From Candidatus Pacearchaeota archaeon (GTDB taxonomy: Archaea > Nanobdellota > Nanobdellia > Pacearchaeales > GW2011-AR1), in the NCBI GenBank assembly GCA_038869895.1, contig JAWCQE010000002.1, positions 73,034 to 105,033 of the forward strand: a stretch of DNA of 32,000 nucleotides, written 5' to 3'. This document shows positions 1-32,000 of the stretch, piece by piece. The notes under the pieces were generated by a model. The model ran no database searches, was not told the origin of the DNA, and worked only from the letters and a program-made list of their open reading frames with translations. Within the stretch, counting starts at the first letter, position 1, and each line of letters begins with the position of its first letter. The position numbers and the translations under genes are program-made.

Positions 1-370
1 TATTTAATATTTTTGTCAATCCAAGGATTGATGCTTCTCCTAAGTCAATAATGTGGATTGGTTTATTTTCTACAAAGAATGTTGTATTTGCTGAATTCAT
101 AAAGTTAATTCCAATATTTGATATTTCATTATGGTTTATTCCGATAGAATCTGGGAATTCCAATATCTTATCCTCAATTAAAACTTTTAGCCTCATTGCT
201 CCAAGTTTAAATTTTTTTATATTCAAAGGCCTTTTAATAATTTCATTTTCAACTTCTTTTGTAATTAAGAATTTTCCATTGAAATTTGACTTAAGTCCAG
301 TTATGACATTAAGAATACAATTTATTGAAAGGGTTATTAGCGTTCCAGAATCAAAGATAAGTACTTTCAT
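1..370 (-). CDS. PIN-domain-like protein, 3' end cut by window edge
   Basis: Absent from the ORF track because it runs off the window. The minus-strand ATG at 368-370 reads MKVLIFDSGTLITLS...IDLGEASILGL, with acidic residues placed as in PIN nucleases. ATGA start/stop overlap with the upstream gene 367..927. Confidence 0.5.
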   Translation of the reverse strand, partial: MKVLIFDSGTLITLSINCILNVITGLKSNFNGKFLITKEVENEIIKRPLNIKKFKLGAMRLKVLIEDKILEFPDSIGINHNEISNIGINFMNSANTTFFVENKPIHIIDLGEASILGLTKILN

Positions 371-927
371 TTATTAAAGAACTCCATTGCAATTTTTATC
401 CTTTTTTTAACATCAAATGTTTTGTTTTCTTTCATCTCTGAAATTTGACTTTGGCCGACATATTCTGATAATTCCCACATTGAAATTCCAAGAAGCTTTG
501 AAGTCGCTTCCATTGAAATTCCGTGTTCATAAATCTTTGAGGCTTTGTTTATCTTAGCTTTTCTGAAAACATCAAGTACATTTGTTTTTATGTTTTCTGA
601 AAGTCCAGGAACGTTCATAATCTCGTTTAGTCTGTCTCTGAAAGCATCGCAGTCGTTTTTGCTTATACATTCTTTTGAGAATTCAAGAGTTTTAAGATAG
701 TAATCTAAATATTTTTCAAATGACTTTGATTTATAATCTTCTTTTCTTTCAATAAGTTTGCTTAAAGCATATACAATAACCGCAATTAATATATTATCTG
801 TATCTTGATATATTGCTGCTGAGTGTATTGTTTCATTAGATAGATTTTTTAATGTTGTTATATCAAAATCCCTAACAGCTTTTTTTGTTTCCTCTAAAAT
901 ATTTGCGACATGCCTGTGTTCTTTCAT
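367..927 (-). CDS. Helix-turn-helix domain protein
   Basis: 186-aa ORF with a C-terminal segment (GISMEATSKLLGISMWELSEYVG) that looks like an HTH. Translationally coupled by an ATGA overlap to the downstream PIN-like ORF. Confidence 0.55.
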   Translation of the reverse strand: MKEHRHVANILEETKKAVRDFDITTLKNLSNETIHSAAIYQDTDNILIAVIVYALSKLIERKEDYKSKSFEKYLDYYLKTLEFSKECISKNDCDAFRDRLNEIMNVPGLSENIKTNVLDVFRKAKINKASKIYEHGISMEATSKLLGISMWELSEYVGQSQISEMKENKTFDVKKRIKIAMEFFNK

Positions 928-1004
928 AAATTAAAGAAGCATTAATATTATTTAAATATAATCTAATTGAAAAGCATTATATATCCCATCTATTTATTAT
1001 AATA

Positions 1005-1400
1005 ATGGAATTAATACTTGATACGAACTTTATAATCTCAGCTTTTAAAAATAAAATTCCTTTATTTGATATTCTGAGAGAAAAATTTCCTGAATATAAA
1101 ATCATTGTTCCTTATGGAGTTATCGGCGAACTTGAAAAAATAGTTATAAATAAAAATCTAACCTATACGAAAAAAGAAAAGGAAATTTCAGAACTTGCTT
1201 TGTTTTTAATTAAAAAAAACAACTTAAAAGTTGAGGTATTTGGAGAAGGAGATGTTGATACATGGATATTAAAATATTGTGTTAAAAATAAGTGTGTTGT
1301 TGCAACATTAGATAGACAGCTGAGAAGTAAAATAAAGTTAAAGTCTCCTGAAACAAAATTTTTAATTTTAAGGAATATCTCGAAAATTGAGATTTTATGA
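1005..1400 (+). CDS. PIN-domain endonuclease (Fcf1/Utp24-like)
   Basis: 131 aa with N-terminal LILDTNFII and a later ATLDRQLRSKI, the pattern of archaeal Fcf1-type PIN proteins. Confidence 0.65.
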   Translation: MELILDTNFIISAFKNKIPLFDILREKFPEYKIIVPYGVIGELEKIVINKNLTYTKKEKEISELALFLIKKNNLKVEVFGEGDVDTWILKYCVKNKCVVATLDRQLRSKIKLKSPETKFLILRNISKIEIL

Positions 1401-1442
1401 TTAAAACAAAACACTTAAAAAGGCATATCATTTGATTTTTAT

Positions 1443-2123
1443 ATGGAATCAAAAGTAAAAATTATGAAGAATTTTCCTTATTATAAATATAGATGGTTTG
1501 TGACTTCTTCTGGCAAACTTGTTGTTGGAGGAAAAAGTGCTGAGCAGAATGAGGAATTAGTAAGAATTTGTATGGAAGGAAAACATCTTGATTTAAATTC
1601 GATAACTTCGATAAAAGAATGGACGATTAAGAAGAAGAAATATGTCGTTATGCATACAAAATCTCCGGGAAGTCCATTTTCAATTATTTTAGATGAAAAT
1701 CCTAATGAAAAAGATCTTGAGGAAACAGCTATCTTTACAGCTTTTTTTTCGAGAGCATGGAAATCAAAAAAGGATAAAACACAAGTTGATGTTTTTCTAT
1801 TAGAACAGATGTATAAGAACCCTGAAATGAACATTGGGACTTTTGGAGTCATGGATACAATAGATCATAGAATAGTGCGTTTAAGATTTTATTTTAAAAA
1901 ACAACTTAATGTTTTGAGAGCAGTTCCCTTTGAGGTTCCAAATTCTCCTTTAGTGATTCCTGGGAATATTCCTAAAGAACAATTTGCAAAAGAAATTTCT
2001 AAAATGTATAATGTTTCATTTGAAGAAGCTATGAATTGTTTACCTACTGGAAGTTTTGATTTCGAGATTCCTATAAAAAGAAAGATAATTAAAAATTTTA
2101 GTAAAAATTCCAAGAAAAAATAA
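1443..2123 (+). CDS. NFACT-R/DUF814-like RNA-binding protein
   Basis: 226 aa. VVMHTKSPGSPFSIILDE...EETAIFTAFFSRAWKS...VDVF resembles the DUF814 core motif. Confidence 0.5.
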   Translation: MESKVKIMKNFPYYKYRWFVTSSGKLVVGGKSAEQNEELVRICMEGKHLDLNSITSIKEWTIKKKKYVVMHTKSPGSPFSIILDENPNEKDLEETAIFTAFFSRAWKSKKDKTQVDVFLLEQMYKNPEMNIGTFGVMDTIDHRIVRLRFYFKKQLNVLRAVPFEVPNSPLVIPGNIPKEQFAKEISKMYNVSFEEAMNCLPTGSFDFEIPIKRKIIKNFSKNSKKK

Positions 2124-2144
2124 AAAGAATAAAAAATCTTAATA

Positions 2145-2405
2145 ATGCCACAGAGTTTAAGCATTCAAGTTGGTAAAAACGGAATTTCAGAAAACTTTTT
2201 TCAAACACTTAAATCTTATTTTAATAATCATGAAAATGTAAAGATTGTTTTTCTTAAAAATTTTACAAGGGATAGAGAGATAATAAGAAAATATGCTGAA
2301 GAAATAACAAATGAGCTTGGAAAAAATTATACTTACAGGGTCCTTGGATTTACAATATTTATAAAAAAATGGAGAAAAAACTTTAATAAATATAATCATG
2401 CATAA
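2145..2405 (+). CDS. YhbY/CRM-domain RNA-binding protein
   Basis: 86 aa. IQVGKNGISENFFQTLKSYF...VKIVFL matches the CRS1/YhbY domain pattern. Confidence 0.55.
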   Translation: MPQSLSIQVGKNGISENFFQTLKSYFNNHENVKIVFLKNFTRDREIIRKYAEEITNELGKNYTYRVLGFTIFIKKWRKNFNKYNHA

Positions 2406-2445
2406 TTATTGTAAAGTAATTACGTAGTAGTAACACATCGAAAGC

Positions 2446-2453
2446 TTTAAATA
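2446..2453 (+). promoter_or_regulatory. TATA-box-like element (TTTAAATA) upstream of 2475 CDS
   Basis: AAAGCTTTAAATAC is centred about 25 nt upstream of the ATG with no Shine-Dalgarno between, consistent with an archaeal promoter and a leaderless mRNA. Confidence 0.4.
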
Positions 2454-2474
2454 CCCACATTCTCTACAAATATC

Positions 2475-3209
2475 ATGGCATTAGAATTAAATGCAACACG
2501 AGAACCATACAGAGAATTTTACGGCAAAAATGTATGGCAGATGCCGGAGTTAATAGCTGACGGCAGAGTTCCTATGTCTGTTGCTGGATTAATGCAAAGA
2601 CGACTTGATGTTAGAAATTCTGATGCTGATGTTAAAAGTTCTTACATGGACAATTATTTTGACACAGGAGATGCAGTTTTATATCACCCAGACGGCAGAG
2701 TAAAAATAGTTCTTGATTCTCAAACTTTGAGAGAAATGACACCAGATACTCAAAGAGTTGGTGGAGCATTACTTTTGGGCGAAGATGTTTATGATGCTTT
2801 GCAAGGTGAAGAATTCAAGAAAGGAAAACTTGGAAAAGTAGATGAACGACTTACAAAAGAACAAGCTAAGGCTCATCCAGTTTGGAAAGTTTTAGCAAGA
2901 GACCAAGCATTACTTGATGATTATGCTGATTGTATTTTTGCAGAAGGCAAACAAAGATTTAATGATGATAATGCGATGGGTGTATTCCTAGATTCTGCTG
3001 GAGATAAGCCTAAATTGAGGGCTTGGTGTGTCTGCAGGCTTGGGCTCAGGTCTGACGCCTCTGGCGGGGACAGCCTCGTCAGTGATCATGGTCGTTTCGT
3101 CGGTATAGCGCCGGAGGCACTAAGATTTGATAGCGCATTAAAAGGTTTGGAAGCAACAGTTCGACCTGAATTGCTAGAGCCATTTAGAGAATTTAGAAAG
3201 AAACTTTAA
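2475..3209 (+). CDS. Hypothetical protein with a DGR-type variable C-terminus (candidate DGR target protein)
   Basis: 244-aa ORF, visibly GC-richer than its neighbours. Its 3' end (RAWCVCRLGLRSDASGGDSLVSDHGRFVGI) is repeated downstream in an A-rich form. Confidence 0.7.
   Translation: MALELNATREPYREFYGKNVWQMPELIADGRVPMSVAGLMQRRLDVRNSDADVKSSYMDNYFDTGDAVLYHPDGRVKIVLDSQTLREMTPDTQRVGGALLLGEDVYDALQGEEFKKGKLGKVDERLTKEQAKAHPVWKVLARDQALLDDYADCIFAEGKQRFNDDNAMGVFLDSAGDKPKLRAWCVCRLGLRSDASGGDSLVSDHGRFVGIAPEALRFDSALKGLEATVRPELLEPFREFRKKL
3019..3109 (+). repeat. DGR-like variable repeat (VR) inside 2475..3209
   Basis: Ungapped 91-nt hand alignment to 3393..3483 gives 69 identities. Of the 22 mismatches, 14 lie where the other copy has A. 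This copy has 10 A and the other has 22. Confidence 0.6.
3108..3120 (+). other. Imperfect hairpin GCGCC-GGA-GGCAC immediately 3' of the VR
   Basis: Stem with one mismatch. Nearly the same 14-mer (AGYGCCGRAGGCAC) follows the VR-like region of the 13615..14820 gene but in a different reading frame. It is absent after the 3393..3483 copy. Confidence 0.45.
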
Positions 3210-3392
3210 TTCTGAAAACGTTTTTATACTTAAATTATTATTAATATTAGTCCTGGCAGCCGAAAGGAAACTTTTGAGAAGCTGGGTTATATGCACTTCC
3301 ATGACGGCAACTTTGTTGTCATAAAATACAGCCATAACACCAAATGTTGTGAAATGGCGGTGATAAGTTTAGAGTGGAAGGGCTATGCTTTC

Positions 3393-3483
3393 GGGCTTGG
3401 TATGTCAACAGGCTTGAGAACAGGTCTATCGTTGTTGGCAGGTACGACCTCGACAATGACAATGGTCGTTTCGTCGGAATAAC
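3393..3483 (+). repeat. A-rich second copy of the 3019..3109 repeat; candidate DGR template repeat (TR) or degenerate second VR
   Basis: Only short overlapping ORFs cover it. In the VR frame it reads AWYVNRLENRSIVVGRYDLDNDNGRFVGI with AAC/AAT codons. It shares an A-free 15-nt 3' block, TGGTCGTTTCGTCGG, with the VR and lacks the downstream hairpin. Confidence 0.5.
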
Positions 3484-3657
3484 TCACTTCCCGATAACAG
3501 GACATTTTTTCTTTTTAAAATTTCTTTTGGATTTGATACTTGCCATTACACAATCATAACTGAAAGATTTATACAGTCAGATTTTCTAAACATTCCATGG
3601 CACTTGAATAAAAAGAAATTTTGATGAAACCAATAAAAAAAGTTAAGAAATCTTAGT

Positions 3658-4005
3658 ATGTACTTCCCAGACCAAGATGAGACAGTTTATTATTTTGGTA
3701 AGTTTCTAGCAGAAAGATTAAATCCAGTATTAAGTCCAGATGAATTTTATACGGCAGCAGAATTAGCTTTATGTGACCTTCTGAGAGGTGTTAACGGATT
3801 TACTAATCAACAAATCAAAAGTAAATTAGTTGGTTATCCACTAATAATTTATGGTTTATTAAGAATGATGATTCCAGACATTGCATGTGAAGTTTGTCCT
3901 CGAGACTTTGCTCAAGATGTAAAAGAGAGGCATGAGGCAGTTAATGCACAAATAAGGAAAAATATAATGGCAAAATGCAAAATAAACGAACAACTAACTT
4001 TATAA
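3658..4005 (+). CDS. Hypothetical protein
   Basis: 115-aa ORF with no recognisable motif. Lies between the DGR-like region and tRNA-Val. Confidence 0.4.
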   Translation: MYFPDQDETVYYFGKFLAERLNPVLSPDEFYTAAELALCDLLRGVNGFTNQQIKSKLVGYPLIIYGLLRMMIPDIACEVCPRDFAQDVKERHEAVNAQIRKNIMAKCKINEQLTL

Positions 4006-4161
4006 TCTATCCTTCCAGATTAGTTTTTCCTATCTCTATAAACTTTACTTATTATTAATCTTTAACATAAGAAAGTTCCACGTATTCATTTTACTTTTCT
4101 TTTATTTGTATATAATTACGCTTCACCAAAGTTTTAGTTTCGAATTTAGCTATTTGTTAAA

Positions 4162-4232
4162 TGGGCGGTAAGAGAATCGAACTCCTGAATGCACGGTGTA
4201 AACGTGCTGGTTTGCCACTAGCCTAACCGCCC
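4162..4232 (-). tRNA. tRNA-Val (anticodon UAC)
   Basis: The reverse complement folds as a cloverleaf. Acceptor GGGCGGT/ACCGCCC, anticodon stem GCACG/CGTGC with loop TTTACAC, T arm AGGAG-TTCGATT-CTCTT. The D stem has one mismatch. Confidence 0.8.
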
Positions 4233-4384
4233 TGAATATTATTAATAATAATCTTAAAATATTATAACCTTATCACTTTTAAAGTTTATCTAATGTTTTC
4301 ACATAAAAAATAATTCTAAGAATTAATCGTTAAATAATATTTTAATTATTTAAAATTAGTTTATTCTCTTTGAGTTTTTTAAGT

Positions 4385-5377
4385 TTAAAAGCTATTTATT
4401 TGGCAGGTTATTTCTTTCCATTGGGCTTGATAAACTGTATCCATATTTAGTAAGCCTGTCATTTTTTGATATTTATTTATAGGACATAATCTCGAACTTT
4501 GACATGTTGTAACCCTTTCAGTTATTCGTATCGAAGAATATCCTGCTTGACAAGTAGGTGAGGTGGTGACGTAACTATCACTAGGGGTTTCTTCTATACC
4601 ATATCTATTCAATCTAGTGCACTTATAAAATTGTGTATTTCTATTTTCAGTAGTGCATCTTTCTCCAACCTCTTTTACTCTTACTTTTAATTCATTATTT
4701 TCCAATGCAACTTGATATTCAAATTTATCTTTTTTATCTTCAAAATATATTGTCTTAAGTAAATTCTTCTTTTCAATTCTTTTATAAAGTGAATTGTCAG
4801 TGTAGATTGTTTTGAAATTTTCGTCGAGAATTATTACACTAGAACTTGCCGTTCCTTGTTGTCCTTTTACACATGTGAAAACATAAGGTTTTCCACTTTC
4901 AAGAGTAGTTGCTCCTGTGTTTATAGGTTCTTTTAATTCTGTATAATTTTGTTTACAGGAGGATGACGTAGTTTCAAGTCCTGTTCCTGTGTCAACTCCC
5001 CCTTCATAAATAATATTTTCAAGGGAGGATATTGAATTCAAATTTGATTCCTCGCTATTTCCGCCTGTTGCATTTGGGATTGTGAATGTAAAAATCCTTG
5101 TTGTTCCCGGAGGCCCTCCATTACCTCCCTCAGGAATATTATAAAAATGCCTTAGATTTTCAAGAATTGTCTGAAGAGAGTAATCTCTTCCTCCTAAACT
5201 AACTTTTATATCTTTTGCATCATGCCATACTATATGTTCTGAAGGATTCCATAATGGGAGAGTATTTTCGTCCTCAGAATCTTCATCAGAACTTTGAGCA
5301 ATTACAAATGTTAATCCTCCTACCAAAACTAAAAGGATAAACATTAATCCATATTTTTTTTCGAAAATAAGACTCAT
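4385..5377 (-). CDS. Secreted or membrane-anchored Cys-rich hypothetical protein
   Basis: 330 aa with an N-terminal hydrophobic segment (LMFILLVLVGGLTFVIA), then an acidic SSDEDSEDE linker and about ten scattered Cys. Confidence 0.55.
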   Translation of the reverse strand: MSLIFEKKYGLMFILLVLVGGLTFVIAQSSDEDSEDENTLPLWNPSEHIVWHDAKDIKVSLGGRDYSLQTILENLRHFYNIPEGGNGGPPGTTRIFTFTIPNATGGNSEESNLNSISSLENIIYEGGVDTGTGLETTSSSCKQNYTELKEPINTGATTLESGKPYVFTCVKGQQGTASSSVIILDENFKTIYTDNSLYKRIEKKNLLKTIYFEDKKDKFEYQVALENNELKVRVKEVGERCTTENRNTQFYKCTRLNRYGIEETPSDSYVTTSPTCQAGYSSIRITERVTTCQSSRLCPINKYQKMTGLLNMDTVYQAQWKEITCQINSF

Positions 5378-5512
5378 CTAATATTCCTCTTTCCTTTAAT
5401 ATAGTTAATCCTATTTATAAAGTTTTTTACAATATAAGTTGCTAATTAATAAGTATTGTTTGAATTAAATAAACAGCAATCTTTAAATTCATGTAATTCT
5501 CTCAATGTTTAT

Positions 5513-5594
5513 GCCCAGATGGCGGAGTGGTTAACGCGGCGGATTGCTAATCCGTGTCCTTCGGGACGCCCAGGTTCGAATCCTGGTCTGGGCG
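5513..5594 (+). tRNA. tRNA-Ser (anticodon GCU)
   Basis: Acceptor GCCCAGA/TCTGGGC, anticodon loop TTGCTAA, long variable arm GTCCTTCGGGACGC, T arm CCAGG-TTCGAAT-CCTGG. Confidence 0.9.
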
Positions 5595-5599
5595 TTTTT
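5595..5599 (+). terminator. Oligo-T tract after tRNA-Ser
   Basis: TTTTT directly follows the discriminator base, which is the typical archaeal termination signal. Confidence 0.4.
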
Positions 5600-5969
5600 G
5601 TTTCTAACCTTCGTAATCACTGACTTGAGTTTTGTCAAAATTTTGTCCAAGTTATTCTTACATAACATATTGGAATGGTGGATAATATATGCTCCATTAA
5701 TTTTTGAACTCCAATCCTTAAAACTCTTAATATATCGTTTATTTTGAAGAAATTTTAATTTATCATTTTCAATTTCGTCAGTTTGACGACGATAAATTGT
5801 CAAATGGCAATTTATGGTTCTTTTAGTAGATTTAGTAGAATATGTCTGAATTTTTATTGTTTATTAGTTTGATTTAAATTTACCTTAAAATAAGGATTAT
5901 CAAAGATAACATCACAAATATCATAATTTTAACCATCATCTTTAAATATTCATCTTGCTAATTTTTTAT

Positions 5970-6932
5970 ATGATGATAAAAAATTCTTCAAAATATTACG
6001 ACTTTATAATTTTAGGAGCAGGAGGGGTTGGATTGGCAGCTGGAATGTATGCGGCACGTTTAGGTTTAAAAACTTTAATTTTAGGTTATAGTCATGGAAG
6101 TGAATTACCAATAGGAGGAGTTATAACAACAACCCATATTGTTGAAAATTATCCCGGGTTTGTAAAATTAAGTGGAACAGAACTTGCAAAAAAACTTGAA
6201 GAACATACAAGAAGCTATGAATTAGTTGATATAAAAGAAGAACTTGCACAAAATGTTAAGAAACATAATTTATATTTTGAAGTAAAAACAGAAAATTCAA
6301 ATTATATATCAAAAACAATTTTGTTTGCAACAGGAACAAAATGGAGAAAACTTCCGGAAACTATTAAAGGTTCGAGAGAATTTGAAAATAAAGGAGTAAC
6401 TTATTGTGCTTTATGTGATGGCCCTTTATTTAAAAACAAAATAGTTGCAGTTATTGGTGGAAGTGATTCTGCTGTAAAAGATGCACTTGTATTGTCAGAA
6501 CATGCAAAAAAAGTTTATATAATTTATAGGGGTGAAAAGATACATCCAGAACCAATTAATTTTAAGAGAGTAAACTCAAATAAAAAAATTGAAATTATAA
6601 CAAATACGAATATTTTAGAAATAAAAGGAGTGGATTTTGTAACATCCGTGATTTTAGATAGAAAATATAAAGGTTCAAACGAGTTAAAGCTTGATGGAAT
6701 TTTTGTTGCAATAGGACATGTAGCTTTATCAGATTTAGCAAAACCTCTTGGAGTTAAAATAAATAATAAAGGAGAAATAATGATAAATCATAAAACTTCT
6801 GAGACAAATATTCCGGGAGTTTATGCAGCAGGAGATGTAACAGACAAAGAATTTAAACAATTAATAACAGGGGTTGCAGATGGATGCACAGCAGCTTATT
6901 ATGCATATGAATATATAAATAAAAATGAATAA
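5970..6932 (+). CDS. trxB: Thioredoxin-disulfide reductase
   Basis: GAGGVGLAAG dinucleotide-binding motif, redox-active CALCDG, second GGSDSA motif, C-terminal AAGDV. Start moved to the first ATG (5970) instead of the TTG at 5955. Confidence 0.85.
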   Translation: MMIKNSSKYYDFIILGAGGVGLAAGMYAARLGLKTLILGYSHGSELPIGGVITTTHIVENYPGFVKLSGTELAKKLEEHTRSYELVDIKEELAQNVKKHNLYFEVKTENSNYISKTILFATGTKWRKLPETIKGSREFENKGVTYCALCDGPLFKNKIVAVIGGSDSAVKDALVLSEHAKKVYIIYRGEKIHPEPINFKRVNSNKKIEIITNTNILEIKGVDFVTSVILDRKYKGSNELKLDGIFVAIGHVALSDLAKPLGVKINNKGEIMINHKTSETNIPGVYAAGDVTDKEFKQLITGVADGCTAAYYAYEYINKNE

Positions 6933-7012
6933 GCGATTTATTAAGTGAATTCATATTCTAGAAATAATATTTTTATAATAATAGATTAAGTGTTTTTATT
7001 ATGTTTGTGTTC

Positions 7013-8889
<1,877 letters not shown>

Positions 8890-9064
8890 TTAATGTATTA
8901 ATAAGATTTAAGATAAAAAAAATCTATATTTGAACTTTTTAAATTTTTTGGTGATAATTTACAATATAAAAGTGAGTAAATTTTTTTTAAGACTAATTGG
9001 TAAATTAAAAATAGGATTATGGCAAACTTTATTAATCTGTTTATTTTAAAAATAAAAAGATAAA

Positions 9065-11695
9065 ATGGGTGATAGTTATATAAAATGGCTTTCTGAATTA
9101 GATAAAAATTCTGGAGGTGTTGCTGGTGGCAAGGGAGCAAATCTGGCTGAAATGTTCAATGCAAACCTTCCTGTTCCTCCTGCTTTTATAATCACAACAG
9201 AAGCGTACAATTATTTAATTGAAAAAACAAGTATAAAAAAAGAAATTGAGAAGATTCTTAATAATATTAATGTTGATGATACTATAGAACTTGATGAAAA
9301 ATCAACAAATATACGTGAGATAATAGTAAATTCTCAAATGCCAAAAGATTTGGAAGAGGAGATAATTGAGGCATATGAACATCTAAGCACAGATAAAAAA
9401 TCACTTGAATTTGCGTCAAAAAACGCGTTGTCAATATTAAAACATAGTCTTGAACCAACGTTTGTAGCAGTTCGTTCATCTGCAACGACAGAAGACCTTG
9501 AAGATTCAAGTTTTGCAGGACAACAGGAAACTTACCTTAATGTAAAAGGGAATAAAGAACTATTGGAAAATGTTAAAAAAGTTTTTGCAAGTTTGTTTAC
9601 CTCAAGAGCAATTTATTACAGAAAAAAACGCGGATTTTCAGGAGAAAAATTTGCTCTTGCAGTTGTAGTGCAGAAAATGATAAATTCAGATAAATCTGGA
9701 GTTATGTTTTCAAAAAATCCTGTAAAGAACAATAATAACGTGTTAATAGAAGCAGTTTTTGGACTTGGAGAAGGTATAGTCTCTGGAAAAATAAATCCAG
9801 ATACATACGAAGTATCTTCTGAACTTGAGATAATTTCAAGAAAAATAGGAATAAAAAAAATAGCTCTTACAAGAAATTCAAATGGAAAAAACGTTGAAGT
9901 TAAATTAACTGAAGAAAAACAAACCTCACAAGTTTTAAAAGATAGTGAAATAAAATCTTTGGCAAATTTTGCATTAAAAATTGAAGAACATTATAAAAAA
10001 CCTCAAGATATTGAGTTTGCTATTGAATCTGGGGAAATTTATATTGTGCAGTCAAGGCCAATAACAACGAAAATAAAAGATTCAGAGAAAAAAATAAGCG
10101 GCAATTTAATTCTTGAAGGACTTGGAGCATCACCGGGAGTTAGGATTGGAAAAGTAAAAATCATAAACTCAATGAGCGATTTAGATAAAGTCGAGAAAGG
10201 AGATATACTAGTGACAAAAATGACAAATCCCGATATGGTTGTTACAATGGCAAAGGCTAACGCTATTGTAACAGATGAGGGGGGAATAACAAGTCACGCG
10301 GCAATTGTATCCAGAGAGATGGGGATACCTGCAGTTGTTGGAACAGGAAATGCAACAGAAGTTTTGAAAGACGGACAGATTATTACAGTTGACGGCTCAA
10401 ATGGAAAAATATATTCTGGGGAATCTGAAGAAAAAAGTGTTGAAATAAAACCAATTGTAAACACAAAAACAAAAATTAAAGTTATTGTTGATATTCCAGA
10501 AGCTGCCCATAGGGCGACTCTGACAAAATGCAATGAAATAGGATTACTAAGACTTGAAGGAATAATCGCCTCACAAGGAAAACATCCAATGCAGTATGAA
10601 AAAGAAAACAAACTTGAAGAATATGAAGATATATTGGAAAGAGGAATATCAAAAATTTCTGAAAAGTTTATTGAAATATGGATAAGGACGAGTGACTTAA
10701 GAAGTGATGAATTTTCATCCCTTAAAGGTTCTCCTGAAAAAGAAGGAAATCCTATGCTTGGAAATCATGGGATAAGGTTTTCATTAAAACATCCGAGAAT
10801 ACTTTCATCCGAACTAAATGCTGTAAAAAAGATAGCATTAAAAAATGAAGGAAAAATATTTGGAATAATGTTTCCGCAAGTTATTTCTCCATCAGAAGTT
10901 AATGAAGCAAAAAAAATAGCAAATCTATTAGGATTGTTAAAATTAAAAAATATAAAATTTGGTATAATGGTTGAAACACCTGCTGCTGCTTTAATTATAA
11001 GAAGTTTTATGAATACTGGAATTTCATTCGTGAGTTTCGGAACGAATGACTTAACACAATATATTCTTGCTATTGATAGGAATAATGAGGAGGTTCAAAA
11101 TTTATTTAATGAAATGCATCCAGCAGTTCTTAATGCTATAAAAAGAGTAATAAGAACATGTAAAGAATATGGAGTTGAAACTTCGATATGTGGACAAGCC
11201 GGGAGCAGAAAAGAAATGGTATCTTTTTTAGTTGAAAACGAGATAGATTCAATTTCTGTAAATGCTGATGCGGCGTATGAAATATCAAAGATTGTGGCTG
11301 AAATTGAAGTAAAAAACAATGATAAAAAGAAGGTTCATTTTAAAGCTTCAAGATTTAAGAGAAGCAAAAATTATGGAAAAAAAGAATCTCCTGAAAAAAA
11401 AACTCAAGAAGTACTTAATAAAATAGAAAGTGAGATAGTAAAAGAAGTGTTATCTAGTCCAGGCGATATTTTCACACAAGATAACAATCAAAAAAGAGAT
11501 GTTAAAATACCTTATCATAAGTCAAAAATTGAAAAACCTCTTCCAGCCTATATATCTTCTACAAAAGATTTTTCTTTCATGGACGATATGGGCGCATTAA
11601 AAGCCCTTTTCGGTGATAATAATAAAATTTCTAAAATTGAATTTGAAAAAAAATCAGAAATTGACGATAAAGAAGAAAAAACAGATATTTTTTAA
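9065..11695 (+). CDS. ppsA: Phosphoenolpyruvate synthase (pyruvate, water dikinase) with a Lys-rich C-terminal extension
   Basis: GGKGANLAEM ATP-grasp start, central swivel domain with TDEGGITSHAAIVSREMGIPAVVG (catalytic His), and a PEP-utiliser TIM barrel (FVSFGTNDLTQY). About 130 extra low-complexity residues at the C-terminus. Confidence 0.9.
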   Translation: MGDSYIKWLSELDKNSGGVAGGKGANLAEMFNANLPVPPAFIITTEAYNYLIEKTSIKKEIEKILNNINVDDTIELDEKSTNIREIIVNSQMPKDLEEEIIEAYEHLSTDKKSLEFASKNALSILKHSLEPTFVAVRSSATTEDLEDSSFAGQQETYLNVKGNKELLENVKKVFASLFTSRAIYYRKKRGFSGEKFALAVVVQKMINSDKSGVMFSKNPVKNNNNVLIEAVFGLGEGIVSGKINPDTYEVSSELEIISRKIGIKKIALTRNSNGKNVEVKLTEEKQTSQVLKDSEIKSLANFALKIEEHYKKPQDIEFAIESGEIYIVQSRPITTKIKDSEKKISGNLILEGLGASPGVRIGKVKIINSMSDLDKVEKGDILVTKMTNPDMVVTMAKANAIVTDEGGITSHAAIVSREMGIPAVVGTGNATEVLKDGQIITVDGSNGKIYSGESEEKSVEIKPIVNTKTKIKVIVDIPEAAHRATLTKCNEIGLLRLEGIIASQGKHPMQYEKENKLEEYEDILERGISKISEKFIEIWIRTSDLRSDEFSSLKGSPEKEGNPMLGNHGIRFSLKHPRILSSELNAVKKIALKNEGKIFGIMFPQVISPSEVNEAKKIANLLGLLKLKNIKFGIMVETPAAALIIRSFMNTGISFVSFGTNDLTQYILAIDRNNEEVQNLFNEMHPAVLNAIKRVIRTCKEYGVETSICGQAGSRKEMVSFLVENEIDSISVNADAAYEISKIVAEIEVKNNDKKKVHFKASRFKRSKNYGKKESPEKKTQEVLNKIESEIVKEVLSSPGDIFTQDNNQKRDVKIPYHKSKIEKPLPAYISSTKDFSFMDDMGALKALFGDNNKISKIEFEKKSEIDDKEEKTDIF

Positions 11696-11743
11696 TCTAT
11701 ATTTAACTAATATTAATGAAATATAAAGTTTAATGAAGAAAGT

Positions 11744-12046
11744 TCAAATTTTTATTTTAACAATTCCATTTTTATTCTTTATTGTACATTGACAAATAAG
11801 TCTAAAATTATCACTTTCGTCAAAGCCCATATCAATTTCATTTTTAGTTCTTTCACTTAAATTTTCCATACCCTCTATAATTTCTACTCTACAACTTCCA
11901 CATCTTCCGTCGGTGCACCCAAAAGGGACACCAAGTTCTTCAGCCTTATCAATTAAATCTTGGTTATTATTTTCCTTGACTTCTTTTTCATTTATCTCTT
12001 TTGATTCAAATTCAATTATCTCGTCGATCCTAATTATCTTTGCCAC
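11744..12046 (-). CDS. 2Fe-2S ferredoxin-like protein
   Basis: 100 aa with CTDGRCGSC (C-x4-C-x2-C) and a later CQC, the plant-type 2Fe-2S ligand pattern. Confidence 0.7.
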   Translation of the reverse strand: MAKIIRIDEIIEFESKEINEKEVKENNNQDLIDKAEELGVPFGCTDGRCGSCRVEIIEGMENLSERTKNEIDMGFDESDNFRLICQCTIKNKNGIVKIKI

Positions 12047-12186
12047 TAATTTAATGGAAGTATGGATTATATAAATATTTAGTGTGGTAATTTGTTATCT
12101 ATCATATATATTGTAAAATGTATATTTAACTTAATAATTCTTTAAATAGCCCTTAATAAAATTGTTTTAATTATAAAGTAATTAAA

Positions 12187-13461
12187 ATGAAAGAATTAAA
12201 AGGGACTTTTTTAAGGGGATTGACATCTATATTATTATCTTTGCCTCCTTTGGCAACCAATGGTTGTGCATATCATTCTGTTTTTAGGAATAATGAAATG
12301 TCGAATGGAGCTCAATTACTTGAAGATACTAAATTAAATTATGAAAATTATGATGCAATGAGGGAGTATGTTATCGTTAATAATAGGGCTTATCCTAGGG
12401 GAGAAAGTCCTGTAGAATTTGATGAGGAGATAATACAGGTTTCACCTTTACCAGTAAAGAGGTTAAGAGAAATTAACGCCACTTACATAGAATCTCCTGA
12501 TGGAAATATAATAATGAACTATGCTTGTAGAATACCTCCTTCAGACCTTCAAGACTTGATTAAAGATTATCTGCCAGATGGAATCAAAGTTGAAGAATTT
12601 CCCACTAAAAACATGCTCATATTCAGTGGAAAAAAAGAGTCTTTTAATGAAAATAATTTAGGACATCTTTCTAATTTAATAAATCAATTTGACATTCCGC
12701 CAGAACAAATTCGTATCCGTTTAAGAATAGTAGAATATTTTGCGGATAATACCTATGACAGAGACTTATCATTAAATGTTTTGAAGGATTTGATGCCAGT
12801 AATTACATCTTCTCTCCCCAGTAGTTTAGATACAAATAAAAATCCCAATATAGGGACTGCTATACATCCTTTTAATCTTATTACTCTAAATACAAAAAGA
12901 CTTACTTTTGAGGGAGCAATAAAATTTTTAGATAGTTATGGAAAAACAAATACTCTTGCAGACTTGGATTTATTAACTTCAAATGGAAGACCTACTGAAT
13001 TGAAAAATCAAAGTTCAATTCCATATCCAGAAACGCAGATAGTTGGAAATAGTGTATTAGAAACTTTAAGATATAGAGATATTGGGTTGGACGCAAAATT
13101 AATTCCCTTTGCTAATGAGGAGGGATTTATTACAATAAAAGTTGAAAAAGCAGAGTCAGGAGAGCAAACAGGTTTTTCTGGAACAATTCAGAGGCCGATT
13201 TTTAGACTTGCGGATTTAATTACAGAAATAAATGTAATGAATGGATTAACTTATTTTGTAGCGTCTTCGAATTTTACAAGATATAAATCAGTAAATAGAG
13301 GAATCCCTGGAGTTAATAAAGTCCCAGTAATAGGAGATGTTACAACTTCTAGTTCAATTGAAAATATTCAGTCACAGCTTTTATATTTTATAGAAGCACG
13401 TGTAATGGATAGGAGGGATAGAATAACAGGAATTGTGCCATCAATTAGAAATAATCCTTAA
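12187..13461 (+). CDS. Secretin-family protein (GspD/PilQ/pIV-like), putative lipoprotein
   Basis: N-terminal signal ending LATNGC. C-terminal half shows the secretin-domain pattern: LLTSNGRPTELKNQSSIPYP, YRDIGLDAKLIPFANEEGFITIKVE, RPIFRLADLITEINVMNGLTYFVAS, IPGVNKVPVIGDV...QLLYFIEARV. Confidence 0.65.
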   Translation: MKELKGTFLRGLTSILLSLPPLATNGCAYHSVFRNNEMSNGAQLLEDTKLNYENYDAMREYVIVNNRAYPRGESPVEFDEEIIQVSPLPVKRLREINATYIESPDGNIIMNYACRIPPSDLQDLIKDYLPDGIKVEEFPTKNMLIFSGKKESFNENNLGHLSNLINQFDIPPEQIRIRLRIVEYFADNTYDRDLSLNVLKDLMPVITSSLPSSLDTNKNPNIGTAIHPFNLITLNTKRLTFEGAIKFLDSYGKTNTLADLDLLTSNGRPTELKNQSSIPYPETQIVGNSVLETLRYRDIGLDAKLIPFANEEGFITIKVEKAESGEQTGFSGTIQRPIFRLADLITEINVMNGLTYFVASSNFTRYKSVNRGIPGVNKVPVIGDVTTSSSIENIQSQLLYFIEARVMDRRDRITGIVPSIRNNP

Positions 13462-13614
13462 ATTACTTTTATTATTTTTAACATATCTCTTCTTGGTCTT
13501 ACCTTTCCTTGCTTTTCTTCAAGCAATTAACAATTTACCCATATTGTATGTTTTCTCATATAGATTTTTGTAGGTTTTCATTATAATCCTGACCATAGAC
13601 TACCATTAAGAACT

Positions 13615-14820
13615 TTAAAAATTTTCGCGCGTGCCTTCGGCACTAACGACTACTACCTGACCGTGCTCGTACGAATTACGCAAGCAGTCGTAATGCGAAT
13701 TCAAGTTTCGGTTACTATTGAGAAAAGCCCTCGCAAGGCCAAATTGCATAGTACATAATGTTCTATTTCCTCCACTACCTAAAATAGGTAATCCATTCTC
13801 ATCTCCCCTACTAAATCTTTGTTCATGATTACTTTTTACTAATTGTGGAGCATGATATATTTTTCCATCTTCTCTTAAATTAAATGCTAAACCATAATCA
13901 GAACTTTTACTTGCATCAGAACTAGGATTATCTAATTCAAGACTTGTTAGTGGGACCATAACAGGATATTCAATTTTTCCATCTCTTGCCTTAATTTGTT
14001 TAGCTAAATGTTGTGCTAGTTTAGCATTAACTTCACATTGAGTTCTTAAAATTAAGGCTCCATCGTTATAAGTAGAACTTAAATCTAATGTTCCTTGTTC
14101 TAAAATTCTCTCTAAATCTGCCAAGGTTGCTGTTCTAAATCCCCCACTACTTATAATTTGATTAACTAAAACAACCGCAAAAGAATTTGAACCTCTTACA
14201 ACACCATCATAAAAGGATAAAACATTCAAAGTTCCTATTCCGTTATATTCTGATTTAACTCTTTCTTGATATTCCTCTAAAACTTCTTTACCAAATTCTC
14301 CTCTTAAAAGATTAACTTTATGTTTTTGTCCGTTAATATCTAAATCTCTACCTTCAAATTTTGGGATTTCAAATTCTGGTCTAAGTAATCCGAGCCCTGT
14401 AACCTTGTATAATGCTTTTCTTTGCTCTCTTGGAACTTGCGATAATTCCACAATCTTACCAGTTAAGTAAGATTTAGCATCTGATTCTGGAATTCCCAAC
14501 ATTTCTGCTGCTGTGGTTAAATCTTTTTTATTCAGTCTTCTTGCCCTTAATTGTTCTTCTGAAATCTGGTCAACCAATCCTAAATCACTCATACGATAAT
14601 GTTTACCTTCCATTCTATCATCAAATTTTACAGACGCAGATGGTTCACCATCAATAGAATGATCTCCAAAATTACCGATAACTACTCCTTCACCATAATT
14701 CTGGTCTGCAAATCTACTATCTCTTCTAATTTTGATTCTCGCTCCTCTCCCCAATTCCTGTTCAGATAATCTTTTCAGAAGCCATTCTTTCAATTGTTCA
14801 TTCCATGTTTTTTCGGTCAT
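13615..14820 (-). CDS. Hypothetical protein with a DGR-VR-like C-terminus (second candidate DGR target)
   Basis: 401 aa. GC-richer than the flanks, and last gene of a tightly packed three-gene unit. The C-terminus RAFLNSNRNLNSHYDCLRNSYEHGQVVVV parallels the RAW...HGRFVGI end of the 2475 gene. Confidence 0.65.
   Translation of the reverse strand: MTEKTWNEQLKEWLLKRLSEQELGRGARIKIRRDSRFADQNYGEGVVIGNFGDHSIDGEPSASVKFDDRMEGKHYRMSDLGLVDQISEEQLRARRLNKKDLTTAAEMLGIPESDAKSYLTGKIVELSQVPREQRKALYKVTGLGLLRPEFEIPKFEGRDLDINGQKHKVNLLRGEFGKEVLEEYQERVKSEYNGIGTLNVLSFYDGVVRGSNSFAVVLVNQIISSGGFRTATLADLERILEQGTLDLSSTYNDGALILRTQCEVNAKLAQHLAKQIKARDGKIEYPVMVPLTSLELDNPSSDASKSSDYGLAFNLREDGKIYHAPQLVKSNHEQRFSRGDENGLPILGSGGNRTLCTMQFGLARAFLNSNRNLNSHYDCLRNSYEHGQVVVVSAEGTRENF
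13631..13643 (-). other. Perfect hairpin GTGCC-GAA-GGCAC 3' of the VR-like segment
   Basis: 5-bp GC-rich stem with a 3-nt loop inside the last codons of the gene. Homologous at nucleotide level to 3108..3120. Confidence 0.45.
13644..13731 (-). repeat. VR-like segment rich in AAY-derived codons
   Basis: Coding-strand codons are aat agt aac cga aac ttg aat tcg cat tac gac tgc ttg cgt aat tcg tac gag cac. Twelve of the 19 are NNY codons reachable from AAC/AAT by changes at A. No cognate copy was found in the window. Confidence 0.4.
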
Positions 14821-14821
14821 T

Positions 14822-15235
14822 CTACATTCCTCCTCTTAGAACATCCATTGCTGCTCTTGGATTTTTCTCAAAGACTTGAAAAGACATTCCTATCATCACT
14901 GAATTTCTTTTTAGCCATTCGGGAACTTCGAGATTTAAATCAATTTCTGTTTCTCTTTCAAATTGTTCCGCTACTTGTCTGCTTCTTTGTTCAGAATAAG
15001 AGGTCACTGTTAAAATTACATTATAACCTGCAGAGTTTACCAATCTATCTTTTTGTTGAGAAACCATTAATAAATAAGGTTCTTCAGTTTCTTTAAATAG
15101 TCCATACTTAACAGTATTCCCCAATCCTAAAGGTATAGGAAGAAGTTTTTCACTAAAACTTCTAATAGCTCCTTCTAATGAACCTTTGAATGCTCCAACT
15201 CTTACTAATGTTTGTGGTGTTTTTATTGAAGCCAT
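14822..15235 (-). CDS. Hypothetical protein (middle gene of the GC-rich cassette)
   Basis: 137-aa ORF separated by 1 nt from both neighbouring ORFs. No motif recognised. Confidence 0.5.
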   Translation of the reverse strand: MASIKTPQTLVRVGAFKGSLEGAIRSFSEKLLPIPLGLGNTVKYGLFKETEEPYLLMVSQQKDRLVNSAGYNVILTVTSYSEQRSRQVAEQFERETEIDLNLEVPEWLKRNSVMIGMSFQVFEKNPRAAMDVLRGGM

Positions 15236-15236
15236 C

Positions 15237-15527
15237 TTATCCCAAACTTGCCTCCAATTCTTGATAATTATTTAATGGGTCATCTAATTTAATTTCTTCA
15301 ACCCTATGCTCGTATTCGTATTGAGCACAATCTTTTATTGGACATTCGACACATTTTTGCATCATCTTTCTTTTTTTCGAGTGATAAGTTACTCTATCCC
15401 ATCTAACTGATTTTCCCTGTAAATCTGGTTTTGAAACAAGCAACCCTCTAAACCTTGCTCTTGTATCTTGAGGAGCATTTTCTACTGCATATTCAATTTG
15501 TTCATCTGTAAAAAGCCTGTCAACCAT
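15237..15527 (-). CDS. Hypothetical protein with a Cys cluster (first gene of the GC-rich cassette)
   Basis: 96 aa containing CVECPIKDC. Its start lies 24 nt from the SOD stop. Confidence 0.5.
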   Translation of the reverse strand: MVDRLFTDEQIEYAVENAPQDTRARFRGLLVSKPDLQGKSVRWDRVTYHSKKRKMMQKCVECPIKDCAQYEYEHRVEEIKLDDPLNNYQELEASLG

Positions 15528-15540
15528 GCCAGTATCTTGT

Positions 15541-15550
15541 AATTTATAAA
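15541..15550 (-). promoter_or_regulatory. TATA-like element for the 15527 cassette
   Basis: The minus strand reads AATTTTATAAATT roughly 15-25 nt upstream of the ATG at 15527 and reaches into the sod stop codon. Confidence 0.3.
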
Positions 15551-15551
15551 A

Positions 15552-16154
15552 TTAGGAATTATTTTCTAAGAATTCTTCTACTTTTTTCCAATTTATGATA
15601 TTCCACCACGCTGAAATATAGTCTAATCTTCTGTTTTGATATTTTAGATAGTAAGCATGTTCCCAGATATCCAATCCCAATATTGGAGTTTGGTTGTCCA
15701 TTAGGGGAGAATCCTGATTTGGAGTTGATATGATTTTTAATTTTTTCTTATCCAACACGAGCCAAGCCCATCCACTTCCAAATATTGCCAAAGCAGAATT
15801 TGTGAATTCCTCTTTAAATTTTATAAAACTTCCAAAAACTTTTTCAATTTCTTTTTGAAAATTATTTGAAGGAGAACATTGCTTTGGAGTCATTAATTGC
15901 CAAAACAAGGTATGGTTGGCATGCCCTCCACCATTATTTATAACTGCTGTCCTTATATTTTCAGGAACTTGTTCAATATCTTTTAAAATTTGATTAATAT
16001 CTTTATTCTCAAACTTTGTGCCTTTAAGAGAGCTATTTAACTTATCAATATATGCTTGATGATGTTTTTTATGATGTATCTCCATTGTTTGTGCATCTAT
16101 ATATGGTTCTAAAGAATTATACTCATAAGGTAATTTTGGAAGACTAAATGACAT
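15552..16154 (-). CDS. sod: Fe/Mn superoxide dismutase
   Basis: LPYEYNSLEPYID...HHKKHH...DIWEHAYYLKYQNRR are the canonical Fe/Mn-SOD signatures. Confidence 0.95.
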   Translation of the reverse strand: MSFSLPKLPYEYNSLEPYIDAQTMEIHHKKHHQAYIDKLNSSLKGTKFENKDINQILKDIEQVPENIRTAVINNGGGHANHTLFWQLMTPKQCSPSNNFQKEIEKVFGSFIKFKEEFTNSALAIFGSGWAWLVLDKKKLKIISTPNQDSPLMDNQTPILGLDIWEHAYYLKYQNRRLDYISAWWNIINWKKVEEFLENNS

Positions 16155-16285
16155 ACAATACTTTATAATTAAGATTATTTAAGTTTTGTGTAAGTTAATT
16201 TTAATTAAATAAATATAATTTTGTATATAAGAATATATAAGATAATTATATAAAAATTTAAATACTTATTTTTCATAAAAAAAAT

Positions 16286-17128
16286 ATGAAAAAGCCTATT
16301 ATACTTGTAATATCAATATTAATCTTATCAGTTTCATTTGTTTTGGCTTGGAACCCAAATTTTCAAGTTGCCGAAGTTGTTCCTTCAGATGGACATGCTA
16401 TTGTTAGGATTCCTGAGAACGCAGTTCAAGTTGCTCCTGGTATTTTTTCTTTAGGAATATCAAGAGATGTTGATGGAAGTTTAATTGAAGGATATGCAAT
16501 AGTTAAGTATAAGAAAGGATTTGAACACAAGTCAACTAACAAACAAGGAGGGTTTAGAGGAAATGAGTTAACAACACAATGTTTCAGTTTTCTTGCAAGT
16601 GGAGCAAAATGGAAAGTAAGAGAGAATTACATAGTTAATCCATCAAATAATGTGGGATTGGATGAACTATTTATAAGAAGTAATTTAGTTTCAGATATTC
16701 AAGAGTGGGAGAATGCGGCAGGGAAGGATATTTTTGGTGATGAGGTTAATGGAAGTGTTAATATTGAAAGTATAGGAAAAGTTGCTAATGGACAAAATGA
16801 AGTTGTTTTTGGAAGTATTAACAATGCAGGAGTAATTGCAGTTACTTATGTTTGGGGAGTTTTTTCAGGTCCTCTTAAAAATAGAAGATTAGTTGAATGG
16901 GATCAAATCTACAATCAAGTCGATTTTTCATGGAATACCAATGGAAATCCAAATGATATGGATTTTGAAAACATTGCCCAACATGAATTGGGACATTCTT
17001 TTGGATTAGGGCACCCAAGTGATTCGTGCACAGAAGAAACAATGTTTAGATTTGCATCTGAAGGTGAGACAAAAAAACGTGATTTAAATGTAGGAGATAT
17101 TGCAGGAATTAAAAAACTTTATAATTAA
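16286..17128 (+). CDS. Secreted matrixin-like (M10, metzincin) zinc metalloprotease
   Basis: Signal peptide, HELGHSFGLGH (HExxHxxGxxH) and a downstream Met-turn-like ETMF. Confidence 0.75.
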   Translation: MKKPIILVISILILSVSFVLAWNPNFQVAEVVPSDGHAIVRIPENAVQVAPGIFSLGISRDVDGSLIEGYAIVKYKKGFEHKSTNKQGGFRGNELTTQCFSFLASGAKWKVRENYIVNPSNNVGLDELFIRSNLVSDIQEWENAAGKDIFGDEVNGSVNIESIGKVANGQNEVVFGSINNAGVIAVTYVWGVFSGPLKNRRLVEWDQIYNQVDFSWNTNGNPNDMDFENIAQHELGHSFGLGHPSDSCTEETMFRFASEGETKKRDLNVGDIAGIKKLYN

Positions 17129-17246
17129 TTGGACAATATATAAGACTCACATTATTTATCATTATTTCAAAAATATATAATCTATTATTGCAAGAATAAC
17201 TAAATTTAAAATAGTTAAGATTAACATTTGAATAAATATTTAATTT

Positions 17247-17432
17247 TTATCTATTCCTTAATAACTTCAAATTTTCCATATATTTATTTAATAAACCTCT
17301 TAAAAAACGATCATATCCATATACTTTCCTATATGCGTCTGTAATTTCTTTCATAACATGTGGAGGTAGATAAAAACTTTCAAGAATCATATCGAGGGAT
17401 TTTTGAATATCTTCCTTTTTCATTTTCTCCAT
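17247..17432 (-). CDS. Small hypothetical protein
   Basis: 61-aa ORF overlapping the kae1 stop by 13 nt. No motif recognised. Confidence 0.3.
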   Translation of the reverse strand: MEKMKKEDIQKSLDMILESFYLPPHVMKEITDAYRKVYGYDRFLRGLLNKYMENLKLLRNR

Positions 17433-18406
17433 TTAACTTCAATGTCATCTGTCCTTTGTCTAGGAAAGATGTCAATTTTATTTAAGTCCTTTTCGTAAGT
17501 TTTTGAATTAAATATAATCTCTCCAAGATAAGCTATCATAGCTCCATTGTCAACAAGGAGGCTGTTTGGTGGGGCAAAAAACATCGCATCTCTTTCTTGA
17601 CACATAATTCTACACATCTCTTGTAATCTTATATTACACCCAACTCCTCCACCAATAACAAGTTCCTTTTTGTTTAAATGAGCAATGGCACGCTCACTTG
17701 CTTCAACTAACATTGCAAAAGCAGTTTCTTGAAGAGAAAAAGCCAAATCTTCAACAGAATAATCTTTTGATTTTTTATCATAAAGTTGCTTTAATTTTGT
17801 TTGCATTCCTGAAAAACTAATGTCCATTCCTTTAATTGAATAAGGTAGTTCAATATATTTTTTTCCTTTTTTTGCCAATTCTTGAATTTTTGGCCCTCCG
17901 GGAAATCCTAACCCGATGTATCTTGCAAATCCATCTATAAAATTTCCAATTCCATTGTCCAAGGTTTCTCCAAAAACTCTGTATCTCCCGCCAGCATAAG
18001 CAATTATTTGAGTATTAGCTCCTGAGGCATAAAGTAGAACAGAGTCTTTTGCACCTGTAATTCTTCCAATTTCAAGATGAGCAACGCAGTGATTTACAGG
18101 AATTAAAGGAACTTCGCATTTATAAGAAAGTTTTTTAGCAAATTTCATTCCTTCAAGCAAACAAGGAGCCAATCCAGGGCCAGAGGAGAATGCAATTGCT
18201 TTAATATCTTTAACTTTTGCTTTTGCCTCTTCAAAAGCTTTTTTAAAGACCTCGTTGGAAACATTTACATGATGAGCAGCAGCATCTTTTGGAACAATCC
18301 CGCCATGTTTAGTAGTATAAACATCTTTTACATTAGCAATTATTTTTCCTTTATTAACGACTCCTATTCCGAAAGTATGTGCAGTACTTTCAATTCCGAC
18401 TATCAT
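17420..18406 (-). CDS. kae1: tRNA N6-adenosine threonylcarbamoyltransferase Kae1
   Basis: 328 aa. GIESTAHTFGIGVV, HCVAHLEIGR and GGGVGCNIRLQEM are Kae1/TsaD motifs. Stand-alone, with no fused Bud32. Confidence 0.9.
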   Translation of the reverse strand: MIVGIESTAHTFGIGVVNKGKIIANVKDVYTTKHGGIVPKDAAAHHVNVSNEVFKKAFEEAKAKVKDIKAIAFSSGPGLAPCLLEGMKFAKKLSYKCEVPLIPVNHCVAHLEIGRITGAKDSVLLYASGANTQIIAYAGGRYRVFGETLDNGIGNFIDGFARYIGLGFPGGPKIQELAKKGKKYIELPYSIKGMDISFSGMQTKLKQLYDKKSKDYSVEDLAFSLQETAFAMLVEASERAIAHLNKKELVIGGGVGCNIRLQEMCRIMCQERDAMFFAPPNSLLVDNGAMIAYLGEIIFNSKTYEKDLNKIDIFPRQRTDDIEVKWRK

Positions 18407-18522
18407 AGTAAAAAAAAAGATTAGAAGTTTATAAGTTTAATGAAATAAACACTAATACAATAAAAATATATACTAGTATTGTTAAAGAAATATAAAGAGA
18501 AAATAATGGTAAATATAATAAA

Positions 18523-18651
18523 TTATCTTCTCTTTTTCTTTTTTCTACCGCCACGGGCCATTACAGCTTCACATACATTACCATTTCCGTCGACATAGTA
18601 AAGATGTCCTGGTTTTCTCTTGACAGCATTCTTCACAATTACTTTTCCCAT
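18523..18651 (-). CDS. Small basic protein (42 aa), not in the ORF track
   Basis: MGKVIVKNAVKRKPGHLYYVDGNGNVCEAVMARGGRKKKKRR, preceded by a strong GGAGGTG about 6 nt upstream of the ATG. Confidence 0.55.
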   Translation of the reverse strand: MGKVIVKNAVKRKPGHLYYVDGNGNVCEAVMARGGRKKKKRR

Positions 18652-18692
18652 TTATACACCTCCTTTTTTAATAATGATATATGGAATATGTT

Positions 18693-19031
18693 TTATTTCT
18701 TTTTAAATCTTTCTTCGACGATAATTTTTACTAAGTTGTAATTTTTTTTAGAAATGGGAATTTCCAATATCCTCTTATATTCTTTCTTTGTATTTATGTA
18801 AGGTAAAAACGGATAAACAATTTTAAAATCAGCGACGTTGTTTTTTTTGTCAAGCCATAAAACTAGAAAAGGGAAAAATACAAAAAAGGAGTGTAAGCTG
18901 GATTTAGAATTGAATAAAAATACAGGGGATTTATTTTTTCTTCGAAACATAAGTCCTCTAAAAATATTAAATCCTCTTGCCTCTTGAATATTTTTAATTT
19001 TAATAAATTTATTCTTAAATTTGATTATCAT
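18693..19031 (-). CDS. DUF192-like protein
   Basis: 112 aa. ARGFNIFRGLMFR...LHSFFVFFPFLVLWLDKKNNV resembles the DUF192 (COG1430) pattern. Confidence 0.45.
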   Translation of the reverse strand: MIIKFKNKFIKIKNIQEARGFNIFRGLMFRRKNKSPVFLFNSKSSLHSFFVFFPFLVLWLDKKNNVADFKIVYPFLPYINTKKEYKRILEIPISKKNYNLVKIIVEERFKKK

Positions 19032-19107
19032 TTAGCTATTATTGATAAAGAAAGTTTATAAATATTTAATAGAACGATTTTAAATTAACCTGTCACTATT
19101 TTTTATC

Positions 19108-19491
19108 TTAAATATTTGCATTTTCAATTTGCTTTAGTTTTTTGTGAAATAAATTTATATTTTTATCACAGACATAGTCGTGGTGTTTGAATCCCCCGCC
19201 GAAGTTTTTAGGTATGTGCATAAGTTCATGTATTATTACTTTATCCTGTTCTTCTTTTGAAAGCCTGTCAAACTGTTCTGAAATGAATTCTATTCCATAA
19301 TATGCTTTAGTCCCTATAACCATCTGCATTAATTTTCCAAGAGCATGGCAACGCGCTATTGTATTTTTTGAAGAACTACCATAACTTCTAATGGATTTTA
19401 TTCTTTCTGTTTTAATATGTGGAAAAAGTTTATTTGAGATAGAAATAACCCTATTGTGTAGTTCATTATCAAAATAGTATTTAATCTTCAT
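19108..19491 (-). CDS. Predicted zinc metallopeptidase (HExxH)
   Basis: 127 aa with the IIHELMHIP motif and small SprT/WLM-like size. Confidence 0.5.
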   Translation of the reverse strand: MKIKYYFDNELHNRVISISNKLFPHIKTERIKSIRSYGSSSKNTIARCHALGKLMQMVIGTKAYYGIEFISEQFDRLSKEEQDKVIIHELMHIPKNFGGGFKHHDYVCDKNINLFHKKLKQIENANI

Positions 19492-19594
19492 TTTTAACTC
19501 AATTATTTTTTCTTTAATTTTTTAAAATTTATCTTAATCATTGTTAGATTATTAAAATATTTGGTTAATTGGTCCTTAGTTTGATTTATTTTAA

Positions 19595-21397
19595 TCATAT
19601 CTTTCCAAGCTTTTTAGCAAGTTCCTCTGCATCGTTTAAATAATTTTCAATTTCCTTTAATCCTGAAATCCAAAAACTCTCTTTTGTTATATCAATTCCC
19701 AATTCAAGAAAAATTTCCTTTGGAGATTTTGAAGTTCCTGTTGAAAGAAATTCCTTGACTTTGTTGATAAAATTATTATTTTCTTTCACTTTTTTTTGAA
19801 GATATTTTGAAATTAAAAGTCCTGAAGCATATGAGTAAACATAGAAATAATCTCTTATATGGGGCCAATAAACCCATCCAGATTTCATTGAATCTGATTT
19901 TTCAAAAGAATTGCCGAGATAAGCAAACATATTTTTTTCAAATAATTTCCCAATATCTTCTTTTGATAAGTGGCCTTTCTTTCTATATTCTATATGAATA
20001 TCCTGCTCGAATTTATAACATGCTATCTGCCTGAAAATAGTTTGGACATCATCTTGAAGTTTTGTCATCATCAAAGAAAATTTCTGTTCATCATTTGCTT
20101 CTTTTAAAATCTCTTGAAGGACAAAATCTTCGATAAAAGTGCTTGCAACTTCTGCTGTCGATTTTGGAGTGCAAAAATTAAGAGAGTTTTGTTTTTTTCT
20201 CATTAATTCACTATTTATTCCGTGTCCAACTTCATGAGCAATTGTCAAAACATCATTTAATTTTCCAGTATGGTTAAGCATTATATAGGTTGGGTGTGAT
20301 TTGGATATATTAATACAAAATGCTCCTCCCCTTTTACCTTTGCGAGGAAAAACATCTATCTGGCGATTTTTTATAAAAACATTATATATTTCCAAAAATT
20401 CTTTGTCCAAATTTGAAAAAACTTTTTTTACTAATTTAATAGAAGAATCATAATCATATTCTTTATCTATATAAGCAAACTCAATTTTTCTATCATTATA
20501 CTTAAATTTTTTCATTCCTAGAATTTTTGCTTTTAGATTGTGGAATCTACATGAAATATAAAAATTTGATGCTACAGCTTTAACTAGCGAATCAATTATT
20601 TCTGTATCTATATCATCTTCTAAATGTCTTGAGCTGTCAGGCCTTGGAAATTTCCTTAAATTATCATCTATTTTTTTATTTTCAAGAATGGAGTTTAATT
20701 CAATTACTGCTATATCTAAATATCTTAAAACGATGGTATCAAACGCTTCTGATAATTCCTTTCTTAATTTATTATTTCGGGTAGACATAAGTCCATAGAT
20801 TTCATTAAATCCCATAATTTTTTTGTTTCCATAACTATTTGAAATTTCAGCTTCAGATTTATTAAGAAATTCTTGTGTTAGTTTCTCCCAATTGTCATAA
20901 GCAACTTTCGATTTTAATGATATTATCTTTTCCTCTTCTTCGCTTAGTAGGTGTTTGCCGGCTTTAAACAAATTACTAAGAAAATGTTTGTATTCTTTTA
21001 GTAGTTCACTAGTCAAAAATTCTTTTTGTTTTTCTTTAGGAATTTTAGAGATAGATAGTGTAAAAAATCTTATCTCATCTTTAATTTTATTAACAAAATC
21101 CTCTGCTTTTGATAATTTTGACTTTATTTCTACATCTGTTTGATTGGCATAATATTTAAGAAGAAAGTAGTAATATTCATCCCCTCCAGAAGCACAATTT
21201 CTCTGAAGTAATTCGTAATCATTTAAAGCTTCTCTTAGTTTTTTAATGTTATTCAGATAAGATTTGTCTTTTCTCCATTTTTTAGAGAACTCTTTGTGTT
21301 TTTCTTCTATAATTTTTCTTTTGAAATTAATTTCAAGATTGTCCCCCCTTTTCATTAAAGGAGTTAAATCCCATACATACTCTTTTTTTTCTTTCAT
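19595..21397 (-). CDS. pepF: Oligoendopeptidase F (M3 family)
   Basis: 600 aa with the TIAHEVGHGI zinc site and typical PepF length and architecture. Confidence 0.85.
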   Translation of the reverse strand: MKEKKEYVWDLTPLMKRGDNLEINFKRKIIEEKHKEFSKKWRKDKSYLNNIKKLREALNDYELLQRNCASGGDEYYYFLLKYYANQTDVEIKSKLSKAEDFVNKIKDEIRFFTLSISKIPKEKQKEFLTSELLKEYKHFLSNLFKAGKHLLSEEEEKIISLKSKVAYDNWEKLTQEFLNKSEAEISNSYGNKKIMGFNEIYGLMSTRNNKLRKELSEAFDTIVLRYLDIAVIELNSILENKKIDDNLRKFPRPDSSRHLEDDIDTEIIDSLVKAVASNFYISCRFHNLKAKILGMKKFKYNDRKIEFAYIDKEYDYDSSIKLVKKVFSNLDKEFLEIYNVFIKNRQIDVFPRKGKRGGAFCINISKSHPTYIMLNHTGKLNDVLTIAHEVGHGINSELMRKKQNSLNFCTPKSTAEVASTFIEDFVLQEILKEANDEQKFSLMMTKLQDDVQTIFRQIACYKFEQDIHIEYRKKGHLSKEDIGKLFEKNMFAYLGNSFEKSDSMKSGWVYWPHIRDYFYVYSYASGLLISKYLQKKVKENNNFINKVKEFLSTGTSKSPKEIFLELGIDITKESFWISGLKEIENYLNDAEELAKKLGKI

Positions 21398-21402
21398 TTC
21401 AA

Positions 21403-22581
21403 TTACCTTGTTATAATTTCAATTCCATCAAGATTCTTCAATTTATAATCTTTGCCGACAGCTTGTTTTGTTTTTACATTTATTGCCTTAATAAAGTTTT
21501 TTCCTATATCACTATGAAGATGAAATGCAAAATCAATAGCACTTGAACCATCTGGAAGCAAAAAGCAATCTGGAAGTATATTTCCCTTTGAATCTTTTAA
21601 TTTGCTTCCTGCTGGAAAAACAGCTATGTATTTTAAAATATCAAAGACAATTTTATTTAAAATTTCTTGAACTCCAGTGCTTCCAAATTTCTTTAAGATT
21701 TTAGTATCAATAAATTCTAATGCTTCCTTCTGCCTTTCACTAAGGTTTTTTAAAATTTTAAAATTATTATCCCCGGGAATGTATTTTATAGTCCCCGTTT
21801 TTGATGCTTCTTTTAAAGCCAACTCACTTTCAGCTGAGCAAGGTACTATCAGATAATCAAACTCTTTCTTAATTTTTTGAAAATTTTCATAACTACTTGG
21901 TCTGTCTATTTTATTAGCTGCAATTATCATCGGCTTAGAAATTTTTCTTAATAAAGATGCAAATTTAAAGATTTCTTCATTATCCCATTGAGAAGCTTTT
22001 GAAACATTAAAATTTCCTTTTTGAACAACTTCTTTAACATGGATTTGTTTTACCTTTAATCCTGAAAATTGTCCTGCAACTGCTTCAGAAAAATCAATTT
22101 CTTCCGCAGAAATCTTTTTGGTGAATGTTCTCCAAACTTTTTTTAGTATTTCTGTATACCATAAATCAAGTTCTCTTTCTAAAAATTTTATATCATTACA
22201 AGGATTATGATTTTGGATTTGTTTTCCTTCGTAATCTGTCTCACCAGATGTATCGATAATGTTTATAAAAGCGTCAGCTAAAGTTAAGTCATTTAAAAAT
22301 TGATTGCCTAATCCTTTACCTTCAGAAGCACCAGGCACAAGTCCTGCAACGTCAATTAATTCTATAGGTACGAATCTACTACCATCAATACAGAAACCTT
22401 CCCTAGGATTGCACTTAACTTTAAAAAAATTTTCAATGCACTCAATTCTTACATATCCAATCCCATGGTTTGGTTTAATTGTTGCAAATGGATAATTTGC
22501 TATAAGTACATTACTCAAAGTTGCTGATTTAAAAAAGGTACTTTTGCCTACATTTGGTTTGCCGACAAGTCCTATTAGCAT
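21403..22581 (-). CDS. Obg-family GTPase (YchF/DRG-like) with C-terminal TGS-like domain
   Basis: G1 GKPNVGKST, G3 DVAGLV, G4 NKID. C-terminal beta-grasp-like end GKDYKLKNLDGIEII. Confidence 0.8.
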   Translation of the reverse strand: MLIGLVGKPNVGKSTFFKSATLSNVLIANYPFATIKPNHGIGYVRIECIENFFKVKCNPREGFCIDGSRFVPIELIDVAGLVPGASEGKGLGNQFLNDLTLADAFINIIDTSGETDYEGKQIQNHNPCNDIKFLERELDLWYTEILKKVWRTFTKKISAEEIDFSEAVAGQFSGLKVKQIHVKEVVQKGNFNVSKASQWDNEEIFKFASLLRKISKPMIIAANKIDRPSSYENFQKIKKEFDYLIVPCSAESELALKEASKTGTIKYIPGDNNFKILKNLSERQKEALEFIDTKILKKFGSTGVQEILNKIVFDILKYIAVFPAGSKLKDSKGNILPDCFLLPDGSSAIDFAFHLHSDIGKNFIKAINVKTKQAVGKDYKLKNLDGIEIITR

Positions 22582-22654
22582 TCATCTGAAAAAGATAATT
22601 AGTTTATAAAAGTTAGCCTAATTTTTCGGTTAATTTTAGTAAAAATAAAAATAA

Positions 22655-23059
22655 TTAAAATTTATCTTTTCGTTTACTTTTGAGTCTTTGAAGTGCAATT
22701 TCAGCACTTTCAGCAATTTCAAGCTCATCAGAATTCAAAAATTTTTTAATAAATGGAATAAATTCTCTTTTGCCAAGCGTAGCAAGAGCAAGTATTGCTT
22801 CATGTCTCACAAATACATTCTCATCATTTTCAATTGCATAAATTAAGTATTTTGCCGCAATATCTGCCCTTCCTGTTTCTCCAAGTGAAAATGCAAATTC
22901 GTGTCTTACTATTGGAGAGGTATCTGTTATTAATGCTTTACCTAGTGCTCTTATGTGTTCTTCATTGTCTGTATTTTCTAAATGAAAAGCTGCTTGAATT
23001 CTCTCTTCTTTTGTTTTAGTCAAATCTAATATAATTTTTGCATAGTCTTTATTATCCAT
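22655..23059 (-). CDS. HEAT-repeat (PBS-lyase-like) protein
   Basis: Repeated ..VRHEFAFSLGETG.. and ..VRHEAILALATLG.. units. Confidence 0.6.
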   Translation of the reverse strand: MDNKDYAKIILDLTKTKEERIQAAFHLENTDNEEHIRALGKALITDTSPIVRHEFAFSLGETGRADIAAKYLIYAIENDENVFVRHEAILALATLGKREFIPFIKKFLNSDELEIAESAEIALQRLKSKRKDKF

Positions 23060-23229
23060 AAATTAATCCATAAATATTAATATTTAAATTTTTCATTTAT
23101 TAAAACGTCTATTAATTACTTTAAGTAGTTAGTTATTACAAATAAATTTAGATACTTCCTTAAATATGAAACACGTTATAAATTTGATTTCACCAATATT
23201 TTTATAAACTATCTTATCTAAATATTACA

Positions 23230-23502
23230 ATGGAAAAAGATATTGGAAAGATAAAGAAAAATGAAAATACTGATATTATTATAAGAATAGATGACTTTGG
23301 CGGAAGACGTGGAGTTACAATAAGGGAGTTTACTAAGTCCGAAAGATACACTGGTTTTACAAAATCTGGTACAAGAATTCCTGCAGATTCTTTTGAAGAA
23401 TTTAGAAAATTAATAAACGATATTGAACCTGATGATTTAAAATCCTCACAAAGGGAACTATCTGAAAAAAATAATGAAGAAGAAGATTTTGAAGATTATT
23501 AA
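23230..23502 (+). CDS. PC4/Sub1-like ssDNA-binding protein (tentative)
   Basis: 90 aa. IRIDDFGGRRGVTIREFTKSERYTGFTKSGTRIPADSFEEFRKLI resembles the PC4 fold signature. Confidence 0.4.
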   Translation: MEKDIGKIKKNENTDIIIRIDDFGGRRGVTIREFTKSERYTGFTKSGTRIPADSFEEFRKLINDIEPDDLKSSQRELSEKNNEEEDFEDY

Positions 23503-23641
23503 CAGGATATAAAAATAGTTGTTGTCTTTTTCTAATTTGAATAACTTAGATAAAGAATAAACCAATTATCCACATAATTTTATTTTTAGTATAAACACAA
23601 TCCTCTTTTTAATTCACGCAGGTTTAGTTTTATATTTGTAT

Positions 23642-24082
23642 TTATTGAACTATAAAAGGCTTACTTAACAAATCACATATTTTATTACCTATTTTTGCGG
23701 CCGTTTCTACTCTACTCCCTGGACTAAGAAGACCAGAATTAAGTGTTACGTTTCTAGTTTCTCCTACCTTTATTGGTGTTTCACTTCCACTTTGAGAATA
23801 ATCAATTCCTCCGACAATGGTCCCATCTACATAAACAACAATTCCACTCAATTCATCGCTTCCAGAATCTCTGCGTATAAATACAGAAGAGGTTGTACTA
23901 TTAACAGATACCACTCTTAATTGAGTCTCTAAACATCCAGTAGAACTTCCAATATTTGAAAGATTGTTGCTGACAAAATTCTGAATAACAACCCAAACAA
24001 TTACAACAGCAGCAATTGCAAGAAGAATTAAAAGGACAGTAGTTACAACATCTGACACCGCTTTTTTATTGTTTAACTTCAT
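23642..24082 (-). CDS. Archaeal type IV pilin-like protein (class III signal peptide), paralogue A
   Basis: MKLNNKKAVSDVVTTVLLILLAIAAVVIVWVV matches the archaeal pilin/archaellin N-terminal domain. Two Cys in the C-terminal globular part. Confidence 0.75.
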   Translation of the reverse strand: MKLNNKKAVSDVVTTVLLILLAIAAVVIVWVVIQNFVSNNLSNIGSSTGCLETQLRVVSVNSTTSSVFIRRDSGSDELSGIVVYVDGTIVGGIDYSQSGSETPIKVGETRNVTLNSGLLSPGSRVETAAKIGNKICDLLSKPFIVQ

Positions 24083-24084
24083 TA
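23970..24084 (-). repeat. 115-bp perfect repeat, copy 1 (pilin 5' end plus 2 nt of leader)
   Basis: Identical base for base to 24568..24682 (offset 598). Identity ends abruptly at the codon after ...QNFV. Confidence 0.9.
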
Positions 24085-24245
24085 CATAATAATATAATCA
24101 ATCTTTTTAAATGTTTTTAATGTCAAACTTTTTTAATATTTTACGAAGTATACTTAGAATATAAAATCTATTTAAATAACCTTTAAATAAAAAGAATAGA
24201 TTTTATCATCTTTCATTTTAAAGGAAATACTCCTTTTGAAAAATT

Positions 24246-24680
24246 TTAAGATACTGCAACTGATTGGGCTTCTTGTATTCTACAACTTGTACCGTCACTT
24301 AATTCAAATGCGACATATACATCAACAAATTGGCCAGATTGTAAGGTGATAGGTGGTTGCATTTGTCCAGTAGTTGTGGATTCCGCAATTTTTATATTTG
24401 GATTTTGTACTGTTGCAGAAGATGTTCCTATTGAAGCTCTAATGACACCTATATCAACATTTCCAGAAGTTCTTCTTAAGGTTACATTTCCATTTGTTGT
24501 AACAGAAGTAACATCATACCTTGTTGATAAGCAGTCTGCAGAACCTGTGACTTCTTTTGAACCTTCTCTGACAAAATTCTGAATAACAACCCAAACAATT
24601 ACAACAGCAGCAATTGCAAGAAGAATTAAAAGGACAGTAGTTACAACATCTGACACCGCTTTTTTATTGTTTAACTTCAT
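24246..24680 (-). CDS. Archaeal type IV pilin-like protein (class III signal peptide), paralogue B
   Basis: The first 37 aa are identical to paralogue A. The C-terminal part is divergent but keeps the two-Cys layout. Confidence 0.75.
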   Translation of the reverse strand: MKLNNKKAVSDVVTTVLLILLAIAAVVIVWVVIQNFVREGSKEVTGSADCLSTRYDVTSVTTNGNVTLRRTSGNVDIGVIRASIGTSSATVQNPNIKIAESTTTGQMQPPITLQSGQFVDVYVAFELSDGTSCRIQEAQSVAVS

Positions 24681-24682
24681 TA
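24568..24682 (-). repeat. 115-bp perfect repeat, copy 2
   Basis: See 23970..24084. Confidence 0.9.
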
Positions 24683-24887
24683 TACCATTAATAAAATTAA
24701 CTTTATAAAGCTTTTGTTAAATTGTGTTGTTGTGTTAAATGCTAGTGTTTAACTAAAAATTAATTTGCCATTCAAAGCTTCATGCTTATCTACAAAATTA
24801 TAAAAATTTGTATTCCTTTGAATATAATATAATTCCCTTCAACAGAACCACGTAATTCTTTAAAATTTTAATTCTTCAAATTCATAT

Positions 24888-25274
24888 TTATTGAAGTTCT
24901 TCACTTGATTCTCTTCCTTCAAGTCCTTCGTCGATAACTTCATCTTCAGGAATTGCCATTTCCATAATTTCTCCTTCTTCATCTATTTCTTTTTCTTCCT
25001 GAATTTTTCCTTCTTCAATTAATTTATCTTTAATATCTTCTTCTTTTATCTTTTTAATTTTTACACTTCTTCTTTTCGGCATTGGTTGTTTTACGGTTAT
25101 TGGAAGAATGTCGCTTTCAAATTCAATCTTTGCAATTTCCATAGGGTCATAATTTATTTCTTCAAGTTTTTTTGTTTCAATATTGGCGAGAATAGGAGCA
25201 TCCATTGCAATTTGCAAAGCCCTTGCTCCAAGAATTCTTGCTACCTCGTAATCTGTAAATTTCTTTTTTTCCAT
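24888..25274 (-). CDS. rpoK: DNA-directed RNA polymerase subunit K (Rpo6) with acidic C-terminal tail
   Basis: [24 protein letters not shown] is the Rpo6/omega signature. The C-terminal half is Glu/Lys/Ile-rich. Confidence 0.85.
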
Positions 25275-25304
25275 TTTATTATGTAATTTTTTGGGTTTTT
25301 AAAT

Positions 25305-26573
25305 TTATTTTTTTCCGATTTTTTTAAATTTTGTATATTTCCATAAAACCCTTGGAATATTAATAGTTTTATCTGCATTTTGATTATTTTCAAGTATAGC
25401 AACTAAAATTCTTGATGTTGCTAAGGCAGTATTATTTAATGTATGGACAAATTCATTATGGTCCTTTCTTCTAAATCTTATATTTAGGTCTCTAGCTTGG
25501 TAATCTGTTATATTTGACAATGACATTACTTCTCCATAATCTTTTGTTGTTGGCCTCCAAATTTCTAAATCATGACTTCTGTGTTTCCATGGAGCTAAAT
25601 CCCCTGTGCAGATTTCAATTACTCTATATGGAAGTTCAAGTTCTTTTAAAATTTCTTCAGAATTCTTTAGAAGTTCGTTGTATAATTTTTCAGAATCTTC
25701 TGGAATGCAGAATATAAACTGCTCGACTTTATTGAACTGATGAGTTCTCCAAAGTCCTTTCTCATTAATTCCGTGCGAACCTATTTCTTTCCTAAAACAC
25801 ATTGAATAAGAAAAATATTTTTTTGGGAGTTCCTTCTCCGTAAATACGCTCTCTTTGTGCATTGCAAGAAGTGCATGTTCTGCTGTTCCAATCAGGGCCA
25901 TGTCAGAATCTTTTACTTCATATATTGAGTTTGAAAATGTTTTTTCATCCTCAGCAAAAATATTTTTTCTCAACATTAAAGGAGTCTCTATATATTGGTA
26001 TTTTTTCTTTTTCATATGTTCAATTGCAAATCTTATTAAAGATTGGTTAAGCAATGCAAGTTCATTTTTAAGATAATAAAATCCATTCCCTGATACTTTC
26101 GCTGAGGAGTCAAAGTCCGCTAAACCAAGTTTTTCACAAATCTCTACATGATTCATAATTTTAAACGAAAATTTTTTTGGCTTTCCAATTTTTTTAATTT
26201 CTTTATTATCTCTAAAATCTTTTCCATCCGGAGTGTATTTTGAAATTATATTAGGAAGAGTTCTTAACAAATCCTCTCTTTTTTTAATGAGGACATCTAA
26301 TTCTTCGTCAAGTAACTTAATCTTATCAGGAATTGATTTTGCTTCTTTTATTAATTCTTCTCTCAATTTATCATCTTTCCTTTTTTTTGCTTCATTAATC
26401 TCCTGAGAAATCTGATTTCTTTTAGCTCTTAGTTTATCAGACTCATATTTTTTTTCGCGCCATTTTTTATCAATTTTAAGAATTTCGTCAACATCACTTG
26501 CTTTTCTGCCTGCGCGAATCTGGTTTTTCTTAATTAATTCTGGATTTTCCCTTATTATATTTATATCAAGCAT
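25305..26573 (-). CDS. serS: Seryl-tRNA synthetase
   Basis: N-terminal coiled-coil arm, class II motifs (FRKEIGSHG, GTAEHAL) and 422-aa length. Confidence 0.9.
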   Translation of the reverse strand: MLDINIIRENPELIKKNQIRAGRKASDVDEILKIDKKWREKKYESDKLRAKRNQISQEINEAKKRKDDKLREELIKEAKSIPDKIKLLDEELDVLIKKREDLLRTLPNIISKYTPDGKDFRDNKEIKKIGKPKKFSFKIMNHVEICEKLGLADFDSSAKVSGNGFYYLKNELALLNQSLIRFAIEHMKKKKYQYIETPLMLRKNIFAEDEKTFSNSIYEVKDSDMALIGTAEHALLAMHKESVFTEKELPKKYFSYSMCFRKEIGSHGINEKGLWRTHQFNKVEQFIFCIPEDSEKLYNELLKNSEEILKELELPYRVIEICTGDLAPWKHRSHDLEIWRPTTKDYGEVMSLSNITDYQARDLNIRFRRKDHNEFVHTLNNTALATSRILVAILENNQNADKTINIPRVLWKYTKFKKIGKK

Positions 26574-26644
26574 TTCTTAATATATTTCAAAATATATATA
26601 AATGTTTTTAGTAATGTTTTTAAATTTCTGACCCAAACAATCTT

Positions 26645-27028
26645 ATGATAAAATGGTTTGATAAAAATAGAGAAGTATCATTAATTTTTGTTGTTGTGAT
26701 AGGGATTATCATATTTTTTCTCTCGTCTATTCCAGGGAATTCATTAACTAGAATATCTTTTATTGCAATAACCTACCATATATTCATCTTTTTCCTTTTT
26801 ACTTTTTTCCTTTTTACAACCTTTGTACATGGGAAAGACAAAAATTTTATTTTAATTGTGATTTTAATCTCTATATTTTATGGAATAATAGACGAATTTC
26901 ACCAGTTATTTACTTATGGAAGAGATTCTAGCTTTTCTGATTTAATGGTTAATAATATAGGAATTTTTTTTGCTACATTAGTTTATTTGTTTCATCTTAA
27001 AAGACAAGATAAAAATAGGAAAATTTAA
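26645..27028 (+). CDS. VanZ-like membrane protein
   Basis: Four hydrophobic segments and the IDEFHQLFTYGRDSSFSDLMVNNIG motif. Confidence 0.65.
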   Translation: MIKWFDKNREVSLIFVVVIGIIIFFLSSIPGNSLTRISFIAITYHIFIFFLFTFFLFTTFVHGKDKNFILIVILISIFYGIIDEFHQLFTYGRDSSFSDLMVNNIGIFFATLVYLFHLKRQDKNRKI

Positions 27029-27079
27029 AATATCAAATTGGATGAAAGATATATCATCACACAAGGCTGTGGTGAAGAG

Positions 27080-27102
27080 CAGCTCACTCGCGGCGTGGGC
27101 TG
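27080..27102 (+). other. GC-rich hairpin CAGCTCAC-TCGCGGC-GTGGGCTG in an AT-rich intergenic region
   Basis: 8-bp stem (one G-U) with a 7-nt loop, inside a roughly 40-nt GC-rich patch (27064-27102) between the VanZ-like gene and rps10. Confidence 0.3.
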
Positions 27103-27147
27103 TTCTGAATTAAAAAACTTTAAAAAGTAAATTATGTTAAGGATAAA

Positions 27148-27459
27148 ATGCCACAAATAGTAAGAATTAAATTAAGCAGTATAAACATAAGTCAACTTAA
27201 TGAGATTAGTGAAACTATAAGAGACATCTCAAAAAAGGCAGGAGTTATAGCTAGAGGGCCAGTTCCTCTTCCTACTAAAAGGCTTAAAGTTACGACGAGA
27301 AAAAGTCCGTGCGGTAATGGAACGGCTACATTTGATAGATTTGAGATGAGAATTCATAAAAGGTTAATAGATTTGCCGAGTAATGATAAAATTCTTCATA
27401 GTATTATGAGATTGCCGATTCCAAAAAGTGTCAATATAAAAATTGAAATGAAAGGCTAG
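27148..27459 (+). CDS. rps10: 30S ribosomal protein S10 (uS10)
   Basis: IRIKLSS...ARGPVPLPTKRLKVTTRKSPCG.GT.TFDRFEMRIHKRLIDL is the uS10 signature. Confidence 0.9.
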   Translation: MPQIVRIKLSSINISQLNEISETIRDISKKAGVIARGPVPLPTKRLKVTTRKSPCGNGTATFDRFEMRIHKRLIDLPSNDKILHSIMRLPIPKSVNIKIEMKG

Positions 27460-27481
27460 AATTATCTCTTAAAATAAATAA

Positions 27482-27670
27482 TTACAATTTTATATTTTCA
27501 TTTTTAGGGAGAGATTTCGAATGTGCATCAAGTTTTCCATTCTGGAGGCATTTCCAGCATGTATGAACTTGTCCATTTGGCTCTTTTACAATTCCAGTAT
27601 CTTTACAGTCTGGACATTCGTTGCTTTTCTTCGGAAGAGGATTATCTCGCCTTATTGTGCTGAATTCCAT
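27482..27670 (-). CDS. Small zinc-ribbon protein
   Basis: 62 aa with CPDC...CWKC (two CxxC pairs). Confidence 0.5.
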   Translation of the reverse strand: MEFSTIRRDNPLPKKSNECPDCKDTGIVKEPNGQVHTCWKCLQNGKLDAHSKSLPKNENIKL

Positions 27671-27921
27671 AAATTCTAATGATTTATGGTTTTTTAATTA
27701 TTTTGGTAATGTATTATAATATTAAAATTAATAAAATATTATAAATCTAAAGATTATTAATAAAAATAAATTAAGGATATGACGGAGATAAAAATAGAAG
27801 TTAAAGAATAAAAATTAACAATTCAATGACTTAATAAAATTTATATATTCTTGACAAATTATTATTTTTATATTTCATATAAATTATTTTCTTTTAAGAA
27901 AGAAATTTTATTAATTAGTAT

Positions 27922-28001
27922 GCCCGTGTCGCATAGTGGAATTGCAACGGTTTGGAGTACCGTGTCCTTTGGACACCCAGGTTCGAATCCTGGCACGGGC
28001 G
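27922..28001 (+). tRNA. tRNA-Ser (anticodon GGA)
   Basis: Acceptor GCCCGTG/CACGGGC, anticodon arm ACGGT-TTGGAGT-ACCGT, long variable arm, T arm CCAGG-TTCGAAT-CCTGG. Confidence 0.9.
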
Positions 28002-28214
28002 TTTAATCATATAAAATCATTTAGACATAAATTAATTACCATAATATTGTCGCGGAATTTTCTATTTTTTTCTTTCAAATTTTTTGAAAGTCACAAATTA
28101 TTAAGTAAAACAATAGGTTTATAAACTGCCTTGAAATCATAATTATAGGTTAATCGCATATGCGATTCTATCTCTGAAAAGAGAGCCTTTTAGGATGAAT
28201 CTTATTGAGATATA

Positions 28215-28625
28215 ATGAAGACAAAGTCAATTTATTTTATTGATATGAGAGAATTAAATAATCGTTTAGCAGAAGCCCTTAAGAAAATTCCCGAGTTTAA
28301 AACTCCCGAGTGGGCTTTTTTTGTAAAATCTTCGGTTGCAAGAGAAAGGCCTCCTTTTGACAATGATTTTTGGTATAAAAGAGCTGCGAGTATTTTGAGG
28401 CAGATTTATATAAGAAGGTATGTTGGGGTTAACAGACTTAGAAAAAGATATGGTGGGAGAAAAAATCGGGGGGTTAAACCAGCAAGACATAAAAAGGGTT
28501 CTGGAAAAATTATAAGAACGATAATGCAGCAAGCAGAAAATGCTGGACTTGTTCAAAAAATTGAAAAGCGTGGAAGAAAGCTTAGTGAAAAAGGGAGGCA
28601 GTTAATTGAAAGTATTATAAAATGA
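28215..28625 (+). CDS. rps19e: 30S ribosomal protein S19e
   Basis: PEWAFFVKSSVARERPP...WYKRAASILRQIY...GVNRLRKRYGGRKNRG...GSGKIIR matches eS19. The true start may be the internal Met at MRELNN. Confidence 0.9.
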   Translation: MKTKSIYFIDMRELNNRLAEALKKIPEFKTPEWAFFVKSSVARERPPFDNDFWYKRAASILRQIYIRRYVGVNRLRKRYGGRKNRGVKPARHKKGSGKIIRTIMQQAENAGLVQKIEKRGRKLSEKGRQLIESIIK

Positions 28626-28957
28626 ATGAAAAAGATTACACAATAGGAGGGAAAGAGGATATTAAATCAATTTATTTTAATTTAATTAATCCTAGTCATA
28701 AAGATGGAATAATTAATGGGAGACTTCCAGCAGGTATTTACAAGACTTCAATACCGATTAGGGAAGGAGATTATATGGTTTATAGATTTGGATTAAAGGG
28801 TATCGATTCTATTTTTGAAGTAAGGATATTTTATGATGAAAAAAGAAATGGAATTGAAAGAGCTGACTTTTGTATATTAAAAATAATTTTTGGCTCAGAT
28901 AACGATAGGAAGAGAAGTGAATCTAAACTAAAAGAACTTTTAGGGATTAAACTTTAA
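28622..28957 (+). CDS. Hypothetical protein in the ribosomal-protein operon
   Basis: 111-aa ORF with an ATGA overlap onto the rps19e stop. No motif recognised. Confidence 0.5.
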   Translation: MNEKDYTIGGKEDIKSIYFNLINPSHKDGIINGRLPAGIYKTSIPIREGDYMVYRFGLKGIDSIFEVRIFYDEKRNGIERADFCILKIIFGSDNDRKRSESKLKELLGIKL

Positions 28958-28958
28958 A

Positions 28959-29168
28959 ATGACTAATCCAAAATCACAAAGACAAAAGAAAATCAAACTT
29001 GCAAAAGCTAATAGGTTGACTAAGTGGGCTCCAATATGGGTTGTTATAAAAAAATATGGTAGAGGTAAAAGAATTCATCCTTCAGTTACAACGAGGCAGA
29101 AAAGAAATTGGAGATTTACTAAATTAAAAATAAAACCAAGGAGGATAAAGAAAAAGCATTTAGGATAA
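28959..29168 (+). CDS. rpl39e: 50S ribosomal protein L39e
   Basis: KKIKLAKANRLTKWAPIWVVIKK...RIHP...RNWRFTKLKI matches eL39. Has a short basic C-terminal extension. Confidence 0.85.
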   Translation: MTNPKSQRQKKIKLAKANRLTKWAPIWVVIKKYGRGKRIHPSVTTRQKRNWRFTKLKIKPRRIKKKHLG

Positions 29169-29169
29169 A

Positions 29170-29316
29170 ATGAATAGTGAAAGAAAATCTGCAGAAATAA
29201 TTTTTAAAATGTCTCGCGGGGATTATACTTTTTTAGGAGAATTACCAAGTTATAGTTTAATTAGTGGACTTTGTAGAATTTTTCATTTATCGATGATTTT
29301 AGGAGAGAGTAAATGA
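29170..29316 (+). CDS. Small hypothetical ORF (48 aa), not in the ORF track
   Basis: The ATG lies 1 nt after the rpl39e stop, and an ATGA overlap links it to the next ORF. Supported by packing only. Confidence 0.3.
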   Translation: MNSERKSAEIIFKMSRGDYTFLGELPSYSLISGLCRIFHLSMILGESK

Positions 29317-29636
29317 TGACTAAAAAAGAATTTTATTATTTTGATCTTACAAAGAAGCAAGATGAGATGTTTAGACAAGAAATAAGAGTTCATGATGGTA
29401 CTTACGGAATTACCCCTTTAATTGATGGTTATAGATTAAGGATTCTTGATGGAAATAGGATAAAGATTATTAAAATATTTAGAGGAAATTTACCTTTGTC
29501 TGATGATTTAGTAAGATACTATACTGAATCTACTTGTAAAGAATTTAAATTGGTTATGTTGGTTATTAATAAAGTTATGAAGAATGCACGAGTAACAGAT
29601 TTGAGAGGACTTAAGCTATTGGAGGAGATTATATAA
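29313..29636 (+). CDS. Hypothetical protein in the ribosomal-protein operon
   Basis: 107-aa ORF whose stop abuts the rpl31e ATG. No motif recognised. Confidence 0.45.
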   Translation: MMTKKEFYYFDLTKKQDEMFRQEIRVHDGTYGITPLIDGYRLRILDGNRIKIIKIFRGNLPLSDDLVRYYTESTCKEFKLVMLVINKVMKNARVTDLRGLKLLEEII

Positions 29637-30203
29637 ATGGCAAAAAAAACTATTTCTAACGAGAAAGAATACGTTATCTCTCTTAGACGAGAGATTCTTA
29701 AAGTTCCTAAATACAAAAGAACCCCAAAAGCTATTAAGGCTATAAAACAATTTATCGCCCGCCATATGAGAATTCCAGAAAGAGATTTAAAAAAGGTGAA
29801 GATTGATAGATTTTTGAATGAAGAACTTTGGTTTAGGGGAATCAAAAATCCTATTACAAAAATAAAGGTAAAGGCAAAACGCGATGGAGAATTTATAAGG
29901 GTGGAACTTTTAGAACTTCCTGAAAAACTTAAATATAAAAAGACTCGTGAGGAAAAGGCTAAAAAATCTGCTGAAGAAATTAAAAAGCAAAGAGAAGAAA
30001 GAAAAACTGAAGAAAGCAAAGATAAGAAAATTGAAGAGAAGATAATTGGAGAAGAAAAGAAGGAAGAAAATGATGAAAAGGAGAAATTTACTTCAAGTAT
30101 GGAGATAAAAGAGAAATTTGCAGAACAGAAACATAAAGAGCAAAAGCATGTTAAGAAAGAAGTTTCTCCAAAATCTCAACATAGAATGGCTTTGAAAAAA
30201 TAA
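29637..30203 (+). CDS. rpl31e: 50S ribosomal protein L31e with a long Lys/Glu-rich C-terminal tail
   Basis: YVISLRRE..KVPKYKRTPKAIKAIKQFIARHM...VKIDRFLNEELWFRGIKNP is eL31. About 100 extra KE-rich residues follow. Confidence 0.85.
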   Translation: MAKKTISNEKEYVISLRREILKVPKYKRTPKAIKAIKQFIARHMRIPERDLKKVKIDRFLNEELWFRGIKNPITKIKVKAKRDGEFIRVELLELPEKLKYKKTREEKAKKSAEEIKKQREERKTEESKDKKIEEKIIGEEKKEENDEKEKFTSSMEIKEKFAEQKHKEQKHVKKEVSPKSQHRMALKK

Positions 30204-30280
30204 AATTAGGCAATAATATAAATTTTTAAGTTTTTATTTTATTAAATTAAATTTAAAAATTAAACTTTTTTTAAAGTATA

Positions 30281-30985
30281 ATGTTTGAAAAAATAGAGTC
30301 AGAGCTGAAAATATTAAAAAATCCAGATAGAATCCCAATTTATCAAAATTTTTTTAAAACAGGAAAAGGAGAATATGCTGAAGGAGATGTCTTTTTTGGA
30401 ATTTCAGTTCCTTTACAGAGGAAAATAGCACAAAAATATGTTGGCGCAAGTTTTAATGACGTTAAGAGTTTATTATTGAGTAAAATTCATGAATTTAGGT
30501 TGACAGGATTTTTTATTTTGTTATATAAATTTGAAATAGCAAAAGATGAAAGGGAAAAGAGAGAAATAATTGATTTTTATTTAGATAATATCCATTGTGC
30601 AAATAATTGGGATTTAATAGATTGCGTTGCTCACAAGCTTCTTGGGAGATGGCTAATAGATAAAGATAAGTCTTTGTTGTATAATTATGCTAAATCAGAC
30701 AATTTGTGGAAAAAAAGAATTGCAATCATTTCAACATTACATTTTATTAAAAGTAATAAATTTAGTGATAGTCTGAAAATCTCCAAAATGCTACTTTCTG
30801 ATGACCAGGATTTAATACATAAAGCAGTTGGATGGATACTCAGAGAAATTGGAAAAAGAGATGAAGAAATTTTAAGAGAATTTCTTAAAGAGAATTATTA
30901 TCATATGTCTAGGACAACCTTGAGATATGCGATTGAAAGATTTCCTGAGAGAAAGAGGTTGAATTATCTGAAAGGAAAATTTTAA
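30281..30985 (+). CDS. DNA alkylation repair protein (AlkD/HEAT-like family)
   Basis: FFKTGKGEYAEGDVFFGISVPLQRKIA...NNWDLID...WILREIGKRD matches the DNA-alkylation-repair domain pattern. Confidence 0.7.
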   Translation: MFEKIESELKILKNPDRIPIYQNFFKTGKGEYAEGDVFFGISVPLQRKIAQKYVGASFNDVKSLLLSKIHEFRLTGFFILLYKFEIAKDEREKREIIDFYLDNIHCANNWDLIDCVAHKLLGRWLIDKDKSLLYNYAKSDNLWKKRIAIISTLHFIKSNKFSDSLKISKMLLSDDQDLIHKAVGWILREIGKRDEEILREFLKENYYHMSRTTLRYAIERFPERKRLNYLKGKF

Positions 30986-30986
30986 C

Positions 30987-31127
30987 AACTGAAAACCACC
31001 TGCGGGTTTTCTATCCTGCAACCAATCGAATCCGATATGAGCCTGCTCGGATTCGAACTGAAAACCACCTGCGGGTTTTCTATCCTGCAACCAATCGAAT
31101 CCGATATGAGCCTGCTCGGATTCGAAC
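30987..31127. repeat. 69-bp direct tandem repeat (2 copies plus 3 nt) duplicating the 3' 21 nt of tRNA-Ile and its 48-nt trailer
   Basis: 30987-31055 equals 31056-31124. The tRNA 3' segment TGAGCCTGCTCGGATTCGAAC occurs at 31038-31058 and 31107-31127. Confidence 0.9.
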
Positions 31128-31181
31128 CGAGGACCCCTACCTTATCAGAGTAGTGCTCTAACCTGGCTGAGCTACAGGCTC
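31107..31181 (-). tRNA. tRNA-Ile (anticodon GAU)
   Basis: Reverse complement GAGCCTG...CTACT-CTGATAA-GGTAG...CTCGG-TTCGAAT-CCGAG-CAGGCTC-A. Perfect 7-bp acceptor stem. Confidence 0.9.
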
Positions 31182-31245
31182 ACATTAACTTTAGAAAAAA
31201 ACAATTTATAAGGGTTTTTATTTTAAGAATTATTAAGATGATTAT

Positions 31246-31893
31246 TTACCTCAATCCAAGTTCTAAATTAAGAGATTGTCCTTTCAATTCATATTTTCTT
31301 AGTGGGAGAGAAACATCAAGGTTCTTGACAAAAATTTCTTTTTTTCCAATAGCTTTTATTTCAAATCCATTTTCAAGTTTGTTTATATTTATATCATCAA
31401 TTGAATTAACTCCTGGGAGTTCAATTTCATAGATAACTTTATCGCTTAACCTTCTTACATTAGTTTTTGGTTCTTTCCTTGGAAAATTCTTTACATTGAC
31501 TAATTTTTCATCTCTAATTTTTGGAAGAATTACTTTTTCAGTATTACTTGAAGGAATAACAGAACTTACTTTTATAGGTATTTGTCCAGGTATACCTATA
31601 TGTATTGTAAAATTACTATTTACTATTTTTTTATTCTTTTTTTGTTCTTCCTCTTCCTTTTTAAGTTCTTTATCGAGTTCTATCATTTGTTTTGATAATT
31701 CTTTCATTAATGGCTTCATTAACGCGTTAAAACCAAATGGAAATTTAATACCTAATTCGTCAAAGTCTTTTTTGCCTAAAAATCCATATTCTTTTTCATC
31801 TATTTTACTTGATAAATTAACCCCACAATATGGACAATATTCATATTTTTTGCTTATTTTATTATTGCAGTTAAAACATTTTTTGCCGAACAT
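31246..31893 (-). CDS. Zinc-ribbon plus Hsp20/alpha-crystallin-like domain protein
   Basis: N-terminal CFNC...CPYC ribbon. The C-terminal VIYEIELPGVNSIDDININKLENGFEIKA...LPL resembles an ACD fold signature. Confidence 0.55.
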   Translation of the reverse strand: MFGKKCFNCNNKISKKYEYCPYCGVNLSSKIDEKEYGFLGKKDFDELGIKFPFGFNALMKPLMKELSKQMIELDKELKKEEEEQKKNKKIVNSNFTIHIGIPGQIPIKVSSVIPSSNTEKVILPKIRDEKLVNVKNFPRKEPKTNVRRLSDKVIYEIELPGVNSIDDININKLENGFEIKAIGKKEIFVKNLDVSLPLRKYELKGQSLNLELGLR

Positions 31894-32000
31894 TTGAAAG
31901 ACAAGTAATCTAACTTTATAAATATGTCGATTTAAATTATAACTTAAAGTTAAATAAAATCAAATTTTTAATAATTCGAAAGATAGTTTTATTAATACTT

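Follow-up and report, generated by a model that had tools for sequence, protein, structure and literature searches.

A 32,000-nt stretch of the Pacearchaeota metagenome-assembled genome GCA_038868955.1 (hereafter the window) contains a genuine diversity-generating retroelement (DGR) cassette of the Nanoarchaeota/Pacearchaeota type. Judging from comparison with related loci, it is probably the wreck of a chromosomal AvpA-type DGR that was recently inactivated and has since been frozen. The initial annotation had proposed a DGR pair of variable region (VR) and template repeat (TR) in a DPANN archaeon, a proposal that the present analysis bears out. The cassette is made up of the following elements.

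2475..3209, plus strand: target gene 1 (244 aa, QW727_01650), an AvpA-like C-type-lectin variable protein
3019..3109, plus strand: variable region VR1, with its variable part at about 3028-3087
3088-3103, plus strand: invariant 3' homology block ATGGTCGTTTCGTCGG, inside VR1
3104-3109, plus strand: VR-specific boundary TATAGC
3106..3122, plus strand: target-site hairpin TAGCGCC-GGA-GGCACTA, within target gene 1, with a GGA loop
3221..3229, plus strand: TTTTTATAC box, ~25 nt upstream of RT-16; same box and distance in 16/17 loci
3252..3391, plus strand: RT-16 RNA (Rfam RF03019), presumed structured 5' leader of the template RNA
3393..3483, plus strand: template repeat TR1, degenerate
3484..3516, plus strand: conserved TR 3' flank, ending in CTCACTTCCCGATAACAGGACA and then a T-run, kept among relatives
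3484..3573, minus strand: 3' stub of a reverse transcriptase (RT) gene, ending in KSFSYDCVMASIKSKRNFKKKKCPVIGK and a stop codon (RT residues ~444-470); abuts TR1

A repeat search of the window returned a direct repeat of 89 nt (3019-3107 and 3393-3481) with 76% identity and a spacing of 374 nt. Gapless comparison of 3019-3109 with 3393-3483 reproduced the counts of the initial annotation, namely 69/91 identities and 22 mismatches, 14 of which fall where the downstream copy has A (hypergeometric P = 4e-6), with 22 A in the downstream copy and 10 A in the in-gene copy. The invariant 15-nt block TGGTCGTTTCGTCGG, the same in both copies, was likewise recovered, as was the reported clustering at 3055-3061 of the non-A mismatches, which number eight. 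Two of the adenine mismatches, at 3104 and 3108, distinguish GGTATAGC in the gene from GGAATAAC downstream (3477-3483). Position 3108 is G in the gene and A in the template in all 12 related loci with the same 3' end, and at 3104 all templates of these loci have A, as does just one of the gene copies. On this comparison the two positions are marks of the VR/TR boundary and not products of diversification; we therefore used the count over an 84-nt core, in which 12 of the 20 mismatches occupy the 18 A positions, and the claimed enrichment at A holds there at P = 1e-5. When the lineage-ancestral TR is taken as the reference, 15/17 VR differences are at A. The TR is non-coding and lies in no credible ORF, in agreement with the earlier remark that the downstream copy has no proper gene. 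Logan contigs break around the cassette at window positions 2424, 3088, 3921 and 4429; their sequences are identical wherever present, and we drew no conclusion from the breaks.

At least 12 relatives carry the same VR/TR pair, with 9-18 mismatches that lie at template adenines in all cases or all but one, and dozens of genomes share the orthologous arrangement next to a DGR RT. Loci with an intact RT have 0-1 non-A mismatches each, amounting to five among 202 mismatches in total. The number climbs with the extent of RT loss, to two in L014 (RT positions 282-466 remaining), five in L005 (positions 373-466 remaining, frameshifted) and eight in the window (stub loci versus intact loci, Fisher P = 2e-7). 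Compared with a consensus template built from 12 relatives, the VR of the window has 15 adenine-site differences and two true non-A differences, and six of the eight non-A mismatches arose in the template. The window TR has lost four adenines (3429, 3434, 3435 and 3443) that are invariant in 12/12 relatives, where 0 or 1 is lost, and it has C-to-T changes at 3432 and 3433. Five of these six TR-private changes, four of which are adenine losses, lie within 7 nt. Surveys have recorded several non-A substitutions in some CPR/DPANN DGRs that possess RTs, and non-adenine TR/VR differences in CPR/DPANN elements were earlier ascribed partly to low RT fidelity; in this clade, such differences track RT loss.

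Target gene 1 has 409 homologues, all from DPANN archaea. The family is strongly conserved apart from a hypervariable patch, RAWxVxxLxxRSxAxGxxxLDxxxGRFVGIAPEAL, and the window copy is without 19 codons that are present in relatives just 3' of the VR (a 57-nt deletion compared with the intact locus L048). Structure prediction of the 244-aa protein, suggested in the initial annotation, gave an AvpA-like C-type-lectin fold. The final AF2 model, computed from a 129-sequence alignment, has a pLDDT of 95.9; a shallow 27-sequence alignment had yielded an unusable model with a pLDDT of 45. The sole significant PDB match in Foldseek was 5IOO_A (AvpA; E 9.5e-10, probability 1.00), with TM 0.63/0.72 over 223 columns, and an alignment of the family profile with AvpA (E 0.0025) covers the portion that bears the VR. 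The shallow target 1 profile retrieved no PDB entry by sequence, and a BFVD fold search was likewise negative, as were Pfam and PHROGs for the 244-, 115-, 330-, 401- and 137-aa ORFs. VR1 sits close to the 3' end of an ORF whose AF2 model and PDB match indicate a C-type-lectin fold, one that tolerates variation, and Foldseek and the profile assign the protein to the AvpA-like CLec-fold subclass with the VR in the C-terminal part.

Homing by DGRs needs a hairpin or cruciform. The cis elements for homing are represented in the window by the boundary motifs and by the hairpin, in whose stem a synonymous G-to-A change at 3119 leaves a single mismatch, C3109/A3119. Among 21 related VRs compared, the stem is perfect in 19, two compensatory variants among them, and it is broken only in the window and in L005, the two most decayed loci. 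The GRA tri-loop hairpin inside the target gene and the GGAAT at the TR boundary, which define the Nanoarchaeota type, are both found here.

The order of target VR, RT-16 and TR was found in 17/17 related loci checked. The RT-16 match in the window scores 72.7 bits against the curated gathering score of 50 and covers the full model (positions 1-158). The 3' end of RT-16 falls at the TR start or 1-2 nt from it in 17/17 loci, and 17 of the 30 predicted pairs show compensatory changes across the 17 instances; the RNA presumably acts as the leader of the template RNA. Its promoter is probably the TTTTTATAC box, which looks like an archaeal TATA-type element, and the conserved TR 3' flank probably provides a spacer-like element and the terminator. 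The description of RF03019 goes no further than 'found nearby to RT genes' and gives it no role (Weinberg et al. 2017, PMC5737381). In contrast to that description, the leader directly adjoins a DGR template repeat in 17/17 loci, and the window has it without an intact RT gene in the vicinity. An orphan Rfam family would thereby gain a concrete role as the structured 5' leader abutting the TR in an archaeal DGR clade, in which it is seen in both gene layouts among the 17 loci checked.

The initial annotation reported no RT ORF in the 32 kb, which is correct for intact genes but overlooked two RT remnants. RVT_1 had no match in a Pfam scan of 21 ORFs, which comprised the unshadowed ORFs of at least 137 aa except GroEL and a thioredoxin-reductase-like gene. 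A profile of 12 full-length clade RTs, run against the six-frame translation of the whole window, detected the two stubs and nothing else. On either side of the window, the called genes examined (~10 kb on the left, 4.4 kb on the right) include no RT. No QW727_ locus tag is among the best 120 RT homologues, a result that carries no information given the thousands that exist. Since no DGR-clade RT gene was found within the window or these flanking called genes, we classify the locus as a former and not a working DGR. The 3' stub beside TR1 matches RT HMM positions 449-466, and tblastn aligned its segment DCVMASIKSKRNFKKK to the L048 RT with 14/16 identities (E 9e-6). Its DNA homology to L048 ends at 3556, and intact loci have the 3' end of their RT at the same place and in the same orientation. 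The other remnant belongs to a second target locus.

13456..13581, minus strand: RT gene 5' stub of 42 codons, MKTYKNLYEKTYNMGKLLIA*RKARKGKTKKRYVKNNKSNLR, cut off by a convergent gene
13587..13610, minus strand: TR-to-RT spacer remnant CTTAATGGTAGTCTATGGTCAGGA, joined straight to the stop codon of target gene 2
13615..14820, minus strand: target gene 2 (401 aa, QW727_01700), of a second DGR target family
13631-13643, minus strand: hairpin GTGCC-GAA-GGCAC, in target gene 2
~13659-13738, minus strand: VR2, in target gene 2

The 5' stub (tblastn E 1e-5; RT HMM positions 2-39, E 1.7e-7) has an in-frame TGA (13519-13521) at an RT Trp position, is truncated by the 3' end of a convergent secretin-domain gene, and is nearest to the RT stub of L052 (23/34). 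Independent assemblies confirm contiguity over both stub junctions. The spacer seen as a remnant in the window lies between TR2 and RT in L052. Alignment of the target 2 family shows a conserved scaffold and a hypervariable C-terminus, and the relatives L054 and L052 possess VR2, RT-16, TR2 and an RT; a search of the window revealed neither a TR2 nor an RT-16 remnant near target gene 2. Measured against these relatives, target gene 2 has had its own RT-16/TR2 block deleted. We also considered and rejected target gene 2 as a remote target of TR1, its DNA aligning to TR1 no better than shuffled sequence. An hhalign comparison of the two target families likewise gave nothing; target 2 is part of a different cassette.

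It is possible, if on the whole doubtful, that the two stubs derive from opposite ends of a single RT gene, formerly shared by the two targets, whose middle was replaced by a 9.9-kb housekeeping block in a rearrangement; otherwise they would come from two separate RT genes. Both are on the minus strand in the right order for a single gene, the ancestral locus (target1, RT-16, TR1, RT, TR2, target2) would be compact, and in L048 another target paralogue is situated upstream of the RT. However, the 5' stub shares 68% identity with the RT stub of a target 2 cassette, that of L052, and only 42% with the L048 RT, unlike the 3' stub with its 14 of 16 residues identical to L048. A single gene is further disfavoured by L005 and L014, where simple 5' deletions leaving a 3' stub have recurred, and by the content of the block between the stubs, whose tRNAs, GroEL/ES and PPDK make unlikely insertion cargo.

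In an intact element of this kind, a promoter-driven RNA consisting of the RT-16 leader, the TR and a short 3' spacer would be copied by a DGR reverse transcriptase of ~470 aa, the gene for which is convergent or downstream on the same strand in relatives. Template adenines would be miscopied during cDNA synthesis, and the cDNA would take the place of the VR close to the 3' end of the target gene, with the shared block GGTCGTTTCGTCGG and the GRA-loop GC hairpin as guides; the outcome would be a rewritten ligand-binding face of the C-type-lectin protein. In the window, the RT beside the template has been deleted to its last 17-28 codons, while the second RT remnant, 10 kb off and beside a target 2 with a deleted template, retains the first 42 codons with a stop among them. 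With the enzyme gone, the VR would be frozen in its last diversified state and parts freed from the homing constraint would drift, which would account for six substitutions in the TR (four at formerly invariant adenines), two ordinary substitutions in the VR, and the one base pair missing from the hairpin. The anatomy, the stubs and the trend across loci are observed; we infer this order of events, as well as the absence of any other RT acting on the locus. Counting against this reading are the non-A substitutions recorded in some CPR/DPANN DGRs with RTs, and the good state of RT-16 (72.7 bits), the promoter box and the target ORF, which match those of active loci; inactivation would then be recent, unless selection still acts on these parts. 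The initial annotation had left the choice between an orphan, a trans-served and a recently decayed locus; the RT stubs, the rise in non-A mismatches, the adenine loss and the broken hairpin favour decay. The RT-less state can be read in this way because both the stubs and the drift after inactivation are visible.

That the cassette is still active, with a DGR RT encoded at another genomic site serving it in trans and the local stubs as relics of a redundant copy, seems rather unlikely. Nanoarchaeota can hold four or more DGRs per genome, and RT-less partial cassettes among them have been read as possibly remotely served (PMC4372165); with several DGRs per genome, an RT of the same clade could in principle use the template RNA of the window. 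The template RNA unit (promoter box, RT-16, TR and 3' flank) is structurally intact, and in convergent loci RT and template are on separate transcripts even in the intact state. Nevertheless, every round of homing copies template sequence over the VR, so the six TR-private substitutions inside the homing tract mean that no homing has taken place since they arose. Service in trans also sits poorly with the increase of non-A mismatches with RT loss across loci, with the mismatched homing hairpin, with a VR that shows no differences among the independent assemblies covering it, and with the lack of an RT among the called genes of the flanks (10 kb on the left side, 4.4 kb on the right).

Two further ideas must be rated improbable. 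The promoter, RT-16, TR and spacer may constitute an autonomous template-RNA module for any clade RT in trans, in which case an RT encoded at another place in the genome might from time to time write even this cassette, which has none of its own. The clustered adenine losses of the TR may reflect template corruption, either through mutagenised cDNA that homed to the wrong copy or through gene conversion from a VR, and this would be a built-in way for DGRs to die.

The suggestion that the true template is a third copy outside view, with the two known copies as its VRs, has very little probability, as the downstream copy has all the hallmarks of a TR. It is in no credible gene, has the TR boundary GGAATAAC and no hairpin, and is preceded by RT-16 and the promoter box as are the TRs of related loci. 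An adenine in a shared ancestral sequence can indeed account for every non-A column, as had been argued, but the consensus of the orthologous TRs at this position yields that 'common template', which represents the ancestral form of the very same TR. An ordinary segmental duplication, or a repeat that arose by chance, in either case without any retroelement past, would fit the shortness (91 nt) and 76% identity of the repeat, but its probability is negligible and the comparative data already refute it, given the A-enrichment (P = 1e-5), the orthologous architecture in dozens of genomes with an adjacent DGR RT, the RT-associated RNA family next door and the RT remnants.

The decayed DGR of the window shares with that of Bordetella phage BPP-1 the adenine-specific transfer from TR to VR, the VR at the 3' end of a C-type-lectin target with a shared 3' homology block, and the hairpin/cruciform downstream of the VR, which here is located within the ORF and has a loop of 3 nt. 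In contrast to BPP-1, the conserved RNA is 5' of the TR (RT-16) and is not an RT-10 element between TR and RT, and an unsystematic inspection showed no Avd gene here. The RTs of the archaeal clade have a C-terminal HTH_40 extension and are often convergent with the template; in the window the RT is gone. The target resembles AvpA (Handa et al. 2016, PMC5006420; PDB 5IOO) in its C-type-lectin fold (Foldseek E 9.5e-10), but is just 16% identical to it and belongs to a separate large family of 1160 representatives. The closest parallels are the DUSEL4 Nanoarchaeota DGRs (PMC4372165), which likewise have a DPANN host, a VR inside the gene followed by a GC hairpin with a GRA tri-loop, and the boundary GG(T/G)(A/G)T in the VR and GGAAT in the TR. 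RT-less cassettes were already noted there and read as fossils or as remotely served (Paul et al. 2015, PMC4372165), and with DPANN DGRs and RT-less partial cassettes both known, the element itself is not new. Those partial DGRs were without a TR and the choice between fossil and remote service was left open, whereas the window cassette keeps its TR and RNA leader and its decay can be read. It thus offers a worked case for separating a fossil from a cassette served in trans, by RT stubs, a graded rise in non-A mismatches, adenine loss and hairpin breakage, and with it a rule of practical use for assessing the orphan VR/TR pairs that metagenomes contain.

The window, from a Pacearchaeota (DPANN) MAG, carries a direct repeat of 89–91 nt at 3019–3109 and 3393–3483, with a spacing of 374 nt. 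Both copies lie in a G+C-rich island of a genome of 30% G+C. The first encodes residues 182–212 of the 244-aa ORF (2475–3209; QW727_01650 of GCA_038868955.1), and the downstream copy is within no credible gene. The initial annotation had taken the pair for the variable region (VR) and template repeat (TR) of a diversity-generating retroelement (DGR), and its counts were all reproduced by a recomputed ungapped comparison: 69/91 identities, adenine in the downstream copy at 14 of the 22 mismatches (hypergeometric P = 4e-6), and 22 adenines in that copy vs 10 in the in-gene copy. Archaeal ribosomal protein L31e is also encoded in the window.

A word-indexed search retrieved 409 homologues of the 244-aa protein, and the source-given names among those listed are DPANN, every one; an exhaustive profile search gave 1160 cluster representatives. 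The family is strongly conserved except in the patch RAWxVxxLxxRSxAxGxxxLDxxxGRFVGIAPEAL, where hypervariable residues alternate with fixed scaffold ones and which coincides with the in-gene repeat. The 19 codons directly after the VR are deleted in the window gene. A shallow alignment yielded a useless structural model and was replaced by 129 diverse sequences, from which AlphaFold produced a model with pLDDT 95.9 and pTM 0.90. Its single significant Foldseek match in the PDB is 5IOO (E 9.5e-10, probability 1.00, TM 0.63/0.72), which is AvpA, the C-type-lectin-fold variable protein of Nanoarchaeota DGRs (Handa et al., 2016, PMC5006420). At the sequence level, the family profile also aligns with AvpA across the part that bears the VR (E 0.0025). 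Together, these matches bear out the C-type-lectin-like fold for which the protein was to be examined.

An Rfam scan of the window placed RT-16 RNA (RF03019) at 3252–3391 on the plus strand (72.7 bits vs the curated threshold of 50), stopping two bases upstream of the downstream copy. RT-16 belongs to a set of 19 motifs described as 'nearby to reverse transcriptase genes', of which RT-10 alone was linked to a DGR (Weinberg et al., 2017, PMC5737381); in the later literature searched we found no paper assigning RT-16 a role. RT-16 lies above the Rfam threshold beside the TR in 17 of 17 loci tested, and, when the 17 copies are aligned, 17 of the 30 predicted pairs show compensatory changes, in support of the structure. 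An upstream box was found in 16 of the 17 loci:

3221–3229 of the window: TTTTTATA(C/A) box, 22–27 nt 5′ of the first base of RT-16, conserved across loci
Same position in related loci of other genomes: L005, L007, L010, L014, L018, L020, L027, L028
Same position, further related loci: L031, L034, L039, L044, L048, L052, L054

This arrangement suggests that the box may serve as an archaeal promoter, with the template RNA beginning at the 5′ end of RT-16. At the other end, the TR is followed by a flank (AATAAC, a small stem, ACAGGAC) and then a T-run, at 3484–3516 in the window and likewise in L005, L018, L028, L048 and others; the T-run is the likely terminator of the template RNA. In convergent loci it is the antisense of the C-terminal lysine codons of the reverse transcriptase (RT), so that the RT tail and the likely terminator share bases.

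Among 39 loci fetched from species-representative genomes, together with the contexts of close homologues, the recurring order is target gene with VR, TTTTTATA box, RT-16, TR, a short conserved 3′ flank and RT. The TR starts where the RT-16 match ends or within 1–2 nt of that point. The RT has about 470 aa, with RVT_1 and HTH_40 domains. In some loci it is convergent and its stop codon touches the TR flank; in others it follows immediately downstream on the same strand. Where the RT is full-length, 9–18 positions differ between VR and TR, and all or all but one of these are TR adenines; these loci are textbook DGRs. In L048, the closest intact relative, the VR (3899–3990) has a 3-nt insertion relative to the TR (4325–4415), and all other differences are at TR adenines. 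Every locus with a 3′ end of the GGTATAGC (VR) and GGAATAAC (TR) kind shows the two differences between them, which mark the VR/TR boundary and resemble the IMH/IMH* pair TGGGGT/TGGAAT of Nanoarchaeota DGRs (Paul et al., 2015, PMC4372165). Just 3′ of each VR, inside the gene, is a hairpin, TAGCGCC-GGA-GGCGCTA, with a perfect stem in 19 of 21 VRs and compensatory changes that keep the stem in two lineages. It agrees with the GRA-loop hairpins of Nanoarchaeota DGRs (Paul et al., 2015, PMC4372165) and with the hairpin/cruciform required for BPP-1 homing.

Pfam detected an RT domain in none of the 21 window ORFs scanned, a set that takes in the unshadowed ORFs of ≥137 aa except GroEL and a thioredoxin-reductase-like gene. 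The called genes flanking the window, over about 10 kb on the left and 4.4 kb on the right, include no RT. A profile from 12 full-length RTs of the same clade revealed two remnants, both on the minus strand, the second next to another target gene:

3484–3573, minus strand: RT 3′ stub, about the last 28 RT residues, ending ..KSFSYDCVMASIKSKRNFKKKKCPVIGK and a stop
13456–13581, minus strand: RT 5′ stub, RT residues 1–42 (HMM E 1.7e-7), MKTYKNLYEKTYNMGKLLIA, a stop, RKARKGKTKKRYVKNNKSNLR
13615–14820, minus strand: target gene 2, 401 aa, QW727_01700

The window RT is thus wrecked, not just missing. The 3′ stub is identical to the L048 RT at 14 of 16 residues, and its stop codon abuts the TR like in intact convergent loci; DNA homology with L048 extends from the target gene across RT-16 and the TR as far as 3556. 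The 5′ stub has TGA in place of an RT Trp and runs into the end of a convergent gene. Both stub junctions are covered without differences by independent assemblies (two NCBI contigs, and Logan contigs from two runs). A 115-aa ORF beside the RT breakpoint (3658–4005, plus) and a 330-aa ORF with a hydrophobic N-terminal segment (4385–5377, minus) have no Pfam or PHROGs match.

Only a 24-nt spacer separates the 5′ stub from the stop codon of the 401-aa ORF, whose product belongs to a second target family (target2), its C-terminus again mixing conserved and hypervariable positions alternately. The intact arrangement can be read from two relatives. In L054, a related locus of this family, target2, RT-16, its template TR2 and RT lie all on one strand, and every core mismatch is at a TR adenine. 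L052, which shares synteny with the window, carries target2, a 289-aa ORF, RT-16 and TR2, followed by the same spacer; of its RT, too, only a stub of about 48 codons is left. The window is without the block of ORF, RT-16 and TR2; it contains no TR2 remnant, nor any RT-16 remnant near target gene 2. Both stubs could derive from one RT gene split by the 9.9-kb block of tRNA, chaperonin and PPDK genes, a possibility we hold to be somewhat doubtful. Because the 5′ stub shares 68% identity with the L052 stub and only 42% with the L048 RT, we think that the stubs probably represent two different RT genes, that is, two dead cassettes 10 kb apart. Elsewhere, in L053 (GCA_000405225.1, 273-kb contig), a target2-family gene at 6001–6771 has neither a TR nor an RT within 6 kb, which recalls the 'partial DGRs' described by Paul et al. 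(2015, PMC4372165); the locus also has an intein-containing eRF1 gene.

A bacterial Secretin domain (PF00263, E 5e-16) is present in a 424-aa protein of the window (12187–13461, plus), encoded next to bacterial-type GroES/GroEL (7013–8617 and upstream). This is odd in a DPANN archaeon, since secretins are outer-membrane channels.

Across 15 VR/TR pairs next to full-length or merely frameshifted RTs, 5 of 202 mismatches are at non-A positions. L014, which keeps RT positions 282–466, has two such mismatches; L005, with a frameshifted 373–466, has five; the window has 8 of 20 (stub vs intact loci, Fisher P = 2e-7). The number of non-A mismatches scales with RT erosion. Only the two most eroded loci have a mismatched hairpin stem, namely L005 and the window, where the change is a synonymous G to A at 3119. 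Judged against the consensus TR of 12 relatives, the window VR differs at 15 adenine columns and has two ordinary substitutions (3072 and 3086), four lineage states common to the window TR being set aside. Six substitutions are private to the window TR. Four of these are at adenines invariant in 12/12 relatives (3429, 3434, 3435 and 3443), and the private changes account for the non-A cluster at 3055–3061 that had puzzled the initial annotation. Five of the six fall within 7 nt (3429–3435; AATGCCAAT to ATCGTTGTT), a clustering that suggests a single complex event (gene conversion from another VR, for example, or cDNA mis-homing) rather than independent point mutations. Relatives have lost none or one of the invariant adenines; the only ones short of one are the lineages L007/L008/L016 and L017, whose RTs are split in two frames (11647–13037 and 11351–12762, both minus) and whose VR/TR differences are still all at adenines. 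They may be the earliest decay stage, or assembly errors.

We consider it quite probable that the window element is a fossil DGR, and unlikely that its cassette is still served in trans by an RT. Decay is favoured by the non-A excess, the private TR changes, the mismatched hairpin, the agreement of the VR between assemblies and the 19 codons lost after the VR. Other observations point the opposite way: no damage is apparent in RT-16, in the promoter box or in the target ORF, RT and template are already on separate transcripts in intact convergent loci, and some RT-bearing CPR/DPANN DGRs have several non-A substitutions (Wu et al.). The RT scan covered the window and near flanks, and Nanoarchaeota may hold four or more DGRs (Paul et al., 2015, PMC4372165). 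However, homing would copy TR changes into the VR, and the six TR-private substitutions are absent from it; therefore, no homing has occurred since they arose. The alternative that both copies are VRs of an unseen TR fails, as the downstream copy has every TR hallmark; the accompanying idea of a common template survives with the ancestral state of the window TR as that template. The window VR is identical in every independent assembly covering the region. Logan assemblies of runs SRR27730039 and SRR27730035 match the window wherever present and break at 2424, 3088, 3921 and 4429, and one of these points is exactly where the variable part of the VR ends. Low coverage could explain the breaks, as could strain heterogeneity.

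RT-less partial cassettes were already noted in DUSEL4 Nanoarchaeota, with the choice between fossil and remotely served elements left open (Paul et al., 2015, PMC4372165). To these the present analysis makes modest additions: a resolved example of the RT-less fossil case, a decay series over orthologous loci, and the placement of RT-16 as template-RNA leader in an archaeal DGR clade. The RT-16 assignment and the diagnostic rule matter somewhat more than the element itself, which is a former DGR lacking the RT by which a DGR is defined. Among described systems, the DUSEL4 Nanoarchaeota DGRs with AvpA (PMC4372165) come closest, and the window locus is a further member of that kind.

Follow-up and report, generated by a model that had tools for sequence, protein, structure and literature searches.

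Remnants of two DGR cassettes and a probable target-site stem-loop in a Candidatus Pacearchaeota contig

Results

Two target genes and what is left of their cassettes

The window, by which we mean the whole 32,000-nucleotide stretch analysed here, holds the remnants of two diversity-generating retroelements (DGRs) and no intact one. The features are listed below, with the variable repeats abbreviated as VR, the template repeat as TR and the reverse transcriptase as RT.

Cassette 1
2475–3209, plus strand: target gene 1, 244 aa, no Pfam match; a large Pacearchaeota/Nanoarchaeota family of DGR variable proteins
3019–3107, plus strand: VR1, variable repeat, an 89-nt repeat with 76% identity to 3393–3481
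3107–3121, plus strand: degenerate target-site hairpin AGCGCC-GGA-GGCACT, arms 3107–3112 and 3116–3121, loop 3113–3115
3252–3391, plus strand: RT-16 RNA (Rfam RF03019), a structured leader ending 1 nt 5' of the TR
3393–3481, plus strand: TR1, template repeat, eroded, no hairpin 3' of it
3482–3510, plus strand: conserved TR 3' flank (ACTCAC...ACAGGACATTTT), occupying the place of the VR1 hairpin
3438–3539, minus strand: remnant of a convergent DGR RT, namely its final ~34 codons, overlapping the TR end and the flank; the remaining gene is lost

Cassette 2
13615–14820, minus strand: target gene 2, 401 aa, no Pfam match; a second, unrelated family of DGR variable proteins
13653–13739, minus strand: VR2, recognised from homologous VR/TR pairs in relatives
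13631–13643, minus strand: target-site hairpin GTGCC-GAA-GGCAC, arms 13643–13639 and 13635–13631, loop 13638–13636
13582–13610, minus strand: remnant of a post-TR spacer (CTTAATGGTAGTCTATGGTCAGGA...), fused straight to the end of gene 2
13405–13581, minus strand: RT N-terminal pseudogene, 59 codons, truncated, with two in-frame stops

Target gene 1 has 409 homologues (family 1) and ends in the pattern RAWxVxxLxxRSxAxGxxxLDxxxGRFVGIAPEA, where x stands for hypervariable positions; it lacks the 19 aa found after APEAL in its relatives. The hypervariable C-terminus of target gene 2 (family 2) reads GLSxLxLxxxLxLxSxxxxLxxSxxxGRVVVVSAEGT, and the relatives of this gene are accompanied by a TR with adenine-only mismatches and by a co-oriented RT. 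No homology between the two families was detectable by hhalign (probability 0.5%) or BLASTP (E > 0.1). Likewise, neither searches with the single protein nor those with profiles of both families gave a match to AvpA, the archaeal variable protein with a C-type lectin fold, or to a relevant PDB sequence. The AlphaFold2 model of target 1 (mean pLDDT 42) was too poor for a fold search; its RFVGI at residues 207–211 resembles the published RFxGV at 205–209, which is a likeness of motifs only.

The RTs of relatives carry GNLTSQ...YVDD. Within the window, no intact RT was found by Pfam scans of 30 ORFs or by a scan for the GxxxSQ/YxDD motifs, and tblastn with the RTs of ~29 relatives returned only the two stubs of 34 and 59 codons. 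No RT was present in the 6 kb upstream of the window either, as read from the overlapping NCBI contig JAWCSC010000007.1 (GCA_038868955.1). The ORF at 3658–4005 was considered as an Avd-like accessory gene and rejected, being conserved in 0 of 120 related loci.

A motif common to two variable-repeat ends

The exact 14-base motif AGYGCCGRAGGCAC has two copies in the window, at 3107–3120 on the plus strand and 13631–13644 on the minus strand, and both sites are the 3' ends of the two unrelated genes. With up to two mismatches permitted, the degenerate 14-mer still matches only these two places in 32 kb, against an expectation of 0.05, and two or more matches were obtained in 0 of 100 shuffles. 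The 3' element that the initial annotation, made from the letters alone, had described at two VR-like ends is there in the sequences that it quoted. At the 3' end of VR1 (3087–3120, plus strand) one reads CATGGTC-GTTTCGTCGGTAT-AGCGCCGGAGGCAC, and on the coding strand of gene 2 (13665–13631, in the minus-strand ORF 13615–14820) CACGGTC-AGGTAGTAGTCGTT-AGTGCCGAAGGCAC. The annotation had taken CAYGGTC as a part of the element. GGTC falls within the codons of a conserved Gly-Arg at the VR end; CAY lies in a hypervariable codon (AAT in TRs), and its match is coincidental. GGTC is separated from the motif by 13 nt at one site and by 14 nt at the other. In VR1 the motif is read as A-GCG-CCG-GAG-GCA-C, giving I-A-P-E-A, and in gene 2 as AGT-GCC-GAA-GGC-AC, giving S-A-E-G-T, in agreement with the frame difference first noticed there.

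As for the predicted pairing, all bases of GTGCC-GAA-GGCAC in gene 2 pair (loop GAA), while GCGCC-GGA-GGCAC in VR1 (loop GGA) contains a single C.A mismatch, C3109.A3119, caused by a G-to-A change at A3119 relative to the family. So far the initial description holds; whether the structure forms is another matter. With DNA parameters, the minimum free energy fold of the gene 2 copy includes the hairpin (-6.1 kcal/mol; z -1.1 to -1.6), whereas that of the VR1 copy (-2.1 kcal/mol; z +0.3 to +0.9) is a different pairing. The stem of gene 2 has 5 bp, as compared with 6–7 bp in most relatives. A window-wide scan for generic hairpins (stem of at least 5 bp, at least four G:C pairs, R-N-A triloop) gave two, one in gene 2 and one within a tRNA-Ser gene, against a block-shuffle mean of 0.15. 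By themselves, with the z values given above, the folds in the window are statistically unconvincing, and the support for the hairpin comes from the relatives. Hairpin 1 begins at the final base of VR/TR homology (3107), and no inverted repeat was found in the TR flank at 3482–3510. Both hairpins lie within ORFs, and neither is followed by a T-run on its 3' side.

Conservation, covariation and position in related loci

The comparison set consisted of 120 related loci. The family 1 consensus of the element is a perfect palindrome, AGCGCC-RGA-GGCGCT, and a perfect hairpin of 5–7 bp with a GCGCC/GGCGC core and an RGA loop (GGA in 21, AGA in 15) is found in 36 of the 39 family 1 copies; the window copy is counted among these and is one of the three exceptions. 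In the hairpins of these 39 genes, alanine is encoded by GCG in 76 of 78 cases, glutamate by GAG in all 37, and CCG or CCA is used in 38 of 38. Outside the hairpin, the same genes use GCG for 7% of Ala and GAG for 16% of Glu, with a GC3 of 0.19. A family 1-like paralogue, in which GRFVGV is followed by STEGA and the stem is AGCACC/GGTGCT, is read in the other phase.

In family 2, it is the pairing that is maintained. Among 45 sequences, the hairpin-less ones being kept, paired cells make up 75.9%, compared with 60.5% in shuffles and 21–40% in slid controls; most sequences were placed at a fixed offset, but for some the best hairpin served as the anchor, which shifts the pairing upwards. Six of six pairs change on both sides; double-change cells number 37 against 14.2, with a covariation score of 0.355 against 0.152, neither value being reached in any of 500 shuffles. 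Seven family stem sequences occur (GTGCC, GTGGC, GCGCC, GATGCC, ACCAGC, GCGAC and CTGGC), and the family 2 peptides at the stem (SGEAT, SDAVA, DAEGI, TSEAG) shift as base pairing demands. The family 2 loops are GAA in 21 cases, AAA in three, GGA in two and others in nine. For the consensus hairpins, the folding energies are -6.3 to -7.6 kcal/mol (z -2.6 to -3.2), with -7.6 kcal/mol (z -2.7) for family 1.

The position of the element is as regular as its structure. It starts 0–10 nt past the end of VR/TR homology: in family 1, the homology stops after ATA and GCGCC comes immediately next, while in family 2 it stops ~8 nt ahead of the stem. Among the VRs of related loci that were aligned to a TR, a perfect hairpin is present in 16 of 16 in family 1 and in 15 of 16 in family 2, the sixteenth having a G:T pair, and the hairpin is absent from the TR flanks in all 32 of these alignments (16 from each family). 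Fourteen of the 16 family 1 alignments show 0–2 non-adenine mismatches; the other two, both from locus L033, are out of register and were not counted. Apart from the hairpin itself, there is no fixed difference between VR and TR in family 1. Family 2 shows an additional one in its IMH/IMH* pair, the VRs ending in GGTCGGGTAG or GGCAGGGTGG and the TRs having GGTCGAATAG or GGCAGAATGG; this difference holds without exception, a synonymous site included. No counterpart of the hairpin was seen at ~20 of 52 family 2 VR-like ends, on contigs that are often short and may carry non-diversified paralogues; not every member of family 2 thus has the element. Many family 1 genes, on the other hand, retain perfect hairpins with neither TR nor RT within 6 kb.

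A search for further occurrences, as the initial annotation had proposed, gave no extra copy in the window. In 839 kb of related loci, about three quarters of the generic hairpins lie at VR ends: 61 of 109 were flagged there automatically, and ~23 more, judged by eye, stand at the VR ends GGTCGGGT, GGCAGGGTG or CGTTTCGTTGG that the regular expression had missed. Overall, the element recurs at the same position in ~80 independent related loci.

Decay of the two cassettes

Cassette 1 still has its RT-16 RNA and an eroded TR; a single substitution disrupts the hairpin, and ~34 C-terminal codons are all that is left of the RT. The score of RT-16 is 72.7 bits, above the gathering score of 50 (54–109 bits in relatives), and the RNA stands at the same place in 14 of 14 family 1 and 12 of 13 family 2 loci possessing a TR. 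The copy at 3393–3483 had been proposed to be a template rather than a target, and several features support this: it is non-coding, has no hairpin, is preceded by RT-16 and carries A where VR1 varies. The motif ACYCAC...ACAGGAC of its flank is also found 3' of the TR in related loci. VR1 and TR1 differ at 21 positions, 13 of them at TR adenines and eight at non-adenine positions spread across the 3' two-thirds of the repeat; active relatives have 0–2 non-adenine differences. TR1 also lacks four adenines (TR positions 37, 42, 43 and 51) present without exception in 12 related TRs, as if the template had once been struck by mutagenised cDNA, which is a possibility. The RT remnant was recognised by a weak tblastn match to residues 459–492 of the RT from locus L010 (E 8e-4); in relatives, the RT of ~480 aa ends within or beside the TR. 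VR1 is identical in two near-identical assemblies that differ by 2 SNPs in 7.15 kb.

In cassette 2, the RT-16 RNA and the TR have been deleted, and what is kept of the RT is the stub of 59 codons with stops. VR2 ends in the IMH-like GGTCAGGTAG (13662–13653), one change off the family 2 consensus, and no cognate TR exists for it in the window, since neither a repeat search nor blastn of VR2 against the window gave a second copy. The deletion is evident from the post-TR spacer remnant, which now comes immediately after the end of gene 2; in the alignment with the nearest relative (locus L041), this spacer sequence stands after the TR (...GAATAG followed by CTTAAGGTAGTCTATGGCTAGGA). The stub itself, MKTYKNLYEKTYNMGKLLIA-stop-RKARKGKTKKRYV..., shares 41–59% identity with the N-termini of ~20 DGR RTs (E down to 1e-7). 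The hairpins of gene 2 and of L041 differ by a compensatory pair, and both loci carry RT stubs only. Both deletions in the window start ~5–15 nt 3' of a hairpin; an extruded hairpin might possibly be a fragile site.

Discussion

A probable target-site stem-loop constrained as nucleic acid

We consider it very likely (probability about 0.85) that the shared motif is a DGR target-site stem-loop of the DPANN trinucleotide-loop type and that both cassettes in the window are degenerate. The element can be defined as a G+C-rich inverted repeat of 5–7 bp, located within the target gene directly 3' of the VR, whose loop reads R-N-A on the sense strand and is rich in purines. As the comparison with related loci shows, its conservation acts on the nucleic acid and not on the peptide, because the reading phases differ, the proteins are unrelated, rare GC-rich codons are frozen in family 1 and the stem covaries in family 2. 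The initial annotation had anticipated this, as well as the assignment to a DGR target element that follows the VR and is missing after the TR; in relatives, the hairpins indeed stand at the end of VR/TR homology and never in TR flanks. Beyond its reach lay the broken family palindrome in VR1, the lack of a TR for gene 2 in the window, the lack of an intact RT and the fact that the feature had already been published.

Other origins of the shared 14-mer fit these observations far less well. A conserved peptide, or a common protein ancestry with a local compensated frameshift, would be in line with the encoded peptides being conserved inside each family (IAPEA; SAEGT) and with both VRs ending in Gly-Arg followed by hydrophobic residues. 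We nevertheless regard it as highly improbable, given that BLASTP and hhalign between the targets were blank (profile–profile probability 0.5%), that synonymous positions are frozen in codons rare elsewhere and that family 2 peptides change exactly as base pairing needs; the synonymous-site and covariation tests contradict any protein-level explanation. Chance resemblance of two G+C-rich 14-mers is the least credible of all: the pattern was defined post hoc from the two copies, but the expected count of 0.05 already allows for two mismatches, and the recurrence in ~80 related loci at one position contradicts it as well. A stem-loop working in the mRNA instead of DNA, for instance by governing mRNA stability or processing or by making translation pause towards the end of the variable domain, appears to us improbable, though less so than these two. 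The element is transcribed within the ORF, and covariation alone does not separate RNA from DNA pairing. However, the hairpin stands inside ORFs with no T-run 3' of it and beside VRs only, never beside the transcribed TR; single mismatches in otherwise intact stems are three G:T wobbles against five non-wobbles; and the homologous element of BPP-1 forms in supercoiled DNA and acts on retrohoming.

By analogy with the Bordetella phage BPP-1, the TR RNA, comprising the RT-16 leader, the TR and a short spacer, would be copied by the DGR RT into adenine-mutagenised cDNA. The stem-loop would be extruded from the target DNA as a hairpin or cruciform, marking the VR as the recipient, and would raise the efficiency of VR replacement by the cDNA, probably through keeping the target open. 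It is this analogy that points to an action at the DNA level and to a putative role in retrohoming. Because the element lies within coding sequence, it would also impose a fixed peptide, IAPEA in one phase and SAEGT or SGEAT in another.

Fossils or remote targets

Since both cassettes are degenerate, we lean towards regarding the copies in the window as fossils of past diversification. Alternatively, genes 1 and 2 may be live remote targets, diversified in trans by an RT and a TR RNA from another part of the genome and recruiting the machinery through their hairpins. Nanoarchaeota are known to have cassettes that lack an RT but comprise a target, a VR and cis elements, and remote diversification has been proposed for these; many family 1 genes that have neither TR nor RT within 6 kb retain perfect hairpins; the RT-16 RNA of the window is intact (72.7 bits); and the gene 2 hairpin is perfect, with a compensatory pair difference from its nearest relative. 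We find this possible but doubtful, keeping in mind that the eight non-adenine VR1/TR differences lie in the 3' two-thirds, a region that any homing event would overwrite, that the VR1 hairpin is broken and predicted not to fold, that VR2 has no matching TR in the window and that VR1 does not vary between the two near-identical assemblies. The perfect hairpins of TR-less genes, together with the compensatory pair in gene 2 and L041, hint at continued selection. Still, it seems to us rather unlikely that the stem-loop stays under selection in targets whose cassette has lost its RT. If it did, DPANN genomes would run networks of orphan targets served by one RT in trans, with the hairpin as the only address label.

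Neither cassette in the window should be annotated as an active DGR. For annotation in general, a G+C-rich stem of 5–7 bp with an R-N-A triloop, encoding an IAPEA- or SAEGT-like peptide in frame, offers a cheap and specific flag for DGR targets in DPANN, even with no TR or RT nearby. Since family 1 has no IMH spacer, nothing but the hairpin sets its targets apart from its templates; this makes the family a clean system for studying the role of the stem-loop.

Comparison with known systems

Hirao and colleagues reportedly described extraordinarily stable DNA mini-hairpins, d(GCGAAGC) and d(GCGAAAGC), whose turns are C-GNA-G or C-GAAA-G. In single-stranded DNA, turns of this kind have an unusual stability, which would favour extrusion of one strand. 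The turn of family 2 is C-GAA-G, that of family 1 C-GGA-G or C-AGA-G, and the loop of BPP-1 is GAAA; the likeness is biophysical and does not define a family, and the folding parameters used here may omit this special stability.

The element of BPP-1 itself forms in supercoiled DNA and is needed for efficient retrohoming (Guo 2011, PLoS Genet 7:e1002414); its stem matters by structure and not by sequence, while its loop matters by sequence. The stem-loop is regarded as important, not essential, under a model in which it "keeps the target open". The elements described here resemble that of BPP-1 (Guo 2011) in being target-only inverted repeats 3' of the VR, with a G+C-rich stem whose sequence varies as long as it is paired and a purine-rich sense-strand loop to which a sequence-dependent role is attributed. 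The distance from the VR is variable (4–34 bp in phages, 0–10 nt here). Unlike in the phage, the stems measure 5–7 bp instead of 7–10 bp, the loop has 3 nt (R-N-A) instead of 4 nt (GRNA), the element lies within the ORF instead of past the stop codon, family 1 has no 35-bp IMH between the mutable region and the stem, and RT-16 is placed 5' of the TR, as opposed to the spacer RNA RT-10 3' of it.

The closest parallel is provided by nanoarchaeal DGRs, which have GRA-triloop hairpins inside their target genes and an IMH of TGGGGT against an IMH* of TGGAAT (Paul et al. 2015, Nat Commun 6:6585). This trinucleotide-loop hairpin is itself a variation on the hairpin/cruciform of the Bordetella phage (Guo 2011). 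In AvpA, too, the hairpin lies in a coding extension (Handa et al. 2016), and the literature on the DGRs of DUSEL4 Nanoarchaeota describes partial cassettes without an RT, for which remote diversification was proposed. Neither family of the window could be matched by sequence to a published group, and the family 1 profile has no match to AvpA. In other respects, loops of family 1 are RGA, of which AGA falls outside the published GRA; its stem follows directly on the final TR-homologous base, an IMH spacer being absent, and lies 4 nt from the last mutable adenine; and the RT stubs show decay directly, unlike in DUSEL4. Nevertheless, the main traits of the DUSEL4 systems recur here: a short inverted repeat, its loop constrained to G-R-A, inside the target ORF just past the VR, an IMH of GGGT in the VR against an IMH* of GAAT in the TR (in family 2, GGTCGGGTAG against GGTCGAATAG), and several cassettes per genome, some of them partial and without an RT, with orphan target proteins. 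The comparison with archaeal DGR hairpins that the initial annotation had called for thus ends in a match. Overall, the finding is correct but is a rediscovery of the feature of Paul et al. 2015, and its value lies in confirmation and quantification.

The two motif copies and their setting

The window derives from a low-G+C DPANN archaeon, and for the products of both target genes a 'Candidatus Pacearchaeota archaeon' MAG encodes proteins with 100% identity. All sequences quoted in the initial annotation were found in place. With two mismatches permitted, AGYGCCGRAGGCAC has exactly two matches in the window (3107-3120, plus strand; 13631-13644, minus strand) against 0.05 expected. The features relevant to these copies, including the variable repeats (VR) and the template repeat (TR) of the diversity-generating retroelement (DGR) cassettes, are as follows:

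2475-3209 (+): target gene 1
3019-3107: VR1, first occurrence of an 89-nt repeat
3107-3121 (+): hairpin 1
3252-3391 (+): RT-16 RNA, 72.7 bits, kept in cassette 1 along with TR1
3393-3481: TR1, second occurrence of the repeat
13581-13405 (-): RT N-terminal pseudogene, MKTYKNLYEKTYNMGKLLIA-stop-RKARKGKTKKRYV..., 59 codons, two stops
13631-13643 (-): hairpin 2
13653-13739 (-): VR2
13615-14820 (-): target gene 2
Other genes of the window: ribosomal proteins S19e and L31e, Rpb6, Kae1, thermosome

Copy 1 stands directly behind the first repeat occurrence and is translated as I-A-P-E-A within ORF 2475-3209; copy 2 is read one phase off, as S-A-E-G-T, close to the end of ORF 13615-14820, so that the two indeed lie in different reading frames. 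The proposed pairing was also confirmed, GTGCC-GAA-GGCAC being perfect and GCGCC-GGA-GGCAC carrying a C.A mismatch. As for the folding of both regions, copy 2 was predicted to form its hairpin (-6.1 kcal/mol, z only -1.1 to -1.6) and copy 1 was not; judged from the window alone, the hairpin structure is weak.

Two repeats elsewhere in the window deserve mention. At 30987-31124 a 69-nt unit is exactly duplicated in tandem; the duplicated stretch reaches into the 3' end of the tRNA-Ile gene (31106-31182, minus strand) and could be an integration-site scar. A direct repeat of 148 nt, 91% identical (23970-24117 and 24568-24715), spans the beginnings (5' ends) of two neighbouring paralogous ORFs, and one of these ORFs weakly matches the archaeal type IV pilin N-terminus.

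One nucleotide element behind two unrelated protein families

We compared 40 genomic loci encoding homologues of target gene 1 (family 1) with 80 metagenomic loci encoding homologues of target gene 2 (family 2). There is no relationship between the families at the protein level (hhalign probability 0.5%; BLASTP non-significant). In 839 kb of these loci there are 109 generic hairpins; 61 of them were automatically flagged at VR ends, and about 23 more stand behind VR-end sequences outside the automatic pattern. The motif is not frequent at random positions, either in the window or in the related loci.

The product of target gene 1 (244 aa) has more than 400 homologues, in Pacearchaeota and Nanoarchaeota, with the C-terminal pattern RAWxVxxLxxRSxAxGxxxLDxxxGRFVGIAPEA, where x is hypervariable. 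The DNA consensus behind the VR, ATA GCG CCR GAG GCG CT, contains the perfect palindrome AGCGCC-RGA-GGCGCT, and perfect stems of 5-7 bp occur in 36 of 39 copies, the window copy being among the three exceptions. In these genes GC3 is 0.19, and outside the hairpin GCG makes up 7% of Ala and GAG 16% of Glu codons; within it, GCG is used at 76 of 78 and GAG at 37 of 37 positions. Such frozen synonymous codons imply that the conserved peptide is a by-product of nucleotide constraint. VR/TR homology always ends at ATA|, with GCGCC next, and TR flanks carry ACYCAC...ACAGGAC in place of the hairpin. In the 14 correctly aligned VR/TR pairs of relatives, 9-17 mismatches coincide with an adenine in the TR and 0-2 lie at other bases. 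A DGR-type RT ORF with GxxxSQ...YVDD is present in 14 of 40 loci, mostly convergent and terminating in or beside the TR; its intact copies run to about 470-540 aa.

Four loci hold second family-1-like VR copies (L029 5791-5805, L032 6625-6645, L034 6628-6642, L031 1671-1685) that encode GRFVGV-STEGA, with a further stem variant, AGCACC/GGTGCT, and the hairpin in family-2 phase. A third arm lies 3' of the family-1 hairpin in L001, L008-L010, L017, L019, L020 and L039 (GGCGC-TAAGT-GCGCC, encoding ...EALSAPG); it could give the hairpin's 3' arm an alternative pairing partner downstream, and it is not conserved family-wide.

Family 2, represented by the 401-aa product of target gene 2 and 25 database homologues, has the hypervariable C-terminus GLSxLxLxxxLxLxSxxxxLxxSxxxGRVVVVSAEGT and is a second DGR target family. 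Many loci carry a TR some hundreds of nt downstream, typically at 200-450 nt, together with an RT of about 400 aa in the same orientation; non-adenine mismatches in the VR/TR pairs are few or absent (0-3 for most pairs). The VR ends in GGTCGGGTAG or GGCAGGGTGG and its TR counterpart in GGTCGAATAG or GGCAGAATGG, and the hairpin follows about 8 nt past this VR-end sequence, which resembles an IMH. Stems vary with pairing retained (AGTGCC/GGCACT, AGTGGC/GCCACT, GCGCC/GGCGC, GATGCC/GGCATC; others are ACCAGC/GCTGGT, GCGAC/GTCGC and CTGGC/GCCAG), the loop is GAA in most, and the peptide shifts along with the stem (SAEGT, SGEAT, SDAVA, DAEGI, TSEAG). In 45 sequences, hairpin-less ones included, 75.9% of cells were paired versus 60.5% after shuffling and 21-40% with a slid partner; both-side changes occurred in all six pairs, with 37 double-change cells versus 14.2 (0 of 500 shuffles). 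Unrelated proteins, fixed synonymous sites and stem covariation together bear out the claim that no conserved peptide accounts for the motif.

In L041, the nearest relative of target gene 2 (62-64% identity), the hairpin is likewise perfect and differs from the window's by a compensatory pair (GCGCC/GGCGC versus GTGCC/GGCAC). The RT ORF of L041 is also short: RT homology stops after 67 codons (2120-2323).

Fate of the two cassettes

No RT domain or RT motif was detected in any window ORF, nor any RT up to 6 kb upstream of the window on an overlapping NCBI contig, in which VR1 is identical and only 2 SNPs occur across the 7.15 kb overlap. Of the cassette 1 RT, only the last ~34 codons are detectable, weakly (E 8e-4), overlapping the TR flank. 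VR1 and TR1 show eight non-adenine differences; G3119A removes hairpin 1 from the predicted fold, and the family consensus folds at -7.6 kcal/mol; target gene 1 lacks 19 aa (SAPGKGASNIKAYTMADLQ) present behind APEAL in all but one of 25 aligned relatives. In cassette 2, the RT pseudogene starts 34 nt past the target gene 2 stop codon, and the DNA between them matches the post-TR spacer of L041, which indicates that a deletion took out an intervening ORF, RT-16 and the TR. We consider it most likely, with a probability of about 0.6, that both hairpin copies in the window are fossils. Partial cassettes without RT are known among archaeal DGRs as well (Paul et al. 2015), and remote targeting of both copies by an RT encoded at another genomic site is in our view the less likely alternative.

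Several further traits of the cassettes were observed. Four adenines shared without exception by 12 related TRs (TR positions 37, 42, 43, 51) have been lost from TR1, and four of its five lineage-specific changes fall at A sites (A accounts for ~27% of TR positions; p ~0.02 by a rough binomial estimate). Such loss would fit a past hit of mutagenised cDNA on the template itself, or its gene conversion from a VR, or may be chance. Both deletions, the loss of the 19 aa from target gene 1 and the one in cassette 2, start just 3' of a hairpin (3121-3130; 13610-13630), target gene 2 being joined ~12 nt past its hairpin to the post-TR spacer; the hairpin could be a fragile site, or the position could be coincidental. 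An ORF convergent with the RT stub and overlapping its end (12187-13461, plus strand, 424 aa) encodes a Secretin domain of bacterial type (PF00263, E 4.7e-16), here in an archaeal genome.

Comparison with known systems

The motif is a DGR target-site stem-loop: its position at VR ends, its absence at the TR and the literature all support the target-recognition role suggested in the initial annotation. The finding is a correct rediscovery, since target-site hairpins of the Bordetella phage BPP-1 and of archaea have already been published. Our own contribution is to quantify the constraint through frozen synonymous codons and covariation, and to describe the RGA loop and the lack of any IMH spacer in family 1. 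The value of the element is mainly that of a precise annotation flag, with RT-16 as TR leader, TR erosion at adenines and deletions beginning beside hairpins as side points of interest.

The BPP-1 element is an inverted repeat immediately 3' of the VR that adopts a hairpin or cruciform form in supercoiled DNA; its stem needs pairing and is free in sequence, the GRNA loop is sequence-dependent, and the repeat together with the IMH is enough to target a foreign gene. A 2026 reconstitution study confirmed the DGR stem-loop to be important, not essential, with a model in which it keeps the target open. In archaea, GRA-triloop hairpins have been described within the target genes of nanoarchaeal DGRs (Paul et al. 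2015), and the hairpin of AvpA sits in the coding extension behind its VR (Handa et al. 2016). By analogy with BPP-1, our hairpin would act at the DNA level. By our own count, single mismatches in otherwise intact stems comprise three wobble (G:T) and five other cases; this lack of G:T bias lends no support to an RNA-only role. The fixed VR/TR end difference of family 2 agrees with the nanoarchaeal IMH (TGGGGT) and IMH* (TGGAAT) (Paul et al. 2015).

Finally, RT-16 (Rfam RF03019) ends within ~5 nt of the TR 5' edge in the window, in 14 of 14 family-1 and in 12 of 13 family-2 loci, scoring 54-109 bits directly 5' of each TR (L002-L036 and L041-L115). Weinberg et al. (2017) tied only RT-10, which lies 3' of the BPP-1 TR, to a DGR. 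In DPANN DGRs, RT-16 appears to form the structured leader at the 5' end of the TR RNA, on the opposite side of the TR from the BPP-1 spacer, which is 3'.

Follow-up and report, generated by a model that had tools for sequence, protein, structure and literature searches.

A predicted lipo-secretin of Pacearchaeota-type archaea and its linked Skp-like partner

The gene at 12187..13461 of the plus strand was found to encode a genuine member of the secretin superfamily that lies outside the GspD, PilQ and SctC equivalogs. It resides in an archaeal genome. The window, by which we mean the whole analysed stretch of 32,000 nucleotides from a Candidatus Pacearchaeota archaeon, also carries typical archaeal genes. 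The secretin was conserved across a lineage of DPANN archaea, and most of its relatives had a Skp/OmpH-like gene as a neighbour. The best explanation overall was a functional, vertically maintained archaeal lipo-secretin, with a probability of roughly 0.6. Its likeliest role was that of a self-piloting lipo-secretin forming a gated channel at the archaeal surface.

Identity and architecture of the secretin

The original prediction recognised the ordered secretin-domain pattern in the C-terminal half of the protein. All of the quoted motifs were present in the translation, and a profile search gave the same answer. Pfam Secretin (PF00263) matched the 424-aa protein with an E value of 4.7e-16 and 59.3 bits, well over the gathering cut-off of 27.5, and residues 248-407 were aligned to profile positions 2-168 of 169. 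The same domain was present in 34/34 relatives. The N0 and Secretin_N (PF03958) domains of Pfam were not detected in the protein. The NCBIfam models for PilQ, GspD, SctC and HofQ aligned to C-terminal parts alone, and scores were far under the equivalog cut-offs (PilQ 51 against 284 bits, GspD 47 against 351 and SctC 22 against 238, all over partial regions). The top PDB sequence matches were PilQ, RcpA, GspD and pIV. The protein was an exact match of the NCBI hypothetical protein QW727_01695 from Candidatus Pacearchaeota archaeon (P0001).

The structure prediction was consistent with the profile search. The AlphaFold2 (AF2) monomer model had a mean pLDDT of 69, with a core of about 90, and showed the secretin fold as long strands across residues 174-407 with a helix at 380-386. 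In the Foldseek search against the PDB, the best 40 matches were secretins without exception (E 3.6e-18 to 4e-12), after which the E values fell off to noise (> 0.02). The features of the gene and protein are as follows.

12141..12148, plus strand: TTTAAATA box, a possible archaeal TATA element read directly from the sequence, about 40 nt 5' of the ATG
12187..13461, plus strand: archaeal gene for the predicted lipo-secretin, 424 aa (ATG-start open reading frame; PF00263 match; fold matches exclusively to secretins)
12187..12267, plus strand: signal peptide with the lipobox-type end ...ATNG-C27, the predicted lipidation and cleavage site (family alignment)
12268..12471, plus strand: family-specific N-terminal region, residues 28-95 (conserved within the family)
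12472..12696, plus strand: putative N3-like ring-building domain, residues ~96-170 (AF2 pLDDT ~90; beta-alpha-beta-beta-alpha-type order)
12706..13407, plus strand: secretin beta-barrel domain, residues ~174-407 (Pfam, AF2, Foldseek)
12862..12906, plus strand: indel-rich variable loop, residues 226-240 (family alignment columns ~330-385)
12928..13407, plus strand: Pfam match within the barrel, residues 248-407 (PF00263)
13300..13356, plus strand: conserved GIPGVNKVPVIGDV... motif that includes a short helix (counterpart of VP.LG.IP.LG.LF, the membrane-interface loop of bacteria)

The TATA call was weak because the spacer is AT-rich. The N-terminus of the protein reads ...LSLPPLATNGC, with the last residue at Cys27. 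This agreed with the earlier claim of a signal sequence with a lipobox-like end, LATNGC. Across 33 family members the aligned Cys was invariant and was always preceded by G, S or A at position -1, and it was the sole Cys in 19 of these proteins. It was missing from one divergent family member (P0040). Lipobox proteins and AliA have been reported to be prevalent in DPANN (PMC12462473).

The region that follows the lipobox was peculiar to the family. Its consensus was HEVFR..KN...IDYS.YD...IVN.RAYLK, no relatives of residues 28-95 were found in the PDB or Pfam, and the AF2 confidence over these residues was low to medium. Most bacterial secretins aligned to the family profile from about position 110, and a few reached back to 68-96. 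The N3-like domain was modelled as E98-102, E107-113, H118-128, E134-138, E143-149 and H150-168, and the GspD, SctC and PilQ models started aligning inside it, at residues 132-155.

The secretin core was gap-free across the family. In relatives the variable loop was enlarged by as many as about 40 residues; on average, 5.4 residues were inserted per sequence. The pLDDT was low over residues 211-250, which span the loop. From the general architecture of secretins, we take this loop to lie at the distal lip of the barrel. The GIPGVNKVPVIGDV motif aligned to 'vPllgdiPviGnlF' of PilQ and was kept in the family, and the helix at 380-386 accompanied it in the model. The protein ended 17 residues past the last barrel strand, and a C-terminal S-domain was absent. 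A lipobox Cys without an S-domain is the signature of the self-piloting lipo-secretin class, to which the protein would belong on sequence grounds, with lipidation as a prediction.

Archaeal residence and genomic setting

Secretins otherwise belong to bacteria or phages, which raised the question of a bacterial gene misjoined to archaeal DNA by contamination or chimeric assembly. This explanation was effectively refuted. Kae1, eS19 and eL31 had been placed on the same contig by the original prediction, and all three were recovered. Kae1 (TIGR03722) scored 424 bits against a cut-off of 375, RpoK was added with 73 bits against 57, and the window also had two archaeal type IV pilins. The gene had also been described as AT-rich like its host, with no obvious recent transfer, and this view held, given the ameliorated codon usage, the lineage-restricted clade and the purifying selection. 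The GC content of the gene was 0.317. Its GC3 was 0.191 compared with 0.183 +/- 0.025, and its codon-usage distance was 0.70 against 0.66 +/- 0.10, for window genes of at least 900 nt. No sign of chimerism was found at 12.1-13.6 kb. A separately deposited NCBI MAG contig (L020) was 100% identical to window positions 7364..15307 and spanned both junctions. The host genome also carries bacterial-type GroEL/ES. The chaperonin at 7013..8617 was considered as a thermosome and rejected, as its profile match was bacterial-type GroEL.

The distribution of the family gave further evidence against contamination. About 20 distinct homologues, 34-51% identical, came from many projects in archaeal contexts and were restricted to Pacearchaeota/Woesearchaeota-type DPANN contigs. 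All named or titled loci were Pacearchaeota, Woesearchaeota or Nanoarchaeota, except for one whose GTDB record is titled Paceibacterota bacterium (L009). That title favours contamination, but the locus has archaeal RNAP synteny and 78-82% identity to the others. The contigs came from groundwater samples of the Hainich, Rifle and Crystal Geyser type, and some of the Pacearchaeota contigs with the gene were long (867, 754, 389 and 304 kb). The family profile separated 19 representatives (50% clustering) at 219 bits or more from the next matches at 133 bits or less. A possible second archaeal clade (P0046, L015) was set aside; it was given little weight because it is a singleton without close relatives. 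In 8 organisms the secretin was located within the archaeal S12-S7-EF2 / NusA-RpoA-RpoB-RpoH cluster, in the gap between S12 and NusA. This core-operon position was constant among organisms with RNAP only 74-82% identical. Purifying selection on both the secretin and the Skp-like gene was indicated by dN/dS values of 0.21 and 0.12, respectively. The family also shows that 'bacterial' matches in DPANN bins should not be thrown out automatically as contamination.

The neighbourhood was also examined for secretion machinery. In 20 dereplicated archaeal loci, no T2SS, T4P or phage genes were found beside the secretin, and a cognate ATPase, platform or (pseudo)pilin operon was absent next to it in 20/20. 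In the bacterial comparator (P0035), the secretin is inside an operon with GspE, PilN or PilO-type genes. Several candidate partners were rejected. The type IV pilins of the window lie 10 kb off, at 23.6-24.7 kb, and pilin-like genes were not recurrent near the other loci. The downstream genes for 401 and 137 aa had no similarity to the same-sized genes at another locus (L003), and gave no match in Pfam, NCBIfam, PHROG or PADLOC. The clusters common to two further loci (L010 and L013) were replication factor C subunits, a radical-SAM protein and a DsbA-like protein. In the literature searched, mostly open-access, no description of such a gene was found for archaeal, DPANN, Pacearchaeota or Woesearchaeota secretins.

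The Skp-like partner and allele replacement

In 13 of the 20 dereplicated types, the secretin had beside it a gene for a small, exported Skp/OmpH-like protein. The adjacency was also seen outside the RNAP cluster, in four types (L008, L010, L017 and L028). This neighbour is new here and is absent from the window. It and the allele swapping were overlooked by the original prediction because neither is visible in the window. A six-frame profile search of the 32 kb found no Skp-like gene, and the search with the Skp-like family returned no member from the window's own genome. The partner is therefore dispensable there or too divergent to detect.

The partner was tentatively assigned to Skp from sub-threshold Pfam and Foldseek statistics. 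Pfam OmpH (PF03938) matched 6 of 7 members (best E 2.5e-7), and the displayed member scored 14.9 bits, under the gathering cut-off of 32.4. The precomputed PF03938 annotation was present in 4 of the 13 clusters of the family, all of which came from this archaeal lineage only. In the PDB profile search, OmpH/Skp chains took ranks 1-6 (OmpH E 0.006). The AF2 model of the mature part had a pLDDT above 90, and the best 9 Foldseek matches were all Skp, OmpH or SkpA, with a top E of 6e-3 and TM scores of 0.51/0.73 against 1u2m_A. The model showed the Skp fold, a small beta body with helical arms, although the arms were much shorter than in Skp. A signal peptide was present, and in some members it was of the Tat type.

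Secretin and Skp/OmpH are both hallmarks of the diderm envelope, and here they are linked and coevolving. They might thus reflect an unrecognised outer membrane or sheath in Pacearchaeota, with both genes taken from a bacterial donor. The secretin would then be an ordinary outer-membrane channel and the Skp-like protein a periplasmic chaperone. We regard the diderm cell as improbable, and these two roles as equally so. The original prediction stated that an archaeon has no outer membrane to put a secretin in; this did not stand as a fact, and for these uncultured cells it is an assumption. A few archaea, for example Ignicoccus and Altiarchaeum, possess an outer membrane. In these archaea themselves, neither an outer membrane nor Bam, Lol or pilotin machinery is known, and this counts against the best explanation given above. 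In a different DPANN lineage, cryo-tomography has revealed a barrel-shaped, secretin-like envelope assembly, 21 nm wide, with its gene unassigned (PMC11329633), which favours the diderm cell. Against it, about 40 loci, examined with about 10 kb of flank each, showed none of the Bam, Lol or Lpt genes, and lipid anchoring at an outer membrane would require a Lol-like shuttle. In addition, the Skp-like protein is cut down to the body and short arms, and no published envelope data for Pacearchaeota were found in the literature searched.

Divergence of the secretin showed no correlation with that of RpoA/RpoB, and this exposed an allele replacement. In strains with RNA polymerase 99.5% identical, the secretin and Skp-like alleles were merely ~40% identical. 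The breakpoints fell at both signal peptides, and the mature secretin and mature Skp-like regions were replaced together. The dS of the pair was below that of the flanks.

The cassette-like exchange of the pair between strains would suit a secretin of a virus or mobile element, used for virion egress like the pIV of filamentous phages, and the PHROG pIV family was matched at 2.1e-15. However, this match was not stronger than those to cellular secretins. The search of IMG/VR viral contigs yielded no relative, and integrase, Zot/pI-like morphogenesis and coat genes were not conserved in the flanks. The site inside the core operon, fixed across organisms as diverged as described above, also argues against it. 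A viral origin was therefore judged very improbable.

The allele swapping, the low dS of the pair and the indel-rich loop form the pattern expected from an interaction arms race. Such a race would fit a portal directed at a host, in which the lipid-anchored secretin has its lip in a partner membrane, either a bacterial outer membrane or that of an archaeal host. We consider this portal unlikely, though less so than the diderm cell. Its parts are equally tentative: the gated conduit to the partner might take up host material, the coevolving mini-Skp could conceivably keep the subunits insertion-competent outside the cell, and the swaps from strain to strain may record host specificity or an arms race, which is likewise doubtful. 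DPANN are mostly episymbionts. Secretins such as PulD insert into lipid bilayers without Bam, and phage pIV is a foreign secretin functioning in another organism's membrane. No outer membrane of their own is known in these archaea. However, known secretins insert from the periplasmic side and not through the LPS outer leaflet. These archaea have no known host, and effector or uptake genes were not linked to the pair. The swaps could just as well reflect viral pressure, with the protein serving as a virus receptor, and the supporting evidence was circumstantial throughout.

Proposed function and likeness to known secretins

The preferred reading remains the self-piloting lipo-secretin at the archaeal surface. 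The precursor would be exported via Sec, or via Tat in a few relatives. Cys27 would be lipidated by the archaeal lipoprotein pathway, and the N-terminus would thereby be anchored on the outer side of the cytoplasmic membrane. A pilotin would be unnecessary since there is no S-domain. The N3-like and secretin domains may then oligomerise into the gated, double-walled beta-barrel usual for secretins, which are homo-oligomers of 12-15 subunits. The barrel is expected to point outward, with its distal lip either in the outermost layer of the envelope or where the cell touches a partner. The Skp/OmpH-like neighbour, which has short arms and appears to coevolve with the secretin in most lineages, is probably a holdase, an assembly factor or, like SkpA in the type 9 translocon, a permanent accessory of the channel. 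The genome of the window has the secretin but no such neighbour. The channel may pass large substrates, such as proteins, DNA or filaments, across the envelope, independently of a dedicated ATPase or pilin operon.

Secretins have been treated as an outer-membrane accessory of diderms that is absent from monoderms, and no account of archaeal systems considered them (Denise et al. 2019, PMC6668835). The archaeal family implies either an unrecognised envelope compartment in ultra-small archaea or a secretin able to function where there is no classical outer membrane, perhaps at the interface between two cells. The gene pair is a concrete target for cryo-tomograms and metaproteomes of groundwater DPANN, and it bears on the exchange of material with hosts. 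The host-directed portal, if true, would provide the first molecular part of a conduit between DPANN archaea and their hosts. It would also exemplify a machine of the bacterial outer membrane put to new use in another domain.

Among the closest known systems were the lipo-secretins of bacteria. HxcQ of the Pseudomonas Hxc T2SS and BfpB and TcpC of type IVb pili are lipoproteins. They share the lipobox Cys and the secretin domain with the archaeal protein and likewise have no C-terminal S-domain, which implies that they pilot themselves and need no pilotin. The fold matches of the archaeal secretin included the BfpB structure 9u5s. However, these proteins reside in a diderm outer membrane, have N0/N1-type domains and are encoded within operons for T2SS or T4bP. 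The archaeal secretin stands alone except for the Skp-like gene, and its 65-residue N-terminal region is unique.

The short bacterial secretins, of the Tad RcpA/CpaC type or orphans with N3 and secretin domains such as P0051, were similar in length (~360-640 aa) and architecture. In the profile search they ranked next below the archaeal clade, with about 110-116 bits; those with names were from Planctomycetota and annotated as CpaC or GspD. RcpA (8odn) was matched by both sequence and fold. They differed in their bacterial contexts and gave no match to the family-specific N-terminal region. P0051, the sole one whose neighbourhood was examined, heads a MacA/MacB-type operon beside MutS2, XerC and PtsP and has no Skp-like neighbour. 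In the case of GspD and PilQ of T2SS and T4P, the C-terminal domain and fold were shared, whereas their N0/Secretin_N domains were not detected by Pfam in the archaeal protein, and its gene was not in an operon with GspE, PilN or PilO.

Filamentous-phage pIV is likewise a secretin whose encoding genome makes no outer membrane of its own, and it was matched in PHROG and in the PDB (7ofh). In contrast, the archaeal gene has a core chromosomal position and no phage context, and it is not on viral contigs. For the partner, the periplasmic Skp/OmpH chaperones, SkpA of the type 9 secretion translocon among them, have the signal peptide and body fold in common with the archaeal protein, and their C-terminal GYD(V/L)VV.K...I...K motif is likewise present in it. 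The archaeal partner is unlike Skp in having ~90-100 mature residues, with a single long helix replacing the long tentacles.

A lipobox secretin in archaeal chromosomes

An intact ATG-initiated ORF at 12187..13461 (+) encoded a 424-aa protein, and its N-terminus was a hydrophobic signal segment ending in ...LATNG-C27, the predicted lipidation and cleavage site. The original prediction had recognized a secretin here from sequence motifs, and all of the quoted motifs were present in the translation. The Pfam Secretin HMM supported the assignment, since PF00263 scored 59.3 bits, well above its gathering cut-off (27.5), with residues 248-407 covering profile positions 2-168 of 169. The NCBIfam PilQ, GspD, SctC, HofQ, and MshL models gave partial matches with scores far below their cut-offs. 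The protein is thus a secretin, yet no equivalog of any typed system. The PDB sequence search matched PilQ, RcpA, GspD, and phage pIV. The AlphaFold2 model, for which the family alignment was used, had a mean pLDDT of 69, with values of 85-93 in most strands of the barrel and in the N3-like domain. The best 40 PDB matches of this model by Foldseek were secretins only (E 3.6e-18 to 4.4e-12), and E exceeded 0.02 beyond them.

The lipobox Cys was invariant in 33/33 aligned secretins, always preceded by G, S, or A, and was the sole Cys in 19 of them. The divergent family member P0040 was without this Cys. A twin-arginine RRDFL motif occurred together with the lipobox in two secretins (P0011, P0032), and Tat-type signals were also found on some of the small Skp-like partner proteins encoded beside related secretins (loci L001, L006). 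These signals hinted that export may follow folding, an unusual route for a secretin. In DPANN, lipobox proteins are prevalent, as is AliA, a candidate lipidation enzyme (PMC12462473). The product is a true secretin that carries both an export signal and a lipobox. Indels of the family clustered in the post-Cys linker, in the 226-240 loop, and in the C-terminal tail, and the barrel core was aligned with zero gaps. A long low-complexity tail was observed in P0015, P0022, P0026, P0032, and P0034, and its conserved end (SLLLK, LLLE, or ILFE) may serve in sorting or anchoring.

Several genes of the window were archaeal markers. Kae1 scored 424 bits to TIGR03722 (cut-off 375), and RpoK, eS19, eL31, an NFACT-R protein, and two archaeal type IV pilins were further markers. 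Two bacterial-type chaperonin genes were also present:

7013..8617 (-), bacterial-type GroEL, 789 bits to TIGR02348
8620..8889 (-), bacterial-type GroES, adjoining GroEL

Such GroEL/GroES genes have been reported to be common in Pacearchaeota and Woesearchaeota (Castelle et al. 2021, PMC8204110). The GC content of the window was uniform at about 0.29-0.33. The prediction that the gene was AT-rich like its host held, since its GC3 (0.191 versus a window mean of 0.183 ± 0.025) and codon-usage distance (0.70 versus 0.66 ± 0.10) were both typical. An identical protein was found in NCBI as 'hypothetical protein QW727_01695 [Candidatus Pacearchaeota archaeon]'. Its gene lies on a 7.9-kb MAG contig, which corresponded to window 7364..15307 at 100% identity, from GroEL to a 137-aa gene. 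This separate contig reproduced both secretin junctions, with no sign of the chimerism that would have refuted the original prediction. The secretin gene resides in archaeal chromosomes.

Elsewhere in the window, an Rfam RT-16 RNA match lay at 3252..3391 (+) (72.7 bits, cut-off 50), with no reverse-transcriptase ORF near it. The adjoining 244-aa ORF at 2475..3209 (+) was a GC outlier (0.405 versus about 0.30) and had no family match.

Distribution and genomic setting

A word-indexed search gave 34 full-length relatives with 34-51% identity and PF00263 in all, and the named relatives were Pacearchaeota. An exhaustive profile search over 1.84 billion representatives returned 19 clusters at ≥ 219 bits, mostly full length with a few fragments, followed by a single sequence at 133 bits and then by general bacterial secretins at ≤ 116 bits. 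Bacterial secretins mostly matched profile positions of about 110 to 420, and a few extended back to 68-96. Since most align only from about position 110, the region of about 65 residues after the Cys was clade-specific, and it had no relative in PDB or Pfam. A distant 364-aa lipobox secretin (P0046, 133 bits; L015 5898..6992) lay beside the archaeal cluster L21e, RpoF, S13, S4, S11, RpoD, L18e, L13; the protein collection searched contained nothing closely related to it, which makes it a singleton.

Nine loci were obtained from the scan of GTDB species genomes, and eight of them were labelled Pacearchaeota, Woesearchaeota, or Nanoarchaeota. The ninth (L009, a 389-kb contig) was titled 'Paceibacterota bacterium'. 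Its gene order was archaeal like that of the other loci and its RNAP subunits were 78-82% identical to theirs; the title is a mislabel. The record names suggested that the sequences came from groundwater and from fractions caught on small filters (Rifle, Crystal Geyser, Hainich 0.1 um). The secretin was conserved across this DPANN lineage.

Dereplication at 98% left 20 distinct secretin types. In eight organisms, the gene lay inside the informational cluster that is most conserved among archaea, where it separated S12-S7-EF2 from NusA-RpoA-RpoB-RpoH and was encoded on the opposite strand. It was beside replication factor C in L010 and L013 and beside ArgRS and thioredoxin reductase in L017. 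In the window, it had a 2Fe-2S ferredoxin gene on one side and an uncharacterized operon on the other. This operon and the pilin genes of the window were as follows:

13615..15527 (-), tightly packed three-gene operon directly downstream of the secretin, GC slightly higher (0.33-0.34)
23642..24082 (-) and 24246..24680 (-), two paralogous archaeal type IV pilins with the TIGR02537 N-terminal domain

The 96-aa product of the operon resembled only the C-terminal end of PafA (Pup ligase) and Dop (depupylase), and the 137-aa and 401-aa products had no match in Pfam, NCBIfam, PHROG, or PADLOC. The two pilins were identical over their first 36-37 residues with divergent globular parts, and pilins did not recur near secretins at other loci. 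No T2SS, type IV pilus, T3SS, or phage-assembly gene adjoined the secretin at any locus examined, so it was linked to no filament or secretion operon. P0035, the sole classical multi-domain match of the first search, ended a textbook bacterial operon (GspE, GspK, PilN, PilO/GspM, secretin). The IMG/VR viral contigs searched held no relative.

On the contig of P0026 (L003 16368..21347), a 1200-aa protein with N0, Secretin_N, and Secretin domains began, and CsrA, a DUF87 ATPase, and two DUF4056 proteins were also encoded. At L010 12597..15020, some 6.5 kb away from the secretin, a HerA/DUF87-type ATPase was interrupted by an intein that contained a LAGLIDADG endonuclease. Archaeal RpoA is usually split into A' and A''. 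A single RpoA ORF of about 1150 aa with Rpb1 domains 1-5 was found at L001 12429..15890, L005 12983..16429, and L016 7927..11364, and this Pacearchaeota RpoA appears unsplit by sequence.

The Skp-like partner and allele replacement

A gene of 120-147 aa adjoined the secretin in 13/20 types, mostly within 1-35 bp, in usually convergent and once divergent orientation; four of these types (L008, L010, L017, L028) lay outside the RNAP cluster. The product had a signal peptide (Tat type in some) and a conserved ADTIYYGK...SKY...GYD(V/L)VVEKGDP...I..K pattern. Pfam OmpH was matched by 6/7 members (best E 2.5e-7), and the six best places of the PDB profile search were OmpH/Skp chains (best E 0.006). 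In the AF2 model, the mature part was above pLDDT 90, and the nine best fold matches were Skp, OmpH-like protein, and SkpA, a type 9 translocon subunit (best E 6e-3; TM 0.51/0.73 to 1u2m_A). These three lines pointed to a Skp/OmpH identity, and the modelled partner looks like a Skp body with short arms. Its family was tiny, with 13 clusters in the same lineage as the secretin only.

Three types with enough flank were without the partner, namely the window, the L003 type, and L013. There was no Skp-like gene in the window, and the partner-family search returned none from its genome. In the L003 type and L013, a coiled-coil membrane protein of 396-441 aa followed the secretin in place of the partner. 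The archaeal L013 thus had this gene pair in common with L003, a possibly archaeal contig. In most types, the secretin was linked to an exported Skp-like protein that co-evolves with it.

RpoA and RpoB of L001 and L007 were 99.5% identical, and their secretins were 39.8% identical. The swapped stretch (L001 10078..11749, L007 1850..3487, also L025) held secretin and Skp-like alleles of about 40% identity between flanks of 93-98.6% DNA identity. Identity collapsed about 78 nt after the start of the secretin gene, where the lipobox Cys is encoded, and returned within the region of the Skp-like gene that encodes its signal peptide. This meant that mature secretin and mature Skp-like protein were exchanged together. 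The Skp-like gene of L007 was split between two frames, probably by an error or a strain-specific lesion, because it was intact (140 aa) in L025, an independent contig with the same allele. In the single closest pair (L005, L014; simple Nei-Gojobori estimate), the secretin had a dN/dS of 0.21 and the Skp-like gene one of 0.12, compared to 0.01-0.04 for RpoA, NusA, S12, and EF2, and dS of the two genes (0.28-0.36) was below that of the flanks (0.53-1.9). These values fit functional genes that were exchanged more recently than their neighbors diverged. The secretin was under purifying selection and subject to allele replacement.

Proposed mechanism and relation to known systems

A lipid anchor would hold the secretin on the external side of the cytoplasmic membrane, and the protein would oligomerize into the usual gated barrel projecting outward, through which large substrates could cross the envelope. 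Its distal end may lie in an S-layer, in an outer membrane that has escaped recognition, or in a partner cell's membrane. The last case, in which the secretin would serve as a host portal, is attractive on circumstantial grounds: the DPANN lifestyle, the giant murein-lytic proteins of these lineages (PMC8204110), and the arms-race-like allele pattern. In a different DPANN lineage, cryo-tomography revealed a barrel that resembled a secretin, measured 21 nm across, and lay in the envelope of the symbiont; no gene was assigned to it (PMC11329633). It is a parallel, not evidence for the present family.

Comparative literature treats secretins as an accessory that diderm bacteria have and monoderms lack, and it leaves them out of its account of archaeal systems (PMC6668835). 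A DPANN protein-family survey of bacterial systems in these lineages did not mention secretins (PMC8204110), and no description of an archaeal secretin was found in the literature searched. In architecture, bacterial lipo-secretins and short Tad-type or orphan secretins were closest to the window protein. The next-best bacterial matches included Planctomycetota proteins annotated as CpaC or GspD, and P0051, a short secretin heading a MacA/MacB-type operon. That operon (L021 8001..12814) comprised the secretin together with an adaptor resembling MacA and an ABC transporter of the MacB type, an unusual pairing outside T2SS and pilus systems. The window secretin differed from GspD, PilQ, and SctC in score, domain content, and operon context. 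It is a secretin redeployed in archaea, and what is new is its N-terminal region and the mini-Skp partner.

Follow-up and report, generated by a model that had tools for sequence, protein, structure and literature searches.

In diversity-generating retroelements (DGRs) a reverse transcriptase (RT) copies the RNA of a template repeat (TR) with random changes at adenines, and the resulting cDNA overwrites the variable region (VR) of a target gene. DGRs are abundant in DPANN archaea, many VR-bearing genes stand alone, and since 2015 the question for such archaeal orphan targets has been whether they are fossils or remote targets. This question is raised again by a gene for a 401-aa protein in a Pacearchaeota (DPANN) genome, located in a stretch of 32,000 nt (hereafter the window; features in Table 1) that also carries archaeal hallmark genes (RpoK, S19e, L31e, Kae1 and type-IV-pilin-like genes). 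A preliminary description of this DNA had singled out the C-terminus of the protein as a second candidate variable region, besides that of the gene at 2475. Judged by its sequence and that of its relatives, this C-terminal segment (VR2) is the VR of a DGR target gene, and its locus is a partial DGR in the sense of Paul et al. (2015), in a new family member and a new genome. We consider VR2 a real DGR variable region and probably a fossil, that is, a frozen relic of an element that has lost its donor half.

Table 1. Coordinates of the features of the VR2 locus and of the other DGR of the window
Feature	Position	Strand	Description
Target gene	13615..14820	minus	401 aa; intact ORF, ends ...GLARAFLNSNRNLNSHYDCLRNSYEHGQVVVVSAEGTRENF and stop
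VR2	13653..13738	minus	86 nt, CCTTGCGAGG...GGTCAGGTAG; aligns to L006 VR 1612-1697 and TR 2824-2909
Variable-codon core	13663..13719	minus	12 AAY-derived codons amid fixed Leu/Ser/Arg scaffold codons
IMH-like invariant VR2 3' end	13644..13662	minus	GGTCAGGTAGTAGTCGTTA, encodes GQVVVV
Hairpin GTGCC-GAA-GGCAC	13631..13643	minus	Inside coding sequence, codons SAEG; perfect stem
Stop codon TAA (13615-13617) and 4 nt AGTT	13611..13617	minus	Putative deletion junction
Post-TR spacer homologue	13582..13610	minus	CTTAATGGTAGTCTATGGTCAGGATTATA; aligned to L006 and ten other complete loci
RT pseudogene stub	13459..13581	minus	MKTYKNLYEKTYNMGKLLIA, stop, RKARKGKTKKRYV...; 41 codons
First DGR of the window	2475-3481	plus	Target 2475..3209, VR1 3019-3107, TR1 3393-3481
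RT-16 RNA (RF03019)	3252-3391	plus	Ends 1 nt before TR1

The compositional features that had drawn attention to the segment are borne out. Its GC content (47.5% in 13631-13731) exceeds that of the target gene (34.4%) and of the window (29.7%), and the GC peak of the gene coincides with its final ~40 codons. The segment is one of only ten stretches of the window with at least 46% GC (100-nt windows); VR1 and TR1 are among the others, as are three of the four tRNA genes identified with Rfam. In a scan of 39 ORFs (8,801 codons) by 19-codon windows for the set AAY/AGY/CAY/TAY/GAY/TGY, which has a background frequency of 0.19 in these ORFs, 12 such codons out of 19 were reached only once, from codon 368 of the target gene onwards; 10-11 of 19 occurred in three other ORFs. 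All the codons for N/S/H/Y/D/C that the preliminary description had listed are there (the core reads AAT AGT AAC CGA AAC TTG AAT TCG CAT TAC in codons 1-10 and GAC TGC TTG CGT AAT TCG TAC GAG CAC in codons 11-19), and, as it had proposed, the 12 can each arise from AAY through substitutions confined to the two A positions. The core has no stop codon.

A protein search returned 25 homologues, which make up a DPANN-archaeal family without any Pfam domain; most are of ~250-300 aa and match residues ~150-401 of the query. Residues ~150-395 constitute the conserved domain, with the VR at its C-terminus, and the N-terminal 150 residues are common only to the closest homologue (P0002, 62% identical). 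All 25 homologues share the scaffold GLSRLxLxxxLxLxSxxxxLxxSxxxGRVVVVSAEGT, in which the L/S/G positions are nearly invariant and the x columns hypervariable (D/G/Y/S/N/C/A-like); it is on these x columns that the N/S/H/Y/D/C codons of VR2 sit. The comparison of relatives suggested at the outset did reveal variation confined to the segment: the differences between near-identical members of the same 90% cluster fall inside the VR block in 8 of 8 cases for P0012/P0036, 12 of 12 for P0019/P0039 and 11 of 12 for P0015/P0038 (8 of 14 for P0005/P0026).

Complete elements found in relatives share a common layout, in which the target (with VR, IMH and a GRA-loop hairpin) is followed by an RT-16 RNA, the TR, a spacer of ~35 nt and the RT. 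In locus L005, for example, the VR block (6630-6715) recurs 423 nt downstream (7053-7138), all 12 mismatches between VR and TR fall at adenines of the downstream copy, and the RT gene begins 42 nt further. JGI metagenome contigs contributed 80 additional loci; the VR was located in 52 of them, and 17 of the 52 hold a second copy of the block. Adenine-specific mismatches between TR and VR amount to 17/17, 25/25, 12/12, 12/12, 17/17, 9/9, 6/6, 4/4, 15/16, 11/12, 11/12 and 15/17 in the clear cases, all of which also carry a DGR-type RT, and no adenine bias is seen in two of the 17 repeat loci, L160 (5/13) and L170 (1/11). VR2 aligns column for column with the TR-paired VRs of L005, L006, L007 and others, which upholds its identification as a DGR-type VR.

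Among JGI loci with at least 3 kb of downstream sequence ~8 are complete and ~14 are without TR and RT within 4 kb; orphan targets make up about two thirds of the family loci with such a flank. In the orphan members L157, L179 and L189 a template-type end, GG[CT]AGAATA[GA], stands where the VR-type GGGTAG would be, and the hairpin is gone; they may be never-diversified or long-dead paralogues.

The RT-16 RNA (RF03019) was detected in 16 of the 20 loci scanned with Rfam (L004-L007, L137, L140, L142, L146, L153, L159, L167, L168, L175, L184, L188 and L210); three orphan loci do not have it. Both it and the TR could be placed in 15 loci. In 14 of these it ends at most 6 nt from the TR start, and in L167 the distance is 37 nt. 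To our knowledge, this Rfam motif is without an assigned function and known only as a neighbour of RT genes; from the present comparison it would seem to be the 5' portion of the template RNA in archaeal DGRs.

On the acceptor side, all parts (VR2, IMH-like stretch and GAA-loop hairpin) are present in the window. The IMH-like end of VR2, GGTCAGGTAG, differs by one base from the family VR consensus GGTCGGGTAG, whose TR counterpart is GGTC(A/G)AATAG. The hairpin, which is found in the predicted MFE fold, lies 19 nt past the Gly codon of GRVVVV (GQVVVV here), as in most family members. Its loop is GAA or GGA throughout the family and its stems covary across loci, with at least six stem sequences staying paired (GCGCC/GGCGC, GTGCC/GGCAC, GTGGC/GCCAC, CCGAC/GTCGG, ATGCC/GGCAT and CTGGC/GCCAG). 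GRA-loop hairpins within target genes have been described in nanoarchaeal DGRs (Paul et al. 2015, PMC4372165), and the hairpin of the window matches them. An acceptor in this state (perfect hairpin, IMH one base off) fits continued use as well as recent decay.

The donor side is best seen against the syntenic closest homologue, L006. There the target is 62% identical to the 401-aa protein and the product of the upstream 137-aa gene is 79% identical to its counterpart in the window, and the target is followed by a 289-aa gene, an RT-16 RNA (2686-2824), the TR (2824-2909), a 33-nt spacer and the start of an RT. The L006 TR has AAT or AAC at seven of the 12 positions that match variable codons of VR2, which today shows AAY at five of its ~12. 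VR and TR of L006 are 89.5% identical, and six of their nine mismatches are at TR adenines. The RT of L006 (2942-3145), as also that of L136, is only a stub of ~50 RT-like codons that passes into non-coding DNA. The similarity of the VR/TR pair of L006 despite this stub hints at an RT acting in trans in the sub-lineage; the alternative would be that the RT genes of L006 and the window were truncated independently.

At the corresponding position of the window there is neither RT-16 RNA nor TR, and Rfam gave no RT-16 signal in 13200-14000 even at E≤10. Instead, 4 nt after the stop codon of the target follows CTTAATGGTAGTCTATGGTCAGGATTATA-ATGAAAACCTACAAAAATC, homologous to the spacer and the RT start of complete loci (window 13610-13481 vs L006 2910-3042: 72% identity over 134 nt, E 5e-13, blastn). 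The stub matches residues 1-41 only of the RT of the complete locus L007 (tblastn), with BLASTP E-values of 2e-14 to the L006 stub and 8e-08 to the L005 RT. Its codon 21 (13519-13521), which is TGG in L006 and a Trp codon in the aligned RTs, is TGA in the window, and the stub shares its last 3 nt with a convergent gene (12187..13461). On the target side of the junction TAA AGT T matches GAG AGT T of L004, where the frame continues as GAG AGT TAT; the protein of the window ends in SAEGTRENF, whereas L004 reads SAEGTRENFESYVAQLQ... and runs on for ~35 aa, and the 401-aa protein is without the ~35-residue helical tail found in many relatives.

These observations are consistent with the following scenario, in which we infer the order of events. 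Adenine-targeted copying from TR to VR would have created the N/S/H/Y/D/C codons of VR2. A deletion that began directly behind the ENF codons and ran up to the TR's 3' edge would have removed the target's C-terminal tail together with the RT-16 RNA and the TR; on the right it would have stopped at, or within a few nt of, the expected TR 3' end. The RT gene would have been separately truncated to 41 codons and would also have acquired its nonsense mutation. The leftover would be an intact ORF with a presumably inactive VR, frozen in its last diversified state, and with acceptor signals that are still readable. A simple VR x TR crossover as the mechanism of the deletion is ruled out by the 40 nt of VR-specific 3' flank kept before the junction, made up of the remainder of the IMH-like stretch, then the hairpin and the ENF codons.

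No replacement for the lost parts was found nearby. As the preliminary description had maintained, the variable core is without nucleotide similarity to VR1/TR1, from which no alignment was obtained by ungapped, blastn-short or adenine-tolerant scans; TR1 is thereby rejected as a template for VR2. VR2 belongs to a VR/TR family other than that of the 2475 gene and would require a template of its own, which, again as had been said of the window, is not there: no second sequence in the window matches the VR2 segment at 50% or more when aligned without gaps over 115 nt, and a VR2-like template was not found in its 32 kb plus ~16 kb of flank (blastn-short and adenine-tolerant scan). An RVT_1 gene is likewise missing from the window and from ~10 kb to its left and ~5.7 kb to its right. 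A search with a complete family RT gave 6,907 matches at E≤1e-20, and none of the 120 listed was attributable to this genome.

That the segment is still variable in this organism, as its first description implied, is not supported: the TR and RT-16 RNA are deleted in cis, the RT is a 41-codon stub, and the VR2 locus is 100% identical in three further assemblies (four in all). The exact protein is annotated in two Candidatus Pacearchaeota NCBI MAGs (GCA_038868955.1 and the one with MEM3122124.1) and present in two Logan assemblies, and its 90% cluster consists of one sequence under two NCBI accessions. As these are four consensus assemblies, apparently of one population, their identity is weak evidence against microdiversity. 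The scar left in cis, a spacer with a nonsense-bearing RT stub, on the other hand, argues for the fossil route at the VR2 locus.

The alternative that survives best, which we regard as possible if unlikely, is that VR2 is still diversified in trans. A TR with its RT-16 RNA and an intact RT would then reside elsewhere in the genome, and the cis module, being redundant, would have been lost. Such a reading would account for the intact hairpin and IMH-like element, agrees with orphan targets being the majority in the family, and has precedents in remote DGR targets that have been documented or proposed (PMC4372165, PMC5758913). L006, moreover, holds its A-biased, ~90%-identical VR/TR pair beside a stub RT, and VR1/TR1 of the window is likewise without an RT within ~10 kb. 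However, the cognate template of L006 is in cis, exactly where the window has its deletion, so that a second template copy would be needed, and ~48 kb contain none; no VR variants occur in the 90% cluster of the protein or in the four assemblies, and eight of the 21 VR1/TR1 mismatches are not at adenines, a pattern that speaks against recent activity of an RT in this genome. A more far-reaching form of the same idea, to which we give a rather low probability, would keep VR2 active as an acceptor: several RT-less modules of a distributed DGR network in the archaeon would be served by one remote RT, and the template RNA recognised by the RT would include the spacer and the stub, with RT-16 as a 5' handle. 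The stub region of the window and L006 is 72% identical at the nucleotide level where the target proteins are only 62% identical; if such a network existed, the post-TR spacer and the RT 5' stub would have been kept as part of the template RNA.

It is very improbable that the missing TR and RT represent an assembly artefact or a minority strain variant, with the VR/TR repeat causing the assembler to skip the interval. Repeats of this kind can break or collapse metagenome assemblies, and the Logan contigs of SRR27730039 do stop on either side of VR1/TR1 (window ~2424 and ~3921), but the junction at VR2 (AGTT followed by CTTAATGG) is outside VR/TR-homologous sequence, 40 nt beyond the IMH, where repeat collapse would not make it; the arrangement is also base-for-base equal in the three further assemblies, and the RT stub has a nonsense mutation of its own and adjoins a convergent gene. 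The notion of an ordinary Asn/Ser/Tyr-rich, GC-richer C-terminus that owes nothing to a retroelement and is a product of chance or of ordinary selection acting on a surface loop could appeal to a window without template and to the 10-11 similar codons in three other ORFs, but it has a nearly negligible probability and is effectively refuted by the positional homology to VRs with A-only TR mismatches, the conserved hairpin at a fixed offset, and the post-TR spacer and RT start immediately downstream. Taken together, these last two explanations deserve little credence, and VR2 as a probable fossil of a real DGR is the reading that we retain.

The AF2 model of residues 150-401 has a pLDDT of 92; residues 1-150, which are predicted with lower confidence, contain helices and a stretch of beta-strand. 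Foldseek searches of PDB and BFVD with the model of the C-terminal domain returned nothing at E≤0.001 (best PDB E 0.13); the weak top matches were C-type lectin domains, Mtd and phage tail-collar fibres, with SP-A, CD23, MBP-C and Mincle among them. The full-length model gave weak matches only (all E>0.01), several of them to small beta-barrel proteins, and a PDB sequence search with the family profile gave no match at E≤1. Based on this model, it is plausible that the C-terminal domain is a divergent CLec fold like that of AvpA.

The other DGR of the window has features of its own. Its VR1 and TR1 differ by 21 mismatches, 13 of which are at TR adenines, the hairpin is imperfect (a C-A mismatch), and neither the window nor the ~10 kb to its left has an RT for it. 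Decay may be under way in this element too; alternatively, an older template may have been the source of VR1. The layout parallel between the two target genes, pointed out in the preliminary description, stands with respect to architecture (variable block, Gly, hydrophobic strand and GRA-loop hairpin) and fails in profile comparison: hhalign gave no significant match, so homology of the VR2 family to the 2475 protein is not demonstrable. A PDB search with the 244-aa protein yielded insignificant matches only and no DGR variable protein. The repeat itself, or heterogeneity among the reads at VR1, could be the reason why the SRR27730039 contigs end on both sides of VR1/TR1; the VR2 locus is assembled without a break in every data set.

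Several other neighbouring features deserve mention. The gene convergent with the RT stub (12187-13461, plus strand) encodes a 424-aa protein with a bacterial secretin domain (PF00263, E 4.7e-16), which is unusual in an organism without an outer membrane, and near it lie bacterial-type GroEL/GroES genes (7013-8889). Two adjacent paralogous type-IV-pilin-like genes at 23642-24715 (146 and 144 aa) share identical N-terminal 35 residues and a 148-nt repeat of 91% identity, and their C-terminal domains are divergent. A perfect tandem duplication of a 69-nt unit at 30987-31124, found in two assemblies, reaches with its second copy into the 3' end of a tRNA gene (31107-31181, minus strand) and could be an integration-site footprint.

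With respect to known systems, the canonical DGR of the Bordetella phage BPP-1 has the order mtd-avd-TR-brt. Relatives of the VR2 gene agree with it in the A-specific transfer from TR to VR, in the AAY codons at variable positions and in a 3'-terminal VR in the target gene, with IMH and hairpin behind it. Unlike in BPP-1, the hairpin is inside the ORF and has a 3-nt loop, no Avd-like gene was found in the gene tables of five family loci, and a structured RNA (Rfam RT-16) is situated upstream of the TR; at the VR2 locus TR and RT are, in addition, missing. BPP-1 has an RT-10 motif between TR and brt (PMC5737381).

AvpA, an archaeal DGR variable protein, adopts a divergent C-type lectin fold (Handa et al. 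2016, PMC5006420). The VR2 family shares with it a short VR (~27 residues, ~12 of them variable) and an IMH-encoded invariant beta-strand (RFxGV in AvpA, GRVVVV in the family) that is followed by a hairpin-bearing tail. On the other hand, the VR2 protein belongs to a separate family with no PDB sequence match at E≤1, and the AvpA motif looks closer in the other target of the window, 2475..3209 (...HGRFVGI). Remote and multiple DGR targets are exemplified by the TvpA paralogues of Treponema denticola (Wu et al. 2018, PMC5758913). The VR2 gene is similarly without a TR or RT of its own; however, the TR of the TvpA paralogues is known elsewhere in the genome, whereas VR2 has none in ~48 kb and its cis TR position is deleted.

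The nearest precedents are the partial DGRs (a target with VR and cis elements and without RT or TR) of the DUSEL4 nanoarchaea (Paul et al. 2015, PMC4372165). The IMH of the VR2 family reads GGTCGGGTAG in the VR and GGTCAAATAG in the TR, as compared with TGGGGT/TGGAAT in that study. Like the DUSEL4 targets, the VR2 protein is DPANN-archaeal and domain-less, with a VR near the C-terminus and a GRA-loop hairpin in the coding sequence, and the absence of an adjacent TR or RT poses the same choice between fossil and remote target. Unlike them, the VR2 locus holds a scar, the post-TR spacer and the 41-codon RT stub with its nonsense codon. Two family members without TR or RT (P0010 and P0017) are both in the archaeal assembly GCA_000405225.1, which may be one of the DUSEL4 single-cell genomes.

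DGR specialists would hardly be surprised by a further orphan target, and the value of the present case is mainly for annotation and for the counting of active versus decayed elements. A Pfam-less protein family can now be flagged as a DGR target family, and the Rfam motif RT-16 is linked to the 5' edge of the TR. Overall, for the archaeal orphan targets the VR2 locus offers a concrete and datable path by which an orphan may come about, namely deletion of the RT-16 RNA and TR together with truncation of the RT, with the scar left in place.
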